NCBI GenBank assembly: GCA_004297215.1
Contig: SCUM01000001.1
Span: forward strand, 289,181-353,180
Length of the DNA: 64,000 nucleotides
DNA from: Patescibacteria group bacterium
GTDB taxonomy: Bacteria > Patescibacteriota > Patescibacteriia > UBA9934 > GWF2-40-263
Reading direction: 5' to 3'
This document shows, one piece after another, positions 1 through 64,000 of this stretch. How positions within the stretch are numbered: position 1 is the first letter of the stretch; each line of letters begins with the position of its first letter. The notes beneath the pieces are model-generated. The model searched no databases, was not told where the DNA came from, and was given only the letters and a program-made list of their open reading frames with translations. Position numbers and translations under genes: made by a program.

Positions 1-129
1 CGTCACCCCGATCACCACGAGATGCCTGGACGGGTGGCCGTACCAATAGGCCGCCAGGTGCGCTAAGCCAAGGTGATACAGAGAAATCACCGGTTCGGGG
101 ACCAGCTTGCGCAGGAGGGATTTGAGCAT
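1..129 (-). CDS. Mur ligase family protein, N-terminal fragment (gene continues past the window start); MLKSLLRKLVPEPVISLYHLGLAHLAAYWYGHPSRHLVVIGVT resembles the region just upstream of the Mur ligase ATP-binding P-loop
   Basis: Translated by hand from the minus strand starting at ATG 129..127. The motif is Mur/FolC-ligase-like and truncated by the window edge. It is not in the ORF track because it is under 60 aa. Confidence 0.4.
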   Translation of the reverse strand, partial: MLKSLLRKLVPEPVISLYHLGLAHLAAYWYGHPSRHLVVIGVT

Positions 130-159
130 GTCGCCGGTTAAGTATAGCATGGCCTCACT

Positions 160-921
160 ATGCCTGCCGCGCCACCGACAAGTTGGGAAAACGTGGCCGA
201 CTGGTACGGCAAGCACCAGGAAGAGACCGGAACGCTGCTCGCGAGCGTCGTCTATCCGGGGGCGTTGAAGCTGCTCGCGCCCAAGTCCGGGGCGTCATAT
301 CTCGACGTGGCCTGCGGCGAGGGGGCGTTTTCCCGATTGGTCGCCGCCAGGACGAAGGGTCACGTGAGCGGGTTCGACGCCGCCCCGAGCCTCATCGCCA
401 TTGCCAAGAAGCAGGCGCTGAAGCACGCGGCCTACGCCATCGCCGACGCACGGGCGTTCTCGAAGCTGTATCCGCTCAACTCCTTCGACGGCGCCACCTG
501 CCTGCTGGCGATACAAAATATCGATGAGCCGGGAAAGGTCTTTCAGGAGGCGTCGAAGGCCCTCAAGCCCGCAGGGACGTTCGTCGTGGTGATGAACCAT
601 CCGGCGTTCCGCGTCCCTGGGGCGAGCAGCTGGGGATACGAGGGGAACGCCAAGATGTTCCGGCGCGTGGACAGGTATCTTTCCGCGCTCGAGATCCCCA
701 TCCAGGCGCATCCAGGAACGGACCCGACGGTCAAGACCGTCTCATACCACCGTCCGATCTCGTCTTACGTGAACGCCCTTGCCGACGCCGGCTTCGCCGT
801 CACGCGCATGGAGGAGTGGACCAGCAACCGCGTAAGCAAGCCCGGCGCGAGGGCCAAGGCCGAAAACCTGTCGCGCAAGGAGATCCCGATGTTCTTAGCA
901 ATCAAGGCAACGAAGGTATGA
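160..921 (+). CDS. Class I SAM-dependent methyltransferase
   Basis: LDVACGEGAFS (motif I, glycine-rich SAM-binding loop) plus downstream acidic-loop and motif-post-I architecture; 253 aa. Confidence 0.75.
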   Translation: MPAAPPTSWENVADWYGKHQEETGTLLASVVYPGALKLLAPKSGASYLDVACGEGAFSRLVAARTKGHVSGFDAAPSLIAIAKKQALKHAAYAIADARAFSKLYPLNSFDGATCLLAIQNIDEPGKVFQEASKALKPAGTFVVVMNHPAFRVPGASSWGYEGNAKMFRRVDRYLSALEIPIQAHPGTDPTVKTVSYHRPISSYVNALADAGFAVTRMEEWTSNRVSKPGARAKAENLSRKEIPMFLAIKATKV

Positions 922-1259
922 GTTGGTGGATCACGCTCGCGAGGACGATGCCGGTGATGGTGCTGCTCCTGTTGAGCGCCGGCTCCGTCATTGCGGGGGA
1001 TTATTTCGGAAAACTCTGGTCGCAGAAGCCGTCCCCGGCGCTCTTCGCGGTCGCGCTCGGCTGGTATCTCCTCTCCGGATTCTTCTATCTCCCCACCCTG
1101 CAGCGCGAAGGGCTCGTCATCACTTCCGTCATCTGGACCGTCATCAGCACGACCGGATTCCTGGTCATCGGACTCCTTCTTTTCAACGAATCCCTCTCGC
1201 CCATCCAGATGGCCGGCGTCGCGCTCGGGGTCGTTTCCCTTATCTTGCTGAGCGTCTGA
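918..1259 (+). CDS. Small 4-TM membrane protein, SMR/EamA-like (DMT superfamily, ArnE/ArnF-like)
   Basis: ATG at 918 overlaps the stop of the upstream gene (ATGA). 113 aa with four hydrophobic segments, matching SMR size and topology. Confidence 0.55.
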   Translation: MSWWITLARTMPVMVLLLLSAGSVIAGDYFGKLWSQKPSPALFAVALGWYLLSGFFYLPTLQREGLVITSVIWTVISTTGFLVIGLLLFNESLSPIQMAGVALGVVSLILLSV

Positions 1260-1320
1260 CCTCCAGAATCAACCAGAGCCGGGTCCTGGAAAGCGTTGGT
1301 CTTACCTCGAAATCCGGCAT

Positions 1321-2787
1321 TCACTTCAAGTTCTTCACCGCCTCCACGAACTGGCCGCCGCGGTCGTAGGCGTTCTTGAACAATCCGAAGCTGGCGGTGC
1401 CGGGAGAGAGCAGTACGATGTCGCCGGCGCTGGCGGCTTTCTTCGCTTCGAGGACGGCGCTTTCCATGTCGCTCACGTTCACGCTCGGGACGGACGTGCC
1501 GACCGCCTGCTCGATCTCGGCCGTCGAGCTTCCCTCGAGGTACACGACGTGCTTGCAATGCTCGCGGATCGCAGCCGCCATCTCGTCGAAGCTGAACCCC
1601 TTGGCCTTGCCGCCCACGATCAGCACGACGCGCTTCTTGTCGTTCGCGAACCGCTTGAGCGCGGCGACCACGGCGTCCGGACTCGTCGCGTTGGTGTCGT
1701 TCACGTAGGTGACGCCGTCGAACTCGCGCACGGTCTGCTGGCGGCCCTGGAGCCCTTCGAAGGTCCGCAGCGACATGCATAAGCCTTCGTCCGGCACGCC
1801 GGCAAGGGCGGCGGCGAGCGTTGCCGCGAGCGCGTTCTGCACGTTGTGCTCGCCCTGCAGGCACGGCCAGTTCTGCGGGTGGCAGATTTCCCTGTCCGTC
1901 CCGCCGAGGCGCAGGTGCAGCGTGCCGTCCTCGGCGATATACGTCCCTTCGACGCTCTCCGGCAACGGCTTCGCGCTGAACCAGAAGGCCCTGGACTTCA
2001 CCCGTTCGCCTACTTTGCGCACGATCTCGTGGTCGTAGTTGAGAACGGCTTTTTGCGACGGCGATTGCGTGTTGAAAATGATCTCCTTGGCCGCGAGATA
2101 TGCGTCGAACGACTCGTAGCGGTCGAGGTGGTCCATGGACACGTTGGTGAGCACGGCCACCTCCGGGCCGACCTTCACGTGATCCAACCCTTCCAGGAGC
2201 CAGCTCGACAACTCGAGCGCCACCGGCACCGGCTTCTCCTCCGTGAGCATCCAATCCAATTCCTCAAGCGGGCTGTGCATGATGTTGCCGGCCACGACGG
2301 TCTTGGGATGCACGCGCTTGAGCATCTCCCCGATGAGCGCCGTCGTGGTGGATTTCCCGCGCGTGCCGGTGACGGCGCAGATAGGATGCGGATAGAAATG
2401 CCAGAACAGCGACACGTCGCTCTCCACGCGCACGCCGTTCTTCTCGGCGAGCTTCACGAACGCGGATTCCTTCGGCACGTCCGGGTTCTTCACCACGAGC
2501 TGCACGTTCTCGAAATCCTCCTCGCGATGTTCGCCCAGCACGAACACGGGCGCATAGATGTCGCGATCCGGGTACTCCTTGCGGTACTCCTCGTACCACT
2601 GGGTCACCAAGTCCACCGACGCCTTGAGGTCGGCCTCGCTCTTCAAGTCGGTCACCACGATCTGCGCGCCGTGGCGCATGAGCCATTTGGCCGCCCCGAT
2701 GCCGCTCCCTTGCTTGAACCTCCCAAGGCCCATCACGGTGACGACGGCGTCCTGGAGGTCTGTAGGTTTGGTGAAATCGATAGGCAT
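1321..2787 (-). CDS. murD: UDP-N-acetylmuramoylalanine--D-glutamate ligase MurD
   Basis: N-terminal Rossmann GLGRFKQGSGIGAAKWL and the Mur ligase P-loop VTGTRGKSTTT; 488 aa. Confidence 0.9.
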   Translation of the reverse strand: MPIDFTKPTDLQDAVVTVMGLGRFKQGSGIGAAKWLMRHGAQIVVTDLKSEADLKASVDLVTQWYEEYRKEYPDRDIYAPVFVLGEHREEDFENVQLVVKNPDVPKESAFVKLAEKNGVRVESDVSLFWHFYPHPICAVTGTRGKSTTTALIGEMLKRVHPKTVVAGNIMHSPLEELDWMLTEEKPVPVALELSSWLLEGLDHVKVGPEVAVLTNVSMDHLDRYESFDAYLAAKEIIFNTQSPSQKAVLNYDHEIVRKVGERVKSRAFWFSAKPLPESVEGTYIAEDGTLHLRLGGTDREICHPQNWPCLQGEHNVQNALAATLAAALAGVPDEGLCMSLRTFEGLQGRQQTVREFDGVTYVNDTNATSPDAVVAALKRFANDKKRVVLIVGGKAKGFSFDEMAAAIREHCKHVVYLEGSSTAEIEQAVGTSVPSVNVSDMESAVLEAKKAASAGDIVLLSPGTASFGLFKNAYDRGGQFVEAVKNLK

Positions 2788-2789
2788 AG

Positions 2790-3446
2790 TCAGAATTCCC
2801 CTTTCAGGGCGGCAATACGGACCAGGATCATTGCTTTAGCCACGACGGTCCACATGCGGACGTATTGTACCAGAGCTTTCCGCCAACCCACCTTTTGGAA
2901 CTTCCGCCGCATGGTGAGGCCCGGGAGCGGCACCGACCCGTACGGCAGGCGGTTGCGACGGCAATAATAGTTGAGCGCCTCTTCCAGCTGGAACCCGCGA
3001 AGCAGATGCGGCGGCACGCGCTCGATGATCTCGCGCGGGAGCGCGCGTTCGCCGGACACGAGCGGGAGCCAGCGCGTGAACGGGGTGAACCACCCGCGGT
3101 CGCGTTGGCTGCAGTTCATCACGCGGCTGCCGTCGAGCACGGGCGCAAGCAGGCGCTCGACATGGTCGGCGGTGAGTCCCACGAGGTCGGCGTCAAGCAG
3201 CAGGACGAGCGGCGCGTCGGTCATGGCGAGGCCGGAGAGCACGGCGGCCCCCTTTCCGCCGTTGGTCGGGCGCTCCACCACCCTGGCGCCGGCCTCGCGG
3301 GCGACGGCGGCCGTCCGGTCGGTGGACGCGTCGGACACGACGATCGTCTCTGACACGAGCGGGCTCGTCCTCACGGCGCGCACCACGTCCGCGACGGTCG
3401 TTTCCTCGTCATACGCGGGGATGATGGCGGCGACGCGCACGCTCAT
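2790..3446 (-). CDS. Family 2 glycosyltransferase (GT2, GpgS/DPM-synthase-like)
   Basis: AAIIPAYDEE...VVSDASTD...DAD motif architecture; 218 aa. The stop abuts the murD start. Confidence 0.75.
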   Translation of the reverse strand: MSVRVAAIIPAYDEETTVADVVRAVRTSPLVSETIVVSDASTDRTAAVAREAGARVVERPTNGGKGAAVLSGLAMTDAPLVLLLDADLVGLTADHVERLLAPVLDGSRVMNCSQRDRGWFTPFTRWLPLVSGERALPREIIERVPPHLLRGFQLEEALNYYCRRNRLPYGSVPLPGLTMRRKFQKVGWRKALVQYVRMWTVVAKAMILVRIAALKGEF

Positions 3447-4141
3447 ATCAGCGGCGTATCCTGCCGGCGCTTCCTTTCTCGCGCGATGCGCGACCGGGCT
3501 TCGGTTACGGCTTCAGCGACCGGCGCGGCAAGCGCGATGAGTCCTTCCTGTTCGGCCGGAAGCCTGCCGGCTGCCCGGAGGGACTCGAGCGAGGCCGTTG
3601 CGCGGGAAAGATATGCCTGCGCGAGCTCGAGTTCCTTGTCCGCCACGTCGAGCGAGTAGGCGTCCTCGTGCGCGAGCTCGTTCAGCGCATACGAGACTTT
3701 CATGGGCACCAAGCACGCGTTGAGGCACACGCGCAGGAGCTGCGGGTGGCGCTCCTTGGCGTAGGCGGCCTTCGCGAAGCGGAACGCCGGGCCGGCCCAT
3801 GCGAGCGCGCGCTCGTACGTGGGCTCGCGCTCGAGGTCGCGACGCAGGAATTCGAGCACCGGCATGTCAGGGCCGTGCGCCGTCGCGTCTGCGGGTTCAT
3901 GCTCATGCCCGTCATGGTGCGGACAGTCCTCGGATTCCTCGAGCCAGCCCGGGCCGATCTTCGCCGTGAGCTCCGCTTCGCTCGCGTCTTCGGTGTCCGC
4001 CTGTTCCCGGACGACCGCCTCCTCCGCCTCAAAGCCTGGGCCGGATTCCCGCTCCTCATGCGCGCGGCACAAATCATCGAAATCCTCTTCAAGGACGGCA
4101 AGCTCGTCCCGGCGGCTTCCCCATGGGTATTCCGGCAACAT
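3443..4141 (-). CDS. Hypothetical acidic protein
   Basis: 232-aa ORF in an operon position, overlapping the GT2 start by 4 nt. GC3-rich codon usage. No recognisable motif. Confidence 0.45.
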   Translation of the reverse strand: MLPEYPWGSRRDELAVLEEDFDDLCRAHEERESGPGFEAEEAVVREQADTEDASEAELTAKIGPGWLEESEDCPHHDGHEHEPADATAHGPDMPVLEFLRRDLEREPTYERALAWAGPAFRFAKAAYAKERHPQLLRVCLNACLVPMKVSYALNELAHEDAYSLDVADKELELAQAYLSRATASLESLRAAGRLPAEQEGLIALAAPVAEAVTEARSRIARERKRRQDTPLI

Positions 4142-4151
4142 ATGGCCGCAT

Positions 4152-6800
4152 TTAACCCTTTCGGGCTCCCTGCGACAAGAACCGGCCTTTCACCGCCTCG
4201 ATCACGACCACGCGCACGGCGCCAAGGGAGAGGACGAGGCCGAGGTCTGCGCCCGTGAGCGGCACATGGCCGAACGCGGCCATGACCGTCGGGACGAACA
4301 GGGTGATGGCGATGAGCAGCATCCCGCACGCCACCCCGGCCACGAGCCACGGATTGGAAAGCGGATGGATGCGCCACAACGGCACGCGCATGTTCTTGAG
4401 CGAGAACGCATGGACCACCGAGATGAACCCGACCGCGGCGAACAGGACGGTCTGCAGGTGGTCGAGCGGATATCCCGCGCGAAGCAGCAGGACGAACGAG
4501 AGGAAGACGGCGATGTCCGTGACGAGGCCGGTGAGGACGATGAGGCGGATCATCCGCCGGTCGAGCACCGGTTCGTCCCGTCGGCGGGGCGGATCCCGCA
4601 TGATTCCCGGTTCGCCCGGCTCCATCGTGAGCGCGGCGCTCGGCAGCCCGTCCGCGACCAGGTTGATCCAGAGGATCTGCAGCGCCGTGAGCGGGAGCGG
4701 AAGGCCGGCAATGATCGATCCGCCGATGAGCAGGATCTCGGTGAAGCAGCTGGACAGCAGGTACACGCTCACGCGGCGGATGTTCTCGAACAGGACGCGC
4801 CCCTGCTCGACCGCGGCCGTCACGGTCCCCAGGTCGTTGTCGAGCAGGATGATGTCGGCGGCTTCCTTCGCCACCTCCGTGCCGGACCCGAGCGCGACCC
4901 CCACGTCCGCGGCCTTGAGCGCCGGGGCGTCGTTCACCCCGTCGCCGACCATGGCGACCGACGCGCCGCGCGCGCGCCAGGCCTCGACCAGTCGGATCTT
5001 GTGGCGCGGCTCCACGCGCGCATACACGTCGATGCCGGTCACCCGTCGCGCGAGCTCGCGGTCGTCCCAACGGTCGAGCTCCTCTCCGGTCACGACGCGA
5101 TGCGTGCGGTCAAGGCCCGCCTCAAGCGCCACCAGCCGCGCGGTGTCGGGGTGATCGCCGGTCACGAGGACCGTGCGCACGCCGGCCGCGCGCGCCCGCG
5201 CGACCTGCTCCTGCGCCTGCGGCCTCAACGGGTCGCGCAGGCCGAGGAACCCGAGGAATGCCATCCCGCGAAGGTCGTCCGCCTCAAGCGTCTTCGCCCG
5301 CGCGCCGGCCTCCCGGGTGGCGCATCCGATCACGCGTACCCCGCCTTTCAGCAGCCGCGCGAGGACGCGGGACACCCGGCGCCGCTCTCCGTCGGTGAAC
5401 GGATGGACGTCGCCGTCCTCTCCCAGGTACGACGCGCATCGCGCAAGCACGAATTCGGGGGCGCCCTTGTACAGGATGCGCGCCTCCTTGCCCGCCCACC
5501 GATGGAGGGTCGCCATGTCCTTGCGACGGGAATCGAACGGGATCTCGGCAAGCCGCGGGTGCCGGAGGCGCAAGGCGGCCGCGTCGATGCCGGCGGAGAG
5601 CCCCGCGCCCATGAGCGCGCGCTCGGTGGGCGACCCGTTCGTCGCCTGCTCGATCCCCTTCACGCGTTCCACCACCGCGTCGTTCACCAGCATCCCCGCT
5701 TCCAGGAGCGCGACGATGCCGCGGGATACCGAGAGGTGGCTCACGTCCGCGGCGGACGGGGCCCCTTCGGCCGGGACGACCTCCGCCACGCGCATCTCCC
5801 CTTCCGTGAGCGTCCCGGTCTTGTCCGTGCAGATCACCGACACGCTCCCGAGCGTCTCGGCCGCCACCAGCCGGCGCACGAGGGATCCCCGTTTGAGGAT
5901 CCGCCGCATGCCGACCGCAAGCACCATGGTGACGGACACCATGAGCCCTTCCGGCACGGCCGACACCGCAAGCGCGATGCCCGTCTTGAGCATCTCGACC
6001 GTGCCGCGGCCGGACGCGATCCCGAGGACGAACAGCGCGAGGACGGTCGCGACCGCGAACAACCCGATCCGGGCGCTCAACTGGCGCAGCTGCGCCTGCA
6101 AGGACGTTTCCGGTTCCTCGGTCCCGACCACGAGCGAGGCGATCTTCCCGAGTTCGGTGAGGGAGCCGGTCGCGACCACCACCGCTTCCGCCCGGCCGGC
6201 CACCACGATCGTGCCGGCAAACGCCATGTTGACGCGCTCGGCGAGGATCGTCCCGATGCGGAGCGCCTCCGGACCTTTTGCGACCGGCATGGATTCCCCG
6301 GTGAGCGGCGCTTCGTTCGTCTCGCACGCCACGGCCTCGATGAGGCGCGCGTCCGCGGCCACCCGGTCTCCCGCGCGCAGCACGAGCCGGTCGCCAAGGA
6401 CCAGCTCGGAAGCGCGGATCTCCCGTTCGCGCCCGTCACGGCGCACCATGGACATCGGCACGACGAGCGACCGGATCGCCTCAAGCGTGCGGGCCGCGCG
6501 GTATTCCTGGAAGAACCCGAGCGCCGCGTTCAGCGCGAACGCGCAGGCGATCACCGCCGCCTCGGCCTTGTCCCCGAGCGCGAGGCTCACGACCGCGGCC
6601 GCGAGCAACAGCAGCATGAGCGGCGCCGAGACCTGCCGGGCGAGCACCCCGGCCCATCCGTCATGACGGACGGTCGGAAGGGCGTTTGGTCCGTGGAGAC
6701 GGAGGCGGCGCGCCGCCTCCGAGCCCGCCAAGCCGCCCGGAGGGGATCCGAGCGCTTTCAAGACGGCCGCAGCGGATTGCGCATGCCAGGGGCGTTCCAT
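4152..6800 (-). CDS. P-type cation-transporting ATPase (P2-type, Ca2+/Mg2+-ATPase-like)
   Basis: ICTDKTGTLT phosphorylation motif, TGDHPDTA and GDGVNDAPALKAADVGVA hinge motifs, N-terminal cation-ATPase domain, 10-TM architecture; 882 aa. Confidence 0.9.
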   Translation of the reverse strand: MERPWHAQSAAAVLKALGSPPGGLAGSEAARRLRLHGPNALPTVRHDGWAGVLARQVSAPLMLLLLAAAVVSLALGDKAEAAVIACAFALNAALGFFQEYRAARTLEAIRSLVVPMSMVRRDGREREIRASELVLGDRLVLRAGDRVAADARLIEAVACETNEAPLTGESMPVAKGPEALRIGTILAERVNMAFAGTIVVAGRAEAVVVATGSLTELGKIASLVVGTEEPETSLQAQLRQLSARIGLFAVATVLALFVLGIASGRGTVEMLKTGIALAVSAVPEGLMVSVTMVLAVGMRRILKRGSLVRRLVAAETLGSVSVICTDKTGTLTEGEMRVAEVVPAEGAPSAADVSHLSVSRGIVALLEAGMLVNDAVVERVKGIEQATNGSPTERALMGAGLSAGIDAAALRLRHPRLAEIPFDSRRKDMATLHRWAGKEARILYKGAPEFVLARCASYLGEDGDVHPFTDGERRRVSRVLARLLKGGVRVIGCATREAGARAKTLEADDLRGMAFLGFLGLRDPLRPQAQEQVARARAAGVRTVLVTGDHPDTARLVALEAGLDRTHRVVTGEELDRWDDRELARRVTGIDVYARVEPRHKIRLVEAWRARGASVAMVGDGVNDAPALKAADVGVALGSGTEVAKEAADIILLDNDLGTVTAAVEQGRVLFENIRRVSVYLLSSCFTEILLIGGSIIAGLPLPLTALQILWINLVADGLPSAALTMEPGEPGIMRDPPRRRDEPVLDRRMIRLIVLTGLVTDIAVFLSFVLLLRAGYPLDHLQTVLFAAVGFISVVHAFSLKNMRVPLWRIHPLSNPWLVAGVACGMLLIAITLFVPTVMAAFGHVPLTGADLGLVLSLGAVRVVVIEAVKGRFLSQGARKG

Positions 6801-6827
6801 GTCCGGACGGTTCCTCCACGGCCCGGT

Positions 6828-7490
6828 TCAACGCCCGAGCGCCAGTCGCGGGACGTACCCGGCCCACGCGAACGAGGTGAGGAACGAGGTCATCTGACGG
6901 GTCAGGATCGGGAGGCTGAGGAGCGTGTCCTTGGGGAGGACTTCCGTGAGCGATACGGCCGCGCCCGGGACGAACAGCGCGAGCTGGGATCCGGTCACCG
7001 GGACGATCAGCTCCTCCCAATGCGTCCCGTATGCCGTCGTCGCGACGCGCTCGCTCGTGAGCAGGCGCGCGACCGGATACAGCGGACGCTCGGGATTCGC
7101 GACCAGCGCGTACACGGCGGCCTGTCCCGGAACCTGCACGAGCGCGCTCCCGGCCTTGGGCAGCATGGGGTCGCCCGCGGGAAGCGATTCGACGGTGGCG
7201 TCGCTTACCAATCGCACGTGGCGGAAGTCCGGCTCGTAGGTGAAGAACTGCACGTCGCTCACGAACGCGCGGGCCTTGAAATCGTCCGCGACATAGACGA
7301 CGCCCGCGTGCCCCGGGCTGCGCAGGTACTCGCCCAGGCAGACGATATCCACGGCTTCCTCGGCGCCCGAGACGGCGCGCACGCGCGTGCCGGGCGCGAC
7401 CGGCGCGTCGCACGACGGCGCGGCAGCGGAGGCAGCAAGCGGGAGGAACAAGGCGGCGACGAACGAGACGAGCGTGAGGCGCATGCGCAT
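6828..7490 (-). CDS. Secreted hypothetical protein (signal peptide)
   Basis: N-terminal MRMRLTLVSFVAALFLPLAASAAAP signal peptide; 220 aa. It is first in the operon with the P-type ATPase. Confidence 0.45.
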   Translation of the reverse strand: MRMRLTLVSFVAALFLPLAASAAAPSCDAPVAPGTRVRAVSGAEEAVDIVCLGEYLRSPGHAGVVYVADDFKARAFVSDVQFFTYEPDFRHVRLVSDATVESLPAGDPMLPKAGSALVQVPGQAAVYALVANPERPLYPVARLLTSERVATTAYGTHWEELIVPVTGSQLALFVPGAAVSLTEVLPKDTLLSLPILTRQMTSFLTSFAWAGYVPRLALGR

Positions 7491-7540
7491 ACGAAAGATT
7501 GTGCGCCTGTGGGGGCGGCGCGATTATGCGAACATCATAC

Positions 7541-7565
7541 CAAAAACCCCGCGAACGTTCGCGGG
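7541..7565 (-). terminator. Rho-independent terminator downstream of typA
   Basis: On the minus strand, hairpin CCCGCGAACGTTCGCGGG followed by a TTTTT run. Confidence 0.6.
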
Positions 7566-7580
7566 ACTCCTGTGCACAGC

Positions 7581-9398
7581 CTAGGCGTTCTGCGCCTCGG
7601 CGCGCTTGCGGGCGTTGTAGTCGAGGAAGGTCTTGCGGATGCGGATGGACTTGGGGGTGACCTCCACCAGCTCGTCGTCCCCGATGTACTCGAGGCTCTG
7701 CTCGAGGGTGAGGATGCGCGGGGGCTCGATCGCCACGCTCGCGCCGTCGCCCTTCGAGCGCATGTTGGAGAGCTTCTTCTCCTTGCACGGGTTCACGTCG
7801 ATGTCCTCGGCTCGGGAGTGCTCTCCGATCACCATGCCCACGTACACCTGCGTCCCGACCGGCACGAACATCACCCCGCGCTCCTGCAAGTTGGTGACGG
7901 CGTAGCCCATCACGGTCCCCTGCTCCATGGAGACGATGGACCCGTGTTCATTGGCGCTCACGTCGCCGGCGAGCGGTCGGTAGCCCAAGAGCAGCGTGTT
8001 GATGATCCCCTGGCCCTTCGTATCCGTCATGAACTCGTTGCGGTAGCCGATGAGCCCGCGCGTGGGGATCTCGAACTCCATGAACGCGGTGCCGTTCTCC
8101 ACCTTCATGTCCTTCATGTCGCCGCGGCGCTTGCCCATCTTCTCGATGATGATCCCCTGGAACGCCTCGGGCGCCTCGATGGACACGGCTTCGAACGGCT
8201 CGGTCTTCTCCCCATGCTCCTCGCGGAAGATCACCTGCGGGCGGCTCACCTGCAGCTCGTACCCCTCGCGGCGCATTTTTTCAATCAGAATCGCCAGGTG
8301 CAGCTCGCCGCGCCCGGAAACGATGAACGCGCCGTCGCCTTCGCCTGGGGCGACGCGCAGCGCCACGTCGTTTTGCAGCTCGCGGTCCAGGCGCTCCTTG
8401 ATGTTGCGGCTGGTGGTGAACTGCCCTTCCTGGCCGGCGAACGGCGAGGTGTTCACGCCGAAGGTCATCTTCACGGTGGGTGCTTCCACGTTGAGCACGG
8501 GGAGCGCGACCGGGTTCGTCGGGTCGGCGAAGGTCTCGCCGATCTGCACGTCCTCGACGCCCGCCACGGCGACGATCTCCCCGGCGGACGCCTCGGGCAG
8601 GTCCACGCGCGCGAGCGCCTGGAACCCCTGGATGGCAACGACCTTGGCCGGCTTCACCTTCCCGTCACGGTCGATGTGCGCGATGCTTTGCCCAACCTTG
8701 ATGCGGCCGTTCACCACGCGCCCCACCGCGATGCGGCCCTTGTAGTTGTCGTACATCACGTTGACGATGGACATCTGGAGCGGCTTCTCGACGTCGGCCT
8801 GCGGGGCCGGGATGTGGTCGACGATCGCCTGGAACAGCGGGGTGATGTCGGTCATCGCCTCGAGGTCCGGGGTAAGGCCGGCCTTGCCGTTCACGGCCGA
8901 GGCGTAGATCACCGGGAAATCGGCCTGCTCTTCGCTCGCCCCCAGGTCCACGAACAGGTCGAAGGTGTGGTTGAGCACCCACTCCGGGCGCGCGTCCTTC
9001 TTGTCGATCTTGTTGATGACCACGATCACCTTGTGCCCGGCCTTGATCGCCTGCTTCAACACGAACTTGGTCTGCGGCATCGGCCCCTCCTTGGCGTCCA
9101 CGAGCAGCAGGCAGCCGTCCACCATGCTCATGATGCGCTCCACCTCGCCGCCGAAATCCGCGTGGCCCGGGGTGTCCACGATGTTGAACTTGATGTCCTT
9201 CCACACGATGGACGCGTTCTTGGCGAGGATGGTGATCCCGCGCTCGCGCTCCAATTCGTTCGAGTCCATGATGGTGGTCCCCATCGCGTCCGCGTTGCGG
9301 AACGTGTTGGACTGCTTCAAAAGCGCGTCCACCAGGGTGGTCTTCCCGTGGTCGACGTGGGCGATGATGGCGAAATTGCGCAGGTCAGGACGGGTCAT
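7581..9398 (-). CDS. typA: Translational GTPase TypA/BipA
   Basis: RNFAIIAHVDHGKTTLVD G1 motif and EF-G-like domain order; start is MTRPDL at 9398. The upstream in-frame extension in the ORF track runs through the tRNA-Lys gene and is rejected. Confidence 0.9.
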   Translation of the reverse strand: MTRPDLRNFAIIAHVDHGKTTLVDALLKQSNTFRNADAMGTTIMDSNELERERGITILAKNASIVWKDIKFNIVDTPGHADFGGEVERIMSMVDGCLLLVDAKEGPMPQTKFVLKQAIKAGHKVIVVINKIDKKDARPEWVLNHTFDLFVDLGASEEQADFPVIYASAVNGKAGLTPDLEAMTDITPLFQAIVDHIPAPQADVEKPLQMSIVNVMYDNYKGRIAVGRVVNGRIKVGQSIAHIDRDGKVKPAKVVAIQGFQALARVDLPEASAGEIVAVAGVEDVQIGETFADPTNPVALPVLNVEAPTVKMTFGVNTSPFAGQEGQFTTSRNIKERLDRELQNDVALRVAPGEGDGAFIVSGRGELHLAILIEKMRREGYELQVSRPQVIFREEHGEKTEPFEAVSIEAPEAFQGIIIEKMGKRRGDMKDMKVENGTAFMEFEIPTRGLIGYRNEFMTDTKGQGIINTLLLGYRPLAGDVSANEHGSIVSMEQGTVMGYAVTNLQERGVMFVPVGTQVYVGMVIGEHSRAEDIDVNPCKEKKLSNMRSKGDGASVAIEPPRILTLEQSLEYIGDDELVEVTPKSIRIRKTFLDYNARKRAEAQNA

Positions 9399-9432
9399 AA
9401 TGGGCGGATGGTAGCCAAAAATCGAATTCAGG

Positions 9433-9460
9433 TCAAGACAAAACCGCCTGAGGCGGTTCT
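9433..9460 (-). terminator. Rho-independent terminator downstream of tRNA-Lys
   Basis: On the minus strand, AACCGCCTCAGGCGGTT hairpin followed by TTTTG. Confidence 0.55.
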
Positions 9461-9466
9461 GACTGG

Positions 9467-9538
9467 TGGGTCGGGTGGGGATCGAACCCACGACCTTGGG
9501 CTTAAAAGGCCCCTGCTCTACCATTGAGCTACCGACCC
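9467..9538 (-). tRNA. tRNA-Lys (anticodon UUU)
   Basis: Manual cloverleaf: acceptor GGGTCGG/CCGACCC, D-arm GCTC-AATGGTA-GAGC, anticodon loop CTTTTAA, T-arm GTGGG-TTCGATC-CCCAC. Confidence 0.8.
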
Positions 9539-9789
9539 GTAGTGAGGAGAAAACGAGCTCGCTCGTATTCGACGAACGAGGGTTGGCAACGGCTTTGCCG
9601 TTACCGACCCATGAATGGCCGGATGGTATCCGAAAATCGACGGGAAATCAAGCCCCTCCGACGCTCCAGCCGGGCTGGAGGTCGGAGCCCCGACCCCCGA
9701 AGGGCGTCGGGGTTGACGTCCTCTTCCCCTCTCGTTCTACTTCGCTACAATATCCAGGTCTTCATTCTTTATCCCCACGCGGAGTCCGT

Positions 9790-9927
9790 ATGAACACGGG
9801 AGTATGCATCACCTGCGGCGCGCAGGACGTCGACCTCGACGATGACACCGAGCAGTGCGCGGACTGCGTAGCCTTGGAAGGCGGAGCGCCCAAGAACGGC
9901 GCCGACGCGCTCGAGGAGACGACCTGA
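9790..9927 (+). CDS. Small acidic Cys-containing protein (CxxC...CxxC, possible zinc ribbon), 45 aa
   Basis: ATG preceded by GGAG; sequence MNTGVCITCG...CADC. Short, so uncertain. Confidence 0.3.
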   Translation: MNTGVCITCGAQDVDLDDDTEQCADCVALEGGAPKNGADALEETT

Positions 9928-9956
9928 CGATGACACCGCCCGACCGGGCGGTGTTT

Positions 9957-11027
9957 TCATTTCGCCATGAGACGCATCAGCCGGTGCGCGATCTTTTCCG
10001 CGACGTCGGTGGGGAGCGCGCGGGCCAGGCGGTCGCCGAGCGCGCGGCGCGCGGGCTCGTCGGCGAGCAGGCCGAGGATCGCCCGTTCGAGGTCGCCGAG
10101 GGTGGCGAGCGGCTGCTGGATCACCTTCGCGGCGCCCGTATCCTCGAGCACGGCGGCGTTGGCCATCTGCAGCGAGCCGTGGATGGGCACCAGCACCGCC
10201 GCCTTGCGCATCGCGGAGAGTTCGCTGATCGTCCCCATCCCGGCGCGGGCGAGCACCACGTCGGCGGCCGCGAGCGCGTCGGCCATGCCTTCGACGAGCA
10301 GCTCGACCGCATGGTAGTGCGCGCCGAACCGCTGGTAGGCGGGCTTCATCTTGCCCGGGCCCGTGATATGGATCACGTTGGCGATCCCCACCAGCTTGGG
10401 CGCCATGTCCATGCACATCTGGTTCAACCACTTGGCGCCTCCTCCCCCGCCGGTCACGAGCAAGGTGGGCAGACGCAGGTCGAGGCCGAAGCGGACGGCC
10501 GCACGGTCCTTGGCGCCGGCACGCACGCAGGCGCGCACGGGGTTGCCCATCAGCTCGGTCTTGCGGCGCGGGAAGGATCCCGCGGTCTGCGGCCAGGCCA
10601 CGGTGACGAGCCGCGCCACGGGGGCGATGAGCCGGTTCGAGAGCAGCGGCCGCACGTCGCTCTGGTGCGTCCACACTGGGATCCCGCGGATGAATGCGGC
10701 ATAGGCCATGGGCACGCCCGTGTATCCGCCGGCGCAGGCCACCAGCGACGGCTTCTCCCGACCGAGCACGAGCCAGGCCGTGACGAACGCTTGGAACGCG
10801 CGGAACGGGAGGGTAAGCCATTCGAGGGATGGATACCGGGTGAAACGCGCCACCGGCAGATGAAGGAATTTCATCCCTTGTTCACGGACGATCGCCCCTT
10901 CCGGGCCTCGTGACGTGCCGACCCACACGAACGAGACGGACGGATCCGTCCGCTTCCATGCCTCGGCCACCGCGATGAGCGGAGTGACCGGACCGAGCGT
11001 GCCGCCGCCGGCGAAAAGGATTTTCAT
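9957..11027 (-). CDS. murG: Undecaprenyldiphospho-muramoylpentapeptide beta-N-acetylglucosaminyltransferase MurG
   Basis: MKILFAGGGTLGPVTPLIAVAEAW N-terminal glycine-rich motif and GT28 architecture. The start is MKIL (11027) or two codons upstream (11033). Confidence 0.85.
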   Translation of the reverse strand: MKILFAGGGTLGPVTPLIAVAEAWKRTDPSVSFVWVGTSRGPEGAIVREQGMKFLHLPVARFTRYPSLEWLTLPFRAFQAFVTAWLVLGREKPSLVACAGGYTGVPMAYAAFIRGIPVWTHQSDVRPLLSNRLIAPVARLVTVAWPQTAGSFPRRKTELMGNPVRACVRAGAKDRAAVRFGLDLRLPTLLVTGGGGGAKWLNQMCMDMAPKLVGIANVIHITGPGKMKPAYQRFGAHYHAVELLVEGMADALAAADVVLARAGMGTISELSAMRKAAVLVPIHGSLQMANAAVLEDTGAAKVIQQPLATLGDLERAILGLLADEPARRALGDRLARALPTDVAEKIAHRLMRLMAK

Positions 11028-11033
11028 AAGCAA

Positions 11034-11111
11034 TATGTAGGATGAAGACTGTAGGAAGTAGGATCGTAAACTCTCGTCTCCGCTTATCCTTCAGTCTACA
11101 TCCTACATCCT
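11034..11111. repeat. Intergenic imperfect palindrome built from ATGTAGGATGAAG / CTTCATCCTACAT motifs (between ftsW and murG)
   Basis: Left arm atgtaggatgaagactgtaggaagtaggat; right arm cttcagtctacatcctacatccttcat. The same motif family occurs at 19002-19076. Confidence 0.6.
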
Positions 11112-12230
11112 TCATCCATTTCCCTTCCTGTACCTCGATATGTTTAACACGACTCCCACCGCGGACAAACTGACGGCCAATGACGTCCCCCCGTAGCTCA
11201 CGAACGGCAACGGGATGCCGGTCATGGGCATGAGCGCGGCCATGGAGCCGATGTTCACCAGGGCCTGGATCGTGAGCCAGGCGCCCACCCCCGAGGCCAC
11301 CAGCTTCCCGAAGCGGTCCGGCGCCTCGTTGGCGATGCGCAAGGTGCGCCACAGCAACGCGATGAATGCCGCGATGAGCAGCGCGCACGCCACGAACCCC
11401 AGCTCCTCGCCGATCACGGCGAAGATGGAATCCCCGGCCACCTCGGGCAGGTATTGGAACTTCTGGCGGCTGTGGCCGTATCCCACGCCGAGGAACCCGC
11501 CGGAGCCGATGGCGAGCAGCGCCTGGTTGATGTGGTACCCGACCCCTTGGGGATCCAGCTCCGGATTGAGGAAGGTCATGAACCGCGCGGCGCGATACGG
11601 GGCGAAGCCGATGAGGGCCGCGAGGCCCAGCACCCCCGTGCTGATGAGCGCGAGCACGTAGGCGATGGGCGCGCCGGCGAGGAAGTACACCACGAGCGAC
11701 ATGGCGACGATGATCACCATGGTGCCGACGTCCGGCTGCAGGATGAGCAGCCCGATCACCGCCCCGAGCACGGCCACGAACGGGAGGAAATCCGCGGACA
11801 TGTCCCTCCCCCCCCGTTCCCCGCGCTTCTCGAGCCAGCCGGCCAGATAGAAAAGGAAGGTCAGCTTCACGAACTCGGACGGCTGCACCGTGAACCAGCC
11901 GCCCACGTTGATCCAGCTGTGCGCGGTGCCGATCCCGGCCGAAAGCCCCGGCAGGAACACGAGCATGAGCAGGGCGATCGAGACGAGCAGCAGGTTCCAG
12001 GCGTTCTTCTTCCACACCGCATACGGGGTCCGCGAAAAGAACAGGAGCCCGGCGATCCCGGGGATGAGCCCGAACACCACCTGGTGCTTGAGGAAATAAT
12101 AGCTGTCGCCGAACCGGTCATACCCGTCGGGCGCCGAGGCGCTCGCAAGCATGAGCAGGCCGAACGTGACCAGCCCGCCGACAAGGGCGAGGTAGGCGTA
12201 GTCCATCGGTTTGGCGTCGCCGGCGCGCAT
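11112..12230 (-). CDS. ftsW: Peptidoglycan glycosyltransferase FtsW/RodA (SEDS family)
   Basis: 10-TM SEDS architecture with the conserved loop motifs. The start is 12230 (MRAGD) or 12206 (MDYAYL). Confidence 0.85.
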   Translation of the reverse strand: MRAGDAKPMDYAYLALVGGLVTFGLLMLASASAPDGYDRFGDSYYFLKHQVVFGLIPGIAGLLFFSRTPYAVWKKNAWNLLLVSIALLMLVFLPGLSAGIGTAHSWINVGGWFTVQPSEFVKLTFLFYLAGWLEKRGERGGRDMSADFLPFVAVLGAVIGLLILQPDVGTMVIIVAMSLVVYFLAGAPIAYVLALISTGVLGLAALIGFAPYRAARFMTFLNPELDPQGVGYHINQALLAIGSGGFLGVGYGHSRQKFQYLPEVAGDSIFAVIGEELGFVACALLIAAFIALLWRTLRIANEAPDRFGKLVASGVGAWLTIQALVNIGSMAALMPMTGIPLPFVSYGGTSLAVSLSAVGVVLNISRYRKGNG

Positions 12231-12233
12231 GCG

Positions 12234-13280
12234 TCAGCGCAGGGCGTCCAGGAGCGCGAGCGACACCCCGAGCGCGGAGGACACCATGGACACCACCCAC
12301 AGGCGCATCACGATCTGCGGTTCGCTCCAGCCGATCGCCTCCAGATGGTGGTGGAACGGCGCGCTCTTCAGCAGCTTGCGCTTGAACAGCATGCGCCAGG
12401 CGAGCTGGAGCAGCACCGAGGCGGATTCGAGCACGAACACGATCCCGATCACCGGAAGCAGCAAGGCGGAGTTGGTGAGCATCGCCACGACCCCGAGGGT
12501 GACGCCGAGCCCCATCGCCCCGGTATCCCCCATGAACATGCGCGCCGGGGTGATGTTGAACCAGAGGAACGCGAGCAGCGCGCCGATGATCGCCCCGCAG
12601 AACGCGGCCAGGTCGTATTTCCCCTGCGCGAACGCGATCACCGCGAACGCGCCGAACGACATGAGCAGCGACCCGCCCGCGAGGCCGTCCAGACCGTCCG
12701 TCTCATTCACCGAGAACGCGGTCGAGACGATCACGAGGATGAAGAACGGCACGTACCACAGCCCCAAGTTGAAATCGCCGACGAACGGCACATGGAGCAG
12801 GTCCCAATCCAGCTTCGTGTAAAACCACCAGGCGCCGACCGCCGCGATGAGGGTATAGACGAGAAGGCGATGGCGCGCGCGCAATCCCCCGCCGTGCGCC
12901 CCGAGGCGTTTGACGTTGAGCCAGTCGTCGGCCAGTCCCACCAAGGCGGAAGCCACGAGCACGCCCAAGGGAAGAAGCGTTTCTGACCGCGAAATGAACG
13001 CCAAGCCGTCCTGAAACGGAAGCTGCGTATCGAAGAGGTTGAGAAGGCCGGCAAGAACCAGCACGGTCCCCCACACGAGCACGCCGCCCATGGTAGGCGT
13101 ACCGGCTTTCTTCGCGTGGAGCTTGGCATACACCGGCGCCTCGTCGCTCGAACGGATCGTCTTCGCCATGCCCGAACGCGTGAGCAGGCGGATGAGGGCG
13201 GGAGCCCACGCGAACGCGGCCGCGAACGAAAGCGCGGCAAGCAGGAGCACCCGGGTGATGGCGAAGGATTCAAGAGGCAT
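12234..13280 (-). CDS. mraY: Phospho-N-acetylmuramoyl-pentapeptide transferase MraY
   Basis: Polyprenyl-phosphate sugar transferase motifs (DDxxN, LGDTGAMGLG-like GDTGAMG). The real start is MPLESFAITRV at 13280. The long GC-rich N-terminal extension in the ORF track is rejected. Confidence 0.85.
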   Translation of the reverse strand: MPLESFAITRVLLLAALSFAAAFAWAPALIRLLTRSGMAKTIRSSDEAPVYAKLHAKKAGTPTMGGVLVWGTVLVLAGLLNLFDTQLPFQDGLAFISRSETLLPLGVLVASALVGLADDWLNVKRLGAHGGGLRARHRLLVYTLIAAVGAWWFYTKLDWDLLHVPFVGDFNLGLWYVPFFILVIVSTAFSVNETDGLDGLAGGSLLMSFGAFAVIAFAQGKYDLAAFCGAIIGALLAFLWFNITPARMFMGDTGAMGLGVTLGVVAMLTNSALLLPVIGIVFVLESASVLLQLAWRMLFKRKLLKSAPFHHHLEAIGWSEPQIVMRLWVVSMVSSALGVSLALLDALR

Positions 13281-13282
13281 GC

Positions 13283-13678
13283 CTACAGGTTCAACAGCAC
13301 CGTGAGCACCATGGCCACGCACAGCATCCCTTCGGCGAAGACGGTCGCGACGGCGAAAAAGGTGGAAAGCATCCGTTCGCGGCGGTAGAAGACGGCTTGG
13401 AACACCGTGTTCACCACGAGGAGCGTGGCTCCGAGCACGCCGGGGATGAACGCGTAATACCACGGCCCGAACCGGTCGATCCCGATGTAGACGTTGTAAT
13501 GCAGCGGGATGAACGGTTCGCTCACGCGCATCGGGACGATCTTCCAGGCCGGCAGCGCGAGGGTCGCCGCCACGAGGAGCACGGAGGCGATCATCGTGCG
13601 ACGGTATACGGATGACGAACGCACGAGGTCGGCGAACGACCCGGCGATGCGCGTGAGGAAGAGCCTGAGGCGAGGCAT
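13283..13678 (-). CDS. Hypothetical 4-TM membrane protein
   Basis: 131 aa, hydrophobic, sitting between the nifU-like gene and mraY. The MPRLRL start lies just downstream of the nifU stop. Confidence 0.45.
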   Translation of the reverse strand: MPRLRLFLTRIAGSFADLVRSSSVYRRTMIASVLLVAATLALPAWKIVPMRVSEPFIPLHYNVYIGIDRFGPWYYAFIPGVLGATLLVVNTVFQAVFYRRERMLSTFFAVATVFAEGMLCVAMVLTVLLNL

Positions 13679-13682
13679 GCGG

Positions 13683-13913
13683 TTATCCGTCAATGGCGAT
13701 CACCTCGCGCACCTCCGGGACGGCGTCCATGAGCGCGGCCTCCACCCCCATCTTGAGGGTGATGGCGGACATGGGGCAGCCCACGCATGCCCCCTGCAAA
13801 CGCACCTTCACGATGCCCGTCGCGAGGTCGCAATCCACGAACGAAATGTCGCCCCCGTGCATGGCAAGGGAGGGACGGATGTCCGCGAGGACGGCTTCGA
13901 CGCGTTCGCGCAT
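13683..13913 (-). CDS. NifU-like Fe-S cluster assembly domain protein (Nfu-type)
   Basis: CVGCPMS...TLK NifU C-terminal-domain motif (CxxC) and MRERVEAVLADIRPSL; 76 aa. Confidence 0.75.
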   Translation of the reverse strand: MRERVEAVLADIRPSLAMHGGDISFVDCDLATGIVKVRLQGACVGCPMSAITLKMGVEAALMDAVPEVREVIAIDG

Positions 13914-13970
13914 AGGTGTTGAAAGCGTATCAAAATATCGTCGTCTTTGCGAGGAGGCACTGCTTTCAAG

Positions 13971-14006
13971 GCCGACGAAGCAACCTCCCGGGAGGTTGCT
14001 TCGTCG
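13971..14006. promoter_or_regulatory. 36-bp perfect palindrome CCGACGAAGCAACCTCCCGGGAGGTTGCTTCGTCGG upstream of the nifU-like gene
   Basis: Read directly from the sequence: 16-bp arms around a CCGG centre. It could be an operator or a strong hairpin. Confidence 0.5.
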
Positions 14007-14027
14007 GCGGAGGCCTCCTCGCAAAGA

Positions 14028-14054
14028 CAAAAGCGGGGGGACTCCCCGCCTTTT
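14028..14054 (-). terminator. Bidirectional rho-independent terminator downstream of rpmA
   Basis: AAAA-GCGGGG-GGACT-CCCCGC-TTTT. Confidence 0.6.
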
Positions 14055-14057
14055 ATA

Positions 14058-14342
14058 TCACTTCGTTTCGGGCAACACGTGGCAGAACGTGCAGACCTTG
14101 AGCTTCCCGGTGAAGTTCGGCATCTGCTTCTTGGTGAACTTCACCTTGCCGGCGGCCTTTGCGTAGAGCGTGTCGTCGCCGCCCTTGGTGACGTTCTTCC
14201 CCGCGCGGATGGGGGTGCCGCGCTGGCGCACGAGGATCTGCCCCGCGCCGGCCTTCTCCCCGTCGCCGATCTTCACGCCAAGGCGCTGGCCATGGGAATC
14301 ACGGCCAAGGGTGGTGGAACCGGCGGCTTTCTTATGGGCCAT
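14058..14342 (-). CDS. rpmA: 50S ribosomal protein L27
   Basis: [24 protein letters not shown]...VRQRGT...GKN, the canonical L27 N-terminus. Confidence 0.9.
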
Positions 14343-14392
14343 ATCGGGGATGAGTCAAGTTGGCGGAAGTATAAGAAAAGACGGGGAAAGCG

Positions 14393-15604
14393 TCAAGCCC
14401 GCTTCACTTCGAAGACGAAACTCTTCAGATAGGCGGATTCCGGGAAATAGACGGACATCGGGTGGTCGGCGCTTTGGCGGACGGAGGCGAGGGTGTGCAG
14501 GTGCACGCCGGCTTGGACAGATGCGCGTCGGAGCGTGAACGCAAGGTCGGCTTCGGGGAAGAAGTGGGAGCAGCTGGACGTGACGAAGGTGCCGCCGTCC
14601 TTCACCAGCTTCATCGCGGCGCGATTGATGAAGTGATACGCCTTGGCTCCGGCTTCGACGTCCTTCTGCCCCTTGATGATGGCCGGCGGGTCGACGATGA
14701 CCATGTCGTATTCGCCCTGGGCGCCCGCAAGCCATTGGAAGATGTCGGTCTGTTCGGTCGTGAACGTTTCGGGTCGTATGCCGTTGAGCTTCGCGTTCTG
14801 CGCGCACAGTTCGAGCGCGCGCGGCGACTCGTCCACGTTATGCACGCGCGCGGCTCCTCCGGCCATGGCGTAGACGCCGGTCGCCCCGGTGTAGGAGAAA
14901 AGGTTGAGCACCGACGCGCCCTTGGCGAAATGACGGACGCGCTCGCGCAGGTCCTTCTGGTCGCAGAAGAACCCGGTCTTCTGCCCGTCGATCGCGTCGG
15001 CCACGAACGTCAGGCCGTTCTCGGTGAACGGGACGGGGGCGGCGACCTTACCAACGCGCACGCCTGCGGAAAGCGCGAGCATCTCATCCTTTCGCCCGCT
15101 CATGTCGCTGCGCTCGACCACGTTCTCGACGCCGAGCGCCGAGACGATGGCCGCCACGATGTCCTCGCGTAGGCCGTCGAGCGCGGCGGTCGCGATCTGG
15201 AACACGGCCGTGTCGCCGTACCGGTCCACCACGAGGCCCGGCAGCCCGTCGGATTCGCCGAAGCAAACGCGGAATCCGGTCGTAGCCGTCCCGGGGCCAT
15301 ATCCCATCCGTACGCGACGTTCATGGGCTTTCCGCAGCCGCGTCTCGATGAACGCCCGGTCGATGGTCGCCTCGCCCGGCGCGAACACGCGCACGGCGAT
15401 GGAGCCCTGGCGCGAGAACGAACCAGTGGCGATCACCTCGCCCTTCCGGTCGGCCACGTGCACGAACGCGCCGTGCGGCACCGACTCAAATGCCCCCTGC
15501 CCTGAGCCTGTCGAAGGGTCGAACGCGCCCGAAAACACCCAAGGGTGCCCGTAGGCGACCGATGCCTCCTTTCCTGCCTTGAGCTTGAGCGTGGGGTAAG
15601 ACAT
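14393..15604 (-). CDS. rlmI: RlmI/RlmK-family 23S rRNA (m5C) methyltransferase (PUA plus class I MTase)
   Basis: GHPWVF hallmark, N-terminal PUA-like domain, and a C-terminal SAM-MTase with the DPPA motif (MVIVDPPA). Confidence 0.75.
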   Translation of the reverse strand: MSYPTLKLKAGKEASVAYGHPWVFSGAFDPSTGSGQGAFESVPHGAFVHVADRKGEVIATGSFSRQGSIAVRVFAPGEATIDRAFIETRLRKAHERRVRMGYGPGTATTGFRVCFGESDGLPGLVVDRYGDTAVFQIATAALDGLREDIVAAIVSALGVENVVERSDMSGRKDEMLALSAGVRVGKVAAPVPFTENGLTFVADAIDGQKTGFFCDQKDLRERVRHFAKGASVLNLFSYTGATGVYAMAGGAARVHNVDESPRALELCAQNAKLNGIRPETFTTEQTDIFQWLAGAQGEYDMVIVDPPAIIKGQKDVEAGAKAYHFINRAAMKLVKDGGTFVTSSCSHFFPEADLAFTLRRASVQAGVHLHTLASVRQSADHPMSVYFPESAYLKSFVFEVKRA

Positions 15605-15709
15605 ATGCGTGTAGCGAAGGGATTACGAGAGGTAAGGGATGAGCGTAACAGAAAATGGGCTTCCGAACCAGGGGCACGGCACTCCTATGATTCATAGGTG
15701 ATTCATGGG

Positions 15710-15738
15710 TTGACCGACGGCCTTTTCCGTCATATATA
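15710..15738 (+). promoter_or_regulatory. Sigma70-type promoter TTGACC-N17-TATATA upstream of the sigma-factor gene
   Basis: -35 at 15710-15715 and -10 at 15733-15738, with a 17-nt spacer. Confidence 0.5.
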
Positions 15739-15772
15739 TGCACGGGCACATTCACAATCGAACGAGGTTGGC

Positions 15773-17350
15773 ATGCCTGAAAGGAAACGGCGACGGGATC
15801 GGATGCGGATCCCAAAAAAACACCTCCTACTCAAGGCGGAAGTGCGGGAGGACTATCACGGCTTTACCGAGTATGTCACGGCCATCCGCCCGTTCGTCCG
15901 CCGGCTCGCGGAACAAGAGCTCGAGGCGGCCATCGAACGTCATCGTCGCCAAGATCCGTCTGGCCGTCCCGCCATCGTGTACGACCAGCTCCCCCACGTG
16001 ATCTGGGTGGCCATGCGCAGAAACGCGCATGAGATGCACCTGATCGATAAGATCCAAGAAGGGATCATCGGCGTCCTGACCGGACTCGAAGGCTATGATC
16101 CGGAGCAGCGGACGAGATTCGGAAACTTCATCCGTGTATGCATCCGGTATGCCATCGACCAGGCAGCCATCACGATGGACGAACGACGCCCGTATCGGAT
16201 TCCTTACTCCGCATACAAGAAAATCTGGCCGGTGCGACGCGCGATCTACGCGCTGACCAAAGATGGAGGCTCCTACCCCACGAATGAGGAAATCTGGCTC
16301 TATCTGTCCAAGGACGAACAACAGCGCCCACACCAAAAAGGAGCCGGGGATCGGGAACTGACCCTGGCGGAGGTGACGCTCGCCCATCGGCTGATTTACG
16401 GGAAAAACATCAGCTGGCATGCGCCCGCCCTTCCTGTGGCAGGAAGCGGCACGACTATCGAGAACCTGATCCCTGCGGACGCAGACACGTCCAGGCTCGC
16501 CGAAAGCATGGATACGGCCGAAGAGTTGGCCGAATTCATGATAAGCGTACGCCAGGTGACGGCACGCATGCCGTGGAAACACCAAGGCGTTGCCAGGCTG
16601 CGGCTGGGCATCGAGACGCCCGAACCGCTGACGCTCGAGGAGATCGCCATGCGCTTCGGTGTCACGAAGCAGGCGAAAAGCCTCATCGTGAAAAACATCG
16701 ACGGACGTCTCGCAGAACGCGGTTGGAGCCTCGACCTCCTCCGAGGACTGGTCGAACGGCTTGAGTCCATAAAAGAATGCCTGGAGGGATGCCCGATCGG
16801 CCTCCCGGATGCGATCGAGTTGTTTCCAGCGCCGCTTGAACGCCCGCTCCTCGATCATCCCATCGTCTCTGACGGCAAGCGGATCGCGGACATCCTTGCT
16901 GAACACGGACGGGAAGACGCACGAGGACTCCTCGTCCCCGCGGCCTTCCGCATCATTGCCGTCCGTTTGCGGCTAACGCCGACGGAAGCAAAGGCGGCAA
17001 TCGCGTCGGCACAGACCGCGGGCATAGTGACGATCATGCCCGAGGGCGCGGTCCTTATGCCGAGCACAAAGAAACCCGTGCCGTTGCGGAGGGAATTGCG
17101 TCCCTTCGATGTGAAAGATTCCGTACGAGCCGATAGGCGCGGCTTGATTCAATGGGACGAGGCTACCTGGGGGACGATACGCGTGCTTGCGCAGCGGGCA
17201 GGAGTCTCTTATCACACGCTCAAGGCGCGGTTCGCCGACGCATTGAATATCAGACGGTTGGAAGCACGTGATGCTGGAGGCAAACCACAGACCTTCTTCA
17301 AGGAATCCGACGCCAAACGCCTCTTGCTGGAGCACTCGTCTCGCGGCTAA
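15773..17350 (+). CDS. Sigma-70 family RNA polymerase sigma factor (regions 2, 3 and 4) with a ~200-aa C-terminal extension
   Basis: Region 2: HLIDKIQEGIIGVLTGLEGYDPEQRTRFGNFIRVCIRYAIDQAA...DERRPYRIP, which aligns with sigma70 LIQEGNIGLMKAVDKF...IR.P. Region 4.2: TLEEIAMRFGVTKQAKSLIVKNIDGRLAER. The start is assumed to be MPERK (15773). The ORF also opens at GTG 15698. Confidence 0.65.
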   Translation: MPERKRRRDRMRIPKKHLLLKAEVREDYHGFTEYVTAIRPFVRRLAEQELEAAIERHRRQDPSGRPAIVYDQLPHVIWVAMRRNAHEMHLIDKIQEGIIGVLTGLEGYDPEQRTRFGNFIRVCIRYAIDQAAITMDERRPYRIPYSAYKKIWPVRRAIYALTKDGGSYPTNEEIWLYLSKDEQQRPHQKGAGDRELTLAEVTLAHRLIYGKNISWHAPALPVAGSGTTIENLIPADADTSRLAESMDTAEELAEFMISVRQVTARMPWKHQGVARLRLGIETPEPLTLEEIAMRFGVTKQAKSLIVKNIDGRLAERGWSLDLLRGLVERLESIKECLEGCPIGLPDAIELFPAPLERPLLDHPIVSDGKRIADILAEHGREDARGLLVPAAFRIIAVRLRLTPTEAKAAIASAQTAGIVTIMPEGAVLMPSTKKPVPLRRELRPFDVKDSVRADRRGLIQWDEATWGTIRVLAQRAGVSYHTLKARFADALNIRRLEARDAGGKPQTFFKESDAKRLLLEHSSRG

Positions 17351-17374
17351 AGGAACGGATCCGACGATCGCGCA

Positions 17375-17403
17375 CTAGCCCTCAAAAGGGCTAGTTTTTC
17401 TTT
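17375..17403 (+). terminator. Rho-independent terminator after the sigma-factor gene (overlaps the pyrG stop)
   Basis: CTAGCCC-TCAAAA-GGGCTAG followed by TTTTTCTTT. Confidence 0.6.
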
Positions 17404-19001
17404 GCCGCGTCCACGAACGCCTGGAACAATGGGTGGGGCTTGAGCGGGGAGCTCTGGAACTCGGGGTGGAACTGGACGCCGACGAAAAACGGGTGGTCCT
17501 TGAGCTCGATGATTTCCACAAGGGCCCCGTCCGGGCTGGTGCCGGCCACCGTGAGCCCGCACGTGGCGAGCTTCTCGCGATACTCGTTGTTGAACTCGTA
17601 GCGGTGGCGGTGGCGTTCCGAGATCGTGTCCGTGCCGTACGCCGCGCGGCTCTTGGTGCCGGGCAGGAGCGCGCAGTCCCACGAGCCCAGGCGCATGGAG
17701 CCGCCGTACTCGCGCTTGAGCATCTTCTTGGCCTGGTCCGGCATCACGTGGATGACGGGCGATTTCGTGTCCGCGGCCACCTCGGTGGTGTGCGCGTCCG
17801 CGATTCCGCACACGTTGCGCGCGAACTCCACGGCGGCAAGCTGCATCCCGTAGCACAATCCGAGGTACGGCACCTTGTTTTCCCGGGCGAAGCGCACGGC
17901 CGCGATCATCCCTTCCACCCCGCGCGTGCCGAACCCGCCCGGCACCACGATGCCGTCGTAGCCCTTGAGCACCGCGTCGGCGCCCAGCTTCTCGATGTCC
18001 CCGGCGTCCACCCAGGTGAGGCGCGGCTGGCGGTGCGTGGCCCAGACCGCGTGCTTCACGGCCTCGATCACGGAAATGTACACGTCCGAAAGCACGAACC
18101 CGCCCGTGGCGAAATATTTCCCGACCATCGCGATATTCAGGGTTTCCGTGTCCGCGCCAATGCGGTCGTTCACCTCCTGCCAACGCGCGAGGTCGACCGG
18201 CTTGTCGGGCAATCCGAGCTGCCCGAGCACCAGGGAGCCGAACCGCTGGTCCTCCAGGATGAGCGGAATCTCGTAGATGCTGCCGACGTCCGGCGCGGCG
18301 ATCACCCGCTCCTTGGGCACGTTGCAGAATAGGGCGATGCGCTCCTTGCGCTTGTCGTCCATCGGGAGGGTGGAGCGGCCCACCACGAACTCGGGCTGGA
18401 TCCCCATCGCGTTCAGCATGCGCACGCTCTGCTGCACGGGCTTGGTCTTCATCTCGCCGAGGTTGCCCGGCACCGGCAGGTACGCCACGTGCACGTGGAT
18501 CACGTCCTCTGGCCTGTGCATCTTCATGATGCGAGCGGCCTCGAAGAAGATCCCGTTCTGGTACTCGCCCACGGTCCCGCCCAGCTCGATCACGCACACG
18601 TCCGAGCCGTTCGCGCCCAGCTCGAACCGGCGGATGATCTCGTCGGTGACGTGCGGGATCGCCTCCACGTCCTCCCCTTCGTACTCGAACGCGCGCTCGC
18701 GGCGCAGCACTTCGGCGTATACCTGGCCGGTGGTGAGATAGTTCACGCGCTTGAGCGGCCGGCCCAGGAACCGCTCGTAGTTGCCCAGGTCCTGGTCGCA
18801 CTCAAGCCCGTCAGAGGTGACGAACACCTCGCCGTGCTCGCTCGGGCGGATCGTCCCCGCGTCCTGGTTCAGGTACATGTCCACCTTCATGGCGGACACG
18901 CGGTAGCCGCGCGCCTCAAGGAGCGCCCCAAGGGAGGCGGTGGTGATCCCTTTTCCGAGCCCGGAAATCACCCCGCCTGATACGAATACGAATTTGGACA
19001 T
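17391..19001 (-). CDS. pyrG: CTP synthase
   Basis: MSKFVFVSGGVISGLGKGITTAS N-terminus and a C-terminal glutamine amidotransferase domain (GLCYGMQ); 536 aa. Confidence 0.95.
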   Translation of the reverse strand: MSKFVFVSGGVISGLGKGITTASLGALLEARGYRVSAMKVDMYLNQDAGTIRPSEHGEVFVTSDGLECDQDLGNYERFLGRPLKRVNYLTTGQVYAEVLRRERAFEYEGEDVEAIPHVTDEIIRRFELGANGSDVCVIELGGTVGEYQNGIFFEAARIMKMHRPEDVIHVHVAYLPVPGNLGEMKTKPVQQSVRMLNAMGIQPEFVVGRSTLPMDDKRKERIALFCNVPKERVIAAPDVGSIYEIPLILEDQRFGSLVLGQLGLPDKPVDLARWQEVNDRIGADTETLNIAMVGKYFATGGFVLSDVYISVIEAVKHAVWATHRQPRLTWVDAGDIEKLGADAVLKGYDGIVVPGGFGTRGVEGMIAAVRFARENKVPYLGLCYGMQLAAVEFARNVCGIADAHTTEVAADTKSPVIHVMPDQAKKMLKREYGGSMRLGSWDCALLPGTKSRAAYGTDTISERHRHRYEFNNEYREKLATCGLTVAGTSPDGALVEIIELKDHPFFVGVQFHPEFQSSPLKPHPLFQAFVDAAKKN

Positions 19002-19076
19002 AAGAAAATGTAGGGTGAAGGATGTAGTATGAAGGATTTACCATCCTACATCCTACATTCTACATCCTACATACAT
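19002..19076. repeat. Intergenic imperfect palindrome of ATGTAGG/GATGAAGG motifs (between rplI and pyrG)
   Basis: Left arm atgtagggtgaaggatgtagtatgaaggat; loop ttacc; right arm atcctacatcctacattctacatcctacat. Same family as 11034-11111. Confidence 0.6.
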
Positions 19077-19517
19077 TTACTTTTTCTCAACCGCCACCGA
19101 CACTTCCGCCTCGAATCCGGCCGGGAGCGACACGGTCGCCCGCCCTTCGCCGACCTCTTTCATGGGCGCCATCCCGATCATGTCTTCTTCGACCTCGAAC
19201 CCGGCCTTGCGCAGCGCCTTCGTGACCGTCTTCGCGGTGACGGCGGCGTAGAGCGTGCCGTCGTCGTTCGCCTTCTCCTTGAGGGTCACGAGGAACCCGT
19301 CCAGCTTCTGGGCGAGCTTCGCCGCCGCGGCCGTCCCTTTCTTCGCCGCCCGCGTCTTGGCCGCCTCCTGCTCCTTGAGCCGCCGCAAGGCGTCGGCCGT
19401 GGCCTGGATGGCGGCATTCTGCGGGAACAGGAAGTTCATGGCGTACCCGTCGGAAACCTCCGCCACCGCCCCGACCTTGCCAAGCGTCTTCACGTCCTTC
19501 AAGAGGATGACCTTCAT
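19077..19517 (-). CDS. rplI: 50S ribosomal protein L9
   Basis: [27 protein letters not shown]...A, the canonical L9 N-domain; 146 aa from MKVIL. Confidence 0.9.
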
Positions 19518-19645
19518 ACTGCGGGCGAGTATAACACGCGACGGGTTGGGGGATGCAAGCGGAGAAACCTTGAGGCGCCCGCGCCATATCTTGACATCGT
19601 ACGAGCGGACACGTATCATCCCGGTTCATCGCTCCAGGAGGATCC

Positions 19646-19861
19646 GTGAAGCAGCCCGTCGCGTTCCATAAGAAAGCCATTTCCGCCGCCAAGACCACCG
19701 CCCAATTGACCCTCGTCGTGGGGGTCGCCGTCCCGGTCATCGCCGCGGCCGGCAGCCTCCTCGCCGCCGACCTTGCCTTCCACCACGCAAGCAAGGCGAT
19801 CAAGCGCCGACTCGCGGAGCGCCACAACGCCAGGCTCGACCGCCGCAGCATCCGCGGCTGA
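19646..19861 (+). CDS. Small hypothetical protein with one predicted TM helix (71 aa)
   Basis: GTG start preceded by AGGAGGA. Hydrophobic core LTLVVGVAVPVIAAAGSLLAA. Confidence 0.35.
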   Translation: MKQPVAFHKKAISAAKTTAQLTLVVGVAVPVIAAAGSLLAADLAFHHASKAIKRRLAERHNARLDRRSIRG

Positions 19862-19979
19862 CCTTCCGCCGCAGCCCCATCAGGAACGAGCCCCTTCGGC
19901 GCGGATGCGCCAGGGCGACCCCGACGAACGGTCGGGGTCATTTTTTACTAAACCCAGCCAAATTATTGCAAACCATCCC

Positions 19980-20008
19980 TTGACAAAACCTCAAAAATAT
20001 GGTATAAA
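19980..20008 (+). promoter_or_regulatory. Strong sigma70-type promoter TTGACA-N17-TATAAA (locus A), near-identical to the promoter at 57801
   Basis: -35 at 19980-19985 and -10 at 20003-20008. The 36-nt block is about 85% identical to 57801-57829. Confidence 0.65.
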
Positions 20009-20039
20009 TATCCACGTGAAGTGATCGTTCCTTCCAAGC

Positions 20040-20239
20040 GGAGTTCGAAGACCGCTACAACCTTAAGGGGGAGAGTCTAAAGAATGCCCGTGGCTGTTGT
20101 TGTCGTGAGTCCCCCTCACACACGACGGCAGCCACGGGCCTTTTTCGTAAAAGGCTCTAACGCGAACCCGCCGACGTCGTCGGCGGTGAAAACAACGTCA
20201 GAAAAACAGGCCGGGTCCCTTGACCCGGCATTGAGGTGA
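20040..20239 (+). promoter_or_regulatory. Conserved 5' leader (locus A): GGAGTTCGAAG motif, SD, ATG micro-ORF (MPVAVVVVSPPH..., 51 codons, 20084-20239), intrinsic terminator (hairpin GCCCGTGGCTG...CAGCCACGGGC plus CTTTTT, 20086-20145)
   Basis: Read directly from the sequence. The architecture parallels the leader at 57860-58102. Confidence 0.5.
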
Positions 20240-20242
20240 TTC

Positions 20243-21547
20243 TTGAAGAACCTGATCCTGATCGCGTCCATGCTTGCCTTCGCTGCCTGCGAGGGACGAA
20301 CGATTGAGACCCCGGCGACGACCGTCAACGCCACCTGCCCGGCCCTGCCGGAGCAGAACGACGACGCGCTCCTCGCCTGTCTCGAGACCATTAGCGAGAT
20401 GACGACCGCTGCGCAGGACGAGGAAAGCCTCGTCGCCTGCCTCGGGGACCTCGAGGCGGCGCTTGACCTCTGCGAAGAGGCTCCCGCGCCCGTCACGGTC
20501 GACGTGATCACGTGCCAGGCCAACAGCGCGGTCGTCGCGAGCGCAACCGATTGCCCTCGCGTCAACCTCGTCTGCGCGCCAGGCACCACGCCGTTTTCGA
20601 GTCCCGACACCGGCGAGTTCCGCTGCGATGAGCAGCATCTCACCATCGACATCGGGAACGGGACGCCGCAAGGCGACCTGGTGCTCCCTGGGACCGGCGT
20701 GGCCGACGTGGCGCACTTCCGCGTGACCAACCTCGGAACGGCGCCGGCTCCGCTCACGGGCGTCAAGCTCGAGAACGTAGCCCAGCAGCCGCTCGAGTCC
20801 GTCTACGTCGTCGACGTCATCCGTAACGGCGTCGGGACCTACGGGGTCTGCACCGGACGGATCGACCTGAATGACGGGAACGGCTGCCTGCGACCGCTCA
20901 CCGCGGTGACGGTCGGCACCAATGAGTCGGTCGACGTGGTGGTGCGGGTGGAGACGCCTGCAGCCGGCACGTGGCCCAACAACGACCGGTACGTGCAGAT
21001 GCGTCTCGTATCCGGCGAGCGTTCGGCCTACGGCAACTGGTTCCTGCTTGCAAACAGCAGGCTCACCGTGAGCAAGGCCAGCGGTTCCCCCTCGGGCGGC
21101 GCCGTTCCCGGGCTCATCGAAGTCGCGCAGATGAACTGGGCAGCGAACGCCCGCGGTGATATCTTCGGCCAACGCATGACGTTCGAGGTGGAAGCGACGG
21201 ACAACGCCGGCAGCGGCTGGATCGACGGCCTGATGAACCCTGCCAAGTGGCAGGTGTTCGACCGCGACGACTCTTCGGAGATGCTCGATACAAACGCCGG
21301 CTGGTCCTTCCAGAGCACGGTCGACGGGCTGGTCATCGCGTCGCTGGACTTCTACCAGAACGGCTCATTGGTCGTCGAACAAGGCAATACGAGGATGTTC
21401 GTCGTAAAAACGGATACGACGGGCGCCGGCGCGAACGACACGTTCAGGCTGACGCTCGTGGACGTCCAGTGGACCGACGGACATGTTTGGTCCGACGGCT
21501 TCTACGTGAACAACCTGCCGGTCGAGTTCGGACGGATCGACTTCTGA
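20243..21547 (+). CDS. Secreted lipoprotein, paralog 1 of a Cys-rich lipoprotein family (434 aa)
   Basis: TTG start with a GAGGTGA SD. Lipobox LAFAAC followed by EGR. Shares the N-terminal pattern and a C-terminal W-x-DG motif with the ORFs at 22232 and 60250. Confidence 0.65.
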   Translation: MKNLILIASMLAFAACEGRTIETPATTVNATCPALPEQNDDALLACLETISEMTTAAQDEESLVACLGDLEAALDLCEEAPAPVTVDVITCQANSAVVASATDCPRVNLVCAPGTTPFSSPDTGEFRCDEQHLTIDIGNGTPQGDLVLPGTGVADVAHFRVTNLGTAPAPLTGVKLENVAQQPLESVYVVDVIRNGVGTYGVCTGRIDLNDGNGCLRPLTAVTVGTNESVDVVVRVETPAAGTWPNNDRYVQMRLVSGERSAYGNWFLLANSRLTVSKASGSPSGGAVPGLIEVAQMNWAANARGDIFGQRMTFEVEATDNAGSGWIDGLMNPAKWQVFDRDDSSEMLDTNAGWSFQSTVDGLVIASLDFYQNGSLVVEQGNTRMFVVKTDTTGAGANDTFRLTLVDVQWTDGHVWSDGFYVNNLPVEFGRIDF

Positions 21548-21713
21548 CAACCCTGCGTCCGGGGCGGTGGAATCGAGAGGGTCTCCTCTCTTCCCCGCCT
21601 CGGCGCGAACACGTTCTGAAGATTCTGCGATTGCGGTCATGCGACCTCAGCCGCGGACCTTTCAGGATAGATAACCAGTGCCGGACTTCGAGCCGGCCAG
21701 TATGGAGGACGCC

Positions 21714-22067
21714 ATGACGTGGAAGAAGTTCGAAGGGAACGTGGTCGGGACCAGGGTCGAAGGCGATCCGTCGGTGCCGCCCACCAGGTGGTACAACCAC
21801 CTGTGGCTGCTGATGTTCGGATGGAAGAAGGTCGCCGTGTTCATGGCGATGAACGCTTCCGCCCCCGCCCGCGTGGGCTTCCGTCCCTTCAGGGGCGACG
21901 CGATGCTCCGCGAGGAACCGCTCGATCGTGGGACCTTCCGGGTCCGGATCGGCCACGAGGCGTGCACCTTCTTCGTCGTCGGCGACGATGGCAAGGAGAT
22001 CCCGCTGGAGCTCCTGAAGGTAACGACCCGGGACGATCCGGGCTACGACAAAGTCCCGCTCCTCTGA
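21714..22067 (+). CDS. Hypothetical protein (117 aa)
   Basis: GGAGGA-N4-ATG start and strong GC3 bias. The ORF also opens at GTG 21678. Confidence 0.4.
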   Translation: MTWKKFEGNVVGTRVEGDPSVPPTRWYNHLWLLMFGWKKVAVFMAMNASAPARVGFRPFRGDAMLREEPLDRGTFRVRIGHEACTFFVVGDDGKEIPLELLKVTTRDDPGYDKVPLL

Positions 22068-22231
22068 GGGGCGAGACGCTACGACGAGGGCGGAGGCAGG
22101 GTTCACTCCTTGCTTCCGCCTCTCCCCCAAGCGGATGAGCGCCACGCGCGTTCGTCCGCCTAGGCCGAGAAACAACCAGAATCCCCTCTGGCAATCCCGC
22201 CGGAGGTGACAATTGAACATAGGAGATACGA

Positions 22232-23251
22232 GTGAAGAACATCATCGCCCTGTTCGCGATCATCCTGGTCGGTTCGGCATGCGAAGGTCGCGTCGAAGTC
22301 GAGAAGATCGTTACGGAAGAGGTCGTCGTCTGGATCTGCACATGCAGCGACGGCACCGACACCGACTGCGATGCCCCGACCTGCGAAGGCGAGGTGATTC
22401 GCGAGACGGTCTGCGAAGCCGACGGTGAGTTGGTCGACGACCAGAGCGAGTGCCCGGAGCCACCGACTCTCGAGTGCGCGCAGGACTCCGATTGCGGAGG
22501 CGTCGGGACCGGATGCAGCGAAACCAACTTCGTGACCACGAACGCCTTGTGCACGGCAGAAGGATTCTGCGACCGGTTCGTGACCGACGTCGATCCCGAG
22601 AGCGAAGCCTGCGGGTTCGTCGGCGAAGGTGAAGGAGAGGGGGAAGGCGAAGGCGAAATGGTCGCGGCACCGATTCTGGTGAGTGATGACTGGTCGACAA
22701 GATCAGGAGACGACACTGCCCTATTCAGGTTTCGTCTGACACCGCCGTCAGACCATGCGATTAGCCTGTACCGAATCGCGTTCCGTATCGATAATCCGTT
22801 TCCAACGGAGACGTTCTGGAACGGGTGCGACCAACTCGCAAACCGATCCCGCTGGAGCACGCATATCGGGCCTGTCCCAGTGGATGGGACCGGTTGGGTA
22901 GTAGGCCAAGATCCCGTTGGGTACTGGGAGTTCTACTATTCGGGCGGCGGCGACCTTGGGATCTGCACGGGGAATGCGCCGCTCCGGTACGCCGTACTGA
23001 CCCTTCCGCACGACTTCGGCATCCCTGGGCGCGACATCCCTCCTGGGATGGACTACGAGGAAACGGTCTACGTGGACCTGACGGGAATCGTCGGCGGCGA
23101 ATGGGTTCAGTTGGGTCTCCCGTCCGACAGTGAGCTTGCTTCGCTTGGGATTGCCACCATCGAGTGGTATGACCGAGAGACGGGAGCGTTGCACCGATCT
23201 GACGAAGAGGCCGAGGGTCTTCCGCTCATCGGGACAGTCACGACCTTCTGA
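22232..23251 (+). CDS. Secreted lipoprotein, paralog 2 (339 aa) with a Cys-rich region and a GEGEGEGEGEGE linker
   Basis: GTG start with a GGAGA SD. Lipobox LVGSAC followed by EGR. Eleven Cys residues lie in the first 130 aa. Confidence 0.65.
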   Translation: MKNIIALFAIILVGSACEGRVEVEKIVTEEVVVWICTCSDGTDTDCDAPTCEGEVIRETVCEADGELVDDQSECPEPPTLECAQDSDCGGVGTGCSETNFVTTNALCTAEGFCDRFVTDVDPESEACGFVGEGEGEGEGEGEMVAAPILVSDDWSTRSGDDTALFRFRLTPPSDHAISLYRIAFRIDNPFPTETFWNGCDQLANRSRWSTHIGPVPVDGTGWVVGQDPVGYWEFYYSGGGDLGICTGNAPLRYAVLTLPHDFGIPGRDIPPGMDYEETVYVDLTGIVGGEWVQLGLPSDSELASLGIATIEWYDRETGALHRSDEEAEGLPLIGTVTTF

Positions 23252-23273
23252 CTCGCACGCGATCACGCCTACG

Positions 23274-23310
23274 ACGCGCCCCATCCCACGGGGCGCGTTT
23301 TCTTTTTTTG
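23274..23310 (+). terminator. Rho-independent terminator
   Basis: ACGCGCCCC-ATCCCAC-GGGGCGCGT followed by TTTCTTTTTTT. Confidence 0.65.
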
Positions 23311-23382
23311 CGGATGGCGTAAGATGGATGTGGATAAGCCGTAATCCCCCACGCTATGGCTACGCGCCGCAAGTAAGCGCTG

Positions 23383-23415
23383 GACGCCCTCGCTACGCCG
23401 AGGGCGTCTTTTTTT
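23383..23415 (+). terminator. Second rho-independent terminator in tandem
   Basis: GACGCCCTCG-CTACGC-CGAGGGCGTC followed by TTTTTTT. Confidence 0.65.
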
Positions 23416-23429
23416 GGTATGATGGCGGC

Positions 23430-25622
23430 ATGAAGCTGTGGAGGATCCGCAAGGAGGAACGTCGGCCGGCCCTGCGGCTGTGGGCCGGGTTGTTCTTGTC
23501 GGCCTGCGCCAACCTGCTCGCCTGGAGCGTGCTCACCGCGGTCTTCCTCAAGACCTACGGGATCGGCTCGTTTCCGCTCGTGTTCCTGTTGAGCTCGGCC
23601 GCGTCCATGGTCGGCTCCGCGCTCTACGCCCGGCTTGCCGCGCGCGCAAGCGCGGGAGCGTCGGCGCGGATCTTCTCGCTTGCCGCGGCCGTGCTGCTCG
23701 CGCTTGCGGCCGCGCGCGCGGGCGAAGGCGGCTTAGCGTTCTTCGCGCTCCTCTTGTTGGGCAACTCGGCGTTCGTGTCGTTCGTGGGGTCGCAGCTCAT
23801 GGTGGTGGCCAACGACCGGTTCACCCCCTCCCAGGGCAAGCGCCTGTTCCCGCTCGTGAACACGGCGCACGTGGTGAGCGGGGTGACGGCCGGATTGTTC
23901 CTTGACCGGTTCGTCGGGACGCTTGGCATCGGCGGGATGCTCATGGCCGCCGCCGCGCTCGCGCTGCTCGCGCTCCCCTGCGCCGCGCGCACGCGCGCGG
24001 ACAAGCGCGAGGCGTCGCAACAGGGAGAGGTCGGGCTTTTCGCATACGTGCGCGGCAACCGCTACGTGCTAGTGCTCGCCGGGATCGTGGCGATCTCCTG
24101 GGTACTCACCCGCGCGTTCGACGTGGCGTTCGCGAGCGTGGCCGATGCGCGCTTCCCCACGGCCGAGGCGTACGTGCGCTTCAGCGGCCTCTACCTGGTG
24201 GTGACGAGCCTCTCCGCGGTGCTGTTCGACGCCCTGCTGCTCAACCGTTTGCTCGAGCGCATCGGGCTCACCCGCGGGATGGCGTTCGTGAGCAACGCGG
24301 TCACCGCGGGCGTGGCAGCGATGCTGATCGTCCCGACCTTCTGGCCCGTGATCGCGGCCAACGCCGTGAGGAGCGTGCTCATCGACCTGCAGGCCACGTC
24401 AATGCAGGTGATGCAGGGGGTGCTTCCCTCCGCGAGGCGCGCCGGGGTGAACGCCTTCCTCGAAGGGTATCTTGCCACGGCCGCGGGGGCGCTGGGCGCG
24501 CTCGCCATGCTCGCCTTCGACGCCCTCGTGCCAAGCGCGTTCGCGCCGTCGGACTCGATGCGCATCCTCGCCGCGCTCATGCTCCTCCTGCTCGCCGTGC
24601 GCGCCTGGTTGAACGCCCGGCTGCGCGCGCGGTTCTTTGAGACGCTGCACGCGCAGGTGAGGCAGGGCGACGACGACGCCCGGCTGCGGGCGCTCGAGAC
24701 CCTCGTCGAGCACAAGTTCTACCGCCAGGAAGGGATCGGACTGGTAATCGACGTGGCCAAGGACCCGCGCGCGAGCGTCGCGCTGAAAGAGACCGCGCTT
24801 TCGACCTTGGGCGCGGTCGCGGACCCATCGACCCTGCGCGTCCTCTACAACCTCCTCTCCGGCCGGGAGCGCGCGGTGCGCCTGGGAGCGGCCCGGGCGA
24901 TCGCCGCGTTCCCCGCGATACGGGATTCCTTCTTCGACGACGCCTTCTCCCGCCACCACGCGGTAGAGAAGCTCCGCGCGCTGTTCGCAGGCGAGCCGGA
25001 CCCGGAGGTGCGCGCCGTCGCGCTTGACGCGCTCGTAAAGCTCGAGGATCCCGACATCGTCCCCTTCCTCGCGAAGCTCCTGCGTGATGGCGATGCGCAG
25101 GCCAAGGCCGACTGCCTGTATTCCCTGCTGCGGTTCAACGACCCGGGCGTGATCGACGACGTGCGGCCGCTCTTGCGCGAGGGCGACCCGGCGCTGCGGG
25201 CGCTCGCCGTGCGCGTCATCTGGCCGTTTCCCTGGGAACGCAAGGCGCTCAAGGACGCGATCGCGGGCCTGTTCCCCGTCCTCAAGGAGGAAACGTTCCG
25301 ACGGCTCCCGGCGGCGCGCAAGGAGGCGTTCCGCCTCGGGACGAAATTGGCGGGCGACATCCGGCTCCAGGCGGAAACGAAACGGCTTCGCGCCCTCCTT
25401 GGCTGGACCGACCGCGCCATCCGGCTTGAAGCCGCCCTTTCCCTCTCGAAACTCGGGGAAAAGGACGGTCCGGAGGCGGTCCGGACCCTCCTTTCCGACA
25501 AGAAACGTCCGGAGCTCGACCGCGTGGATCACTCGCTGAAATGGGGCCGATATGAACCGGATGTGCGGCTGCGCCTCGTAGATACCCTCGAAGAAATGGC
25601 GGAAACCCCTCGGAAGGGTTGA
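23430..25622 (+). CDS. Polytopic MFS/TLC-like transporter fused to C-terminal HEAT/PBS-lyase repeats (730 aa)
   Basis: About 12 hydrophobic segments in the first ~430 aa. The C-terminus has repeated DPEVRAVALDALVKL / DPALRALAVRV HEAT-like units. Confidence 0.55.
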   Translation: MKLWRIRKEERRPALRLWAGLFLSACANLLAWSVLTAVFLKTYGIGSFPLVFLLSSAASMVGSALYARLAARASAGASARIFSLAAAVLLALAAARAGEGGLAFFALLLLGNSAFVSFVGSQLMVVANDRFTPSQGKRLFPLVNTAHVVSGVTAGLFLDRFVGTLGIGGMLMAAAALALLALPCAARTRADKREASQQGEVGLFAYVRGNRYVLVLAGIVAISWVLTRAFDVAFASVADARFPTAEAYVRFSGLYLVVTSLSAVLFDALLLNRLLERIGLTRGMAFVSNAVTAGVAAMLIVPTFWPVIAANAVRSVLIDLQATSMQVMQGVLPSARRAGVNAFLEGYLATAAGALGALAMLAFDALVPSAFAPSDSMRILAALMLLLLAVRAWLNARLRARFFETLHAQVRQGDDDARLRALETLVEHKFYRQEGIGLVIDVAKDPRASVALKETALSTLGAVADPSTLRVLYNLLSGRERAVRLGAARAIAAFPAIRDSFFDDAFSRHHAVEKLRALFAGEPDPEVRAVALDALVKLEDPDIVPFLAKLLRDGDAQAKADCLYSLLRFNDPGVIDDVRPLLREGDPALRALAVRVIWPFPWERKALKDAIAGLFPVLKEETFRRLPAARKEAFRLGTKLAGDIRLQAETKRLRALLGWTDRAIRLEAALSLSKLGEKDGPEAVRTLLSDKKRPELDRVDHSLKWGRYEPDVRLRLVDTLEEMAETPRKG

Positions 25623-25723
25623 CGCGGGCGAGATTTTCGGGTATGTTGGGTGGTCATAGTCCTTTTGACATTTTCATAGCGAATTTTGGCTTTTTCCTGG
25701 CCCCAACAACGAAGGAGCGCGCC

Positions 25724-26608
25724 ATGACGCAGATGCACGAGAACAAGGACGCGTCCCAGGCGGACGCCCCTTCCGAGGCTACCGGTCAAAACGGGAACGA
25801 CAGCCTTGATGAGGTGGACGTTGAGGAAGCCGAAGCCGGGACACCGGCACCGACAGGTACGCAAGCGCCGGCGGACGCGGAGACGCCGGAAGCGAAAACG
25901 GTCACAGCGTCCCCGGCATCGCCGGGGGAGGATGTGTTCATGAGCCAGGACGAGCAGAAGGCGCCGCAGACGCAGGCGTCAGACGGCAATACCCCGTCGG
26001 GCGGAACGTCCGCGCTGGCGGATCTTCCGCGCGGCCAATCGGGCGTATTCCCCGCCCCGAACTTTCCGTCGCCGAACTCGCAGGCACCGGTTGGCGGCGA
26101 GAGCGCGATGGTGAGGCCCGCCACAGGCGCGGACGCGAAATCTCCGCCGTCCAATCGTGATGCGATCATCGCCTTCGCGGACCATCTGGTAAGGGTCGGC
26201 ATCGAAAAGACGGCGGGGGGGAATGTAACCACCTCGATCCAGTGCATCAAACTGATGCAACAGATCGAGGCGACCTACGCGGAGAAAAGGCGGCAACTGG
26301 CACAGGGGATTCTTCCGTCGATGAAGGCTGAGGCGGCAAAGCTCGCTCAAGAGATCGAACCAGAAAGGCGCGAACTCCTGCAGAGGAAAAAGGATCTCGA
26401 CAAGCTCCAGGGGGAGTACGACGCGCTCAGTCAGCTCTGGGCGAGCAAGAGGAAAAAGCTCGAGGAGCTCGAGGGGACGGTCAGGAGTTTCACGCATATG
26501 GCGCGGCAGAACCCCCAGGCGCCGTCCCCCGCTCCGGCGACGGCGCAAAAGGCGCTTCCTCCGGCAGCGACCGCCGCGACGCCGGACCCCGACAAGCCCA
26601 ACGGCTGA
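25724..26608 (+). CDS. Hypothetical protein, disordered acidic N-terminus plus coiled-coil C-terminus
   Basis: AAGGAG SD before ATG 25724. Heptad-rich segment in EIEATYAEKRRQLAQ...KKLEELEG. Confidence 0.45.
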   Translation: MTQMHENKDASQADAPSEATGQNGNDSLDEVDVEEAEAGTPAPTGTQAPADAETPEAKTVTASPASPGEDVFMSQDEQKAPQTQASDGNTPSGGTSALADLPRGQSGVFPAPNFPSPNSQAPVGGESAMVRPATGADAKSPPSNRDAIIAFADHLVRVGIEKTAGGNVTTSIQCIKLMQQIEATYAEKRRQLAQGILPSMKAEAAKLAQEIEPERRELLQRKKDLDKLQGEYDALSQLWASKRKKLEELEGTVRSFTHMARQNPQAPSPAPATAQKALPPAATAATPDPDKPNG

Positions 26609-26674
26609 TCGGCACGCCGCGCCGCGACCGACGAAAGACAGGCCCCCGACACGACATCGGGGGCTTTTTCATTC

Positions 26675-27913
26675 TCAACCCTCGTGGGACGCGTCGCGGA
26701 TGGGCGCGTCGGAACGCCGGAGCAGCATCCCCCACCCGAAGAGCGTCACCACGGCCGCGGCAATGAGCGGGGCGCGCGGGTCGAACCCGCTCAACACGCC
26801 CGCCACGGCCGGGGGAAGCGCCATGGCGAGCGCCTGCACCGACTGGCTGATCCCCATGATCTCCCCTTGCGACCGTGCCCCGACGAGCGCGGAAACCATC
26901 GCGGTGAGATTGGGAACGATGAGCCCCTCCGATACGGAAATGACCGGCAAGATGAGGAACAGCCAACCGAACGTAGGCGGGATGATCAGGCCCGCGAGCG
27001 CCACGGCAAGCAGGGGGCTGCAGGCGCGCAGCACCGCGGACGGGCTCGCGCGCGCGGAGACGAGCCGGGCGAGCGCTCCTTGGGTGAAGGCGATCCACAG
27101 CCCGACGTAGGCGAACACCTGGCCGATCTGCAGCGGAGTCGCCTGGAACCGGTCGATGAGGAACACCTGGAAGAAATTCGTGAAGCAGGTGAACCCGAAG
27201 GTGAGCAGGAACACCACCACGAACATCGACCGCAGTGATGGCTGGGTAAACGCCTTTCGCACGTTGCGCACGCCCGTGAGGAGGCTCGCCGGGTTGTGCA
27301 CGCGCTCGCGCAGCGTCTCTCGGAAAAACGCCAGCACGGCCATCAGGTTCACGAGGCCCAGGAGCCCGGCAAACCAGAACGGCGTGGCAATGGTAAACCA
27401 GGAAACGAGCGACGGATCCGCGAGCGAGCCGCCGAAAAACGGCCCGAGCACGAACCCGACGGCGAACGCCATCCCCACCAGGCCGAAGTTGTGCACCTTG
27501 GTGCGCGCGTCGCTCACGTCCGCAATCGCGGAGTACGCGATGGCGATGTTGCCGCCCGCGAGCCCGGCCACCACGCGGCTTACGGCCAGCAGCCAGAACT
27601 GCCCGCTCCCGACCCCGAAGGCGAACATCGCGTATCCCAACGTGTTCACGGCGATGGAAATGAGGAGCGGCCATTTTCGCCCGAACCGGTCGGACAGCGC
27701 CCCGAGGATGGGAGCCCCGAAGAACTGCGCGAGCGGATACAGCCCCATCACGACGCCCAAAAGCAGCGTGCGCGTGGCGTACGGCACCTCGGGGGAAAAC
27801 AGCGGCGAGGCAGGGTCCACGAACAGCGGCCCGAGCACGGGAATGACGATGCCGAACCCGAGCATGTCGAGGAACACGGTAAGGACGACGGGGAACAGTG
27901 ACGGATGCTTCAT
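26675..27913 (-). CDS. MFS transporter
   Basis: 12-TM organisation with the MFS signature G.LSDRFGRK-like motif (GALSDRFGRKWPL); 412 aa. Confidence 0.85.
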   Translation of the reverse strand: MKHPSLFPVVLTVFLDMLGFGIVIPVLGPLFVDPASPLFSPEVPYATRTLLLGVVMGLYPLAQFFGAPILGALSDRFGRKWPLLISIAVNTLGYAMFAFGVGSGQFWLLAVSRVVAGLAGGNIAIAYSAIADVSDARTKVHNFGLVGMAFAVGFVLGPFFGGSLADPSLVSWFTIATPFWFAGLLGLVNLMAVLAFFRETLRERVHNPASLLTGVRNVRKAFTQPSLRSMFVVVFLLTFGFTCFTNFFQVFLIDRFQATPLQIGQVFAYVGLWIAFTQGALARLVSARASPSAVLRACSPLLAVALAGLIIPPTFGWLFLILPVISVSEGLIVPNLTAMVSALVGARSQGEIMGISQSVQALAMALPPAVAGVLSGFDPRAPLIAAAVVTLFGWGMLLRRSDAPIRDASHEG

Positions 27914-27941
27914 AGGCGTGTACGGTGAAGTATATCATTTC

Positions 27942-29339
27942 ATGCCTATGAAACGACTCGCCGCCGCCGCCTTCGTCCTGTCCGCGTTCCTCCCCGCCCT
28001 GCCGGCCGCAGCCGGCGAGTGCTGGTCCGAGCCCTATCACGAGGCGTCCGGCTCGGCCACGATCCGCTCGGCCGTGTTCATGCACGACGGCCCATGCCAG
28101 GAAAACACCTCGGTGCTCGCCACGGCCCCCACGGGCGCCAGCGTGAACGTGCTCGCGGAGGACCACGAGTGGTACCTCATCCGGCTGGACAACGGGGCAA
28201 CCGGCTGGGTGTGGCACACCTTCCTCAACCTCGGGGCGATTTCCCTGTCCGACTCCGACCGCGCCACCGTGGAATCCAAGTTCCCGCCCACCGGCGCCAC
28301 CGTCTCGGCCCCCGCCCCAACCACCTCAACAACCTCAACCACCTCAACCACCTCGTCCTCCTCCCTGCTCTCCCGCGTCACCGGCCACATCCTCCTGCAG
28401 GTGGAACAGCACGGCGAGGCCTGGTACGTGGACCCGCTCACGAGCGCCCGCTACTACATGAAGGACGGCCCCACGGCATATGAGATGATGCGCACCTTCG
28501 GGCTGGGAGTCACCGAAGGCGACTACGCGAAGATCGCCACCGGAAATGCCGATCTCAAGTCGCGTCTCAAGGGACGCATCGTGCTGCGCGTGCAACTCCA
28601 CGGCGAGGCGTATTACCTCCATCCCGATGGGTCGGTCTATTACCTGAAGGACGGCCCGGCCGCCTACGAGGTGATGCGCGCGCACTCGCTCGGGATCACC
28701 GACGCGGATCTCGCAAAGATCGCGTCGAAGACGCTCATCCTGAAACCCGTTTCCGCCTCAACCTCGACTTCAACCCCCTCAAGCTCCTCTAGCTCCTCAA
28801 GCTCCTTCTCCACGATCCGCATCTCCGACTCCCAGGAAGGGACGATCCCGTCGAACATCGACGTCATCGATCTCAACCGATACTGGATTTCGAAGATCAA
28901 CGCGCTGCGCGCGGAACGCGGGTTGAGACAGCTCGCGCTCGACCAGCGGTTCGTGGACACCGCAAGCGAATGGGCCGGCTACATGGGCGTGAACGACGAT
29001 CTCACGCACGAGCGCCCGGACGGCAAGACCATGCACCAGTGGATCGACGCCAAGGGCCTCGACTTCACGGAGCGTTATTCGCTCCCCGACGGGTGGACCA
29101 GCAACTACTTCACCGAGAACATCTCCTGGGATTTCACGGACGACTCGATGGACGGGGCGCGACAGGCGCTCGACAACACCCTCGCCTTCTATCTCGGAGA
29201 AGCGGCGAGCAACGGCCCGCACTACCGCACCGTCTACCACCCCGATTGGAACGCGGTGGGCGTCGGATTCCATTTCGCGCCCACGGACGACGGGTACAAG
29301 ATGGTGATGGCGTTCCACTACGGGAGCCTGGAACGCTAG
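27942..29339 (+). CDS. Secreted protein with an SH3b-like domain, two ~50-aa repeats and a C-terminal CAP/SCP/PR1-like domain
   Basis: Signal peptide MPMKRLAAAAFVLSAFLPALPAAAG. GWVWHTFL is SH3b-like. Duplicated motif G(H/R)I(L/V)LQV(E/Q)(Q/L)HGEAWY...YY(M/L)KDGPxAYE(M/V)MR. CAP-like C-terminus (GHYTQVVW-type region around HYRTVYHPDWNAVGVG). Confidence 0.6.
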   Translation: MPMKRLAAAAFVLSAFLPALPAAAGECWSEPYHEASGSATIRSAVFMHDGPCQENTSVLATAPTGASVNVLAEDHEWYLIRLDNGATGWVWHTFLNLGAISLSDSDRATVESKFPPTGATVSAPAPTTSTTSTTSTTSSSSLLSRVTGHILLQVEQHGEAWYVDPLTSARYYMKDGPTAYEMMRTFGLGVTEGDYAKIATGNADLKSRLKGRIVLRVQLHGEAYYLHPDGSVYYLKDGPAAYEVMRAHSLGITDADLAKIASKTLILKPVSASTSTSTPSSSSSSSSSFSTIRISDSQEGTIPSNIDVIDLNRYWISKINALRAERGLRQLALDQRFVDTASEWAGYMGVNDDLTHERPDGKTMHQWIDAKGLDFTERYSLPDGWTSNYFTENISWDFTDDSMDGARQALDNTLAFYLGEAASNGPHYRTVYHPDWNAVGVGFHFAPTDDGYKMVMAFHYGSLER

Positions 29340-29341
29340 GC

Positions 29342-29370
29342 TTGACATGCGGCGGAAATCCGCCTACAGT
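29342..29370 (+). promoter_or_regulatory. Sigma70-type promoter TTGACA-N17-TACAGT
   Basis: The spacer contains the small hairpin GCGGCGGAAATCCGCC. Confidence 0.5.
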
Positions 29371-29429
29371 GCGAGGCCCTTGTCGATCGTGACAGGGGCG
29401 AACGCCAGGACAAGAGACAGGAGCACCAA

Positions 29430-30203
29430 GTGAACAGTACGATCCTCGGCTTCCAGGACCAGCGCAGGACGCGATACCGTTGTACGGACCAACCGCCGCC
29501 TGACTTGAAACAGGTGTGCAAGGCGATCGCCAAGGCCGTGCGCCCCAAGCGGGGCGAACTCCTCTCGATTTCCAAGAGCGAGATCAAGAGCCGGGCGAAA
29601 AGCGCCTCGGGGACGTACGACGAACCCGGACCGCAGGACGACCTGTTCCGATTCCTCGACAACAACCACGTGATCGTCGAGGCGAACGGGAGCAGGACGG
29701 AGTTCTACTACGACGCCGACCAGGCGGAAGCCGTCCTGCGATGCTGCCGGGACGGCCGCCTGCCCCCGACTCCCGCCGGCACCGTCGAGGAACGCATCGC
29801 GCTCTTGCGCGAGCGGGCCATGGACCGGCACGCGAACGCCGATGACTCATGCGAGTCTTCCGCGCTCGAGCCCGAGTACGCCCAGCCTTCCGTGCCGCTC
29901 CCCGCGGCGCCCGCGCCCCCTCCCGCCCCGCGCGAGGTGACGGCCGCCCTCTTCACCGACGCGCAGCTGGACGCCATGGACCCCGAGACGCTCGTGCGCG
30001 CGCTCACCGACGTCGACCGGGCCATGAAGCCGCTCCAAACGCTGTCCGCCGCGATCAAGGCGCGCATCGACGCCGCGCGCCGCGCCTTCGAGGACGAGGC
30101 CCGCCGCGAGGAGGCGCAGGCGAAGGCCAAGGAGGAAGAAGCCGCCCTGCACGCCCGCAAGGCCGCGGCCGCGCGGGAGTGGCTCAAGAAGCACTTGGGA
30201 TGA
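29430..30203 (+). CDS. Hypothetical protein (257 aa)
   Basis: GTG start with an AGGAG SD. Its stop overlaps the next gene's ATG (ATGA). Confidence 0.5.
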   Translation: MNSTILGFQDQRRTRYRCTDQPPPDLKQVCKAIAKAVRPKRGELLSISKSEIKSRAKSASGTYDEPGPQDDLFRFLDNNHVIVEANGSRTEFYYDADQAEAVLRCCRDGRLPPTPAGTVEERIALLRERAMDRHANADDSCESSALEPEYAQPSVPLPAAPAPPPAPREVTAALFTDAQLDAMDPETLVRALTDVDRAMKPLQTLSAAIKARIDAARRAFEDEARREEAQAKAKEEEAALHARKAAAAREWLKKHLG

Positions 30204-30643
30204 ACGCACACGAGGAGGATCACAACGTGCCAGACAACCTGATAAGCCCGTCGAACATCGTGGAGCACATCGAGGCGCACGCCAACGGACAGTCCGATTC
30301 CTGCGAAGGCGCCCCGGTGCCGGAACGCCGGAAATACGAATTCGAGGTGTTCCCTCCCAGGGACATGATGGAGATGCCCGAGGAGGAGTTCGCCGCCTAC
30401 TTCGTGCGCATGGCGTCCATGGCGGAGATCATCGACGAGATCATCGTCTCGGGCAAAGTGCTGCGCACCAGCCGCCAAAACGAGCTGCAGCGCAAGATTG
30501 CGGAAGCCGAGGAGAAGACGATGAAGGACGCGGAAGAGGCCGAACGCCTGCAGAAGGAGTTCCAGGCAAAGCGCGAGGCCGCCACCCTCAACGCCAAGGG
30601 CGTCGAGGCCTTGCGAGAGAAGCTCGCGAAGCTCAACGGCTGA
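30200..30643 (+). CDS. Hypothetical acidic coiled-coil protein (147 aa)
   Basis: Translationally coupled to the upstream gene. C-terminal heptads in AEAEEKTMKDAEEAERLQKEFQAKREAA. Confidence 0.5.
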   Translation: MNAHEEDHNVPDNLISPSNIVEHIEAHANGQSDSCEGAPVPERRKYEFEVFPPRDMMEMPEEEFAAYFVRMASMAEIIDEIIVSGKVLRTSRQNELQRKIAEAEEKTMKDAEEAERLQKEFQAKREAATLNAKGVEALREKLAKLNG

Positions 30644-30672
30644 AGGCGGAACGCCAAACGGACGTCCACGCC

Positions 30673-30702
30673 ACGCCCCGGTCCTCGGGGCGTTTTCTTT
30701 TT
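30673..30702 (+). terminator. Rho-independent terminator
   Basis: ACGCCCCG-GTCCT-CGGGGCGT followed by TTTCTTTTT. Confidence 0.65.
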
Positions 30703-30777
30703 CCACAGCCCGACAACCTTGACGCTTCGCGCTCGCGCAGGCATACTTGCGGCTCCCTGCTCTTTTCGGAGGAAACC

Positions 30778-31218
30778 ATGACACGGAAAACGGACCGCTT
30801 CTCCTTGTACCTGGCGCTGTTCGCTACAGACGGCATCGCCACGGGGCTCGCCCTCTCCTATTTGCCCGCGGGCGCGGCGCTCACGCTCGCGATCTTCGCG
30901 GTCCAGGTCGTTCTGCTCGTTCTGCTCGTGCGTGACGTGAAGCAGTCCGACCCCGGAACCTATCCGTCCATGGTCCGGGTCGCGATCGCGGAGGAACCCG
31001 AGCGTACGGATCCGGGCATCCAGGCCCCGGTTTCCGATCTCCCGACCGACCCGGATGCCATGCCGGTGCCGACCCGGGAGCCGGCCGGTCCGGAGCGCGT
31101 CGATGCGCTTACCGCCTTCCTGATGGCGATGGACAAGCCCAAGCCGTCGGCGGAGGAGCTCGACGCCTTCCCGCTCGACCGCGAGTTCCCGACCGATCGG
31201 AACGCCCTCAACGCCTGA
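30778..31218 (+). CDS. Hypothetical membrane protein (146 aa)
   Basis: GGAGGAAACC-ATG. Two hydrophobic helices, then a Pro/Asp-rich tail. Confidence 0.45.
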   Translation: MTRKTDRFSLYLALFATDGIATGLALSYLPAGAALTLAIFAVQVVLLVLLVRDVKQSDPGTYPSMVRVAIAEEPERTDPGIQAPVSDLPTDPDAMPVPTREPAGPERVDALTAFLMAMDKPKPSAEELDAFPLDREFPTDRNALNA

Positions 31219-31250
31219 CCGCGACGGACCTCGTCACGGCCCTCACCAAA

Positions 31251-31277
31251 GCCTGACGCTCGCGTCAGGCTTTTTTC
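31251..31277 (+). terminator. Rho-independent terminator
   Basis: GCCTGACG-CTCG-CGTCAGGC followed by TTTTTT. Confidence 0.65.
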
Positions 31278-31281
31278 TGAC

Positions 31282-31310
31282 AAAAAAACAGGTGCCTAGG
31301 CGGCACCTGT
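31282..31310 (-). terminator. Rho-independent terminator (for plsC; overlaps its stop)
   Basis: On the minus strand, ACAGGTGCC-GCCTA-GGCACCTGT followed by TTTTTTT. Confidence 0.6.
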
Positions 31311-32075
31311 GAGATCCTTTCGCATGCGTTCCCATTCCTCGTCGAGCCAGGCCCTGGCCTGTGCTTCGGCGACCGGCTCGTGGACCCGGACCGTCACCGT
31401 GACCGTGCGGCCAAACAGCGATGCTCCGTCGAGCATGGTGCGCCCCCCTTCCGGCGGCCGGTCCCAGGCGAACGTGACGGACACGACCGGACAGTGCGGC
31501 ATGTTGCGCACGGCGGCCATGAACCCGCCGGCCTTGGGCGGGAGCACCTGCCCAAGCGGCGCGCGCGTCCCTTCCGGGAACAGGGCGAAGGACGCCCCTT
31601 CGCCCGCGGCCGCGGCCGCGGCGGCTTCCACGGCGCGGATGTCGCTCGCATGCCCGCCGCGTCGCACCCAGGCAAAGCCCGACGCGCGGAACATCGGTCC
31701 CCAGCCCCAGGCGCGCTTCATCGCATCCTTCGCGATCCAACGCACGTTGTCGATCCCGAGGCGCTCGAGCAGCCCCGGGAGCACGAGCGGCTCGATGAGA
31801 GAGTGCTGGTGGTTGGAAACCACGATGCACGGCCCGGAGCGCAACGGGACGACCTGCGCGGCGGTCGGGAACCGGTAGGTGACCTTGAGACGCATGAAGG
31901 AACGCAAGACGAGCATGAGCGCGGAACCCCAGAGGGACCGCCAGCGCGACAGGCGCAGGCGCAGGGCCGGACCCGGACGTTCGTCGAAGAGGATGAACGA
32001 CCCATGGGCCACGCTTGCGGCCCACACGAGCGTGCCGACGCACAGGCAAACGAAGAACAGGGCGCGGATCCGCAT
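31296..32075 (-). CDS. plsC: 1-acyl-sn-glycerol-3-phosphate acyltransferase (LPLAT family)
   Basis: NHQHSLIEP (HX4D-type motif I) and FPEGTR (motif III), with an N-terminal TM segment; 259 aa. Confidence 0.75.
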   Translation of the reverse strand: MRIRALFFVCLCVGTLVWAASVAHGSFILFDERPGPALRLRLSRWRSLWGSALMLVLRSFMRLKVTYRFPTAAQVVPLRSGPCIVVSNHQHSLIEPLVLPGLLERLGIDNVRWIAKDAMKRAWGWGPMFRASGFAWVRRGGHASDIRAVEAAAAAAAGEGASFALFPEGTRAPLGQVLPPKAGGFMAAVRNMPHCPVVSVTFAWDRPPEGGRTMLDGASLFGRTVTVTVRVHEPVAEAQARAWLDEEWERMRKDLTGAA

Positions 32076-32121
32076 GGGATCTCCTTCCTGCCGTGAGGCA
32101 TCGGCACGGTAGCACCGACGG

Positions 32122-32150
32122 TTGACAAAATCAACGGATTCCCGTATCTT
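32122..32150 (+). promoter_or_regulatory. Sigma70-type promoter TTGACA-N17-TATCTT for the helicase gene
   Basis: -35 at 32122-32127 and -10 at 32145-32150. Confidence 0.45.
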
Positions 32151-32207
32151 ACCGGCAACGTTACCCGTCTTAAGGCGGGAAGGACTCGACCCTCGGAGTG
32201 CGGAAAG

Positions 32208-32247
32208 CGCGACTCGATGGATGCCGAGTCGCGTTTATCTTTTTTTT
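32208..32247 (+). terminator. Intrinsic-terminator-like hairpin plus U-tract inside the helicase 5' leader (possible attenuator)
   Basis: GCGCGACTCG-ATGGATGC-CGAGTCGCG followed by TTTATCTTTTTTTT, ending 8 nt before the helicase ATG. Confidence 0.5.
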
Positions 32248-32254
32248 GAGGACT

Positions 32255-33736
<1,482 letters not shown>

Positions 33737-33740
33737 TGGG

Positions 33741-33884
33741 GAAAACTTGAAGAACCAAAACTTGAAGGACCAGAGGAGACGTGAAAGGTTGAAGAACGAA
33801 AGGACGAAGTTCAAACTTCGTCCTTTCTTCTTTCTTCCTTTCGGGCGACCTTTGGTCCTTCAAGTTTTGGTTCTTCAAGTTTTT
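33741..33884. repeat. Nested palindrome between convergent genes: 31-bp inverted repeat of an AAAACTTGAAG-containing arm, flanking an inner terminator hairpin
   Basis: Left arm AAACTTGAAGAACCAAAACTTGAAGGACCAG (33743-33773). Right arm TGGTCCTTCAAGTTTTGGTTCTTCAAGTTTT (33853-33883). Inner hairpin AGGACGAAGTT-CAAA-CTTCGTCCT followed by a T-rich run. Confidence 0.6.
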
Positions 33885-33889
33885 TCGCT

Positions 33890-36800
33890 TCATGGTTGCC
33901 GCTTGCGTCGGACCGGACCCTTCGCGGTCGGGAGCTCGAACCAGAACAGGCTGCCCTTCCCCTCCGTCGACAAGAACCCGATGCTCCCCCCGTGCTGCTC
34001 CACGAAATACTTGGCGATGGAAAGCCCGAGCCCCGAGGCGTTTGGCAGCATGGAGGAGGCGTTGCTCGCGCGGTAGAACCGGGTGAAGATGCGCGACTGT
34101 TCCGCCTCCGGGATGCCGATGCCCTCGTCCTCGACTTCGAACCGGACGCGGTTCCCGACCGCGGAAAGGCGCACGGCGACGCGTCCGCCTTTCTTGGAGT
34201 ACGCGATCGCGTTCTCCATGAGCTTCCCCGCGGCCTCCCGGATCTTCTCCGGATCCGCCTCCACGGCCTCGGCGGCCTCCTTGGCGGCCTCGTACGAGCA
34301 ATCGATGCCCTTCGCCCGGCAGCGCGGCTTCCATTCGGTAAGCACGCTGGACACGACGCTCGTGAGCGACAGGCGCTCGCGCGCGAAGGTCACGCGCCCC
34401 TCCTCGATGTCGGTGGCCACGAGCAGGTCGCCGATGCGGCGGATCACCTCGACCTCCGCGCCGTGCGTGATCTCCAGGAGCTGCCGCTGCCGCGCATGCA
34501 GCTTCCCCGCGCGTCCCTCCATGAGCGCCTCGAGGTTCCATCGCACCGCGTTGAGCGGCGTGCGCAGCTGGTGGGCGACGATGCGGATGAAGCTGTTCTT
34601 GAGCTCGTTCAACTCGCGGAGCTTCTCCTCGGAACGGAACCGCTCCGTGACGTCGCGGAAGATCCCCAGGTTGCGGTTGCCGCCCAGGTTGATGATGCGC
34701 ACGTCGGCGATCAGCTCGGTGCCGTCCTTGCGCATGACCGAGGCGTCCATGCCGTTGCGCCCCTCGCGGATGAGGGTGAGCAGGAAGGCGAGCTTCTCCT
34801 CCTCGGTAAGCCGGTGGTCCATGAGGTCGCGCAGCGACATCCCGCGCAATTCCTCCTCGTCGTAGCCGAGCATCGAGCGGGCGGCGGGGTTGGCGTCCAC
34901 GATGCGCCCGTTGTCCGCCATCACGAACACCCCGTCGATGGACTGCTCGATGTAGGAGCGGTACCGCTTCTCGCTCTCCGTGAGCCGTTCCTGCGTCTGC
35001 CGCTCTTCCGTGACATCGAACGCCATGCCCCCCACAAGCCGCACGCCCGCGTCGTTTATGATGGGGAACTTCATCACCTGGAAGGTACGGGGCTTGCCGG
35101 CGATCGTCACCTGCTCGACCGCGTTGAACGGCGCTCCGCTCTCCAGCACCTTCCGGTCGCCTTGCAGCGATGTCTCCGCGACCTTCTTCCCCAGGAGCTT
35201 CGCGACCGTGCGTCCCTGGATTTCCTTCCATGGGCGTCCAAGCGTGCGCCGCAGCGCGGCGTTGCCGTACACGTAGCGCCCGGCGGCGTCCGTCATCCAT
35301 GCGGGGGACGGGTGCATGTCCATGAACAGCTGGAACCGTTGCCGCGCGCGGTCGAGCGCGGTCTCGGCGTGCGCGCGCGCCGCCTTGTTGAGGGAGAAGG
35401 CGTACCCGACCGCGATGTCGTCGGCAAGCTCCTCGAACAGCTTCAGGTCCTCCGCGTGGAACGCGGCGGCGGCCTCCGAGGCGAGGATGAACGCCCCGAA
35501 CGGCTTGCCGTCCATCTTGAGCGGGAAGGCGGCGAGCGACGCGGCTCCGGCGAGGACGAGCTCCGGCGGGAATCCGGAGGCCCGGCCTCCCTCATGCGCG
35601 AGCACGCTTACGCCCTCGCGAAGCGCGCGCGCGACCGGATGCGCCGCGGCGGCCTTCCCCGGCGGGAGCAAGACGGAAGAAGCGACGTCGATGCCGGCGG
35701 CGGCGGCCACGCGCGGCGCGCGGCGCGGCGGCGCGACCACGATCCACGCGCCCAGGAACCCGGCGACGTCCACGCCCACGCGGCACGCCTCCTCGAAGAG
35801 GTCCTGCACGTCCTGCATGCGGAACAGCGCGCGGTTCACGCGCGCCGCCATCTCGCGCCGGCGCGCGAGCTGTTGGATGAGCCGGTCGCGCTCCGTCAGC
35901 CCGTTGACATGGCCTTCCATCGCCTTGGCGGTCGCGTTGAACGCCTCGGCGAGCGCGCGCATCTCGTTGTGCGCCTTCGGCACGTCCAGGCGCGCGCGAT
36001 ACTCCCCGCCTCGCAGGCGGGAAAACCCGTCCGCGAGGGCGCGGATGGGGTCGATGAGCAGGCGGCGGAACGCGTAGAGGGAGAGCGCGAGCGCGGCGAG
36101 GCCGAGCGCGGCGAGCAAGAGGAACGCGAAGGAGAACCTCCGATCGATGTCCGCGAGCACCCTCTCTTCGTCTATGCCGACCGAGGCGTACAGCCGCGCG
36201 TCGTGGGTCTCGCCGACCGGGGCGAACTGGAACGTCCTGCGCTTCCCGTCGAGTCCGGTCGCGCGCACCGACCCCCGCTCCCCGCCCAGCATGGCCTGCG
36301 CGAGCGCCGTCGCGGACGCGTCCATGCCCATGTAGCGCTCCGGCTCCGGGTACCGCGTCACGACCGTGCCGCCGCGGTCCACCTCGAGGAACGCCATCCC
36401 GTCGGGCAGCCCGATGTCGGCGGCCAGCTCGTTGAGCCAATCGAGGTCGAGCGCGATGAACACGACCTGCCGCACGTCCCCCGACGCGTCAAGCACCGGG
36501 TAGGCGGCGTTCAGGGCCCGGCGTCCCGTGATGCGACCGACTTGATAGGAGCCGACGGCGAACCGCTTCGTGGCCACGGCCTGCTTGAACCAATCCCGGT
36601 CCGCGGAACTCGTTTTCTCGACAAGCGGGAGCGCGCTGCAGGTGATGATGCCGTCCGCGCCGACCACCCCGATGTTGGCGAAATTCGGGGTCTCGGTCCT
36701 GATACGGGCCAACGCCAGGCCGCAGGCGGCCGGGTCGTCGCCTGTGACCGTGGAATCCTGGGCGAGCGTGAACAGGTTCTGCCGCGTGGAATCCAACAGG

Positions 36801-37003
36801 GCGTCCTGCTGCGCGACGAACGCCGTCAACAGCCGGCGGGACTGCCCGTGCACGGCCTCGATGCGGTGGGAGCGCTCCGATAACCCGATGCCGACCATGA
36901 TGGCCGCGGCCGGGAGGAATACGATAAGCAGCGCCAACACCGCCCGGGCGCGCAGGGATGCGAATCGCAAAAAACGCGAATGGCGGTGCTCCTCCTTTGG
37001 CAT
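33890..37003 (-). CDS. Large sensor histidine kinase: periplasmic sensor domain, HAMP, GAF, two PAS, HisKA and HATPase_c
   Basis: Start MPKEEH at 37003 (AGGAGGA SD). HisKA H-box RIVAHQLRTPLNAV. G2 box GLGLSIAKYFVEQHGGSI. No receiver domain. Confidence 0.8.
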   Translation of the reverse strand: MPKEEHRHSRFLRFASLRARAVLALLIVFLPAAAIMVGIGLSERSHRIEAVHGQSRRLLTAFVAQQDALLDSTRQNLFTLAQDSTVTGDDPAACGLALARIRTETPNFANIGVVGADGIITCSALPLVEKTSSADRDWFKQAVATKRFAVGSYQVGRITGRRALNAAYPVLDASGDVRQVVFIALDLDWLNELAADIGLPDGMAFLEVDRGGTVVTRYPEPERYMGMDASATALAQAMLGGERGSVRATGLDGKRRTFQFAPVGETHDARLYASVGIDEERVLADIDRRFSFAFLLLAALGLAALALSLYAFRRLLIDPIRALADGFSRLRGGEYRARLDVPKAHNEMRALAEAFNATAKAMEGHVNGLTERDRLIQQLARRREMAARVNRALFRMQDVQDLFEEACRVGVDVAGFLGAWIVVAPPRRAPRVAAAAGIDVASSVLLPPGKAAAAHPVARALREGVSVLAHEGGRASGFPPELVLAGAASLAAFPLKMDGKPFGAFILASEAAAAFHAEDLKLFEELADDIAVGYAFSLNKAARAHAETALDRARQRFQLFMDMHPSPAWMTDAAGRYVYGNAALRRTLGRPWKEIQGRTVAKLLGKKVAETSLQGDRKVLESGAPFNAVEQVTIAGKPRTFQVMKFPIINDAGVRLVGGMAFDVTEERQTQERLTESEKRYRSYIEQSIDGVFVMADNGRIVDANPAARSMLGYDEEELRGMSLRDLMDHRLTEEEKLAFLLTLIREGRNGMDASVMRKDGTELIADVRIINLGGNRNLGIFRDVTERFRSEEKLRELNELKNSFIRIVAHQLRTPLNAVRWNLEALMEGRAGKLHARQRQLLEITHGAEVEVIRRIGDLLVATDIEEGRVTFARERLSLTSVVSSVLTEWKPRCRAKGIDCSYEAAKEAAEAVEADPEKIREAAGKLMENAIAYSKKGGRVAVRLSAVGNRVRFEVEDEGIGIPEAEQSRIFTRFYRASNASSMLPNASGLGLSIAKYFVEQHGGSIGFLSTEGKGSLFWFELPTAKGPVRRKRQP

Positions 37004-37175
37004 GGCTTCAAGTATACCGCATCCCGCGTCCGGGTTCATATCGCGGTGCACACCGCCCGTCGGAAGGAGCGGGCCTACTGCAACCTCCTCCCCTCGGGTA
37101 TACTTGTGGATAACCGACCTGCCTAAGCAGGTCGTCCCAAGGCCGAAGGCCGAAGGATCCTAACCATCGCTTCGT

Positions 37176-37361
37176 ATGTGCGGAGGCTCGTGCGCGTGCG
37201 CCCATCACAAGGTGGGCCCCTTGCTCATCGCCCTGATCGGGCTCCTGTTCCTGCTCAAGACGCTGGGCGTCGTGGGCGCGGCCACCGTGGACCTGGCCTG
37301 GCCGGTGGCGCTCATCGTGATCGGGCTCATGAAGAGCGGGATGTGCAAGTGCTGTAAATGA
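37176..37361 (+). CDS. Small Cys-rich membrane protein (61 aa; N-terminal CGGSCAC, C-terminal CKCCK)
   Basis: ORF flanked by short direct repeats (GGCCGAA...GAAGGATCC on both sides) and followed by a terminator. No clear SD. Confidence 0.3.
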   Translation: MCGGSCACAHHKVGPLLIALIGLLFLLKTLGVVGAATVDLAWPVALIVIGLMKSGMCKCCK

Positions 37362-37434
37362 TTTCGGCCCTAGGCCGAAATCATCCTGAAGCCCATCAGG
37401 GCTGAAGGATCCCGTGAATCGTTTGAATCGAAAG

Positions 37435-37464
37435 ACCGGCCACGCGGCCGGTCTTCGTTTTCTC
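37435..37464 (+). terminator. Rho-independent terminator
   Basis: AGACCGGCC-ACGC-GGCCGGTCT followed by TCGTTTTCT. Confidence 0.6.
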
Positions 37465-37473
37465 GCCGTAAAT

Positions 37474-37869
37474 TCACGCCTTGATCCGAAACCACTCCGA
37501 AACGGTCTTGGGCCAGCCGTATGCCTGCAACAGCGCGAGCGGGGCTCCCCAGTTGGCAAAACGCTCGACGAAGTCCCACACGGGCTCGCCCACGAGCGGG
37601 CGCACGAGCGCGGTCCAGAACCCCCAGATCGCCGCCCACAGGAGCACCGCGCGCGGGACGCCCCGCCACAAAAGCACGGCGGCGGCGACCGCGATGTCCG
37701 ACCATCCGACGAGGGTGAGCAGCGTCGTCGCCGTCGGGGCATTGACCGAAAGGATCTCCTGGATCCAGCCGATCCACTGCGCCTTCCCCTGGACAGCGAA
37801 GACGCCGTGTCCAAGGAATTCGCCGGCGACGGCGATGCGCAGCACCCACTCGAATGTCTTGTTGTTCAT
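37474..37869 (-). CDS. Hypothetical 4-TM membrane protein (DoxX-like size and topology)
   Basis: Start MNNKTFEW at 37869; 131 aa. Last gene of the signalling operon. Confidence 0.45.
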   Translation of the reverse strand: MNNKTFEWVLRIAVAGEFLGHGVFAVQGKAQWIGWIQEILSVNAPTATTLLTLVGWSDIAVAAAVLLWRGVPRAVLLWAAIWGFWTALVRPLVGEPVWDFVERFANWGAPLALLQAYGWPKTVSEWFRIKA

Positions 37870-37910
37870 ACCTTCGTATTGATGATGAGTGAAGTCAGGA
37901 CGGCGTGATT

Positions 37911-38390
37911 TCATCCGTCGGGCGGCTTTGACGGGTTTTCCGGCTCGGCGCGGTCAGGAAACGACGGATCTCCGGGAATCATGAGCGAGAGGCAGGCGGC
38001 GTATCCCTTGTCCATCACGAGGATGTGGGTGGAAAGCCACGACCCTGCGTACTCCGCGATTTCCCTGGCGAACCGGCGGCGGTCATGGACCGTCCCGCGG
38101 ATCTGCGCGATGCGGCGCATCACCTCCTCGCGGAACGAGTTGTGGACGGCCACATGCTTCGCGCCATTCCCGCATTCGGGCAGGAGCAGGTGACGCTCCT
38201 CGGTGGCCAGGTGGAAGTAGGCGTAGTTGGCGAGCGCCATCACGTGCTCCTCCAGGATCTCCGGCGTGGCGTCATCCAGGCCGGCCGTGTCGATGAGCCG
38301 GTTGGCGAGGTCGAAGAACCGCCGATGCTGGCCGTCGATCAGGTCGTTTCCCAGAGCGTACTCGTCCTTCCAGGCGAAATGCTGTCCCAT
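37911..38390 (-). CDS. Bacteriohemerythrin (hemerythrin HHE cation-binding domain)
   Basis: W.DEY..G...ID.QH..F....N N-terminal signature plus downstream His/Glu ligand positions (H..E...H, H....D); 159 aa. Confidence 0.7.
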   Translation of the reverse strand: MGQHFAWKDEYALGNDLIDGQHRRFFDLANRLIDTAGLDDATPEILEEHVMALANYAYFHLATEERHLLLPECGNGAKHVAVHNSFREEVMRRIAQIRGTVHDRRRFAREIAEYAGSWLSTHILVMDKGYAACLSLMIPGDPSFPDRAEPENPSKPPDG

Positions 38391-38399
38391 ACCGCGTGC

Positions 38400-39779
38400 T
38401 TAGGCCGTCGTAACCGGCAGCTCGATCCAAAACGTGCTTCCCTTCCCCTCCTCGCTTTCGAATCCGATCCTGCCCCCGTGTTGTTCCACGAAATACTTGG
38501 AGATGTACAGCCCGAGGCCCGAGGAATCGGGTTTCATGGTGGAGGCGTTCGATGCGCGGAATAAGCGGTTGAACACGCGCGGCTGCTCCACCGCCGGGAT
38601 CCCGATGCCGGTGTCCTTCATGCTGAAGCGGATCGCGCCGTCGCGGTACTCGAGATTCGCGTCCACGCGGCCTTTTTCGGGAGTGTAGGTGACCGCGTTG
38701 TCCATGATCTTGGCGAAGACGTCGCGCAGCTTCTCGCCGTCGCCCTGGAGCGCGGGGAGCGGCGCGCTCGGCGGCGCGTACTCGCAGACGAGGTCCTTGA
38801 GCGTGCAGCGTTTCTTCCACTCGGCCAGCACCCCGTTCCAGATGGTTTCCACGGACACGGTCTCCTTGGAAACGAGGGCGCGCCCCTCCTCGATGTCCAT
38901 GGCCGTGAGCAGGTCGCGGATGCGGGAAATCACGTCGGTGTTGGCGTCGTAGGTGACGCGCAAGAACTCCTTCTGCTCGGCCTTGAGCGGCCCGAGCTGC
39001 TCGTTGAGCAGCGCCTCGATGTTCCAGCGGATGGCGTTGAGCGGGGTGCGGAACTGGTGCGTGACGATGCGGATGAACTTGTCCTTGAGCTGGTCGAGCT
39101 CCCTGATCCTCATCTGGGCCTTCTTCTCCTCGGTGACGTCCTGCACGGTGCCGTCCATTTCCAACGGCGTGCCGTCCTTCCCGTACGACACCTCGGCGCG
39201 CTCGTGCACGACGACGACGCTCCCGTCCGGGCGTACGACGCGATGCTCGATGTCGTACGGCGCATGCCCGCGGATCGACGCGTCGACGGCGCGCTTCACG
39301 AGATCGCGATCCTCGGGATGCACGCGCGCGAGGAACGCGTCGTAGGTGGGCTTGAACTCGCCCGGAGATGTTCCGAACATGCGATAGATCTCATCGGTCC
39401 ACGCGAGCGTCCCCGTAGGCACGTCCCATCGCCACGCCCCGATGTGCGCGAGGCGCTCGGCGTTTTGTAGCATCAGGTTGGTAGTCGTCGAATCCTTCTG
39501 GGACGCGAGCGCGTCGTCGAGCGCGTTGAGCATCGCAGTCCGCGCGTCCTGGAGTTCCTTCGTCTTGAGACGGAGCTTTTCGGCCTCCTCGGAAAGCCGT
39601 TTTTCGCGCTCGCGCCCTTCACGCGAGGAAATCTCGAGCGAACGATCCATGAGCGCGCGGTCCTCGTCAGCGCCCTCGTACGAACGGCTGACGGCCTCAA
39701 GCAACGGCCGGCATTCTTCCGGCACGGTCTCCAAGGTCCCGAAGGCCTTGCGCAGCTGTCGCTCGAGCAGCGGATGCAT
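38400..39779 (-). CDS. Cytoplasmic PAS-domain sensor histidine kinase
   Basis: Coiled-coil N-terminus, a PAS domain, HisKA H-box THQFRTPLNAIRWNIEAL, and HATPase_c G2 box GLGLYISKYFVEQHGGRI. Confidence 0.85.
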   Translation of the reverse strand: MHPLLERQLRKAFGTLETVPEECRPLLEAVSRSYEGADEDRALMDRSLEISSREGREREKRLSEEAEKLRLKTKELQDARTAMLNALDDALASQKDSTTTNLMLQNAERLAHIGAWRWDVPTGTLAWTDEIYRMFGTSPGEFKPTYDAFLARVHPEDRDLVKRAVDASIRGHAPYDIEHRVVRPDGSVVVVHERAEVSYGKDGTPLEMDGTVQDVTEEKKAQMRIRELDQLKDKFIRIVTHQFRTPLNAIRWNIEALLNEQLGPLKAEQKEFLRVTYDANTDVISRIRDLLTAMDIEEGRALVSKETVSVETIWNGVLAEWKKRCTLKDLVCEYAPPSAPLPALQGDGEKLRDVFAKIMDNAVTYTPEKGRVDANLEYRDGAIRFSMKDTGIGIPAVEQPRVFNRLFRASNASTMKPDSSGLGLYISKYFVEQHGGRIGFESEEGKGSTFWIELPVTTA

Positions 39780-39786
39780 ACGGCCT

Positions 39787-40932
39787 TCAGGCCTCGCGCA
39801 GCGTGGTGACGGTCATGGTCTGATTGTGCAGCCGGCACTGCTTCTCGGTCGCCGCCGAGGGCGAAATCTCGCCGTAAGAGTAGAACCCGCAGCTGGCGGC
39901 CTGCTCCCCGACCGCCGCGCGCACGGCCTCTATCTCCTCCTCCACGCGCTCCTTGAGCACGAGCTTGCGGCCCACGCAGCTCACGAGCACCGCAAGCTCG
40001 GCCTGCCCGTTGTCCAATCCTTCGATCCCCATCTTTCCCGCTCCGGATGCGCCGTCCACCAACCGGTCGAAATTCGCCTTCATGAGCCGCGCCAGCGCCC
40101 CTTGTGGCATGTCCCCGGCAAAGGTAAGGCTCTGCGCCTTCTCGTCGACGGCCAACAGCGTGCGCGTCACTTCTTCTTCTTCTTCTTCTTCTTTGAGCCG
40201 CACCTGCAGCGGGAAGAGCAATCCGCTCCCGGGCAGGTCCTTGGCCTTGTCCCCGAGATATTCCTTGTACAAGGCGAGCGCGGGCTTGCCGTCGATCTCG
40301 TAGAGCACGTTCCCTTCCGAACGCGTGATCACGCGCTCGGGCCCGAACGGGTCCCAGCCGCCCAGCGACCCGTGGCCCACGCGCAGCTGCGCGCCGTACA
40401 ACCCCACGAGCACGATCTGTCCCTCCGTTGCCGGGGCATCGAGCCCCACCAGCGTCTTCTTGAAATCCGCCCCGTCGCCCGAAAGCCCGCCTGTGACGGC
40501 CACGCCCTTGGGAAGCGCGCCGGCGAGCCCGCGCACGAGCCGCGTGCCGTTCACGCGCAATCCGTCGGAAAACACCATGGCGTGGACCAACCCCTCGTGC
40601 GGGAGGCACTGGCCGAGCTTGCGCCCCACTTCCTCGCTTTGCGCCGCATCCGAGATGGATTCCGCGCACGCGCGCACGGAGGAAGAGCGGAACCGCACGG
40701 CCGTGACCGAGAGCGACCCGTCGAGCACCTGCGCGCCGTGGATCTCCCCGGCCGTGGAGCAGCTCACGACATGCGCGTCCGGGTACATCGCCTTGAGTTC
40801 GGGATAGGTCGCGCTGTCCTCGAGCTTGGCGCGCGCGCCGAAGGCGAGCACGAGGTGCGCGCTTCCGGAAAGCTTCCCGGTGGCCGGTTTCCATCCGGTT
40901 TCCGCGGTCCACTGTTTCTGTTCTATCTCCAT
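39787..40932 (-). CDS. FIST-domain sensory protein (FIST_N plus FIST_C)
   Basis: 381 aa. The C-terminal GFYSYGEISP motif is typical of FIST_C. Also has an internal EEEEEEE tract. Confidence 0.55.
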   Translation of the reverse strand: MEIEQKQWTAETGWKPATGKLSGSAHLVLAFGARAKLEDSATYPELKAMYPDAHVVSCSTAGEIHGAQVLDGSLSVTAVRFRSSSVRACAESISDAAQSEEVGRKLGQCLPHEGLVHAMVFSDGLRVNGTRLVRGLAGALPKGVAVTGGLSGDGADFKKTLVGLDAPATEGQIVLVGLYGAQLRVGHGSLGGWDPFGPERVITRSEGNVLYEIDGKPALALYKEYLGDKAKDLPGSGLLFPLQVRLKEEEEEEEVTRTLLAVDEKAQSLTFAGDMPQGALARLMKANFDRLVDGASGAGKMGIEGLDNGQAELAVLVSCVGRKLVLKERVEEEIEAVRAAVGEQAASCGFYSYGEISPSAATEKQCRLHNQTMTVTTLREA

Positions 40933-40946
40933 ACGTCCCGTGGGAA

Positions 40947-42662
40947 TCAGGCGCCGGGCTTATCGCCGGTCGTCGCGTGTGGCGTCGCCGTGCCTGGCGA
41001 GGCATCCGCGCCCTCGGCCTGCGCCAGCCGCTTCTTGAGCTCGGCCATGCGCAGCTCGCGGCCCACCAAGTGCGCGTTCACGCGCTCGAGCTCGCGTTTT
41101 TCCGCTTCCAGCTCGCGGACGCGGTCGGCGACTTCCTTTTCCAGGCGTTGTGCGTACGAGCGCTGTTCCTCGGCGAGCCGCTTTTGCTGCGTCACGTCCT
41201 CGAGGATGAGCAGCGCCTCAAGCGCCTTGCGCCCGGCAAGCGGCGTGCCCGTGAGACGGAACGCCCGCCCGTCCGCTCCGGGAATCTCCCGCTCGAAGGG
41301 CGCTCCGGCGAGCGCGCCGCGCAGCTCCCCTTCGAGCGCGCGTTCCCGGCACCAGGCCGAGGCAAGCAGGCCGTCGCCTTCCATGACCCCGGTCCATTCC
41401 TTCGCGCGGGCGTTCGCGGACGCGACCGTCCCGTCGGCGGCGACCGTGATGATCCCCACCGGCGCCTGGGTGAACACGGCCTCGTAGAGCTGGTTGAGGC
41501 TGCCGAAATACTCGTCCAGGCGCTCGGCCATGGCGTTGACCCCCTGCGCGGCCTGGCCGATCTCGTCACGCTTGATGTCGGCGGCCGGCACGCGCGCGCC
41601 GAACTTCCCTTGCGCGAGCTCCTTGATGACCGCCGTGCACGCGCCCACGCGCCGGCCCATCACCACGCTCAACCCCACGCCCAACGAGGCCGAGAACGCC
41701 AAGGTGACGAACAGCACGAGCGCGTTCTGCGCGCGCGCCGCGCGCGCGGCCGCGTCCACTTCGGTCGTGTCGATTTCCGAGACGAGCGTCCACCATCTGC
41801 CCGCCTGGCAGCGCGAGGCGCCGATCACGGGCACACCGCGGTAGTCGATCCACTCTCCGGACGCGGATTCGCCGGCCTCGCGACATCGTCGCACCGGCTC
41901 GGTGTCGACCTTGACCTTGAGCACCACATCCGGGACGAAACGCGACGGAGTGACGAAATGGCCGTCCGCGTTCACCAGATAGGTCTCGAAGGTCGACTCG
42001 GGACGATCGGAAAGGATCTCTCCCAACAGCGCGGTGAGGTCGCGCGCCGAGACATGCAGCACGAGCACGCCGCCCGGCGTGCCTGCCTCCTTGGCGAGCG
42101 GGGCGGAAAAATGCAGGGTCGGCTCGGAGGGGTGTCCTTGCTCGTCACCCTCGAGGACGACGAAGCCGTTTGTCACGGTCTCCACGAACGAGGCGGCCAT
42201 GGCCCGGCGCCAGGCGTATTCGTATTCCAATTCCTCGGCGCTCTCGCTGTGTCCCACCCGCAGCGGCTCGGACGAGGCCACCACGCGCCCGTCGGCGTCG
42301 AACACTTCGGCAATCAGGATGGAACGATCGAGCGGCATCTTGAAGTCGCGCAAATACGCGCCGAGCTCGCGCGAGGCCTCCTGCGCCTCCGGGCTCTCCC
42401 TCGGCAGCGCGGCGATACGCGCGATCAGGGCGTTGATATGCCCGTCCGACGACCAATCGGACGCGCGCTTGGCGAGCCCGTCGAGGTACAGCGTGACGGA
42501 ACGCTCGGCAAGCTCCGCCGTGACGGCCACGTGCTCCGCGAACTTGTCCTCCACGCCCTGCCGGATGGTCCCCAGGCTCACGCCGAACACCACGAGGAGC
42601 GGGACGACCCCCGAAAGCACGAAGGCGAGGACGAGCTTGGAGCGGATGCGCATGGGACGCAA
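40947..42662 (-). CDS. Membrane sensor protein: periplasmic domain, TM, HAMP, PAS and a C-terminal coiled coil, with no catalytic output domain
   Basis: N-terminal TM LVLAFVLSGVVPLLVVFGV. HAMP-like IKELAQGKFGARVPAA...AQGVNAMAERL. PAS segment. Terminal heptads ELEAEKRELERVNAHL. Confidence 0.55.
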   Translation of the reverse strand: MRPMRIRSKLVLAFVLSGVVPLLVVFGVSLGTIRQGVEDKFAEHVAVTAELAERSVTLYLDGLAKRASDWSSDGHINALIARIAALPRESPEAQEASRELGAYLRDFKMPLDRSILIAEVFDADGRVVASSEPLRVGHSESAEELEYEYAWRRAMAASFVETVTNGFVVLEGDEQGHPSEPTLHFSAPLAKEAGTPGGVLVLHVSARDLTALLGEILSDRPESTFETYLVNADGHFVTPSRFVPDVVLKVKVDTEPVRRCREAGESASGEWIDYRGVPVIGASRCQAGRWWTLVSEIDTTEVDAAARAARAQNALVLFVTLAFSASLGVGLSVVMGRRVGACTAVIKELAQGKFGARVPAADIKRDEIGQAAQGVNAMAERLDEYFGSLNQLYEAVFTQAPVGIITVAADGTVASANARAKEWTGVMEGDGLLASAWCRERALEGELRGALAGAPFEREIPGADGRAFRLTGTPLAGRKALEALLILEDVTQQKRLAEEQRSYAQRLEKEVADRVRELEAEKRELERVNAHLVGRELRMAELKKRLAQAEGADASPGTATPHATTGDKPGA

Positions 42663-42705
42663 TCACGGCGCTAATCGCGCCCATCATAGCACGTTTCGCG
42701 CGCCG

Positions 42706-43542
42706 TCAAGAAACGTACACCCTCCGCGACGGCGGGATCGAGGCAATCGCCCGCTCGATGAGCGGCGCGACGGAAACTTGGGAAACCCACGCGGCGGGCG
42801 GACGCGTCGCGACCGTGTCCGTCACGATGATCTCGCGCACGCCCAGGCCGTGCAGCCTCTTCCAGGCCTCTCCGGCGAACAGCCCGTGCGTGACGCAAAT
42901 CAGGAGTTCCTTGGCGCCGGCGCGGCGCAGGCGTTCGCAGGCCGCGACCAGCGTGGAGCCCGTGTCGAGCTGGTCGTCCACGAGCACGCACCGGTTCCCC
43001 ACCGCGCCGACGGGCGCGCCGACCCGGACGCCGCGCGCGGTCCGCGCCTTCTCGAACCGCGTGACGGGACGCTTGTCCTTGAGCGCCCTGGCAACCGCCT
43101 CGCACCGCGCGACGGCGCCGTTGTCCGGAGCGACCAGCGTGGCGTCCTCCCATCCTCGGTCCAGGATCTCCTTCGCGAAAACCGGCGCGGGCGAGAGGGA
43201 AACGATCGGCACGGGGACCAGTTCCCTGTCCCGCAGGCTGTGCAGGTCCACGGTCACGATCCGACCGATGCCGGAGGCGCGGATGAGCTCCCCCAGCCAG
43301 GCGGTCGTGAGGCCAAGCCCCGGCTTCGCCTTGTCCTGGCGCATGTATGCCATGAACGGGATGACGGCCACCACCCGACCAGCCCCTTCCTTCTTGAGCG
43401 TATGCGCGGCAAGGAGCGTCTTAAGCAGGTTCTCGTCCGGAGGAGAAAAAGATCCGAACAGGGCGACCGTTCCGGAGAGCGTCGGGCATCCGGGAAGGTA
43501 CAGCTCCCCGTTCTCATAGCGGCGGAAGGCAAGCGTCGTCAT
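42706..43542 (-). CDS. prs: Ribose-phosphate pyrophosphokinase-like protein (divergent Prs)
   Basis: PFMAYMRQDK (compare Prs PYFGYARQDR) and the PRPP-binding loop VLVDDQLDTGSTL; 278 aa. Confidence 0.65.
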   Translation of the reverse strand: MTTLAFRRYENGELYLPGCPTLSGTVALFGSFSPPDENLLKTLLAAHTLKKEGAGRVVAVIPFMAYMRQDKAKPGLGLTTAWLGELIRASGIGRIVTVDLHSLRDRELVPVPIVSLSPAPVFAKEILDRGWEDATLVAPDNGAVARCEAVARALKDKRPVTRFEKARTARGVRVGAPVGAVGNRCVLVDDQLDTGSTLVAACERLRRAGAKELLICVTHGLFAGEAWKRLHGLGVREIIVTDTVATRPPAAWVSQVSVAPLIERAIASIPPSRRVYVS

Positions 43543-44168
43543 ACTTGTTTCATCATGGCGACCACCTCTTCGTCGCTCACCTGGTCGAACGCCTCGTAAT
43601 AATTGCCGATGGACCCGAGGAACATCGCCGGCTCGTGCAAGACGACGACCTCGTCAACCTCCTTCCCAAGCTCGCGCAGCGTATCGCGCGCCGCCACCGG
43701 GACCGCGATCACGACGGAAGACGGTTCGCGCGTCCGAAGCTCCGACAACGCCGCCTTCATGGTGAGCCCGGTCGCGATCCCGTCGTCGACCACGATGGCG
43801 GCCTTGCCCTTCACGGGGACGGCCGGTCTCCCGGAGAGGTATCGCTCGCGCCGTCGGCGGGCTTCCTCGCGTTGCCGTCGGACTTCCTCGTCGAACCATT
43901 TCGGATCCGCGGACCGGACTTCGTCCTCCTGACGCACGACGGCGCCCGTTTCCGTCACGGAGGCGATGGCGTATTCGGGGTTGTCCGGATGGCCGATCTT
44001 GCGTGGGATGAGCAGGTCGAGCGGGGCCTTGAGGGCCTTTGCGACCGCGACGCCCAGCACCACGCCCCCGCGCGGCAGGGCGTACACGACGACGGGCTTG
44101 CCGGCATAGGGCCGGAGCGCGTCGACGAGCTGCCGTGCCGCGTCCGCGCGATCCTTGAATCGGGGCAT
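43539..44168 (-). CDS. Phosphoribosyltransferase-family protein (PRTase type I fold, about 209 aa)
   Basis: Start MPRFKDRADAARQL at 44168. PRPP-binding motif AAIVVDDGIATGLTM. Overlaps the prs start by 4 nt. Confidence 0.65.
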   Translation of the reverse strand: MPRFKDRADAARQLVDALRPYAGKPVVVYALPRGGVVLGVAVAKALKAPLDLLIPRKIGHPDNPEYAIASVTETGAVVRQEDEVRSADPKWFDEEVRRQREEARRRRERYLSGRPAVPVKGKAAIVVDDGIATGLTMKAALSELRTREPSSVVIAVPVAARDTLRELGKEVDEVVVLHEPAMFLGSIGNYYEAFDQVSDEEVVAMMKQV

Positions 44169-44179
44169 AGGTCGATACC

Positions 44180-47100
44180 CTATTGGCCCGAAGCGGCAGG
44201 GGCAGATCGGACGAACGCGTTCAGGGCCGCCCTCGTAAGCGGTCCGACCAGGCCGATGGGCGGGATGTTCTTCAATGCCTGAAACGCGGCGACGGCGCGC
44301 TGGGTGATCGGTCCATAGGTGCCGGAGGCGGACACGTCTTCTGGGAAATGCTTGAGGCACCGAAGGATCTCCTGCAGTCGTACGACCGCGTCACCGACGT
44401 TCCCAGGGCCGAGGTTCGAGGTGAACGGCGAGGACAGGACGCAGGCGGAGGCCACCGGCTCGGGGGCCCTAGCCTCGACGCACATGGCCGGATCGTCCTT
44501 CGCGTTGATCGTGCGGATGCTCCCCGCGGCCTCGTGGGTGTCGTTCCAGACCACCCGATCGAGCTTCGGCTCCCCGCGCAAGGACACCTGGAGCGCCAGG
44601 CGGTGGTGCCAGGCGGCGTCCAGTTCGAGCAGTTCGAACGTGACGGCGGAACAGTCGCGTGTATCGACTAGGACGCGGACGTCGTTGTAGTCGAAATCCC
44701 GTCCGGAATCCTCGAACCCGACGATGGTCCTGCCGTCGGCGGCGGGCGTCACGCGGACGTACGGCGTCCCCATATGCCGTTCGGTCCCGTCCGGGTTCAC
44801 GATGTACAGGTCGTACCCGACCTCGTCGCACGCGACCTCGCACGGCGCTGGCAGAGCGTCCGCAGCGGGGACGGACGGAGGAGGCTCGACGTCGGTCGTG
44901 GGCGGAAGCGGCGGGAGGACGCCGGCAGGATCGACGTAGGGTTCTTCCACGTCCTCGACGATCGGAAGGATCGCCCCGACGACGTACGCGCCGTCCTCGT
45001 TGGCGTCGATGAGCGCGTACTGGCCGATGCCAAGATGCGAATCCGGCCAGATGAGCAGGTCACTCACGAGCGCTCCCGCGTTGGACAAGGCGATGCGCAC
45101 GTTGTGGAGCCACCCGGCGTCCACCGCGAGCACGGTCACCACGATCCTGGTCCAGTCCGAGTAGTCCACCCGGATCACGACGTCGTCGAAGTCGAAGTCC
45201 GATCCCTTGTCCTCGAACCGGATGATGTCCACGGTGTCGCTCACGCGCTCGACGCGCGCGTACCGCGGGTCGGTCATGTGGCGCTCGGTCCCGTCGGGAT
45301 TCACGATGTAGATGTCGTAGGACGCGGCGGAGAAGTCGACGTCCGGCGGGGCGGGTTGCGACGGCACGGGTTCGGTCACGGGGCTCGGCGGCGGAAGTTC
45401 GCTCGTCGTCTCCGGCGCGGACGGTTCCGGGGAGGTCGTCGTCCCGGTGTCGGATCCGGGATTGCTCGGAGGGTTCACGACGATGCTCCCTCCCCCGCTG
45501 CGCCGGGTGATTGAGAAGGAGATGTCCGTGGCGTCCGCAGCGGCATACGTCCCGTCGGCGTCGATGTCCGCATCGATGGTGCAGGTGCCAGCCGCGACGA
45601 ACGTGACGATGCCGGTGGTCGAGCCGATGGTGCACACTCCGGTCGTGGTGCTCGTGTACGTCTTGGTACCGGCTCCAGCGGAAGCGGTGGACGTGATGGT
45701 CGGCTCCGCTTCGGTGATCAGGTAACTCGACTCGTACGAGCCCGCGTCGATGGTGAGCGTGCGGGCGGCGAGGGTCACGCTGAAGGAGATGTCCGTGGCG
45801 TCGGCCGTGTCATAGGTGCCGTCGGCGTCGATGTCCGCATCGATGGTGCAGGTGCCGGCGGACACGAACGTGACGATCCCCGTGGTGGAACCGATGGTGC
45901 ACACGCCGGTCGTGGTGCTCGTGTACGTCTTGGTACCGGCTCCAGCGGAAGCGGTGGACGTGATGGTCGGAGGCGTGTCCGTGAGCTCGTAGCTGGCGAC
46001 GTACGAGCCCGCGTCGATGGTGAGCGTGCGGGCGGCGAGGGTCACGCTGAAGGAGATGTCCGTGGCGTCGGCCGCGTCGTAGGTGCCGTCGGCGTCGATG
46101 TCGGCGTCGATGGTGCAGGTGCCGGCCGCGACGAAGGTGACGATACCTGTGGTGGAACCGATGGTGCAGACGCCGGTCGTGGTGCTCGTGTAGCTCTTCG
46201 TCCCCGTTCCGGCGGAGGCGGTCGACGTGATGGTGGGCGGGGTGTCCGTGAGCGAATAGCTGGAGACGTACGAGCCTGCGTCGATCGTGAGCGTGCGGGC
46301 GGCCAAGGTGACCGAGAACGAAATGTCCGTCGCGTCGGCCGTGTCATAGGTGCCGTCGGCGTCGATGTCGGCGTCGATGGTGCAGGTGCCGGCCGCGACG
46401 AAGGTGACGATGCCGGTCGTTGATCCGATTGTACAGACGCCTGTGGTCGTGCTCGTGTACGTCTTCGTTCCCGTCCCGGCGGAGGCGGTCGACGTGATGG
46501 TCGGGGGCGTGTCCGTCATGGAGTAACTGGCCACGTACGAGCCCGCGTCGATGGTGAGAGTGCGGGCGGCCAGCGTCACCGAGAACGAGATGTCCGTCGC
46601 GTCGGCCGTGTCATAGGTGCCGTCGCTCGCGATGTCGGCATCGATCGTGCAGGTGCCGGCCGCGACGAAGGTGACGATGCCGGTGGTCGAGCCGATGGTG
46701 CACACGCCAGTCGTGGTACTCGTGTACGTCTTGGTGCCGGCTCCAGCGGAAGCGGTGGACGTAATCGTCGGCGGCGTGTCCGTGAGCGTGTAGCTCGCGA
46801 CGTACGAGCCGGCGTCGATGGTGAGGGTACGGGACGCCAGGCTCGTGGTGAAGTTCAGGATGGATCCTTCGAACGCGGTCGTGCAAGAGACGTTCGGATA
46901 CGTGCCGGTGAGCGCGCTCGTGCACGCGCGGATCTTGAAATAATAGGTGATCCCGGAGGTGAGGCCGGTCACGGCATAGCTGAACGGCTGGGTGGACGAC
47001 CCGCCGGCCGTGAGCGCGGCCGTGCCGGTGCCGTCGTCGACGGTGACGGTCGTCGTCCCGGAAGAAAGATCCGAGACGGTGCCGTACACGAACTGGATGC

Positions 47101-48970
47101 CGGTGATCGGGGTCAGGTTCGGGTTGATAGTGCCGTTCACCGTCGCCGTAGTCGCGGCCACGCTCGTCGCGGCGGTCGTGGTGGGGGTCGGGTCCGCGAG
47201 CACCGCAAGCGTGGTGAACGACAGGATGGTCCCCTGGGCCGATCCCGCCTTCACGCGATAATAGTAGGTCGTGCCGGACGAGAGGCCAGTGAGGCCGAGG
47301 CTGACCGCCGTCGGGTCCGTGAGCCCGTCGAGCGTGCCGGAGGCCGGCGTGGTCGCGGTCGTGGTCGTCGCCCCGACCAAGGTCGGGCTGGTGCCATACT
47401 CGAACTGGCCGGTGAGCACCGCCGTGCCGTTGGGGTCCACCGTGCCGTTGAGCGTCGCGGCGGAGGCGGTGATACTCGTGGCCGGATCCGTGACTGCCGA
47501 GATGCTGAAATCCGCCGTATCGGCGACGACCCCGACCGTGCTGGTGCCTGTGGAGGTGACCGTAATCCTCGACATCGCTGACGCCGTCGCTCCCACGAGG
47601 AAATCGCCGATCTTGGCGTATGCGGTGTTCGCGAAGCTGCCCACCGGCACCCACATCTCGTAGTCGATGCTCGCGGTCGTGCCGGAATTGAGCGTGAACG
47701 GGCCGGTGAAATGCAGCGGCTTGGGGGCCGCGTCCGCGGTGACGGTCACAGGGTCGCCGATCGCGACCCCGGTGCGGCCGATGTCGGTGACGGTCGCGCT
47801 TCCCGGAATGAAGATGGGGCCGGTTGGCGCTTGGTCCACGAACTCGTCCACCGTGAGCGTGGTGGCCGTCGTCGAAGAGGCGGTGAGGCGGTACGGGACC
47901 TCCACGTACGTCTCGCCGCTGCCGCTTTCCCCGGGAACCGCGCACGCGCCCGTGCAGTCCACGACCGTGAGCCCGGTGGTGGTCGTGACGCTCTTGGTAA
48001 GCGCCGCGTTGATGGTGAGCGAGGCGAACGAGATGTCGAGGGTGCCGCCCGCGGCGCCGGTGTCGGAGTGCTTCACCTGGGTGCCGCTCGCGATCTGGGC
48101 GATCGGCACGGCCGTGACCGTGCTCGTTGGGCGCCCCACCACGCGGAAGCCGTAGGAGATGCGGTATTCGGAGTTGTCGACGTTGGTGAGGCCGTTCGCC
48201 CCCGTGATGAGCAGCTGGTTCGCGTAGGTCACCTGGTCGGCGGTGTTGGCCCAGTTGGCGTTGCCGTCGAAGGTGATGGACACGCTTTCAAGGCGCAGCG
48301 CCCGCGTGGGCCAGGTGGACACGGCCGCGGGCGCGAGCCAGATGATGTCGAAATCCGGGGTGGAACCCGCGCCGATCTGCCCGGTCTGGCCCTCGACCGT
48401 GATCGTGACCAGCTGCCCGAGCTCCGGCGAGGTGTCCGAGACCTCGATCGCCGCGGCGCTCGTGAGCCCGTTGTCCGCGAGCTTGTTGGAGGCCGCCTTG
48501 ATGGTCTCCTGCACCTTGGAGAACGAGAAGTCGCATTCGTACAGCACCGTGGCGCCCGCAAGGTCGGGGCGGTCGTCGTACACCTTGAGCGTGTGCCCCT
48601 GCGCCGACATGGTGGCGCCGGTCGCCTTCAGCATGAAGTAGGAGGTGCCGGTCGAGCCATCGGCGAGCGTCGGGAGTTGCATGGCGCTGTCCAGCGCGTT
48701 CGCGAGCGACACGTTGGACCCCGTGAAGGAACTCACCTGCGCCCACAGGCTCGATTGCGAGGATCCCGTCCCGTTGGTCACCCGGTAACCGATGTAGCCC
48801 GCGTCGAGCACCGGCGTGACGCCCGTGTCGATGTAAAACACGTTCCCATGGCTCGGGACCACCGTGATGCCGTTTTGCGCCGCCGCGCCCGAGGAGCAGG
48901 TGACGGCGGAGACGTCGTGGACGTTCGCGAACAGGGACGCGAACGCGGCAAAGACGATGATGCCGCACAT
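44180..48970 (-). CDS. Giant cell-surface protein (~1596 aa): signal peptide, FN3/Ig-like modules, five tandem ~88-aa repeats, two DUF4114-like modules, and a C-terminal peptidoglycan-binding domain
   Basis: Signal peptide MCGIIVFAAFASLFANVHDVSA. FN3-like ...SGTTYYYRVKAGS. Five copies of LAARTLTIDAGSYVASY..TDTPPTITSTASAG.GTKTYTSTTTGVCTIGSTTGIVTFVAAGTCTIDADI..DGTYD.ADATDISFSVT. Two copies of YD(I/L)YIVNPDGTERHM...FED(K/S)G(S/R)DFD(F/Y)(D/N)DV. PG-binding GNVGDAVVRLQEILRCLKHFP...GTYGPITQRAVAAFQ. Confidence 0.8.
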   Translation of the reverse strand: MCGIIVFAAFASLFANVHDVSAVTCSSGAAAQNGITVVPSHGNVFYIDTGVTPVLDAGYIGYRVTNGTGSSQSSLWAQVSSFTGSNVSLANALDSAMQLPTLADGSTGTSYFMLKATGATMSAQGHTLKVYDDRPDLAGATVLYECDFSFSKVQETIKAASNKLADNGLTSAAAIEVSDTSPELGQLVTITVEGQTGQIGAGSTPDFDIIWLAPAAVSTWPTRALRLESVSITFDGNANWANTADQVTYANQLLITGANGLTNVDNSEYRISYGFRVVGRPTSTVTAVPIAQIASGTQVKHSDTGAAGGTLDISFASLTINAALTKSVTTTTGLTVVDCTGACAVPGESGSGETYVEVPYRLTASSTTATTLTVDEFVDQAPTGPIFIPGSATVTDIGRTGVAIGDPVTVTADAAPKPLHFTGPFTLNSGTTASIDYEMWVPVGSFANTAYAKIGDFLVGATASAMSRITVTSTGTSTVGVVADTADFSISAVTDPATSITASAATLNGTVDPNGTAVLTGQFEYGTSPTLVGATTTTATTPASGTLDGLTDPTAVSLGLTGLSSGTTYYYRVKAGSAQGTILSFTTLAVLADPTPTTTAATSVAATTATVNGTINPNLTPITGIQFVYGTVSDLSSGTTTVTVDDGTGTAALTAGGSSTQPFSYAVTGLTSGITYYFKIRACTSALTGTYPNVSCTTAFEGSILNFTTSLASRTLTIDAGSYVASYTLTDTPPTITSTASAGAGTKTYTSTTTGVCTIGSTTGIVTFVAAGTCTIDADIASDGTYDTADATDISFSVTLAARTLTIDAGSYVASYSMTDTPPTITSTASAGTGTKTYTSTTTGVCTIGSTTGIVTFVAAGTCTIDADIDADGTYDTADATDISFSVTLAARTLTIDAGSYVSSYSLTDTPPTITSTASAGTGTKSYTSTTTGVCTIGSTTGIVTFVAAGTCTIDADIDADGTYDAADATDISFSVTLAARTLTIDAGSYVASYELTDTPPTITSTASAGAGTKTYTSTTTGVCTIGSTTGIVTFVSAGTCTIDADIDADGTYDTADATDISFSVTLAARTLTIDAGSYESSYLITEAEPTITSTASAGAGTKTYTSTTTGVCTIGSTTGIVTFVAAGTCTIDADIDADGTYAAADATDISFSITRRSGGGSIVVNPPSNPGSDTGTTTSPEPSAPETTSELPPPSPVTEPVPSQPAPPDVDFSAASYDIYIVNPDGTERHMTDPRYARVERVSDTVDIIRFEDKGSDFDFDDVVIRVDYSDWTRIVVTVLAVDAGWLHNVRIALSNAGALVSDLLIWPDSHLGIGQYALIDANEDGAYVVGAILPIVEDVEEPYVDPAGVLPPLPPTTDVEPPPSVPAADALPAPCEVACDEVGYDLYIVNPDGTERHMGTPYVRVTPAADGRTIVGFEDSGRDFDYNDVRVLVDTRDCSAVTFELLELDAAWHHRLALQVSLRGEPKLDRVVWNDTHEAAGSIRTINAKDDPAMCVEARAPEPVASACVLSSPFTSNLGPGNVGDAVVRLQEILRCLKHFPEDVSASGTYGPITQRAVAAFQALKNIPPIGLVGPLTRAALNAFVRSAPAASGQ
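45495..46850. repeat. Five tandem ~265-bp DNA repeats encoding the 88-aa protein repeats of the giant surface protein
   Basis: Near-identical blocks beginning (minus-strand sense) around 46850, 46590, 46323, 46055, 45790 and 45522. Confidence 0.75.
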
Positions 48971-49068
48971 CCCGATCGCCTTGCCCGCCGAAAACGAGCC
49001 GATTTGACATCGCATATATTGACCCTATCCTACCATGTTCCAATGGAACAGGAGGCGTCCCGTCTCGC

Positions 49069-49218
49069 CTATGCCTCCTCCTGCGGGATTTCGACCGTCA
49101 CCCACCAGTCGTCGTTTTCGCAGCGGTAAAAGACCCTGTCGTACTTTTTTCGGCGGTCGCCGTAGCTCACGTCCTGCCGGAGCTGGCGCATGTTCCGATT
49201 GCAGTTCGGGCATTTCAT
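49069..49218 (-). CDS. Small hypothetical protein (49 aa, CPNC...C, partial zinc-ribbon-like)
   Basis: MKCPNCNRNM...YRCENDDWW. GC3-biased codons and no clear SD. It sits where secE would usually follow tRNA-Trp. Confidence 0.35.
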   Translation of the reverse strand: MKCPNCNRNMRQLRQDVSYGDRRKKYDRVFYRCENDDWWVTVEIPQEEA

Positions 49219-49283
49219 ACGTGAAAATCGTATCACGGCGCGGCGGGAAGCGAAAAATCCCGCTTGAACGAGCGGGATTTTGG

Positions 49284-49354
49284 CAGGGACGGTGGGAATC
49301 GAACCCACGTCAGAGGTTTTGGAGACCTCCGTCCTACCATTGAACGACGTCCCT
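49284..49354 (-). tRNA. tRNA-Trp (anticodon CCA)
   Basis: Manual fold: acceptor AGGGACG/CGTCCCT, anticodon stem GAGGT/ACCTC with loop CTCCAAA, T-arm GTGGG-TTCGATT-CCCAC. Confidence 0.75.
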
Positions 49355-49371
49355 ACGCCGCGGCAGTATGT

Positions 49372-49400
49372 CAAAAACCCGCCCTCTTGTGAAGGGCGGG
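49372..49400 (-). terminator. Rho-independent terminator after rpmG
   Basis: On the minus strand, CCCGCCC-TTCACAAGA-GGGCGGG followed by TTTTT. Confidence 0.6.
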
Positions 49401-49410
49401 GTCTTGATGC

Positions 49411-49566
49411 TTACTTGGTCTCCTTGTGCGGCTGGTGGGCGCGGCAGCCTTTGCAGAACTTCGAAAGCTCCAGGCGCTCCTTGAGCGTCTTCTTGTTCTT
49501 GTGGCTCTGGTAATTGACCGTCTTGCACTGCGTGCACTCCAGCTTGATGAGGAAATCTTGGGACAT
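49411..49566 (-). CDS. rpmG: 50S ribosomal protein L33
   Basis: Hand translation gives MSQDFLIKLECTQCKTVNYQSHKNKKTLKERLELSKFCKGCRAHQPHKETK, which carries the L33 CxxC...CxxC zinc-ribbon and KNKK...ERLEL.K signature. It is under 60 aa, so absent from the ORF track. Confidence 0.8.
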   Translation of the reverse strand: MSQDFLIKLECTQCKTVNYQSHKNKKTLKERLELSKFCKGCRAHQPHKETK

Positions 49567-49623
49567 AATTGGCAATCTGATTGGTCGGAACCTTACGGAA
49601 AAACGCGATTCGTGTCAAGGGAG

Positions 49624-49699
49624 TGGAGCCGTTGACCGGGATTGAACCGGTGACCTCATCCTTACCATGGATGTGCTCTACCAACTGAGCTACAACGGC
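49624..49699 (-). tRNA. tRNA-Thr (anticodon GGU), CCA encoded
   Basis: GCCGTTG-TA-GCTCAGTTGGTAGAGC-A-CATCC-ATGGTAA-GGATG-AGGTC-ACCGG-TTCAATC-CCGGT-CAACGGC-T-CCA. Confidence 0.85.
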
Positions 49700-49790
49700 A
49701 TATTTCTTCTACCAAGTCCGACGCCCTGATGGGGTCGGACCCCCGACCTGCGCCGCAGCGCAGCGTCGGGGCTGAGCTACAACGGCGTGT
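49700..49790 (-). pseudogene. tRNA-Thr 5' fragment (acceptor plus D-arm, 25 nt, identical to tRNA-Thr GGU) interrupted in the D-loop by a structured 57-nt insert; non-functional tRNA-like element
   Basis: Minus strand reads GCCGTTGTAGCTCAG[CCCCGACGCTGCGCTGCGGCGCAGGTCGGGGGTCCGACCCCATCAGGGCGTCGGAC]TTGGTAGAagaaatat and is immediately followed by the intact tRNA-Thr(GGU). Confidence 0.5.
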
Positions 49791-49837
49791 TTTTATCGCG
49801 ATGGCCCCGCCAGCCGAAGCCCCTCAAGGGCGAAGGC

Positions 49838-49912
49838 TGGAGCCGCCTGTCGGATTTGAACCGACGACCTGCTGTTTACAAAACAGCTGCTCTACCCCTG
49901 AGCTAAGGCGGC
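49838..49912 (-). tRNA. tRNA-Thr (anticodon UGU), CCA encoded
   Basis: GCCGCCT-TA-GCTCAGGGGTAGAGC-A-GCTGT-TTTGTAA-ACAGC-AGGTC-GTCGG-TTCAAAT-CCGAC-AGGCGGC-T-CCA. Confidence 0.8.
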
Positions 49913-49913
49913 G

Positions 49914-50150
49914 TTATTCAAGCTTCCAAGTCCCATCCATAAGCTTTTCCTTCTTTATCCTCGACCAGCCCTTAATCTGACGTTCTCTTCTTCTTGCACA
50001 CAGGAGGATCTTGTGGATCTCGTAGTATACGAGACGGACGGGAAGCCGTTTTGCCGTCCATAAAGCGGCCCTGCCCGCACGATGATCTTCCATCCTTCGC
50101 AGAAGATTTTCAGAACAACCTACATAATAACTGCCATCGCCACATTCCAA
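49914..50150 (-). CDS. GIY-YIG nuclease-domain protein (YhbQ/UPF0213-like)
   Basis: VYMLECGDGSYYVGCSENLLRRMEDHRAG...LVYYE follows the GIY-YIG pattern. The start (GTG or ATG near 50150) is uncertain; the ORF track extends to 50246. Confidence 0.55.
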   Translation of the reverse strand: MECGDGSYYVGCSENLLRRMEDHRAGRAALWTAKRLPVRLVYYEIHKILLCARRRERQIKGWSRIKKEKLMDGTWKLE

Positions 50151-50167
50151 CATGTACACGACGACGC

Positions 50168-50301
50168 GCCCTTCGACAAGCTCAAGGCATTCGACTCCTT
50201 TCCTGTTCCCTACGGAAGCGTTTTGCGTCGTATGGTCGCAGACCATGAGCGATCGTCTACCACGGACTCACTGCCCTTCGACAAGCTCAGGGCATTCGAC
50301 T
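50168..50301. repeat. Two 29-nt direct repeats GCCCTTCGACAAGCTCA(A/G)GGCATTCGACT, 105 nt apart, between the GIY-YIG gene and tRNA-Tyr
   Basis: Copies at 50168-50196 and 50273-50301, identical except for one position. Confidence 0.7.
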
Positions 50302-50330
50302 ACCACATAAACGGCACGAAGGTAGTCGAA

Positions 50331-50416
50331 TGGTGGGTGGAGAAGGGTTCGAACCTTCGAAGGCGTGAGCCAGGAGATTTACAGTCTCCCCCGTTTGACC
50401 ACTTCGGTATCCACCC
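50331..50416 (-). tRNA. tRNA-Tyr (anticodon GUA), long variable arm, CCA encoded
   Basis: GGGTGGA-TA-CCG-AAGTGGTCAAA-CGG-G-GGAGA-CTGTAAA-TCTCC-TGGCTCACGCCTTC-GAAGG-TTCGAAC-CCTTC-TCCACCC-A-CCA. Confidence 0.8.
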
Positions 50417-50450
50417 GTTGGTTGGAAAGGTGCCGAAAGGATAGCAAAAC

Positions 50451-51263
50451 CTATCCTTCTTGTGAAGGCTCGGCCTCTGGCAGCGCTGACAGGCTTTCCT
50501 CGAAGACGGGGATCTTCTGGTTGTCAGGATTGCTCGCCTTGAGGCTCGCAATCCCCTTCTCGGCGTCCTTGCGTTCCTTGGCGAGGAGCGCGGTCTCGAT
50601 GTAGCGGTCGAGGTACTTGGGATTGTGGGGCCGCTTCTCCACGGACTCGCGCAGGTGCGCGAGCGCGGCCTGCGTCTTCCCTTCGGCCAGGTCAAGGTCC
50701 GCGAGGCTCATGTGAACCGAAGCGTCCCCCGGAGAAAGGCGCAGCGCGAACGCGAGCGCCTCGCGCGCCTGGTCGTACTGCTTCACCTCGAAATACAGGT
50801 TCCCGAGCCCCTCGTACGCCTCGGCGCACTTCGGGGAATGGCTGATCGCCTCGATGTACTTCTTCTCGGCCTGGATGGGCTCGCCCTCGCGCGCGAACGC
50901 TTCCGCGGCCTCGAGCATCCCGCGGACGGCCTCGGGACCGACCGCCGCGCCGGCGTGCGATGGCGCGCGCTTGAGCTTCTGGTAGTACTGCTCCATCCTG
51001 TACAGCCGCTGCACGGCGAGGCGTCCGAGGCGCATGGCCCCCTTCCCCCCGGCGATGACGGCGCGACCGAGGCGCCCGAGCTTCTCGCTTTGCAGCCGCG
51101 CCACGCGATCGAGGATGATCGCCTCCTTCACGCGCCTGGTCCGCTCATCCGAGTCCGTGGACGTCTCCATCACCCGCAACTGCGGGATCTTGCGGACCAC
51201 GATCACGCCAAGCACCGCGACGGAGGCGAGGAGCAGGAGGAGGGGGATGAGCCAGAGCACCAT
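50451..51263 (-). CDS. Membrane-anchored TPR-repeat protein
   Basis: Start MVLWLIPLLLLLASVAVLG (TM). TPR-like repeats AEAYEGLGNLYFEVKQYDQAREALAFALRLSP. Confidence 0.6.
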   Translation of the reverse strand: MVLWLIPLLLLLASVAVLGVIVVRKIPQLRVMETSTDSDERTRRVKEAIILDRVARLQSEKLGRLGRAVIAGGKGAMRLGRLAVQRLYRMEQYYQKLKRAPSHAGAAVGPEAVRGMLEAAEAFAREGEPIQAEKKYIEAISHSPKCAEAYEGLGNLYFEVKQYDQAREALAFALRLSPGDASVHMSLADLDLAEGKTQAALAHLRESVEKRPHNPKYLDRYIETALLAKERKDAEKGIASLKASNPDNQKIPVFEESLSALPEAEPSQEG

Positions 51264-51264
51264 A

Positions 51265-51390
51265 TCCCGTACTACAACAAGGACGTTCTCGTCAGGCAAG
51301 CGTCCTGAACGACCGTCTGGGAACAACCGGACTCTCGACCTGGATGGAATACCTCGAAGGGAGCCGACAAAAATGTCCTTGTTGTAGTAC
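51265..51390. repeat. Approximately 19-bp inverted repeat (CCGTACTACAACAAGGACG / CGTCCTTGTTGTAGTACGG) flanking an 85-nt loop, between tpiA and the TPR gene
   Basis: Read directly from the sequence. Confidence 0.55.
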
Positions 51391-51401
51391 GGGGCATACG
51401 G

Positions 51402-52172
51402 TCAGCCTTGGGCTTCGATCACGTCGCAGGCGGCAGAGAGGATCTCGGCGAACTCGGTATGCTTCACGGAGGCGCCGCCCACGAGCACGCCGTCGACCTC
51501 CTTCTCGCGCAGGAAGGAATGGGCGTTCTTCCCGTCCACGGATCCGCCGTACAGCACGCTCAAACGGGATGAGAGGGCTGGAGCGAGCTTCGCCACGAGG
51601 CTGCGGACATGCGCGTGCATCGCCGCGGCATCGGCCGGGGAAGCGGAACGGCCGGTGCCGATCGCCCACACGGGCTCGTAGGCGACGAGCAGGCGCGCCT
51701 GGCCTTTCGGCCGCGCGCCCGTGAGTGCCGCGCGCAGCTGGCGCTCGACGACCGCCTCCTGCGCGCCGGCGTCGCGCTCGGCCGCGGTCTCGCCCACGCA
51801 TAAGATCGCGTTCAATCCGGCCTCAAGCGCGGCGCGCGTCTTTTTCCCCACCATCTCGTCGGTCTCGCCCAGGTGCTGCCGGCGCTCGGAGTGACCGATG
51901 ATCGCATGCGTGACCCCGTGCTCGAGCAGCATCCGCGGCGACACCTCGCCCGTGAACGCGCCAGCATCCTCCCAGAACAGGTCTTGCGCGCCGAGCGAGG
52001 CATGGCTTCGCGCGAGCACCTTGCGCACTTCGGAGAGCGCCGGGAACGGCGGGCACAGCACCGTCTCCGGGAAACAGCTGCGGCCGCGCAGCGCCAAAAG
52101 CACCCCGCGCGCGAGCGCCACGCTCTCGCGGGTGCCGACGTTCATCTTCCAGTTGGCGATGACGGTTTTCAT
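51402..52172 (-). CDS. tpiA: Triosephosphate isomerase
   Basis: IANWKMN near the N-terminus, the catalytic AIIGHSERR segment and VAYEPVWAIGTG; 256 aa. Confidence 0.9.
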   Translation of the reverse strand: MKTVIANWKMNVGTRESVALARGVLLALRGRSCFPETVLCPPFPALSEVRKVLARSHASLGAQDLFWEDAGAFTGEVSPRMLLEHGVTHAIIGHSERRQHLGETDEMVGKKTRAALEAGLNAILCVGETAAERDAGAQEAVVERQLRAALTGARPKGQARLLVAYEPVWAIGTGRSASPADAAAMHAHVRSLVAKLAPALSSRLSVLYGGSVDGKNAHSFLREKEVDGVLVGGASVKHTEFAEILSAACDVIEAQG

Positions 52173-52252
52173 AGAGTCGTAGGCGTTGAAGGCCTTAGGC
52201 GTGAAGGCATAAGGGATTTTCCTGAGGCCTTATCCGCCTGAGGCCTTCACGC

Positions 52253-53536
52253 CTATATTTTCAATCCTGCTTTGGCAGCGAATTCCTTTTCCCTCTTGAA
52301 CGGGCCGATGGCTGCCACGGTGAGACGGGACAGGTCGAGCAGCTCCTTGGCCGCGGCTTTCACTTGGGCCGGCGTCACCTTGTCGAGAAGCGCCAGGTAT
52401 TCGTCGGGGGACTTCACCTTCGGATGGAACAGTTCCTGCGTGGCATACCAGTCCGCGCGGTCGGAGGAATCCTCGAGCGCGAGGCGCAGGCGGCCGCGGA
52501 CGTTCTCCTTGGCCTCCTTCAGCTCACGTGAGGTGACACCGATCGTACGCGCCTTCTTGAGTTCCGAAAGGATGGTGGCGACGGCGACCTTGAGCCGCGC
52601 GGCCTCGAGCCCGGAATGCACCTGGAACACCCCGGTATCCTCCATGGGCTGGTGGCTGGCGCGGATGAAATAGCACAATCCCTTGCGCTCACGCACCGAA
52701 ATGAACAGCCTCGAACTCATGGTGCCCCCAAGGATGACGGCAAGCAAGTGCGCGGCCGGGACCCGCTTGTCGCCGATCGGGTAACCTGGAAAGCCGAACG
52801 CTACCTGGATCTGTTTCGTATCCTTGTTTTCCACGATGAGGCGCGGAGCCTTGCCTGGGGCCGGGATGGCCGCCGGGAGGAACGGCGCCGGTCCTTCCTT
52901 GGCGCGCCGCGACGTGCCGAACGTCTTTTTGAGCAGCGGGAGCGCCTTCTTGTCCACCTTGCCGGCGATCACCACCACGGCGCGCTCGCTCGTGTAATAC
53001 GCGTCGCGAAACGCCAGCACCGCCTCGCGCGTCATGCTTCGTACGGTCCGCTCGCTGCCGCCGATGTCCCATCCGAGAGGGCTCCCGTCGAACATCTTCC
53101 CCTCAAGCAGCTCCTCCACGCGCATCATCGGGTTGTCGCGGTACATGTTGATCTCCTCCACGATCACGCCGCGCTCGCGGTCCATTTCCGCCTTGTCGAA
53201 CTTCGAGTGGAACAGCATGTCGTTCAGCAGGTCGACGGCGAGGTCGAGGTGCGCGGCATCCACCTTGATGTGATAGCCGGTCCAGCTCTTGGAGGTGAAC
53301 GCGTTGTAATCGGCGCCCACCGCGTCGAGCGCGCGGGAGATGTCGATCGTCTTCGGCCGGCGCTTGGTCCCCTTGAACATCAGGTGCTCGATGTAGTGCG
53401 CCGCGCCGTTGATGCTTCGCGCCTCATAGCGGCTCCCCACCTTGAACAGCACGAACACGGTGGCCGCATCGGTCCCTTCGAACGGGACCAGGTGCACGCG
53501 CATGCCGTTTGAGAGGACGTGACGGGAAGATTTCAT
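52253..53536 (-). CDS. M16-family zinc peptidase (insulinase-like)
   Basis: Inverted zinc motif GAAHYIEHLMFKGT (HxxEH...E); 427 aa. Confidence 0.85.
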   Translation of the reverse strand: MKSSRHVLSNGMRVHLVPFEGTDAATVFVLFKVGSRYEARSINGAAHYIEHLMFKGTKRRPKTIDISRALDAVGADYNAFTSKSWTGYHIKVDAAHLDLAVDLLNDMLFHSKFDKAEMDRERGVIVEEINMYRDNPMMRVEELLEGKMFDGSPLGWDIGGSERTVRSMTREAVLAFRDAYYTSERAVVVIAGKVDKKALPLLKKTFGTSRRAKEGPAPFLPAAIPAPGKAPRLIVENKDTKQIQVAFGFPGYPIGDKRVPAAHLLAVILGGTMSSRLFISVRERKGLCYFIRASHQPMEDTGVFQVHSGLEAARLKVAVATILSELKKARTIGVTSRELKEAKENVRGRLRLALEDSSDRADWYATQELFHPKVKSPDEYLALLDKVTPAQVKAAAKELLDLSRLTVAAIGPFKREKEFAAKAGLKI

Positions 53537-53595
53537 AGGATGGAAGGCCTTAGGCGGACAAGGCTTCAGCGCTAAGGCCTTAACGCCTGCGGCCT

Positions 53596-54921
53596 TTACG
53601 CCTTCAACTGATTATTCAAATACCCTTCCAACTCCTCGAGCTTCACCCGTTCCTGCTTCATGCTGTCGCGGTCGCGCACGGTCACGGCCTGGTCGGAGAG
53701 CGTGTCGAAGTCGTAGGTGATGCAGTACGGGGTGCCGATCTCGTCCGCTCGGCGGTAGCGCTTGCCGATGGACTGCGTCTCGTCGTATTCCGTGCGCCAG
53801 CTCTTCGCGAGGCGAAGCGCCAGCTCGCGCGCCGGCGCGGTGAGCTCTTCCTTCTTGGACAGCGGGAGTACGGCAACCTTGATGGGCGCGAGCGCCTTCG
53901 GGAATCGTAAGACGACCCGCTTGTCCGTTTCCCCTTCTCCGGTCGGCGCTTCTTCCTCGTGATAGGCCGAAAGCATCACGGCAAGCACCGTGCGATCGAG
54001 GCCGAACGAAGGCTCGATCACGTGCGGGACGTATTTCTCGTTCGTGACCGGGTCGGTGTAGGTGATGTCCTTCCCGGACGCCTTCGCGTGGTTCGTGAGG
54101 TCGAAGTCCGTGCGGTACGCGAGGCCGTACAGCTCTTCCTGCCCGAACGGGTAGTCGAACTCGATGTCCACGGTGCGCTTCGAATAATGGGCCAGGTCCG
54201 CGGCCGCGATCTCGTGGTCGTGCACCTTCCCCGCGGGGATGCCGCAGGCGGCGATGAAGGCGTGCATCTGAAGGAGCCACGCCTCGAAATGCTGTTCCCA
54301 TTCGCTGGGATGCACGAAATACTCGATCTCCATCTGGTCGAACTCCCGCGTGCGGAAGATGAAGTTCCCGGGCGTGATCTCGTTTCGGAACGCCCGGCCG
54401 ATCTGCGCGATGCCGAACGGGACGCGCTTGCGGCTCGTCATGAGCACCTGCGGGAAGTCGGCGAAGATCGCTTGCGCCGTCTCGGGCCGGAAATACGCGA
54501 CGTTCGCCGCGTCTTCCTTGGGACCGATCCAGGTCTTCATCATCAGGTTGAACGACGCCGGCTCGGTGAACGTCCCCTTGTTGCCGCATTTCGCGCACGC
54601 CTTCGAGAGGTCGATCTTATCGGCGCGATAGCGTTCGTGGCACTGCTTGCACTCGACCAGCGGGTCGGTGAACGTCGCGAGATGCCCGGACGCCTCCCAC
54701 ACCTTGGGGTTCATGATGAGGGCGGCGTCGATGCCGACCATGTCGAGGCGCTGTTGGACGAACGTCTTCCACCAGAGCGCTTTCACGTTGTTCTTGAGCT
54801 CGACCCCGAGCGGTCCGTAGTCCCAGGAGTTGGCCATGCCGCCGTAGATCTCGGAACCGGGAAAGATGAAGCCGCGGCTCTTGCACAGCGCGGTGAGGGT
54901 GTCCATGGTGACGTCAGGCAT
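53596..54921 (-). CDS. glyQS: Glycine--tRNA ligase (alpha2 dimeric, archaeal/eukaryal-type GlyRS)
   Basis: Class II motif 2 AQIGRAFRNEITPGNFIFRTREFDQMEIEYFV, nearly identical to the Thermus GlyRS signature. An anticodon-binding C-terminal domain is present. Confidence 0.9.
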   Translation of the reverse strand: MPDVTMDTLTALCKSRGFIFPGSEIYGGMANSWDYGPLGVELKNNVKALWWKTFVQQRLDMVGIDAALIMNPKVWEASGHLATFTDPLVECKQCHERYRADKIDLSKACAKCGNKGTFTEPASFNLMMKTWIGPKEDAANVAYFRPETAQAIFADFPQVLMTSRKRVPFGIAQIGRAFRNEITPGNFIFRTREFDQMEIEYFVHPSEWEQHFEAWLLQMHAFIAACGIPAGKVHDHEIAAADLAHYSKRTVDIEFDYPFGQEELYGLAYRTDFDLTNHAKASGKDITYTDPVTNEKYVPHVIEPSFGLDRTVLAVMLSAYHEEEAPTGEGETDKRVVLRFPKALAPIKVAVLPLSKKEELTAPARELALRLAKSWRTEYDETQSIGKRYRRADEIGTPYCITYDFDTLSDQAVTVRDRDSMKQERVKLEELEGYLNNQLKA

Positions 54922-55048
54922 ATGGGTTTATCTAGGCTGTTGGAGGCTTCGCCGTTGGTACTTCGTGTTGGTGTCGCTTCGCTCCGTTGGGATCTAACCG
55001 CATCAGCGACCAACGCCGCAGGCTCGAACGGCCCGCAGGCCACCAACG

Positions 55049-55603
55049 TCACACCGTCATGATTTCCTCTTCCTTCTTCGCGCCGATCGCATCGGCCTCG
55101 GCCACGAAATCCTTGGTGGCCTTGTCGAGCTCGTCGAGGATCTTGAACTTCTCGTCTTCCGACACGCTCTCCTCCTTGCTGCTCTTCATCACCTCCTCGC
55201 GCGCGGCCTCGCGCACCTGGCGCAGCGACACGCGGGCGTTCTCGAGGCGCTCCTTCATGTTCTTCACGAGGCTCCGGCGGTTTTCCTCGGTCATGGGCGG
55301 AAGGTTCAGTCGCACGCGCTGCCCGTCCACGGCCGGATTGACCCCGATGTCGGCGTCACGGACCCCCTTCTCGATCGCCATGAGCAATGACTTGTCCCAC
55401 GGCTCGATGAGGAGCGTCTTGGCGTCGGACACGGTGATGGAGGCGACGCTCTTCAAATCCATCGCGCTGTCGTACGCCATCACCACCACGTTCTCCACCA
55501 TGGCCGGGTTGGCCCGTCCGGTGCGAAGCGAAGACAGCTCCTTTTGGAGGTGCTCGATGACCGCCCGGAAGGCGGCGTTCTTTTGGCCTACGAATGGATG
55601 CAT
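55049..55603 (-). CDS. frr: Ribosome recycling factor
   Basis: RTGRANPAMVENVVVMAYDS...LNLPPMTEENR, the canonical RRF sequence; 184 aa. Confidence 0.9.
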   Translation of the reverse strand: MHPFVGQKNAAFRAVIEHLQKELSSLRTGRANPAMVENVVVMAYDSAMDLKSVASITVSDAKTLLIEPWDKSLLMAIEKGVRDADIGVNPAVDGQRVRLNLPPMTEENRRSLVKNMKERLENARVSLRQVREAAREEVMKSSKEESVSEDEKFKILDELDKATKDFVAEADAIGAKKEEEIMTV

Positions 55604-55655
55604 AGGGAACGAAAACTTGAAAACTTGAAATCTTGAAGGTCCAAGGGGGGTGTCC

Positions 55656-56738
55656 TTATTTTTTCACTTCGGCGGCGCCGGCGAGATAGAGGACCGAGGC
55701 GTTTTTCGGGTCGAGCGTGAGGAGCTGCGGGATGCGGGCGGTGGGAAGCGGGTCGGTGGCCCAGGTCACCCCGTCGTCGGTGCTCGCATAGAAGGTGCCG
55801 GCGGCCGCATACCAGAGGCGGGACGAGGCCGCGGGATCCATGGCAAGCGCCCTGATGCTCGTCTGGCCCGGAGAGGTGAGGAGCTTGATCCCCTCCCAGG
55901 TGGCGCCGAAATCGCGCGATCGGATGAGGCCGTAGCCCGTGGCGGCCACCACCGTGCCGGAATCCTTGTCCTGCACGAGAGCGGCAACCTTAGTCGCATT
56001 CCGGAAATCCTTCAACTCCTTGGTGACCTGGGTCCAGGCCTTGCCGGCGTCGAGCGTGCGGAAGAATCCGGCCCCGTCGGTCCCGATGAGCATCTGGCGG
56101 CTGTCGGCGCGGCTGAGCATGATCTGCGTGACGGCGGACTTCGTGGAAACCGACGTGCGCCAGCTCTTCCCCTTGTCCGTGCTCTGCAGCACGTCGCCGT
56201 TGCTCAGCCCGATCCACACCACGTTCGGGTTATACCAATCGACGACCAAGGCGGTCACCGACACCTTGGCGCGCGGTTCCACGTACGCCTGGTCATCTAC
56301 GCTCCGCAGGCAGTCCACGGACTTGAGCACGCGGTTCCCGCGCGCCACGTACACCGTGCACGCGTCCTTGGGATCCACGGCCACGTCCACGATCGCGCCG
56401 GCGCGCAGGCTTTCGGCATGCGCCTGGCGCCATGAAGCCGTGCCGTCCTCGCTCAAGAACAGCCCGTTCTCGCGGGTTCCCGCATACGCGACGGACGGGT
56501 CCTGCGGGTCGAAGGTGAGAACGGTGACGTTCGTGCCGGCCATGGTGCCGACCCCTTTGGGACCCGGGACGGCCACGGCCTGGGCCCAGGTCTTTCCCGT
56601 ATTCTCGGAACGCCACAGGCCGCCGTCCGGACCTTTGGCCGGGGTTTTGGGGCCGCCAAGGCCCGGGATGCTGCAGCCGGCGCCTATGAGCGCAAGGGAG
56701 ACGAGCGGGAGAAGCAGGCGCGTACGCATACTGGGCAT
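55656..56738 (-). CDS. Lipoprotein with BNR/Ycf48-like beta-propeller repeats
   Basis: Lipobox LIGAGC. Repeated S.D.G.TW / GxxW motifs. Confidence 0.55.
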   Translation of the reverse strand: MPSMRTRLLLPLVSLALIGAGCSIPGLGGPKTPAKGPDGGLWRSENTGKTWAQAVAVPGPKGVGTMAGTNVTVLTFDPQDPSVAYAGTRENGLFLSEDGTASWRQAHAESLRAGAIVDVAVDPKDACTVYVARGNRVLKSVDCLRSVDDQAYVEPRAKVSVTALVVDWYNPNVVWIGLSNGDVLQSTDKGKSWRTSVSTKSAVTQIMLSRADSRQMLIGTDGAGFFRTLDAGKAWTQVTKELKDFRNATKVAALVQDKDSGTVVAATGYGLIRSRDFGATWEGIKLLTSPGQTSIRALAMDPAASSRLWYAAAGTFYASTDDGVTWATDPLPTARIPQLLTLDPKNASVLYLAGAAEVKK

Positions 56739-56805
56739 ATTCAGGTTTGTCAGGTTTTTTCAGGTTGGTCAGTTGGTGAGGATCTCCTTACCGACCTTAC
56801 AGACC

Positions 56806-57714
56806 TCACAGACTTATCAAGAGATGTTCGAGGGCGAGTTGGGGACTGGCGTTATGCAGGATCCCGCTGCGCGCCTCAGCGAGCCGCCGGAGGGAGCGCG
56901 TAAGGCGCAAGGCGGCGGGCGCGTCGCGCACGCTTCCGAGCATGCGCTCGCGCAACGCGCGTTCCCACGCGTCGAGCGTGCAGAGCGCGACGAGCGCCTT
57001 GTTGGCTTCGTCCTTTGGCATGAGCTCCGCGGCCGCTCGCAGGCGCCGGGCGATCGGAGCAGCCATGAGGTCGCGCACGGCGGCGCTCGCGACGTCTTCC
57101 TGCGCGCGATATTCGCCGTCGGTGAGCAGGCGGATCGCGACGCCCGGCGCGCCATGCGAACGGGCGGCGAGATGCGCCGCTTCCTCATGATCGAGCCCGC
57201 GACGGACGAGCGCCTCGGCGATCGCGGGTTCGGGGACGGCATGGAACCGGACGACCTGGCAACGCGACGCGATCGTCGCCGGCACGTCGTCCGCGCTCGG
57301 GGCGCGCAGCATGATGAGCGCGTTCCCTTTCGGTTCCTCAAGCGTCTTCAGGAGCGCGTTCGCGGCCGCGGCGTTCATCCGGTCGGCCTCCTCGATGAAC
57401 ATCGCCTTGCGCCCGGAAAGGCTCGTGAGGGAAAACCGCTCGCACGCTTCGCGCACCTGTTCCACGGAGATAGCCGATTTCTCCTTGCCCGTCTTCTCAT
57501 CCGTTTCCCGTCGGACGAAGACGGCGTCCGGATGCGTCTCCACGGATCCTTCGCCCATGACCGCATTCAGAAGGGTGAGCGCGACGGTCGTCTTCCCCAC
57601 GCGTGCCGGACCGACGAACAGGAAGGCGTGTGCCATCCGACCGCTGCCATGCATGCGGAAAAGCGCCTCACAGACGAGCGTATGGCCGATAATTCGGGAA
57701 AACGGCAAAGCCAT
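56806..57714 (-). CDS. holB: DNA polymerase III delta-prime subunit (AAA+ clamp-loader)
   Basis: HAFLFVGPARVGKTT Walker-A-like motif and SRC-motif region with the ...EEAD.. box. Confidence 0.75.
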   Translation of the reverse strand: MALPFSRIIGHTLVCEALFRMHGSGRMAHAFLFVGPARVGKTTVALTLLNAVMGEGSVETHPDAVFVRRETDEKTGKEKSAISVEQVREACERFSLTSLSGRKAMFIEEADRMNAAAANALLKTLEEPKGNALIMLRAPSADDVPATIASRCQVVRFHAVPEPAIAEALVRRGLDHEEAAHLAARSHGAPGVAIRLLTDGEYRAQEDVASAAVRDLMAAPIARRLRAAAELMPKDEANKALVALCTLDAWERALRERMLGSVRDAPAALRLTRSLRRLAEARSGILHNASPQLALEHLLISL

Positions 57715-57800
57715 AATGGCGCAAGTATATCATAGGCAAGGTTCCTTGACTCGGTTTCTTTAAACGCAGCTTAGATTAGCCAATATTTTGACGTTTCCCC

Positions 57801-57829
57801 TTGACAAAACCCCTAAAATATGATATAAA
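57801..57829 (+). promoter_or_regulatory. Strong sigma70-type promoter TTGACA-N17-TATAAA (locus B), near-identical to the promoter at 19980
   Basis: -35 at 57801-57806 and -10 at 57824-57829. Confidence 0.65.
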
Positions 57830-57859
57830 TCTTCTCGTACTCTGATCCTTGGATAACTG

Positions 57860-58102
57860 GCGGAAACGCCATTGGGGAGTTCGAAGGCCCTAAATATCCA
57901 TGAATTCAGAGGAGTGAGTATCTCAATGACAGGCGAACAGCCGGTTGTTGGCGTACTTCACGTACTCCCGCAACCGGTTGTTTGTTTTCTTGCCCACCGA
58001 AGCTCATCAGAGCGAAGGAGGGTTGTACCCGGAAATCTGGAGGAGAGAGTCCCCCGCCGAAGCCCGCAAGGGCGACAGTGGGTCGGATGCCTAATGCCAT
58101 GA
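57860..58102 (+). promoter_or_regulatory. Conserved 5' leader (locus B): GGAGTTCGAAG motif, SD AGAGGAG, ATG micro-ORF (MTGEQPVVGVLHVLPQPVV..., 57926-58102), intrinsic terminator (GCCGGTTG...CAACCGGTTG plus TTTGTTTTCTT, about 57940-57991)
   Basis: Read directly from the sequence. Homologous to the locus A leader at 20040-20239. Confidence 0.5.
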
Positions 58103-58230
58103 CTCGGTCTTGTACTGACTCATGTCATACCCCTGGCATCCATGGGCCACACCAGTCGCAAGGCAGGTCACTGGCCCCCGACCCTCCAGATTCCCGGGTG
58201 CAACTTCAACCAGCACCCGTAGGAGGCAGC

Positions 58231-58428
58231 ATGACGCGAATCAATTATGGAGACGACGACGTCCGGATCTTCGTCGACAGCGCGGAGGGCAACGCCGTCC
58301 TCATCGACCTGACCCCGCAGGAGAGGGAGGACGCGATCAGGTTCAACAACCTCCCGCCCGACCTCACCGACGTGGACCTGTCCGCGTTCGTGGACGAGCT
58401 GTTCGACGGCGTCGGCAGCACGAAGTAG
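58231..58428 (+). CDS. Hypothetical small acidic protein (65 aa)
   Basis: AGGAGG-N5-ATG start and GC3-biased codons. Confidence 0.5.
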   Translation: MTRINYGDDDVRIFVDSAEGNAVLIDLTPQEREDAIRFNNLPPDLTDVDLSAFVDELFDGVGSTK

Positions 58429-58580
58429 GCAACGCCCTACAAACGCTCGCCTCTGTCGTGAGACAGGGGCCCAGCAAGGAACCGATGAGACGGATCTCGT
58501 CGTTTGCTTGGTGAATAAGCGACGGAAGTCGCTAAAAGCCATAGCGGGAATGAACCCCCGCACCCAACAACGAGAATCAC

Positions 58581-59039
58581 GTGAACGCACCTCTCCCGAA
58601 TCAGTCCCTCCACAACCTCGACGCCGCGATCGACGCCATCCCCGACACCGACAAGAAGGTGCGCCGCATCAACATCGACCAGCATGGCGTCCAACCGCTC
58701 GAGGTCGTCGCGCTGCTGAAGCGCCTCGTGGCGATCTCGGAGCACATGACGCCCGAGCACGACGCGGAGTTCCGCGCGCTCATGGCGCCGATGGTGATGG
58801 CGAAGTACGCGCGCTTCAACGAGGCGATCCGCGACATCGGCTACGTCGCCACGTGCACGCTCAAACAGCCGGCCATCGGCATCAACGAGGACTACAGCCT
58901 CGAGGACGGCCGGACCGTGGCGCTGCGCCTGCTCGTCGCGGCGCAGTCCAAGGGCGACGTGAAGATCCTCGACGAGGTCTTCAAGACCCTGCTGAAGCAC
59001 GACCTCGTCAGCGTGAGCGACCTCAAGAAGAAGCGCTAG
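58581..59039 (+). CDS. Hypothetical protein (152 aa)
   Basis: GTG start, weak SD, and a consistent GC3 bias. Confidence 0.4.
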   Translation: MNAPLPNQSLHNLDAAIDAIPDTDKKVRRINIDQHGVQPLEVVALLKRLVAISEHMTPEHDAEFRALMAPMVMAKYARFNEAIRDIGYVATCTLKQPAIGINEDYSLEDGRTVALRLLVAAQSKGDVKILDEVFKTLLKHDLVSVSDLKKKR

Positions 59040-59227
59040 TCACGACGACACGGTGGGTCCCCCGCATGCATCCGATACGACATCGGAATCGCGTGCGGGG
59101 ACCCACGACAGAAACGAGATGATGACCCGGCCTTCGCCCGATGCTTCGGCGGACAGGCCCCCGGTTCGTCAGCTGGTTCCTGGAGGATCCCGAACCTTTC
59201 ATGCGGACCAGGACGCAGGAGAACACA

Positions 59228-60024
59228 TGACGAACGTTGCCGTGCAGACCGTTTCCTCGAACTCCGTTTCGGCTCGGGCGAAGAGCTTGGCGCTGAAGGA
59301 GGTGTTCCGGTACGAGGGCCGCCTCAAGCGCGCCCGCAAGGTGAAGCCCGCCGTCATCGACCCCGTCGTGACGGCGGCCAAGGAGGAGGTGGAGCGGCTC
59401 GAAGAGGAGCTCCGTACCACCTCGAGCGCGGCGGCGTGCTACCAGGTCGAGCTCGAGCTCGACCGCGCCCGCCGGGCGCTGCACGTGGCGCACCTGCCGC
59501 CGCTGCCGCCCAAGCCGGTGAAGCGGCCCGTCGTCGCCCTGCCGGCCCCCAAGGCCGTCGAGACGCCGAAGCCGCCGGTGGTCGTCGTGCCCGAGCCCAA
59601 GCTCGAGCCGAAGCCGCCGGTGATCGACGCCACGGAGATCGAGCGGCGGGCCGAGCAGGCGGCGCAGAAGCCGGCGGAGGCCAAGCCGAAGCCCGAGCTC
59701 AAGCTCGTGCCCAGGCCGAAGACGGTCGAGCCGTCGATCCAGGAGATCGACGAGCAGATCGCCGCCATCGAGGCCCGCATGGCCGGTCCCAAGCCGACCG
59801 TCCACAAGCGCAGCCACGAGGGTCAGCGCCTGCGCGCGCAGCTCATCCAGCTGCGTCAGCAGAAGAAGGCCATGGCGCCAGCGCCGGCCAAGGTGCTGGG
59901 CACCATCAAGGTCGAGCCCCGCGGCCCGACCAAGCACAAGCCCATGGTCGCCACGAAGGCCGACAAGGTCATCGTGAACGACCCGCCGAAGAAGCAGAAG
60001 GGCGGCCGGCGCAACAACGCCTAG
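59228..60024 (+). CDS. Hypothetical Pro/Lys-rich protein with coiled-coil segments (265 aa)
   Basis: AGGAGA SD. PPLPPKPVKRPVVALPAPKAVETPKPPVVVVPEPKLEPKPPV low-complexity region. Confidence 0.5.
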
Positions 60025-60249
60025 CCGCCAAAGACACGCATCGTGGCCCCTGCACCCTTCCGACGCCTGTCGGATCGGTGCGGGGCCACGAAAGAAAACT
60101 CCGCCATTCATCCTTGCCTTGGTACGCGCCTTCTGGCACGGACTAAGGTGAGGACGACGGGCGGAGTTTTCGTTTGTCCGACCGTTGACAGACGGCGGAT
60201 TTTTTGATACGCTCGGCACCACTCTTTCACAACTGAAACGAGGAGAAAG

Positions 60250-61980
60250 ATGAGCAAAAGCATCCTGTTCCTATTCGCGTTCCTGACACTCACCGGCTGC
60301 GACGGAAGGACGGTGGTCGAGAATACTCAGAAGGTCCGCGAGTGCTACTGCGGCGAGAACGAGATCGTGTGCGACGTCGACCCATGTGACCGAGAGATCG
60401 TCGAGGTCATCCGCACCGCCTGCCTTGATGGCAGCGTCGTCGACGACCCGCGCGATTGTCCTGCGGCCGGTGAAGGCGAAGGAGAGGGAGAAGGCGACAC
60501 TGGACTTTTCGTCACGCTCTCAAGTTCGACGCCCGCAAGTCAGACGGTCCCGCCCGGCGCCGCCTCGGTGGAGTTCATCAAGGTGCGGCTCGCGGAAACG
60601 GATGCGCTGCTCCCCATCAACGATCTCACCTTCCGCGTCGGCGGCGTGGGTGCCGTCTCCAATATCGATTCGGCCACCTTGTACTTGGCAGATTCCTTCG
60701 ATGATCCGGTTATCGACTTGCGCGTCTCCGATCCGCAGCCGATCGATCCGGTGACGCGCGAGGTGTCGTTTCGAGGAGGTTTCGGTCTCGATCCCGGCGA
60801 GACACGGACGTATGCCGTGCGCTTGGATATCGCCGCCGCCGTGAACAGCGGAGACACGGCGCGACTTGAGCTGGTGTCCATCGCATCCGACGGCCAGGAC
60901 GTGTTTGGCGCGTTCCCGATCAGCGGGAACGCGATGACATTCACGGACCATCCGGTCGGGACGGTCCGGTTCGGACGATTCCCGTCCTTCAGCCCGGTCG
61001 TGGGCGAAACGGACGCCGTCGTGGCGCAATTCACCATCCAGGCCATGTCGGAGGGCGCGAACTTGAAAGCGCTGACGCTCAACTGGCCACAAGCGCTCGA
61101 CAACGGTAACAGTTCGATTTGGAACGATGACGTGAGATTGGGTGATTGCTTCGCCTTCTCCAGGTCGCTGGTCTTTTGCGACCTGGATGACCAGCTCCAC
61201 CTCGATCAGGATGAGATGCGGAGCTTCCAGCTCCGAACCGATCTGTTCGTCGAGGCCGGAGAGGTGATGCAGGTTGCCGTCGAAGACCCGACGGACGTGT
61301 TCGCCTTCGGAGACGAATTCGGCTTCCAGATGGCCGTGGACATCTCGGGATACGACGACGCGGATTCGGCGTGCACGGGACCGGGCCGAGACTGTTCCTA
61401 TTCGGTCGTGAGTCCCGGATGCGCATTCCAAGTCCATGACGAGGGAGGGACGTTGTTCCAGACGCAGGCCCTGCCCTCCTTCTTTCCGACCTCCGGCGGC
61501 GAGGCGACCCGTGAGGTCGTCCCTGGACCGAACTCCGCGCTGACGTTTGAGGCATTTGCCCAGAACGCGTGCGATGGAAACGTGACCCTGTTCTGGATCA
61601 GCGATTTCTCCATCCGGGCTACGGATGAGGACGGAACCGGCTGGGTGGAGGATCTGCACGATAACGCGCCTGACATGATCCGGCTCGTAAACCTGACAAC
61701 CGGCACGCAGACGCCAGGCACCACAGTGACATTCGGCCCGACGGTACATCAAGGAACGACGACGCAGTTCGGCTTCGGCTTCGAGTTCGATCCGGCGGAG
61801 TTCATCGAGAGCGGTGTGTTCTATGCGTATGAGCTCATCGTCGACACGACGGGAGCCTCGGTTGGTTCCAACGACAGCATTGAGGTGTCGACCATGTTCC
61901 TGGCGTATTGGAGCGACGGCAACGTGTCGCTTATGACCTCGAACCTTGGGCCGCAAATCGGGACCGTCCTGATTCACTGA
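60250..61980 (+). CDS. Secreted lipoprotein, paralog 3 (576 aa) with a Cys-rich N-terminal region and a GEGEGEGEGD linker
   Basis: GAGGAGAAAG-ATG start. Lipobox LTLTGC followed by DGR. Cys pattern CYCGENEIVCDVDPCD resembles paralog 2. C-terminal YWSDGNV motif. Confidence 0.65.
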   Translation: MSKSILFLFAFLTLTGCDGRTVVENTQKVRECYCGENEIVCDVDPCDREIVEVIRTACLDGSVVDDPRDCPAAGEGEGEGEGDTGLFVTLSSSTPASQTVPPGAASVEFIKVRLAETDALLPINDLTFRVGGVGAVSNIDSATLYLADSFDDPVIDLRVSDPQPIDPVTREVSFRGGFGLDPGETRTYAVRLDIAAAVNSGDTARLELVSIASDGQDVFGAFPISGNAMTFTDHPVGTVRFGRFPSFSPVVGETDAVVAQFTIQAMSEGANLKALTLNWPQALDNGNSSIWNDDVRLGDCFAFSRSLVFCDLDDQLHLDQDEMRSFQLRTDLFVEAGEVMQVAVEDPTDVFAFGDEFGFQMAVDISGYDDADSACTGPGRDCSYSVVSPGCAFQVHDEGGTLFQTQALPSFFPTSGGEATREVVPGPNSALTFEAFAQNACDGNVTLFWISDFSIRATDEDGTGWVEDLHDNAPDMIRLVNLTTGTQTPGTTVTFGPTVHQGTTTQFGFGFEFDPAEFIESGVFYAYELIVDTTGASVGSNDSIEVSTMFLAYWSDGNVSLMTSNLGPQIGTVLIH

Positions 61981-62008
61981 ACGGACCTCCGCGGCAAAAG
62001 ACGCACCT

Positions 62009-62036
62009 AGCCCTGCGGAAACGTGGGGCTTTTTCT
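62009..62036 (+). terminator. Rho-independent terminator
   Basis: AGCCC-TGCGGAAACGT-GGGGCT followed by TTTTT. Confidence 0.5.
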
Positions 62037-62047
62037 ATTCCAAATTT

Positions 62048-62085
62048 CAAAAGGCCCAGGCAGCGATGCCATGGGCCCTTTCTTC
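62048..62085. terminator. Second, bidirectional terminator hairpin
   Basis: AAAA-GGCCCA-GGCAGCGATGCCA-TGGGCC-CTTTCTTC. Confidence 0.5.
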
Positions 62086-62640
62086 ATCAGGCTACAGCCT
62101 GATGGACTCTCTCCTCTTCCTCCAAACCCGCCATTGCCCTTCGAGAGCGCCGGTGGGTCTTTTTACTCTCTCCCCTTCGTTTCGGGGATATGCCCCTAAC
62201 GGTTCCCTGGAGTTCCAGAGGAACCCAGAAGGCTATCCCTTTCTCCCAAATCTGTCAATCCCTCCATCCCCTTCGGCCCCTTCTCCCCCTTAAATCCCTT
62301 ATAACCCTTCCGTTTCCCTGTCATTCCCCCTTGACACCCCTTAGGAAACCTGATAGCTTGGTCGGTCGTCGAAGCAGGCGTGCAGGCGACCGCCAACCTG
62401 TCGAAAGATGGCGTCTACGCAGGACAAAAAGATGGATCGAGTCAAATCGCAACGGGCGCAAAGCGCGCACAGGCCTGTCCCGTACCCACGGGAACCCCCA
62501 TTGCCGACGGGCCGCAGGTGCCCCACGCCCATCTCCTGTCCGGGAGAAGGCGGCTGCTGAAGACTCCGTTCATCGACGACGACTGCGACGACGCACGACA
62601 CGCCCTCCACAGCTCATCAGAGCGACGGAGGGTCTTTTAT

Positions 62641-63414
62641 TTACACCTTCAGGACGGGGTATTCCGATGCCCCGGCCCAGGCCAGGTCGAACATGATGCG
62701 GATGGCGTCGGCGATCTCCTTGCTCACGATGACGATGGAAAGCGGCGCGGACTTGAAATTCACCAGGAACACGTGGCTGCCGCGTACGGTGATCTCGGCG
62801 TGAAGCGGGAATTTCTCCGGCGGGAGGTAGCGCACTTCCCCGTTCTTCACGCGCGGCAGGCGTTCCGCCGCGCCGGGAGACGTCACCAGCAGGGCGCGAT
62901 GGAACGCTCCCTGGGCCTCCACTTCCGCGACATGTTCCGGTCGCGTCTTCATGATCGTCGGGTTGGCTTCCACGTCGTCGAGCGGGACGATCTGCACGTA
63001 CTCGCCCTTGAGCGACAGGAACACCTCGCGCATGGTCGCCTTCCCTTCCACTCCTTCGAGATAGCGGATCTGCGGCTTGGCCCCCTCCACGTTGAACAGG
63101 CCGAGCAGCGTAGGCAGCACCTTCTCGAACTCGAGCTCCTTCTCCTCGATCTCCCGGCGCTCCATGCGCAGGATGCTGCGCAGGCGATCCGGCGATTCGG
63201 GGACGAAAAAGCGCTTCTTGCCGCGCACGAAGGTGCTCATGAGGCCTCGCCCCGCGAGCGATTCGATCATCACGTACGTGGTGGCGCGGTTCACCTTGGA
63301 CTTGTGCGCGATGTCCTGCACCGGCGCGGGCCCGAGCTCGAGGGACGCGGCATAGACCGCGGCCTCCTTCTCCGACAGGCCAAGGTGCATCAGTTCGCGG
63401 AGGACTTCGTCCAT
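62641..63414 (-). CDS. TrmB-family transcriptional regulator
   Basis: N-terminal wHTH LRELMHLGLSEKEAAVYAASLELGPAPVQDIAHKSKVNRATTYVMIESL (TrmB N-domain signature), followed by a coiled coil and a C-terminal domain; 257 aa. Confidence 0.75.
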   Translation of the reverse strand: MDEVLRELMHLGLSEKEAAVYAASLELGPAPVQDIAHKSKVNRATTYVMIESLAGRGLMSTFVRGKKRFFVPESPDRLRSILRMERREIEEKELEFEKVLPTLLGLFNVEGAKPQIRYLEGVEGKATMREVFLSLKGEYVQIVPLDDVEANPTIMKTRPEHVAEVEAQGAFHRALLVTSPGAAERLPRVKNGEVRYLPPEKFPLHAEITVRGSHVFLVNFKSAPLSIVIVSKEIADAIRIMFDLAWAGASEYPVLKV

Positions 63415-63422
63415 ATGTCAGA

Positions 63423-64000
63423 CTAGTATAACACGCGCCGGAGCGACTCCCAGGTGAGCCGTGCGGTCTCGTCCCAGGAAAAGGCCGCCGCGCGGACGGG
63501 ACCTGTGGCGGCCAGGCGTTCCCGCAGGGAGGCGTCCTCTGCGACGCGACGCATGGCGGCTGCCGCCGCTTGCGCGTCACCGACCGGAACGAAAAGCGGG
63601 GCGTCTCCCCCGACCTCACGGAAGGGCGGGATGTCGGAGGCGATCACCGGCGTGCCGGCGCGCATGGCTTCGAGCGGCGCGATGCCGAACCCTTCGGCAC
63701 GGCTCAAGGCAAGGAGCGCCGTGGCGCTCGCGAGCGCGGAAGCGGCGACCGCTTCAGAGGCGTAACCTTCGAAACGGATCTTCTCGGCATACGGGCTCCT
63801 CGCCGCAAGCGTGCGCGCATCGGATGCCTGGTACCCGTCGCCGCCGAGGAAGCGCAGCTCGAACGGGTCGTCCGCGGGACGGGTCCGCTTGAACGCCTCG
63901 AAGGCGCGGACGGCCACGTCCGCGCCCTTCTTTTTCTCGACGCGACCCAGGACCAGGAAGAACGGGGCTGGCCTCGCGACCTCACCCATGCCCTCTCCTT
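63423..64000 (-). CDS. Family 1 glycosyltransferase, C-terminal part (the 5' end lies beyond the window)
   Basis: GT1 C-domain motifs RAEGFGIAPLEAMRAGTPVIASDI...FREV, with the E-x7-E region. Confidence 0.7.
   Translation of the reverse strand, partial: GEGMGEVARPAPFFLVLGRVEKKKGADVAVRAFEAFKRTRPADDPFELRFLGGDGYQASDARTLAARSPYAEKIRFEGYASEAVAASALASATALLALSRAEGFGIAPLEAMRAGTPVIASDIPPFREVGGDAPLFVPVGDAQAAAAAMRRVAEDASLRERLAATGPVRAAAFSWDETARLTWESLRRVLY

Follow-up and report, generated by a model that had tools for sequence, protein, structure and literature searches.

Two conserved RNA elements at the head of a variable gene island in Patescibacteria, a candidate composite leader

Introduction

Patescibacteria, or the candidate phyla radiation (CPR), are ultrasmall, mostly uncultured episymbionts. 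The literature that we searched holds almost nothing on how these organisms regulate their genes, and describes no regulatory RNA specific to the group. The stretch of Uhrbacteria DNA analysed here, a window of 64,000 nucleotides, raises this question directly: two distant loci carry what appears to be one and the same promoter, leader and terminator, each in front of a set of genes. A preliminary description had read this as the duplication of an entire regulatory module. What does the module consist of, which parts of it are conserved, and what might it do?

Here we describe three co-located RNA elements that are absent from Rfam 15 and from the literature searched, one of which covaries as clearly as RNA families that are already accepted. 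The fuller of the two loci, locus B, is made of two separate RNA elements, and the first of them alone is duplicated at locus A. Our preferred reading, which we hold to be about as likely as not, is that locus B is a composite cis-acting leader in Uhrbacteria, most likely a new gene-control device, at the head of a variable island whose genes are orphans or encode lipoproteins.

Results

The two loci and their parts are as follows.

57798-57991, + strand: locus B, with promoter block, GGAGTTCGAAG hairpin, purine box and terminator
19977-20148, + strand: locus A, the second copy, with promoter and element 1 and without element 2
19980-19985, + strand: -35 hexamer of locus A
20003-20008, + strand: -10 hexamer of locus A
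20038-20055, + strand: hairpin of locus A
20067-20077, + strand: purine box of locus A
20086-20148, + strand: terminator of locus A

The near-identity of the two promoter blocks is real: CCCTTGACAAAACCYCWAAAATATGRTATAAAT occurs exactly twice in the window, at 19977-20009 and 57798-57830, with 30 of 33 nucleotides identical and no occurrence expected from 100 shuffles. The common order of parts that had been reported, down to the terminator with its GTTGTTG core, was also found at both loci, where the promoter is followed by the hairpin, the purine box (57909-57919 at locus B) and the GTTGTTG hairpin with its U-tract (57940-57991 at locus B). Without mismatch, GGAGTTCGAAGRCC begins only at 20040 and 57876. 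The covariance model R2, built from the leaders (element 1) with both window copies in its training set, has just two matches in the window, one of 127.8 bits (57836-57987) and one of 88.4 bits (20015-20145). The similarity therefore runs well past the promoter hexamers, and duplication holds for promoter, leader and terminator; it does not hold for the whole module, because the corresponding model of element 2, R1, finds no element 2 at locus A. What had been taken for an extended 5′ UTR of about 240 nt, structured and continuous with the leader, is instead a separate and independently conserved four-way-junction RNA.

Transcription of locus B would begin at the following signals.

57769-57790, + strand: operator-like imperfect palindrome and AT-rich box, GCTTAGATTAGC CAATATTTTG, 5′ of the -35 hexamer, read from the sequence
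57801-57830, + strand: sigma-70-type promoter, with -35 hexamer TTGACA at 57801-57806, a 17-nt spacer and extended -10 TGATATAAA at 57821-57829

Hexamers and spacing were assigned by eye, and both loci read TTGACA, 17 nt and TATAAA with a TGn extension, matching the sigma-70 consensus at 11 of 12 positions. An automated promoter scan called neither locus because it demands a final T in the -10 hexamer, which here ends in A. The arrangement TTGACAA...TGnTATAnT recurs 5′ of the RNA in relatives (L002, L003, L009, L105, L106, L111, L113, L117, L119 and L122), and the predicted transcription start lies at about 57836-57837. The palindrome is a putative operator; clearer ones occupy the same place in several relatives, namely GGCTGAATTCAGCC (L105, L106), GCTAAAATTAGC (L009), TTAGCTAATCTAAGC (L113) and TTGGCTAATTCTAGCC (L119).

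Element 1 occupies the space between this promoter and the first terminator.

57836-57991, + strand: element 1, a leader RNA of about 150 nt with a fold of -64.5 kcal/mol (z = -4.7), opening with a 5′ three-way domain
57874-57890, + strand: hairpin with loop AGUUCGAAGG
57909-57919, + strand: purine box GAGGAGUGAGU, after which comes an A-tract that leads into the terminator
57940-57977, + strand: terminator hairpin
57978-57991, + strand: U-tract

The copy at locus A folds comparably (z = -4.35). Across the alignment of the hairpin and terminator, 94.4% of cells are paired, compensatory changes affect 10 of 21 pairs, and none of 500 shuffles reaches the observed score. Both terminators have the make-up of intrinsic terminators, the hairpin at 57940-57977 being followed by UUGUUUGUUUUCUU and that at 20086-20139 by CUUUUUCGU, and a terminator hairpin with 4-6 U is kept, with compensatory changes, in 14 genomes; the 3′ ends of the transcripts would be expected at these U-tracts. 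A simple terminator scan called neither, because its loop limit of 3-8 nt excludes the irregular apex. A search for an antiterminator gave no full one, and the sole candidate pairing is a partial complementarity, seen in most genomes, of the purine box to the apex of the terminator (14 phylogenetically related sequences, mean z = -1.56 against dinucleotide shuffles, individually significant in 4 of them). An H-type pseudoknot that would join an ACAA:UUGU stem to a box:CUCUC stem was rejected, since the first stem is missing in the window's clade, while the complementarity of box and apex survives weakly.

Behind the terminator lies the second element.

58025-58201, + strand: element 2, a four-way junction of about 175 nt (z = -5.4)
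58025-58043 with 58083-58201, + strand: stem P1, with inner GGAGG/CCUCC
58044-58051, + strand: junction strand J1/2, AGAGAGUC
Hairpins of element 2, + strand: P2; P3 (AAUG...CAUAC, with an invariant G-U/G-C pair); P4 (ACCAG...CAGGUCACUG)

The GC-rich structured tract noticed earlier, 58037-58078, turned out to be the 5′ third of this folded domain, for which the z-score is that of the single sequence. P1 is 17-19 bp long. Element 2 was present in all 15 of the distinct related genome neighbourhoods that were fetched, with 19 further instances, at one or two per locus; among the relatives, L002 and L007 come from the Rifle or Hainich groundwater sites. In an alignment of 17 sequences, 92.6% of cells are paired and 41 of 51 pairs show compensatory changes; the covariation score is 0.551, against 0.188 for shuffles (none of 500 reaches the observed value) and 0.06-0.11 for slid controls. 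The + strand scores 173 bits with model R1 and the - strand 40 bits, and R1 has no match in the roughly 0.8 Mb of unrelated loci that served as controls. A pattern scan of viral contigs had given 94 matched stretches; 80 of these were scanned with R1 as negative controls and, having no R1 match, were taken as chance pattern matches. Three candidates from genome and metagenome pattern scans (L001, L005 and L010) were likewise rejected as chance matches. Structure covaries in both elements, as the preliminary description had proposed to check, and both are kept across genomes of 46% to 70% GC.

In relatives, element 2 also stands where element 1 is missing, as tandem copies, between cistrons and, in one case, immediately before terminators, and 19 of 20 instances are co-oriented with ORFs and lie upstream of them. 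Two copies are present in L107, L119 and L122, the pair in L122 within one operon, and the copy at 367-547 of L107 has two terminators directly behind it and no ORF. The invariant positions are GGAGAGAG, AAUG, GG...CU and CAUAC. Amid heavily covarying P1 pairs, GGAGG/CCUCC is near-invariant, which is consistent with a constraint beyond pairing. With its covarying aptamer-like core, its invariant junction and loop nucleotides and its place in a 5′ UTR, element 2 fits the aptamer part of the generic definition of a riboswitch. A coding role was rejected: 8 of 17 copies have stops in all three frames, and not one frame stays open throughout the 17.

Close behind element 2 stands the ribosome-binding site of the first gene, followed by the rest of the island.

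58195-58233, + strand: possible expression platform, with hairpin CGGGUGC...GCACCCG at 58195-58219, Shine-Dalgarno (SD) sequence GGAGG at 58222-58226 and ATG at 58231
58231-58428, + strand: first island ORF, a 65-aa acidic protein of no known family
58581-59039, + strand: ORF of 152 aa
59053-60024, + strand: ORF of up to 323 aa
60250-61980, + strand: 576-aa lipoprotein

The 5′ arm of the platform hairpin overlaps the 3′ strand of P1. Folded without the 5′ strand of P1, the window sequence, L002 and L105 pair CCUCC (58083-58087) with the SD around the hairpin; these are 3 of 5 close sequences, L009 and L106 lacking the pairing, and the z-scores are non-significant. Judged by eye, a hairpin follows element 2 at the equal position, with other arm sequences, in five close relatives. 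In the window's clade the inner helix of P1 lies 20-25 nt upstream of the first ORF, and in the close relatives the SD comes 20-25 nt behind element 2; in other clades the first ORF lies 100-260 nt downstream, behind long hairpins, and the CCUCC:SD pairing is absent.

The island lies between holB and the gene of a TrmB-family regulator (62641-63414) and contains terminator-like hairpins at 58483-58502 and 60170-60195. Its proteins have no match in Pfam, PHROG, NCBIfam or PADLOC, and a PDB search with the three downstream ORFs had no match below E = 0.3. In close relatives the spot of the first ORF is taken by another acidic ORF, of 57-63 aa, and the genes behind the leader differ between clades; being clade-variable and without known function, they give no hint of a ligand. 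Two paralogous gene sets had been proposed, and this is partly so: the lipoproteins are weakly similar (pairwise E = 8e-05 and 9e-07), but locus A has nothing that corresponds to the first three genes of locus B. In L002 and L106, which have a single island on the holB side, homologs of the locus A genes are found within it, and the gene sets appear to be more aptly regarded as the two parts of one divided ancestral island.

Next to these elements, and convergent with them, we found a third RNA.

62045-62226, - strand: third small RNA, with hairpin CAUCAGGCUGUAGCCUGAUG, its own terminator and a promoter with TTGACA at 62258-62253
62165-62175 and 62106-62116, - strand: two purine boxes of the third small RNA

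It is kept in L105 (1914-2100) and L106 (2998-3146), with two boxes in each, and its hairpins are retained in relatives with some compensatory changes. A box GGRGAGAGAGU is common to element 1, element 2 and this third small RNA; over the whole window it is not enriched, with 3 matches against 2.4 expected. Searches by tblastn for CsrA and Hfq, which covered 202 kb of the genome, found neither.

Neither element matches any of the 4227 families of Rfam 15. At gathering thresholds the window yields 5 tRNAs only, and at E<=10 for both loci and E<=1 for seven homologous loci the matches (SNORD43, microRNA-like hairpins, F6) are noise far below gathering scores. The preliminary description had named two outcomes that would speak against it, a similarity confined to the promoter hexamers without covariation and assignment of the tract to a known unrelated family; covariation is present and Rfam is silent, so it withstands both. 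ARAGORN found no tmRNA, one-piece or permuted. SRP RNA, RNase P RNA and 6S RNA were considered because of CAGGUCA, GGAGGAGAGAGUCC (where RNase P has GAGGAAAGUCC) and the long closing stem, and were rejected because size, topology and copy number disagree, signature motifs are lacking and no model matches. For 6S RNA in particular, element 2 has a four-way junction with three hairpins, two copies in some loci and no Rfam 6S match. The junction spacings do not fit a tRNA-like cloverleaf or a Y RNA. A likeness of AGAGAGUCAACC in L009, L106 and L007 to the hairpin-ribozyme strand AGAGAAGUCAACCAG is short and of low complexity, is absent from the window copy and has no Rfam match, and this candidate was set aside as well. 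The literature searched contains no description of these RNAs.

Discussion

If locus B is a composite leader, it may be pictured as working in the following way. A near-consensus sigma-70 promoter behind an operator-like palindrome would drive strong transcription, and element 1 would act as a conditional terminator, or attenuator, ahead of element 2 and the genes. These start only 5-45 nt past the terminator (in L002, element 2 is about 15 nt away); since this leaves no room for a promoter, they would be expressed by read-through alone, which is what casts element 1 as an attenuator. Terminated transcripts would accumulate as a small RNA of about 150 nt. Control of termination would probably involve the GGRGAGAG box, complementary as it is to CUCUC/CUCCC in the terminator apex, a weakly supported step. 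Transcripts that read through would carry element 2, which would bind some ligand or protein. For CCUCC, two pairings would be open in the window's clade: within P1, so that the ribosome-binding site stays accessible, or to the SD GGAGG, which would then be hidden; with two such alternatives, anything that occupies the 5′ strand of P1 or the box would switch translation. More speculatively, a shared factor that recognises the box might be titrated by the two-box small RNA. Locus A would then be a part of the island that split off and kept the promoter and element 1 only, and the shared, signal-responsive control of both loci that had been suggested is plausible.

Each element resembles known systems in part. 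Terminator-ended riboswitch and attenuator leaders can double as small RNAs, as do SreA and SreB, which derive from Listeria SAM riboswitches. Element 1 shares with such leaders a strong promoter, a conserved folded 5′ domain and a canonical terminator directly before genes, and its terminated product would similarly be a discrete RNA of about 150 nt; unlike them, it has no aptamer class known to Rfam, no known ligand and no clear antiterminator, and its purine box is also found in two other RNAs of the island. Sequestration of the SD by an anti-SD strand is the way of SAM-II, SAM-III and preQ1-type riboswitches. Like these translational riboswitches, element 2 has a multi-helix core closed by P1, a CCUCC 3′ strand complementary to the SD and, potentially, two mutually exclusive pairings; it differs in its far longer P1, in a layout that comes near the SD in one clade only, and in genes that are orphans or lipoproteins instead of metabolic or transport genes. 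Riboswitches of the c-di-GMP-I (GEMM) class stand before diverse genes of surface-related or unknown function, sometimes in tandem, and so does element 2. That likeness is one of gene-context logic only, for GEMM-I is a two-hairpin fold, whereas element 2 is a four-way junction without a sequence or structure match in Rfam.

The purine box calls to mind CsrB/RsmZ and the leaders bound by CsrA, as a GGA-containing purine motif near or overlapping an SD-like sequence in leaders that a separate small RNA carries more than once. Here, by contrast, the small RNA has only two boxes, where RNAs of the Csr/Rsm type have many GGA motifs in hairpin loops, and the motif is GGRGAGAGAGU as against A(N)GGA. 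Element 2 is also comparable with 6S and Y RNAs in size and long closing stem, and, as with housekeeping RNAs, it lies behind a strong promoter and near a replication gene, holB. Its four-way junction, its one or two copies per island and the absence of signature motifs distinguish it from 6S, SRP, RNase P, tmRNA and Y RNA.

How do other explanations fare? Very improbable, in our judgement, is the model to which the micro-ORF of the preliminary description points, a leader-peptide attenuator in which translation of a short ORF (MTGEQPVVGV...) decides whether the terminator forms, with valine codons GUU GUU in the terminator's 5′ arm. It can point to an SD-like box 9-13 nt before an AUG in both window copies, L003, L009 and L105 (a UUG in L106), and to GCCGGUUGUUGG, conserved in close relatives and read in frame as K/Q-P-V-V-G. 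Yet the ORF itself is not conserved: the AUG is AAG in L002, and there is none in L007 and L107, where box and terminator are kept. Nor does it end before or within the terminator, as a leader peptide would; from ATG 57926 it has no stop after the supposed 19 codons and continues past the terminator for 58 codons, to 58102 and into element 2, and its locus A counterpart, with its start at 20084, would span 52. In element 2 and the third small RNA the same box is followed by no start codon, the apparent peptide conservation is a trivial product of a base-paired stem with compensatory changes, and the genes 3′ of it are not for amino-acid biosynthesis. Closer still to negligible is the idea that a strong promoter and its flank were recently duplicated as a segment, the identity being left over and the folds the default of GC-rich DNA. 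There are indeed only two copies in the window, and high-GC sequence folds readily, but the copies have diverged (88 against 128 bits) while keeping hairpin and terminator by compensatory changes. Such an origin would also have to accommodate the conservation over genomes of widely differing GC content, shuffle and slide controls far below the observed scores, and the empty control loci.

Doubtful, and still a real contender, is the reading that both elements are independent, stable, trans-acting non-coding RNAs with merely co-transcribed ORFs, as ygfA of E. coli is with 6S RNA. The gene of a terminator-ended small RNA would then be what element 1 is, and element 2 would be excised at P1, RNase III being one candidate enzyme, and act as a regulator or as the scaffold of a ribonucleoprotein. 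Several observations fit this reading, and some of them (on P1, the clade-variable genes and the L107 copy) also weigh against the composite leader: P1 is far more stable than the SD-sequestering helix, and a stem of its type would sooner be expected in stable non-coding RNAs or RNase III substrates; a strong canonical terminator ends element 1; the genes downstream vary by clade; the L107 copy at 367-547 has only terminators behind it; and the third box-bearing RNA has a promoter and terminator of its own. The composite leader is further weakened by the SD-proximal layout being that of one clade, by modest box-apex complementarity, by a box without enrichment in the window and by alternative folds whose z-scores are non-significant, and its start, termination and read-through are all deduced from sequence. 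Against trans-acting RNAs stand the lack of a separate promoter for element 2 in most loci, its placement at one or two copies per island before co-oriented ORFs (including the intercistronic copy of L122), the absence of a terminator behind it in the window or close relatives, and an SD so near behind it in those relatives that it can pair with CCUCC in 3 of 5. Improbable, finally, is a catalytic or polymerase-modifying element 2: a new self-cleaving ribozyme with a role in processing the island's polycistronic transcript, or a processive antitermination RNA, like EAR of B. subtilis and put of phage HK022, that carries the polymerase through the island's terminator-like hairpins. A few nucleotides that are unpaired yet invariant (GAGAG, AAUG, CAUAC), together with a G-U/G-C pair, all set in freely varying stems, would suit it, as would the gain of whole hairpins and replacement of P4 among copies, several copies per island in leader and intercistronic positions, and those terminator-like hairpins themselves. 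However, no ribozyme, EAR or put of Rfam matches even at E<=10, the sequence allows neither a cleavage site nor a polymerase contact to be placed, and the likeness to the hairpin ribozyme is the short one discounted above.

The composite leader has a bolder version, which we think unlikely: element 2 would be either a new ribozyme or the sensor of a new riboswitch class, responding for instance to a metabolite from the host or to a second messenger, and would form with element 1 and the two-box small RNA a CPR-specific 'GGAGAGAG-box' circuit that switches a hypervariable island of surface or secreted proteins. Were such a circuit real, the island genes would be those most likely to mediate the attachment of these episymbionts to their hosts. 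Should the four-way-junction RNA sense a ligand or a protein, it would offer a first handle on the control of surface proteins in these organisms, and the genetic tools being developed for the group could use it as a regulatory part of native origin. On a conservative reading, these are still new RNA families, for which CPR genomes can be searched. The three RNAs stand at the head of the most variable, lineage-specific island of a neighbourhood that is otherwise conserved.

Results

Locus B (about 57795-58230) lies between holB and a variable gene island, in a window whose GC content is 60-72% save for one tRNA-rich kilobase at 56%. Among public sequences, the nearest relatives come from Candidatus Uhrbacteria and from other metagenome bins of Patescibacteria, and in most of the related contigs compared the same series recurs: TrmB, the variable island, holB, the BNR protein, frr and a tRNA synthetase. 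The only matches to Rfam and ARAGORN in the window are the tRNA genes, all on the minus strand: a cluster (Trp, Thr-GGU, Thr-UGU, Tyr) at 49281-50416 and a separate tRNA-Lys at 9464-9538.

Genes around locus B and its island
55049-55603, minus strand, ribosome recycling factor (frr)
55656-56738, minus strand, BNR-repeat lipoprotein
56806-57714, minus strand, DNA polymerase III delta' (holB)
62641-63414, minus strand, TrmB-family regulator

The preliminary description reported a promoter, leader and terminator module duplicated at locus B and at a second site, locus A (about 19977-20148), and this duplication is real and far beyond chance. The 33-nt promoter block CCCTTGACAAAACC..AAAATATG.TATAAAT is present exactly twice in the window (19977-20009 and 57798-57830) with identity at 30 of 33 positions and no match in 100 shuffles, and exact copies of GGAGTTCGAAGRCC stand at 20040 and 57876 and nowhere else in it. 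Both loci carry the promoter block, GGAGTTCGAAGRCC, a purine box, a long hairpin containing GTTGTTG and a U-run in the same order, as had been described.

Parts shared by the two loci
20067-20077, locus A, purine box
57909-57919, locus B, purine box
20086-20148, locus A, long GTTGTTG-containing hairpin and U-run
57940-57991, locus B, long GTTGTTG-containing hairpin and U-run

The resulting terminator-ended leader of about 150 nt, element 1 (57836-57991 at locus B), is more stable than shuffled sequence at both loci (fold z = -4.35 and -4.72), and a covariance model whose training sequences included both window copies finds just these two matches in the 64 kb (127.8 and 88.4 bits). Across 14 genomes, the elements have in common a 5′ hairpin domain, the box GGRGAGAGAGU and the terminator, with optional additional hairpins in some. 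In the window clade, the 5′ domain contains a hairpin whose 10-nt loop, AGUUCGAAGR, is invariant, and a YCGAAG loop is kept elsewhere in the other clades; the terminator consists of an A-tract, a hairpin with the 5′ arm GCCGGUUGUUGG, which by eye seems more conserved than the 3′ arm, and a U-tract. Compensatory changes support hairpin and terminator: in the six closest sequences they are 94.4% paired, with such changes in 10 of 21 pairs and a covariation score reached by none of 500 shuffles. In most genomes the box is also complementary to CUCUC/CUCCC at the terminator hairpin's apex; the duplex energy has a mean z of -1.56 against dinucleotide shuffles, being individually significant in only four of these related sequences, and we treat this complementarity as a lead rather than a result.

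The element 1 promoter has an operator-like palindrome or AT-rich box (57769-57790) just 5′ of its -35, of which locus A has only a half-site (19952-19969); clearer palindromes stand upstream of this promoter in relatives (GGCTGAATTCAGCC, GCTAAAATTAGC, TTAGCTAATCTAAGC and TTGGCTAATTCTAGCC). The palindrome at 57769-57790 is a candidate transcription-factor site, and the factor is possibly the TrmB-family protein encoded at the island's other end.

The leader had been credited with a micro-ORF of 19 codons, and in that form it falls away: the frame opened by the ATG at 57926 runs for 58 codons and ends at 58102. After the element 1 box, the start codon is AUG in the window clade and in the lower-GC Patescibacteria bin L003, UUG in the related locus L106 and AAG in the Uhrbacteria bin L002, and it is absent from two further loci (L007 and L107) despite their retaining box and terminator; nor does one follow the box copies in element 2 and the third small RNA described below. 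The P-V-V-G peptide likeness amounts to no more than conservation of one arm, the 5′ one, of a base-paired stem. Since start codons are missing or unconserved and the peptide likeness derives from a stem, attenuation by a leader peptide is unlikely.

At locus A, the ORF from the AUG after the box (20084-20240) reads through the terminator to a TGA (20238-20240) 2 nt ahead of the TTG (20243) at which the lipoprotein gene starts. The frame probably stays open by chance, the sequence being GC-rich; chance or not, it would permit translational coupling to the lipoprotein gene.

The extended 5′UTR of about 240 nt that had been ascribed to locus B is structured RNA as proposed, only not as part of the same leader: it contains a separate four-way-junction RNA, element 2 (58025-58201), of which the GC-rich tract originally quoted is the 5′ third, and locus A carries element 1 without it. 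The observation at locus B is therefore real and more than a duplicated promoter, with its parts in part misassigned. The arrangement of locus B recurs in L002 and L003, picked up by a pattern scan over one genome per species; a metagenome scan and contigs with holB homologs supplied further examples. In these relatives element 2 comes 5-45 nt after promoter and element 1, and in L109 and L115 it comes right after the promoter, without element 1. The consensus runs from P1, a closing helix of 17-19 bp with GGAGG/CCUCC as its inner part in nearly all copies, through a single-stranded AGAGAGU, hairpin P2 and the long hairpin P3 (near-invariant AAUG...CAUAC, invariant G-U and G-C pair) to hairpin P4, which takes two forms, with an additional hairpin in some genomes.

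In 15 loci, a covariance model built from ten sequences scored 17 strong instances on the plus strand at 65-177 bits, with only weak echoes of at most 45 bits on the reverse strand, and it matched nothing in the unrelated control loci (about 0.8 Mb); L122 holds two further instances. In the 17-sequence alignment, whose fitting to the model favours the structure, 92.6% of cells are paired versus 72.2% when shuffled, compensatory changes occur in 41 of 51 pairs versus 23.6, and the covariation score is 0.551 versus 0.188, reached by none of 500 shuffles (slid controls, 0.06-0.11). An independent MAFFT/RNAalifold run, prior to that alignment, gave compensatory changes in 33 of the 51 pairs. There is no conserved reading frame across copies, Rfam at permissive thresholds matched no family to the tracts in the window or in seven homologous loci, and ARAGORN found no tmRNA in the window. 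On this comparative sequence evidence we take element 2 to be a conserved structured RNA.

Downstream of element 2, four close relatives (L002, L009, L105 and L106) carry an acidic ORF of 57-63 aa, which begins some 10 nt past a Shine-Dalgarno (SD) sequence that lies 20-25 nt behind P1, and the clade of L107, L111 and L113 has a common 114-141-aa ORF 100-260 nt downstream, beyond long hairpins. Three islands hold two copies.

Islands with two copies of element 2
L122, 8756-8956 and 9528-9710, minus strand
L119, 1043-1214 and 3418-3600, minus strand
L107, 367-547 and 4469-4664, minus strand

In L122 a single transcription unit holds the two copies, each ahead of an ORF; in L107, the copy at 367-547 has two intrinsic terminators directly 3′ and no ORF.

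No known family and no solved relative was found for the island proteins, of which the 129-aa WKKFEG protein is best conserved (46-53% identity). The two downstream gene sets, described as paralogous, are so in part only. The locus A genes (20243-23251) encode lipoproteins of 434 and 339 aa, with Cys-rich N-termini and GEGEGE linkers, and a 129-aa protein; their homologs sit within the single holB-side island of L002 (231-3744) and L106 (3162-3521), which makes locus A look like a split-off piece of the island that retained a copy of promoter and element 1. Inside the island, plus-strand terminator-like hairpins with U-runs occur at 58483-58502, after a 65-aa ORF, and at 60170-60205, preceding the 576-aa lipoprotein gene; they would be relevant if element 2 influences read-through.

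The gap separating the TrmB-family gene from that for the 576-aa lipoprotein holds a third RNA gene, oriented convergently to the island.

62045-62226, minus strand, third small-RNA-like gene, promoter TTGACA at 62258-62253

Its parts are two copies of the box GGRGAGAGAGU, a hairpin CAUCAGGCUGUAGCCUGAUG and a terminator of its own; L105 (1914-2100) and L106 (2998-3146) conserve it, both boxes included. Apparent ORFs with a common "GYAP" at these loci are spurious translations of that RNA.

Discussion

The plus strand of locus B presents two conserved RNA structures, a consensus promoter sequence and a canonical terminator between the structures, with no room for a second promoter between terminator and element 2, which is co-oriented with the downstream ORFs. 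We propose a composite cis-acting leader, a model whose chances we put at about even. Element 1 would be a conditional terminator, its terminated product an RNA of about 150 nt, and read-through would be needed to express element 2 and the genes, a logic like that of terminator-ended riboswitch or attenuator leaders. Element 2 would resemble SD-sequestering 5′UTR switches: in the window clade, the CCUCC strand of P1 may pair with its P1 partner GGAGG or else with the GGAGG of the real SD (58222-58226), the latter pairing enclosing a nested hairpin (58195-58219). Folding the 3′ tail on its own yields this alternative, without statistical support, for the window, L002 and L105, and not for L009 or L106; the near-invariance of GGAGG/CCUCC amid otherwise freely covarying P1 pairs is consistent with a twofold constraint of this kind. 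Given the stability of P1, a switch would depend on some factor that holds its 5′ strand or the adjacent box. The common box and the two-box small RNA recall Csr/Rsm circuits, and one may speculate that a single partner recognises the boxes of both leader and third RNA; over the window as a whole the box shows no enrichment, and neither a CsrA nor an Hfq gene turned up in the sequence available.

Four main rivals compete with the composite leader. The elements might be stable trans-acting RNAs, as the long P1, the variable downstream genes and the L107 copy flanked by terminators would suggest, or else a ribozyme or a processive-antitermination RNA, a reading favoured by the few invariant nucleotides within variable stems, the several copies per operon and the terminator-like hairpins inside the island. 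The third is attenuation by a leader peptide, unlikely as set out above. Plain duplication, the fourth, would grant the module no RNA function, and the covariation and the conservation across genomes contradict it. Neither Rfam nor ARAGORN places the elements in a described family, and the literature searched holds no description of regulatory RNAs in these bacteria; as proposed, the composite leader consists of uncatalogued RNA families, so far restricted to Uhrbacteria-like Patescibacteria.

Very long, near-perfect hairpins of about 140 nt flank element 2 in L113 (3177-3320), L119 (1218-1362) and L117 (immediately past 2833); some of them include short repeats, for instance GGGACAAAGG, and Rfam gives the hairpins weak microRNA-like scores.
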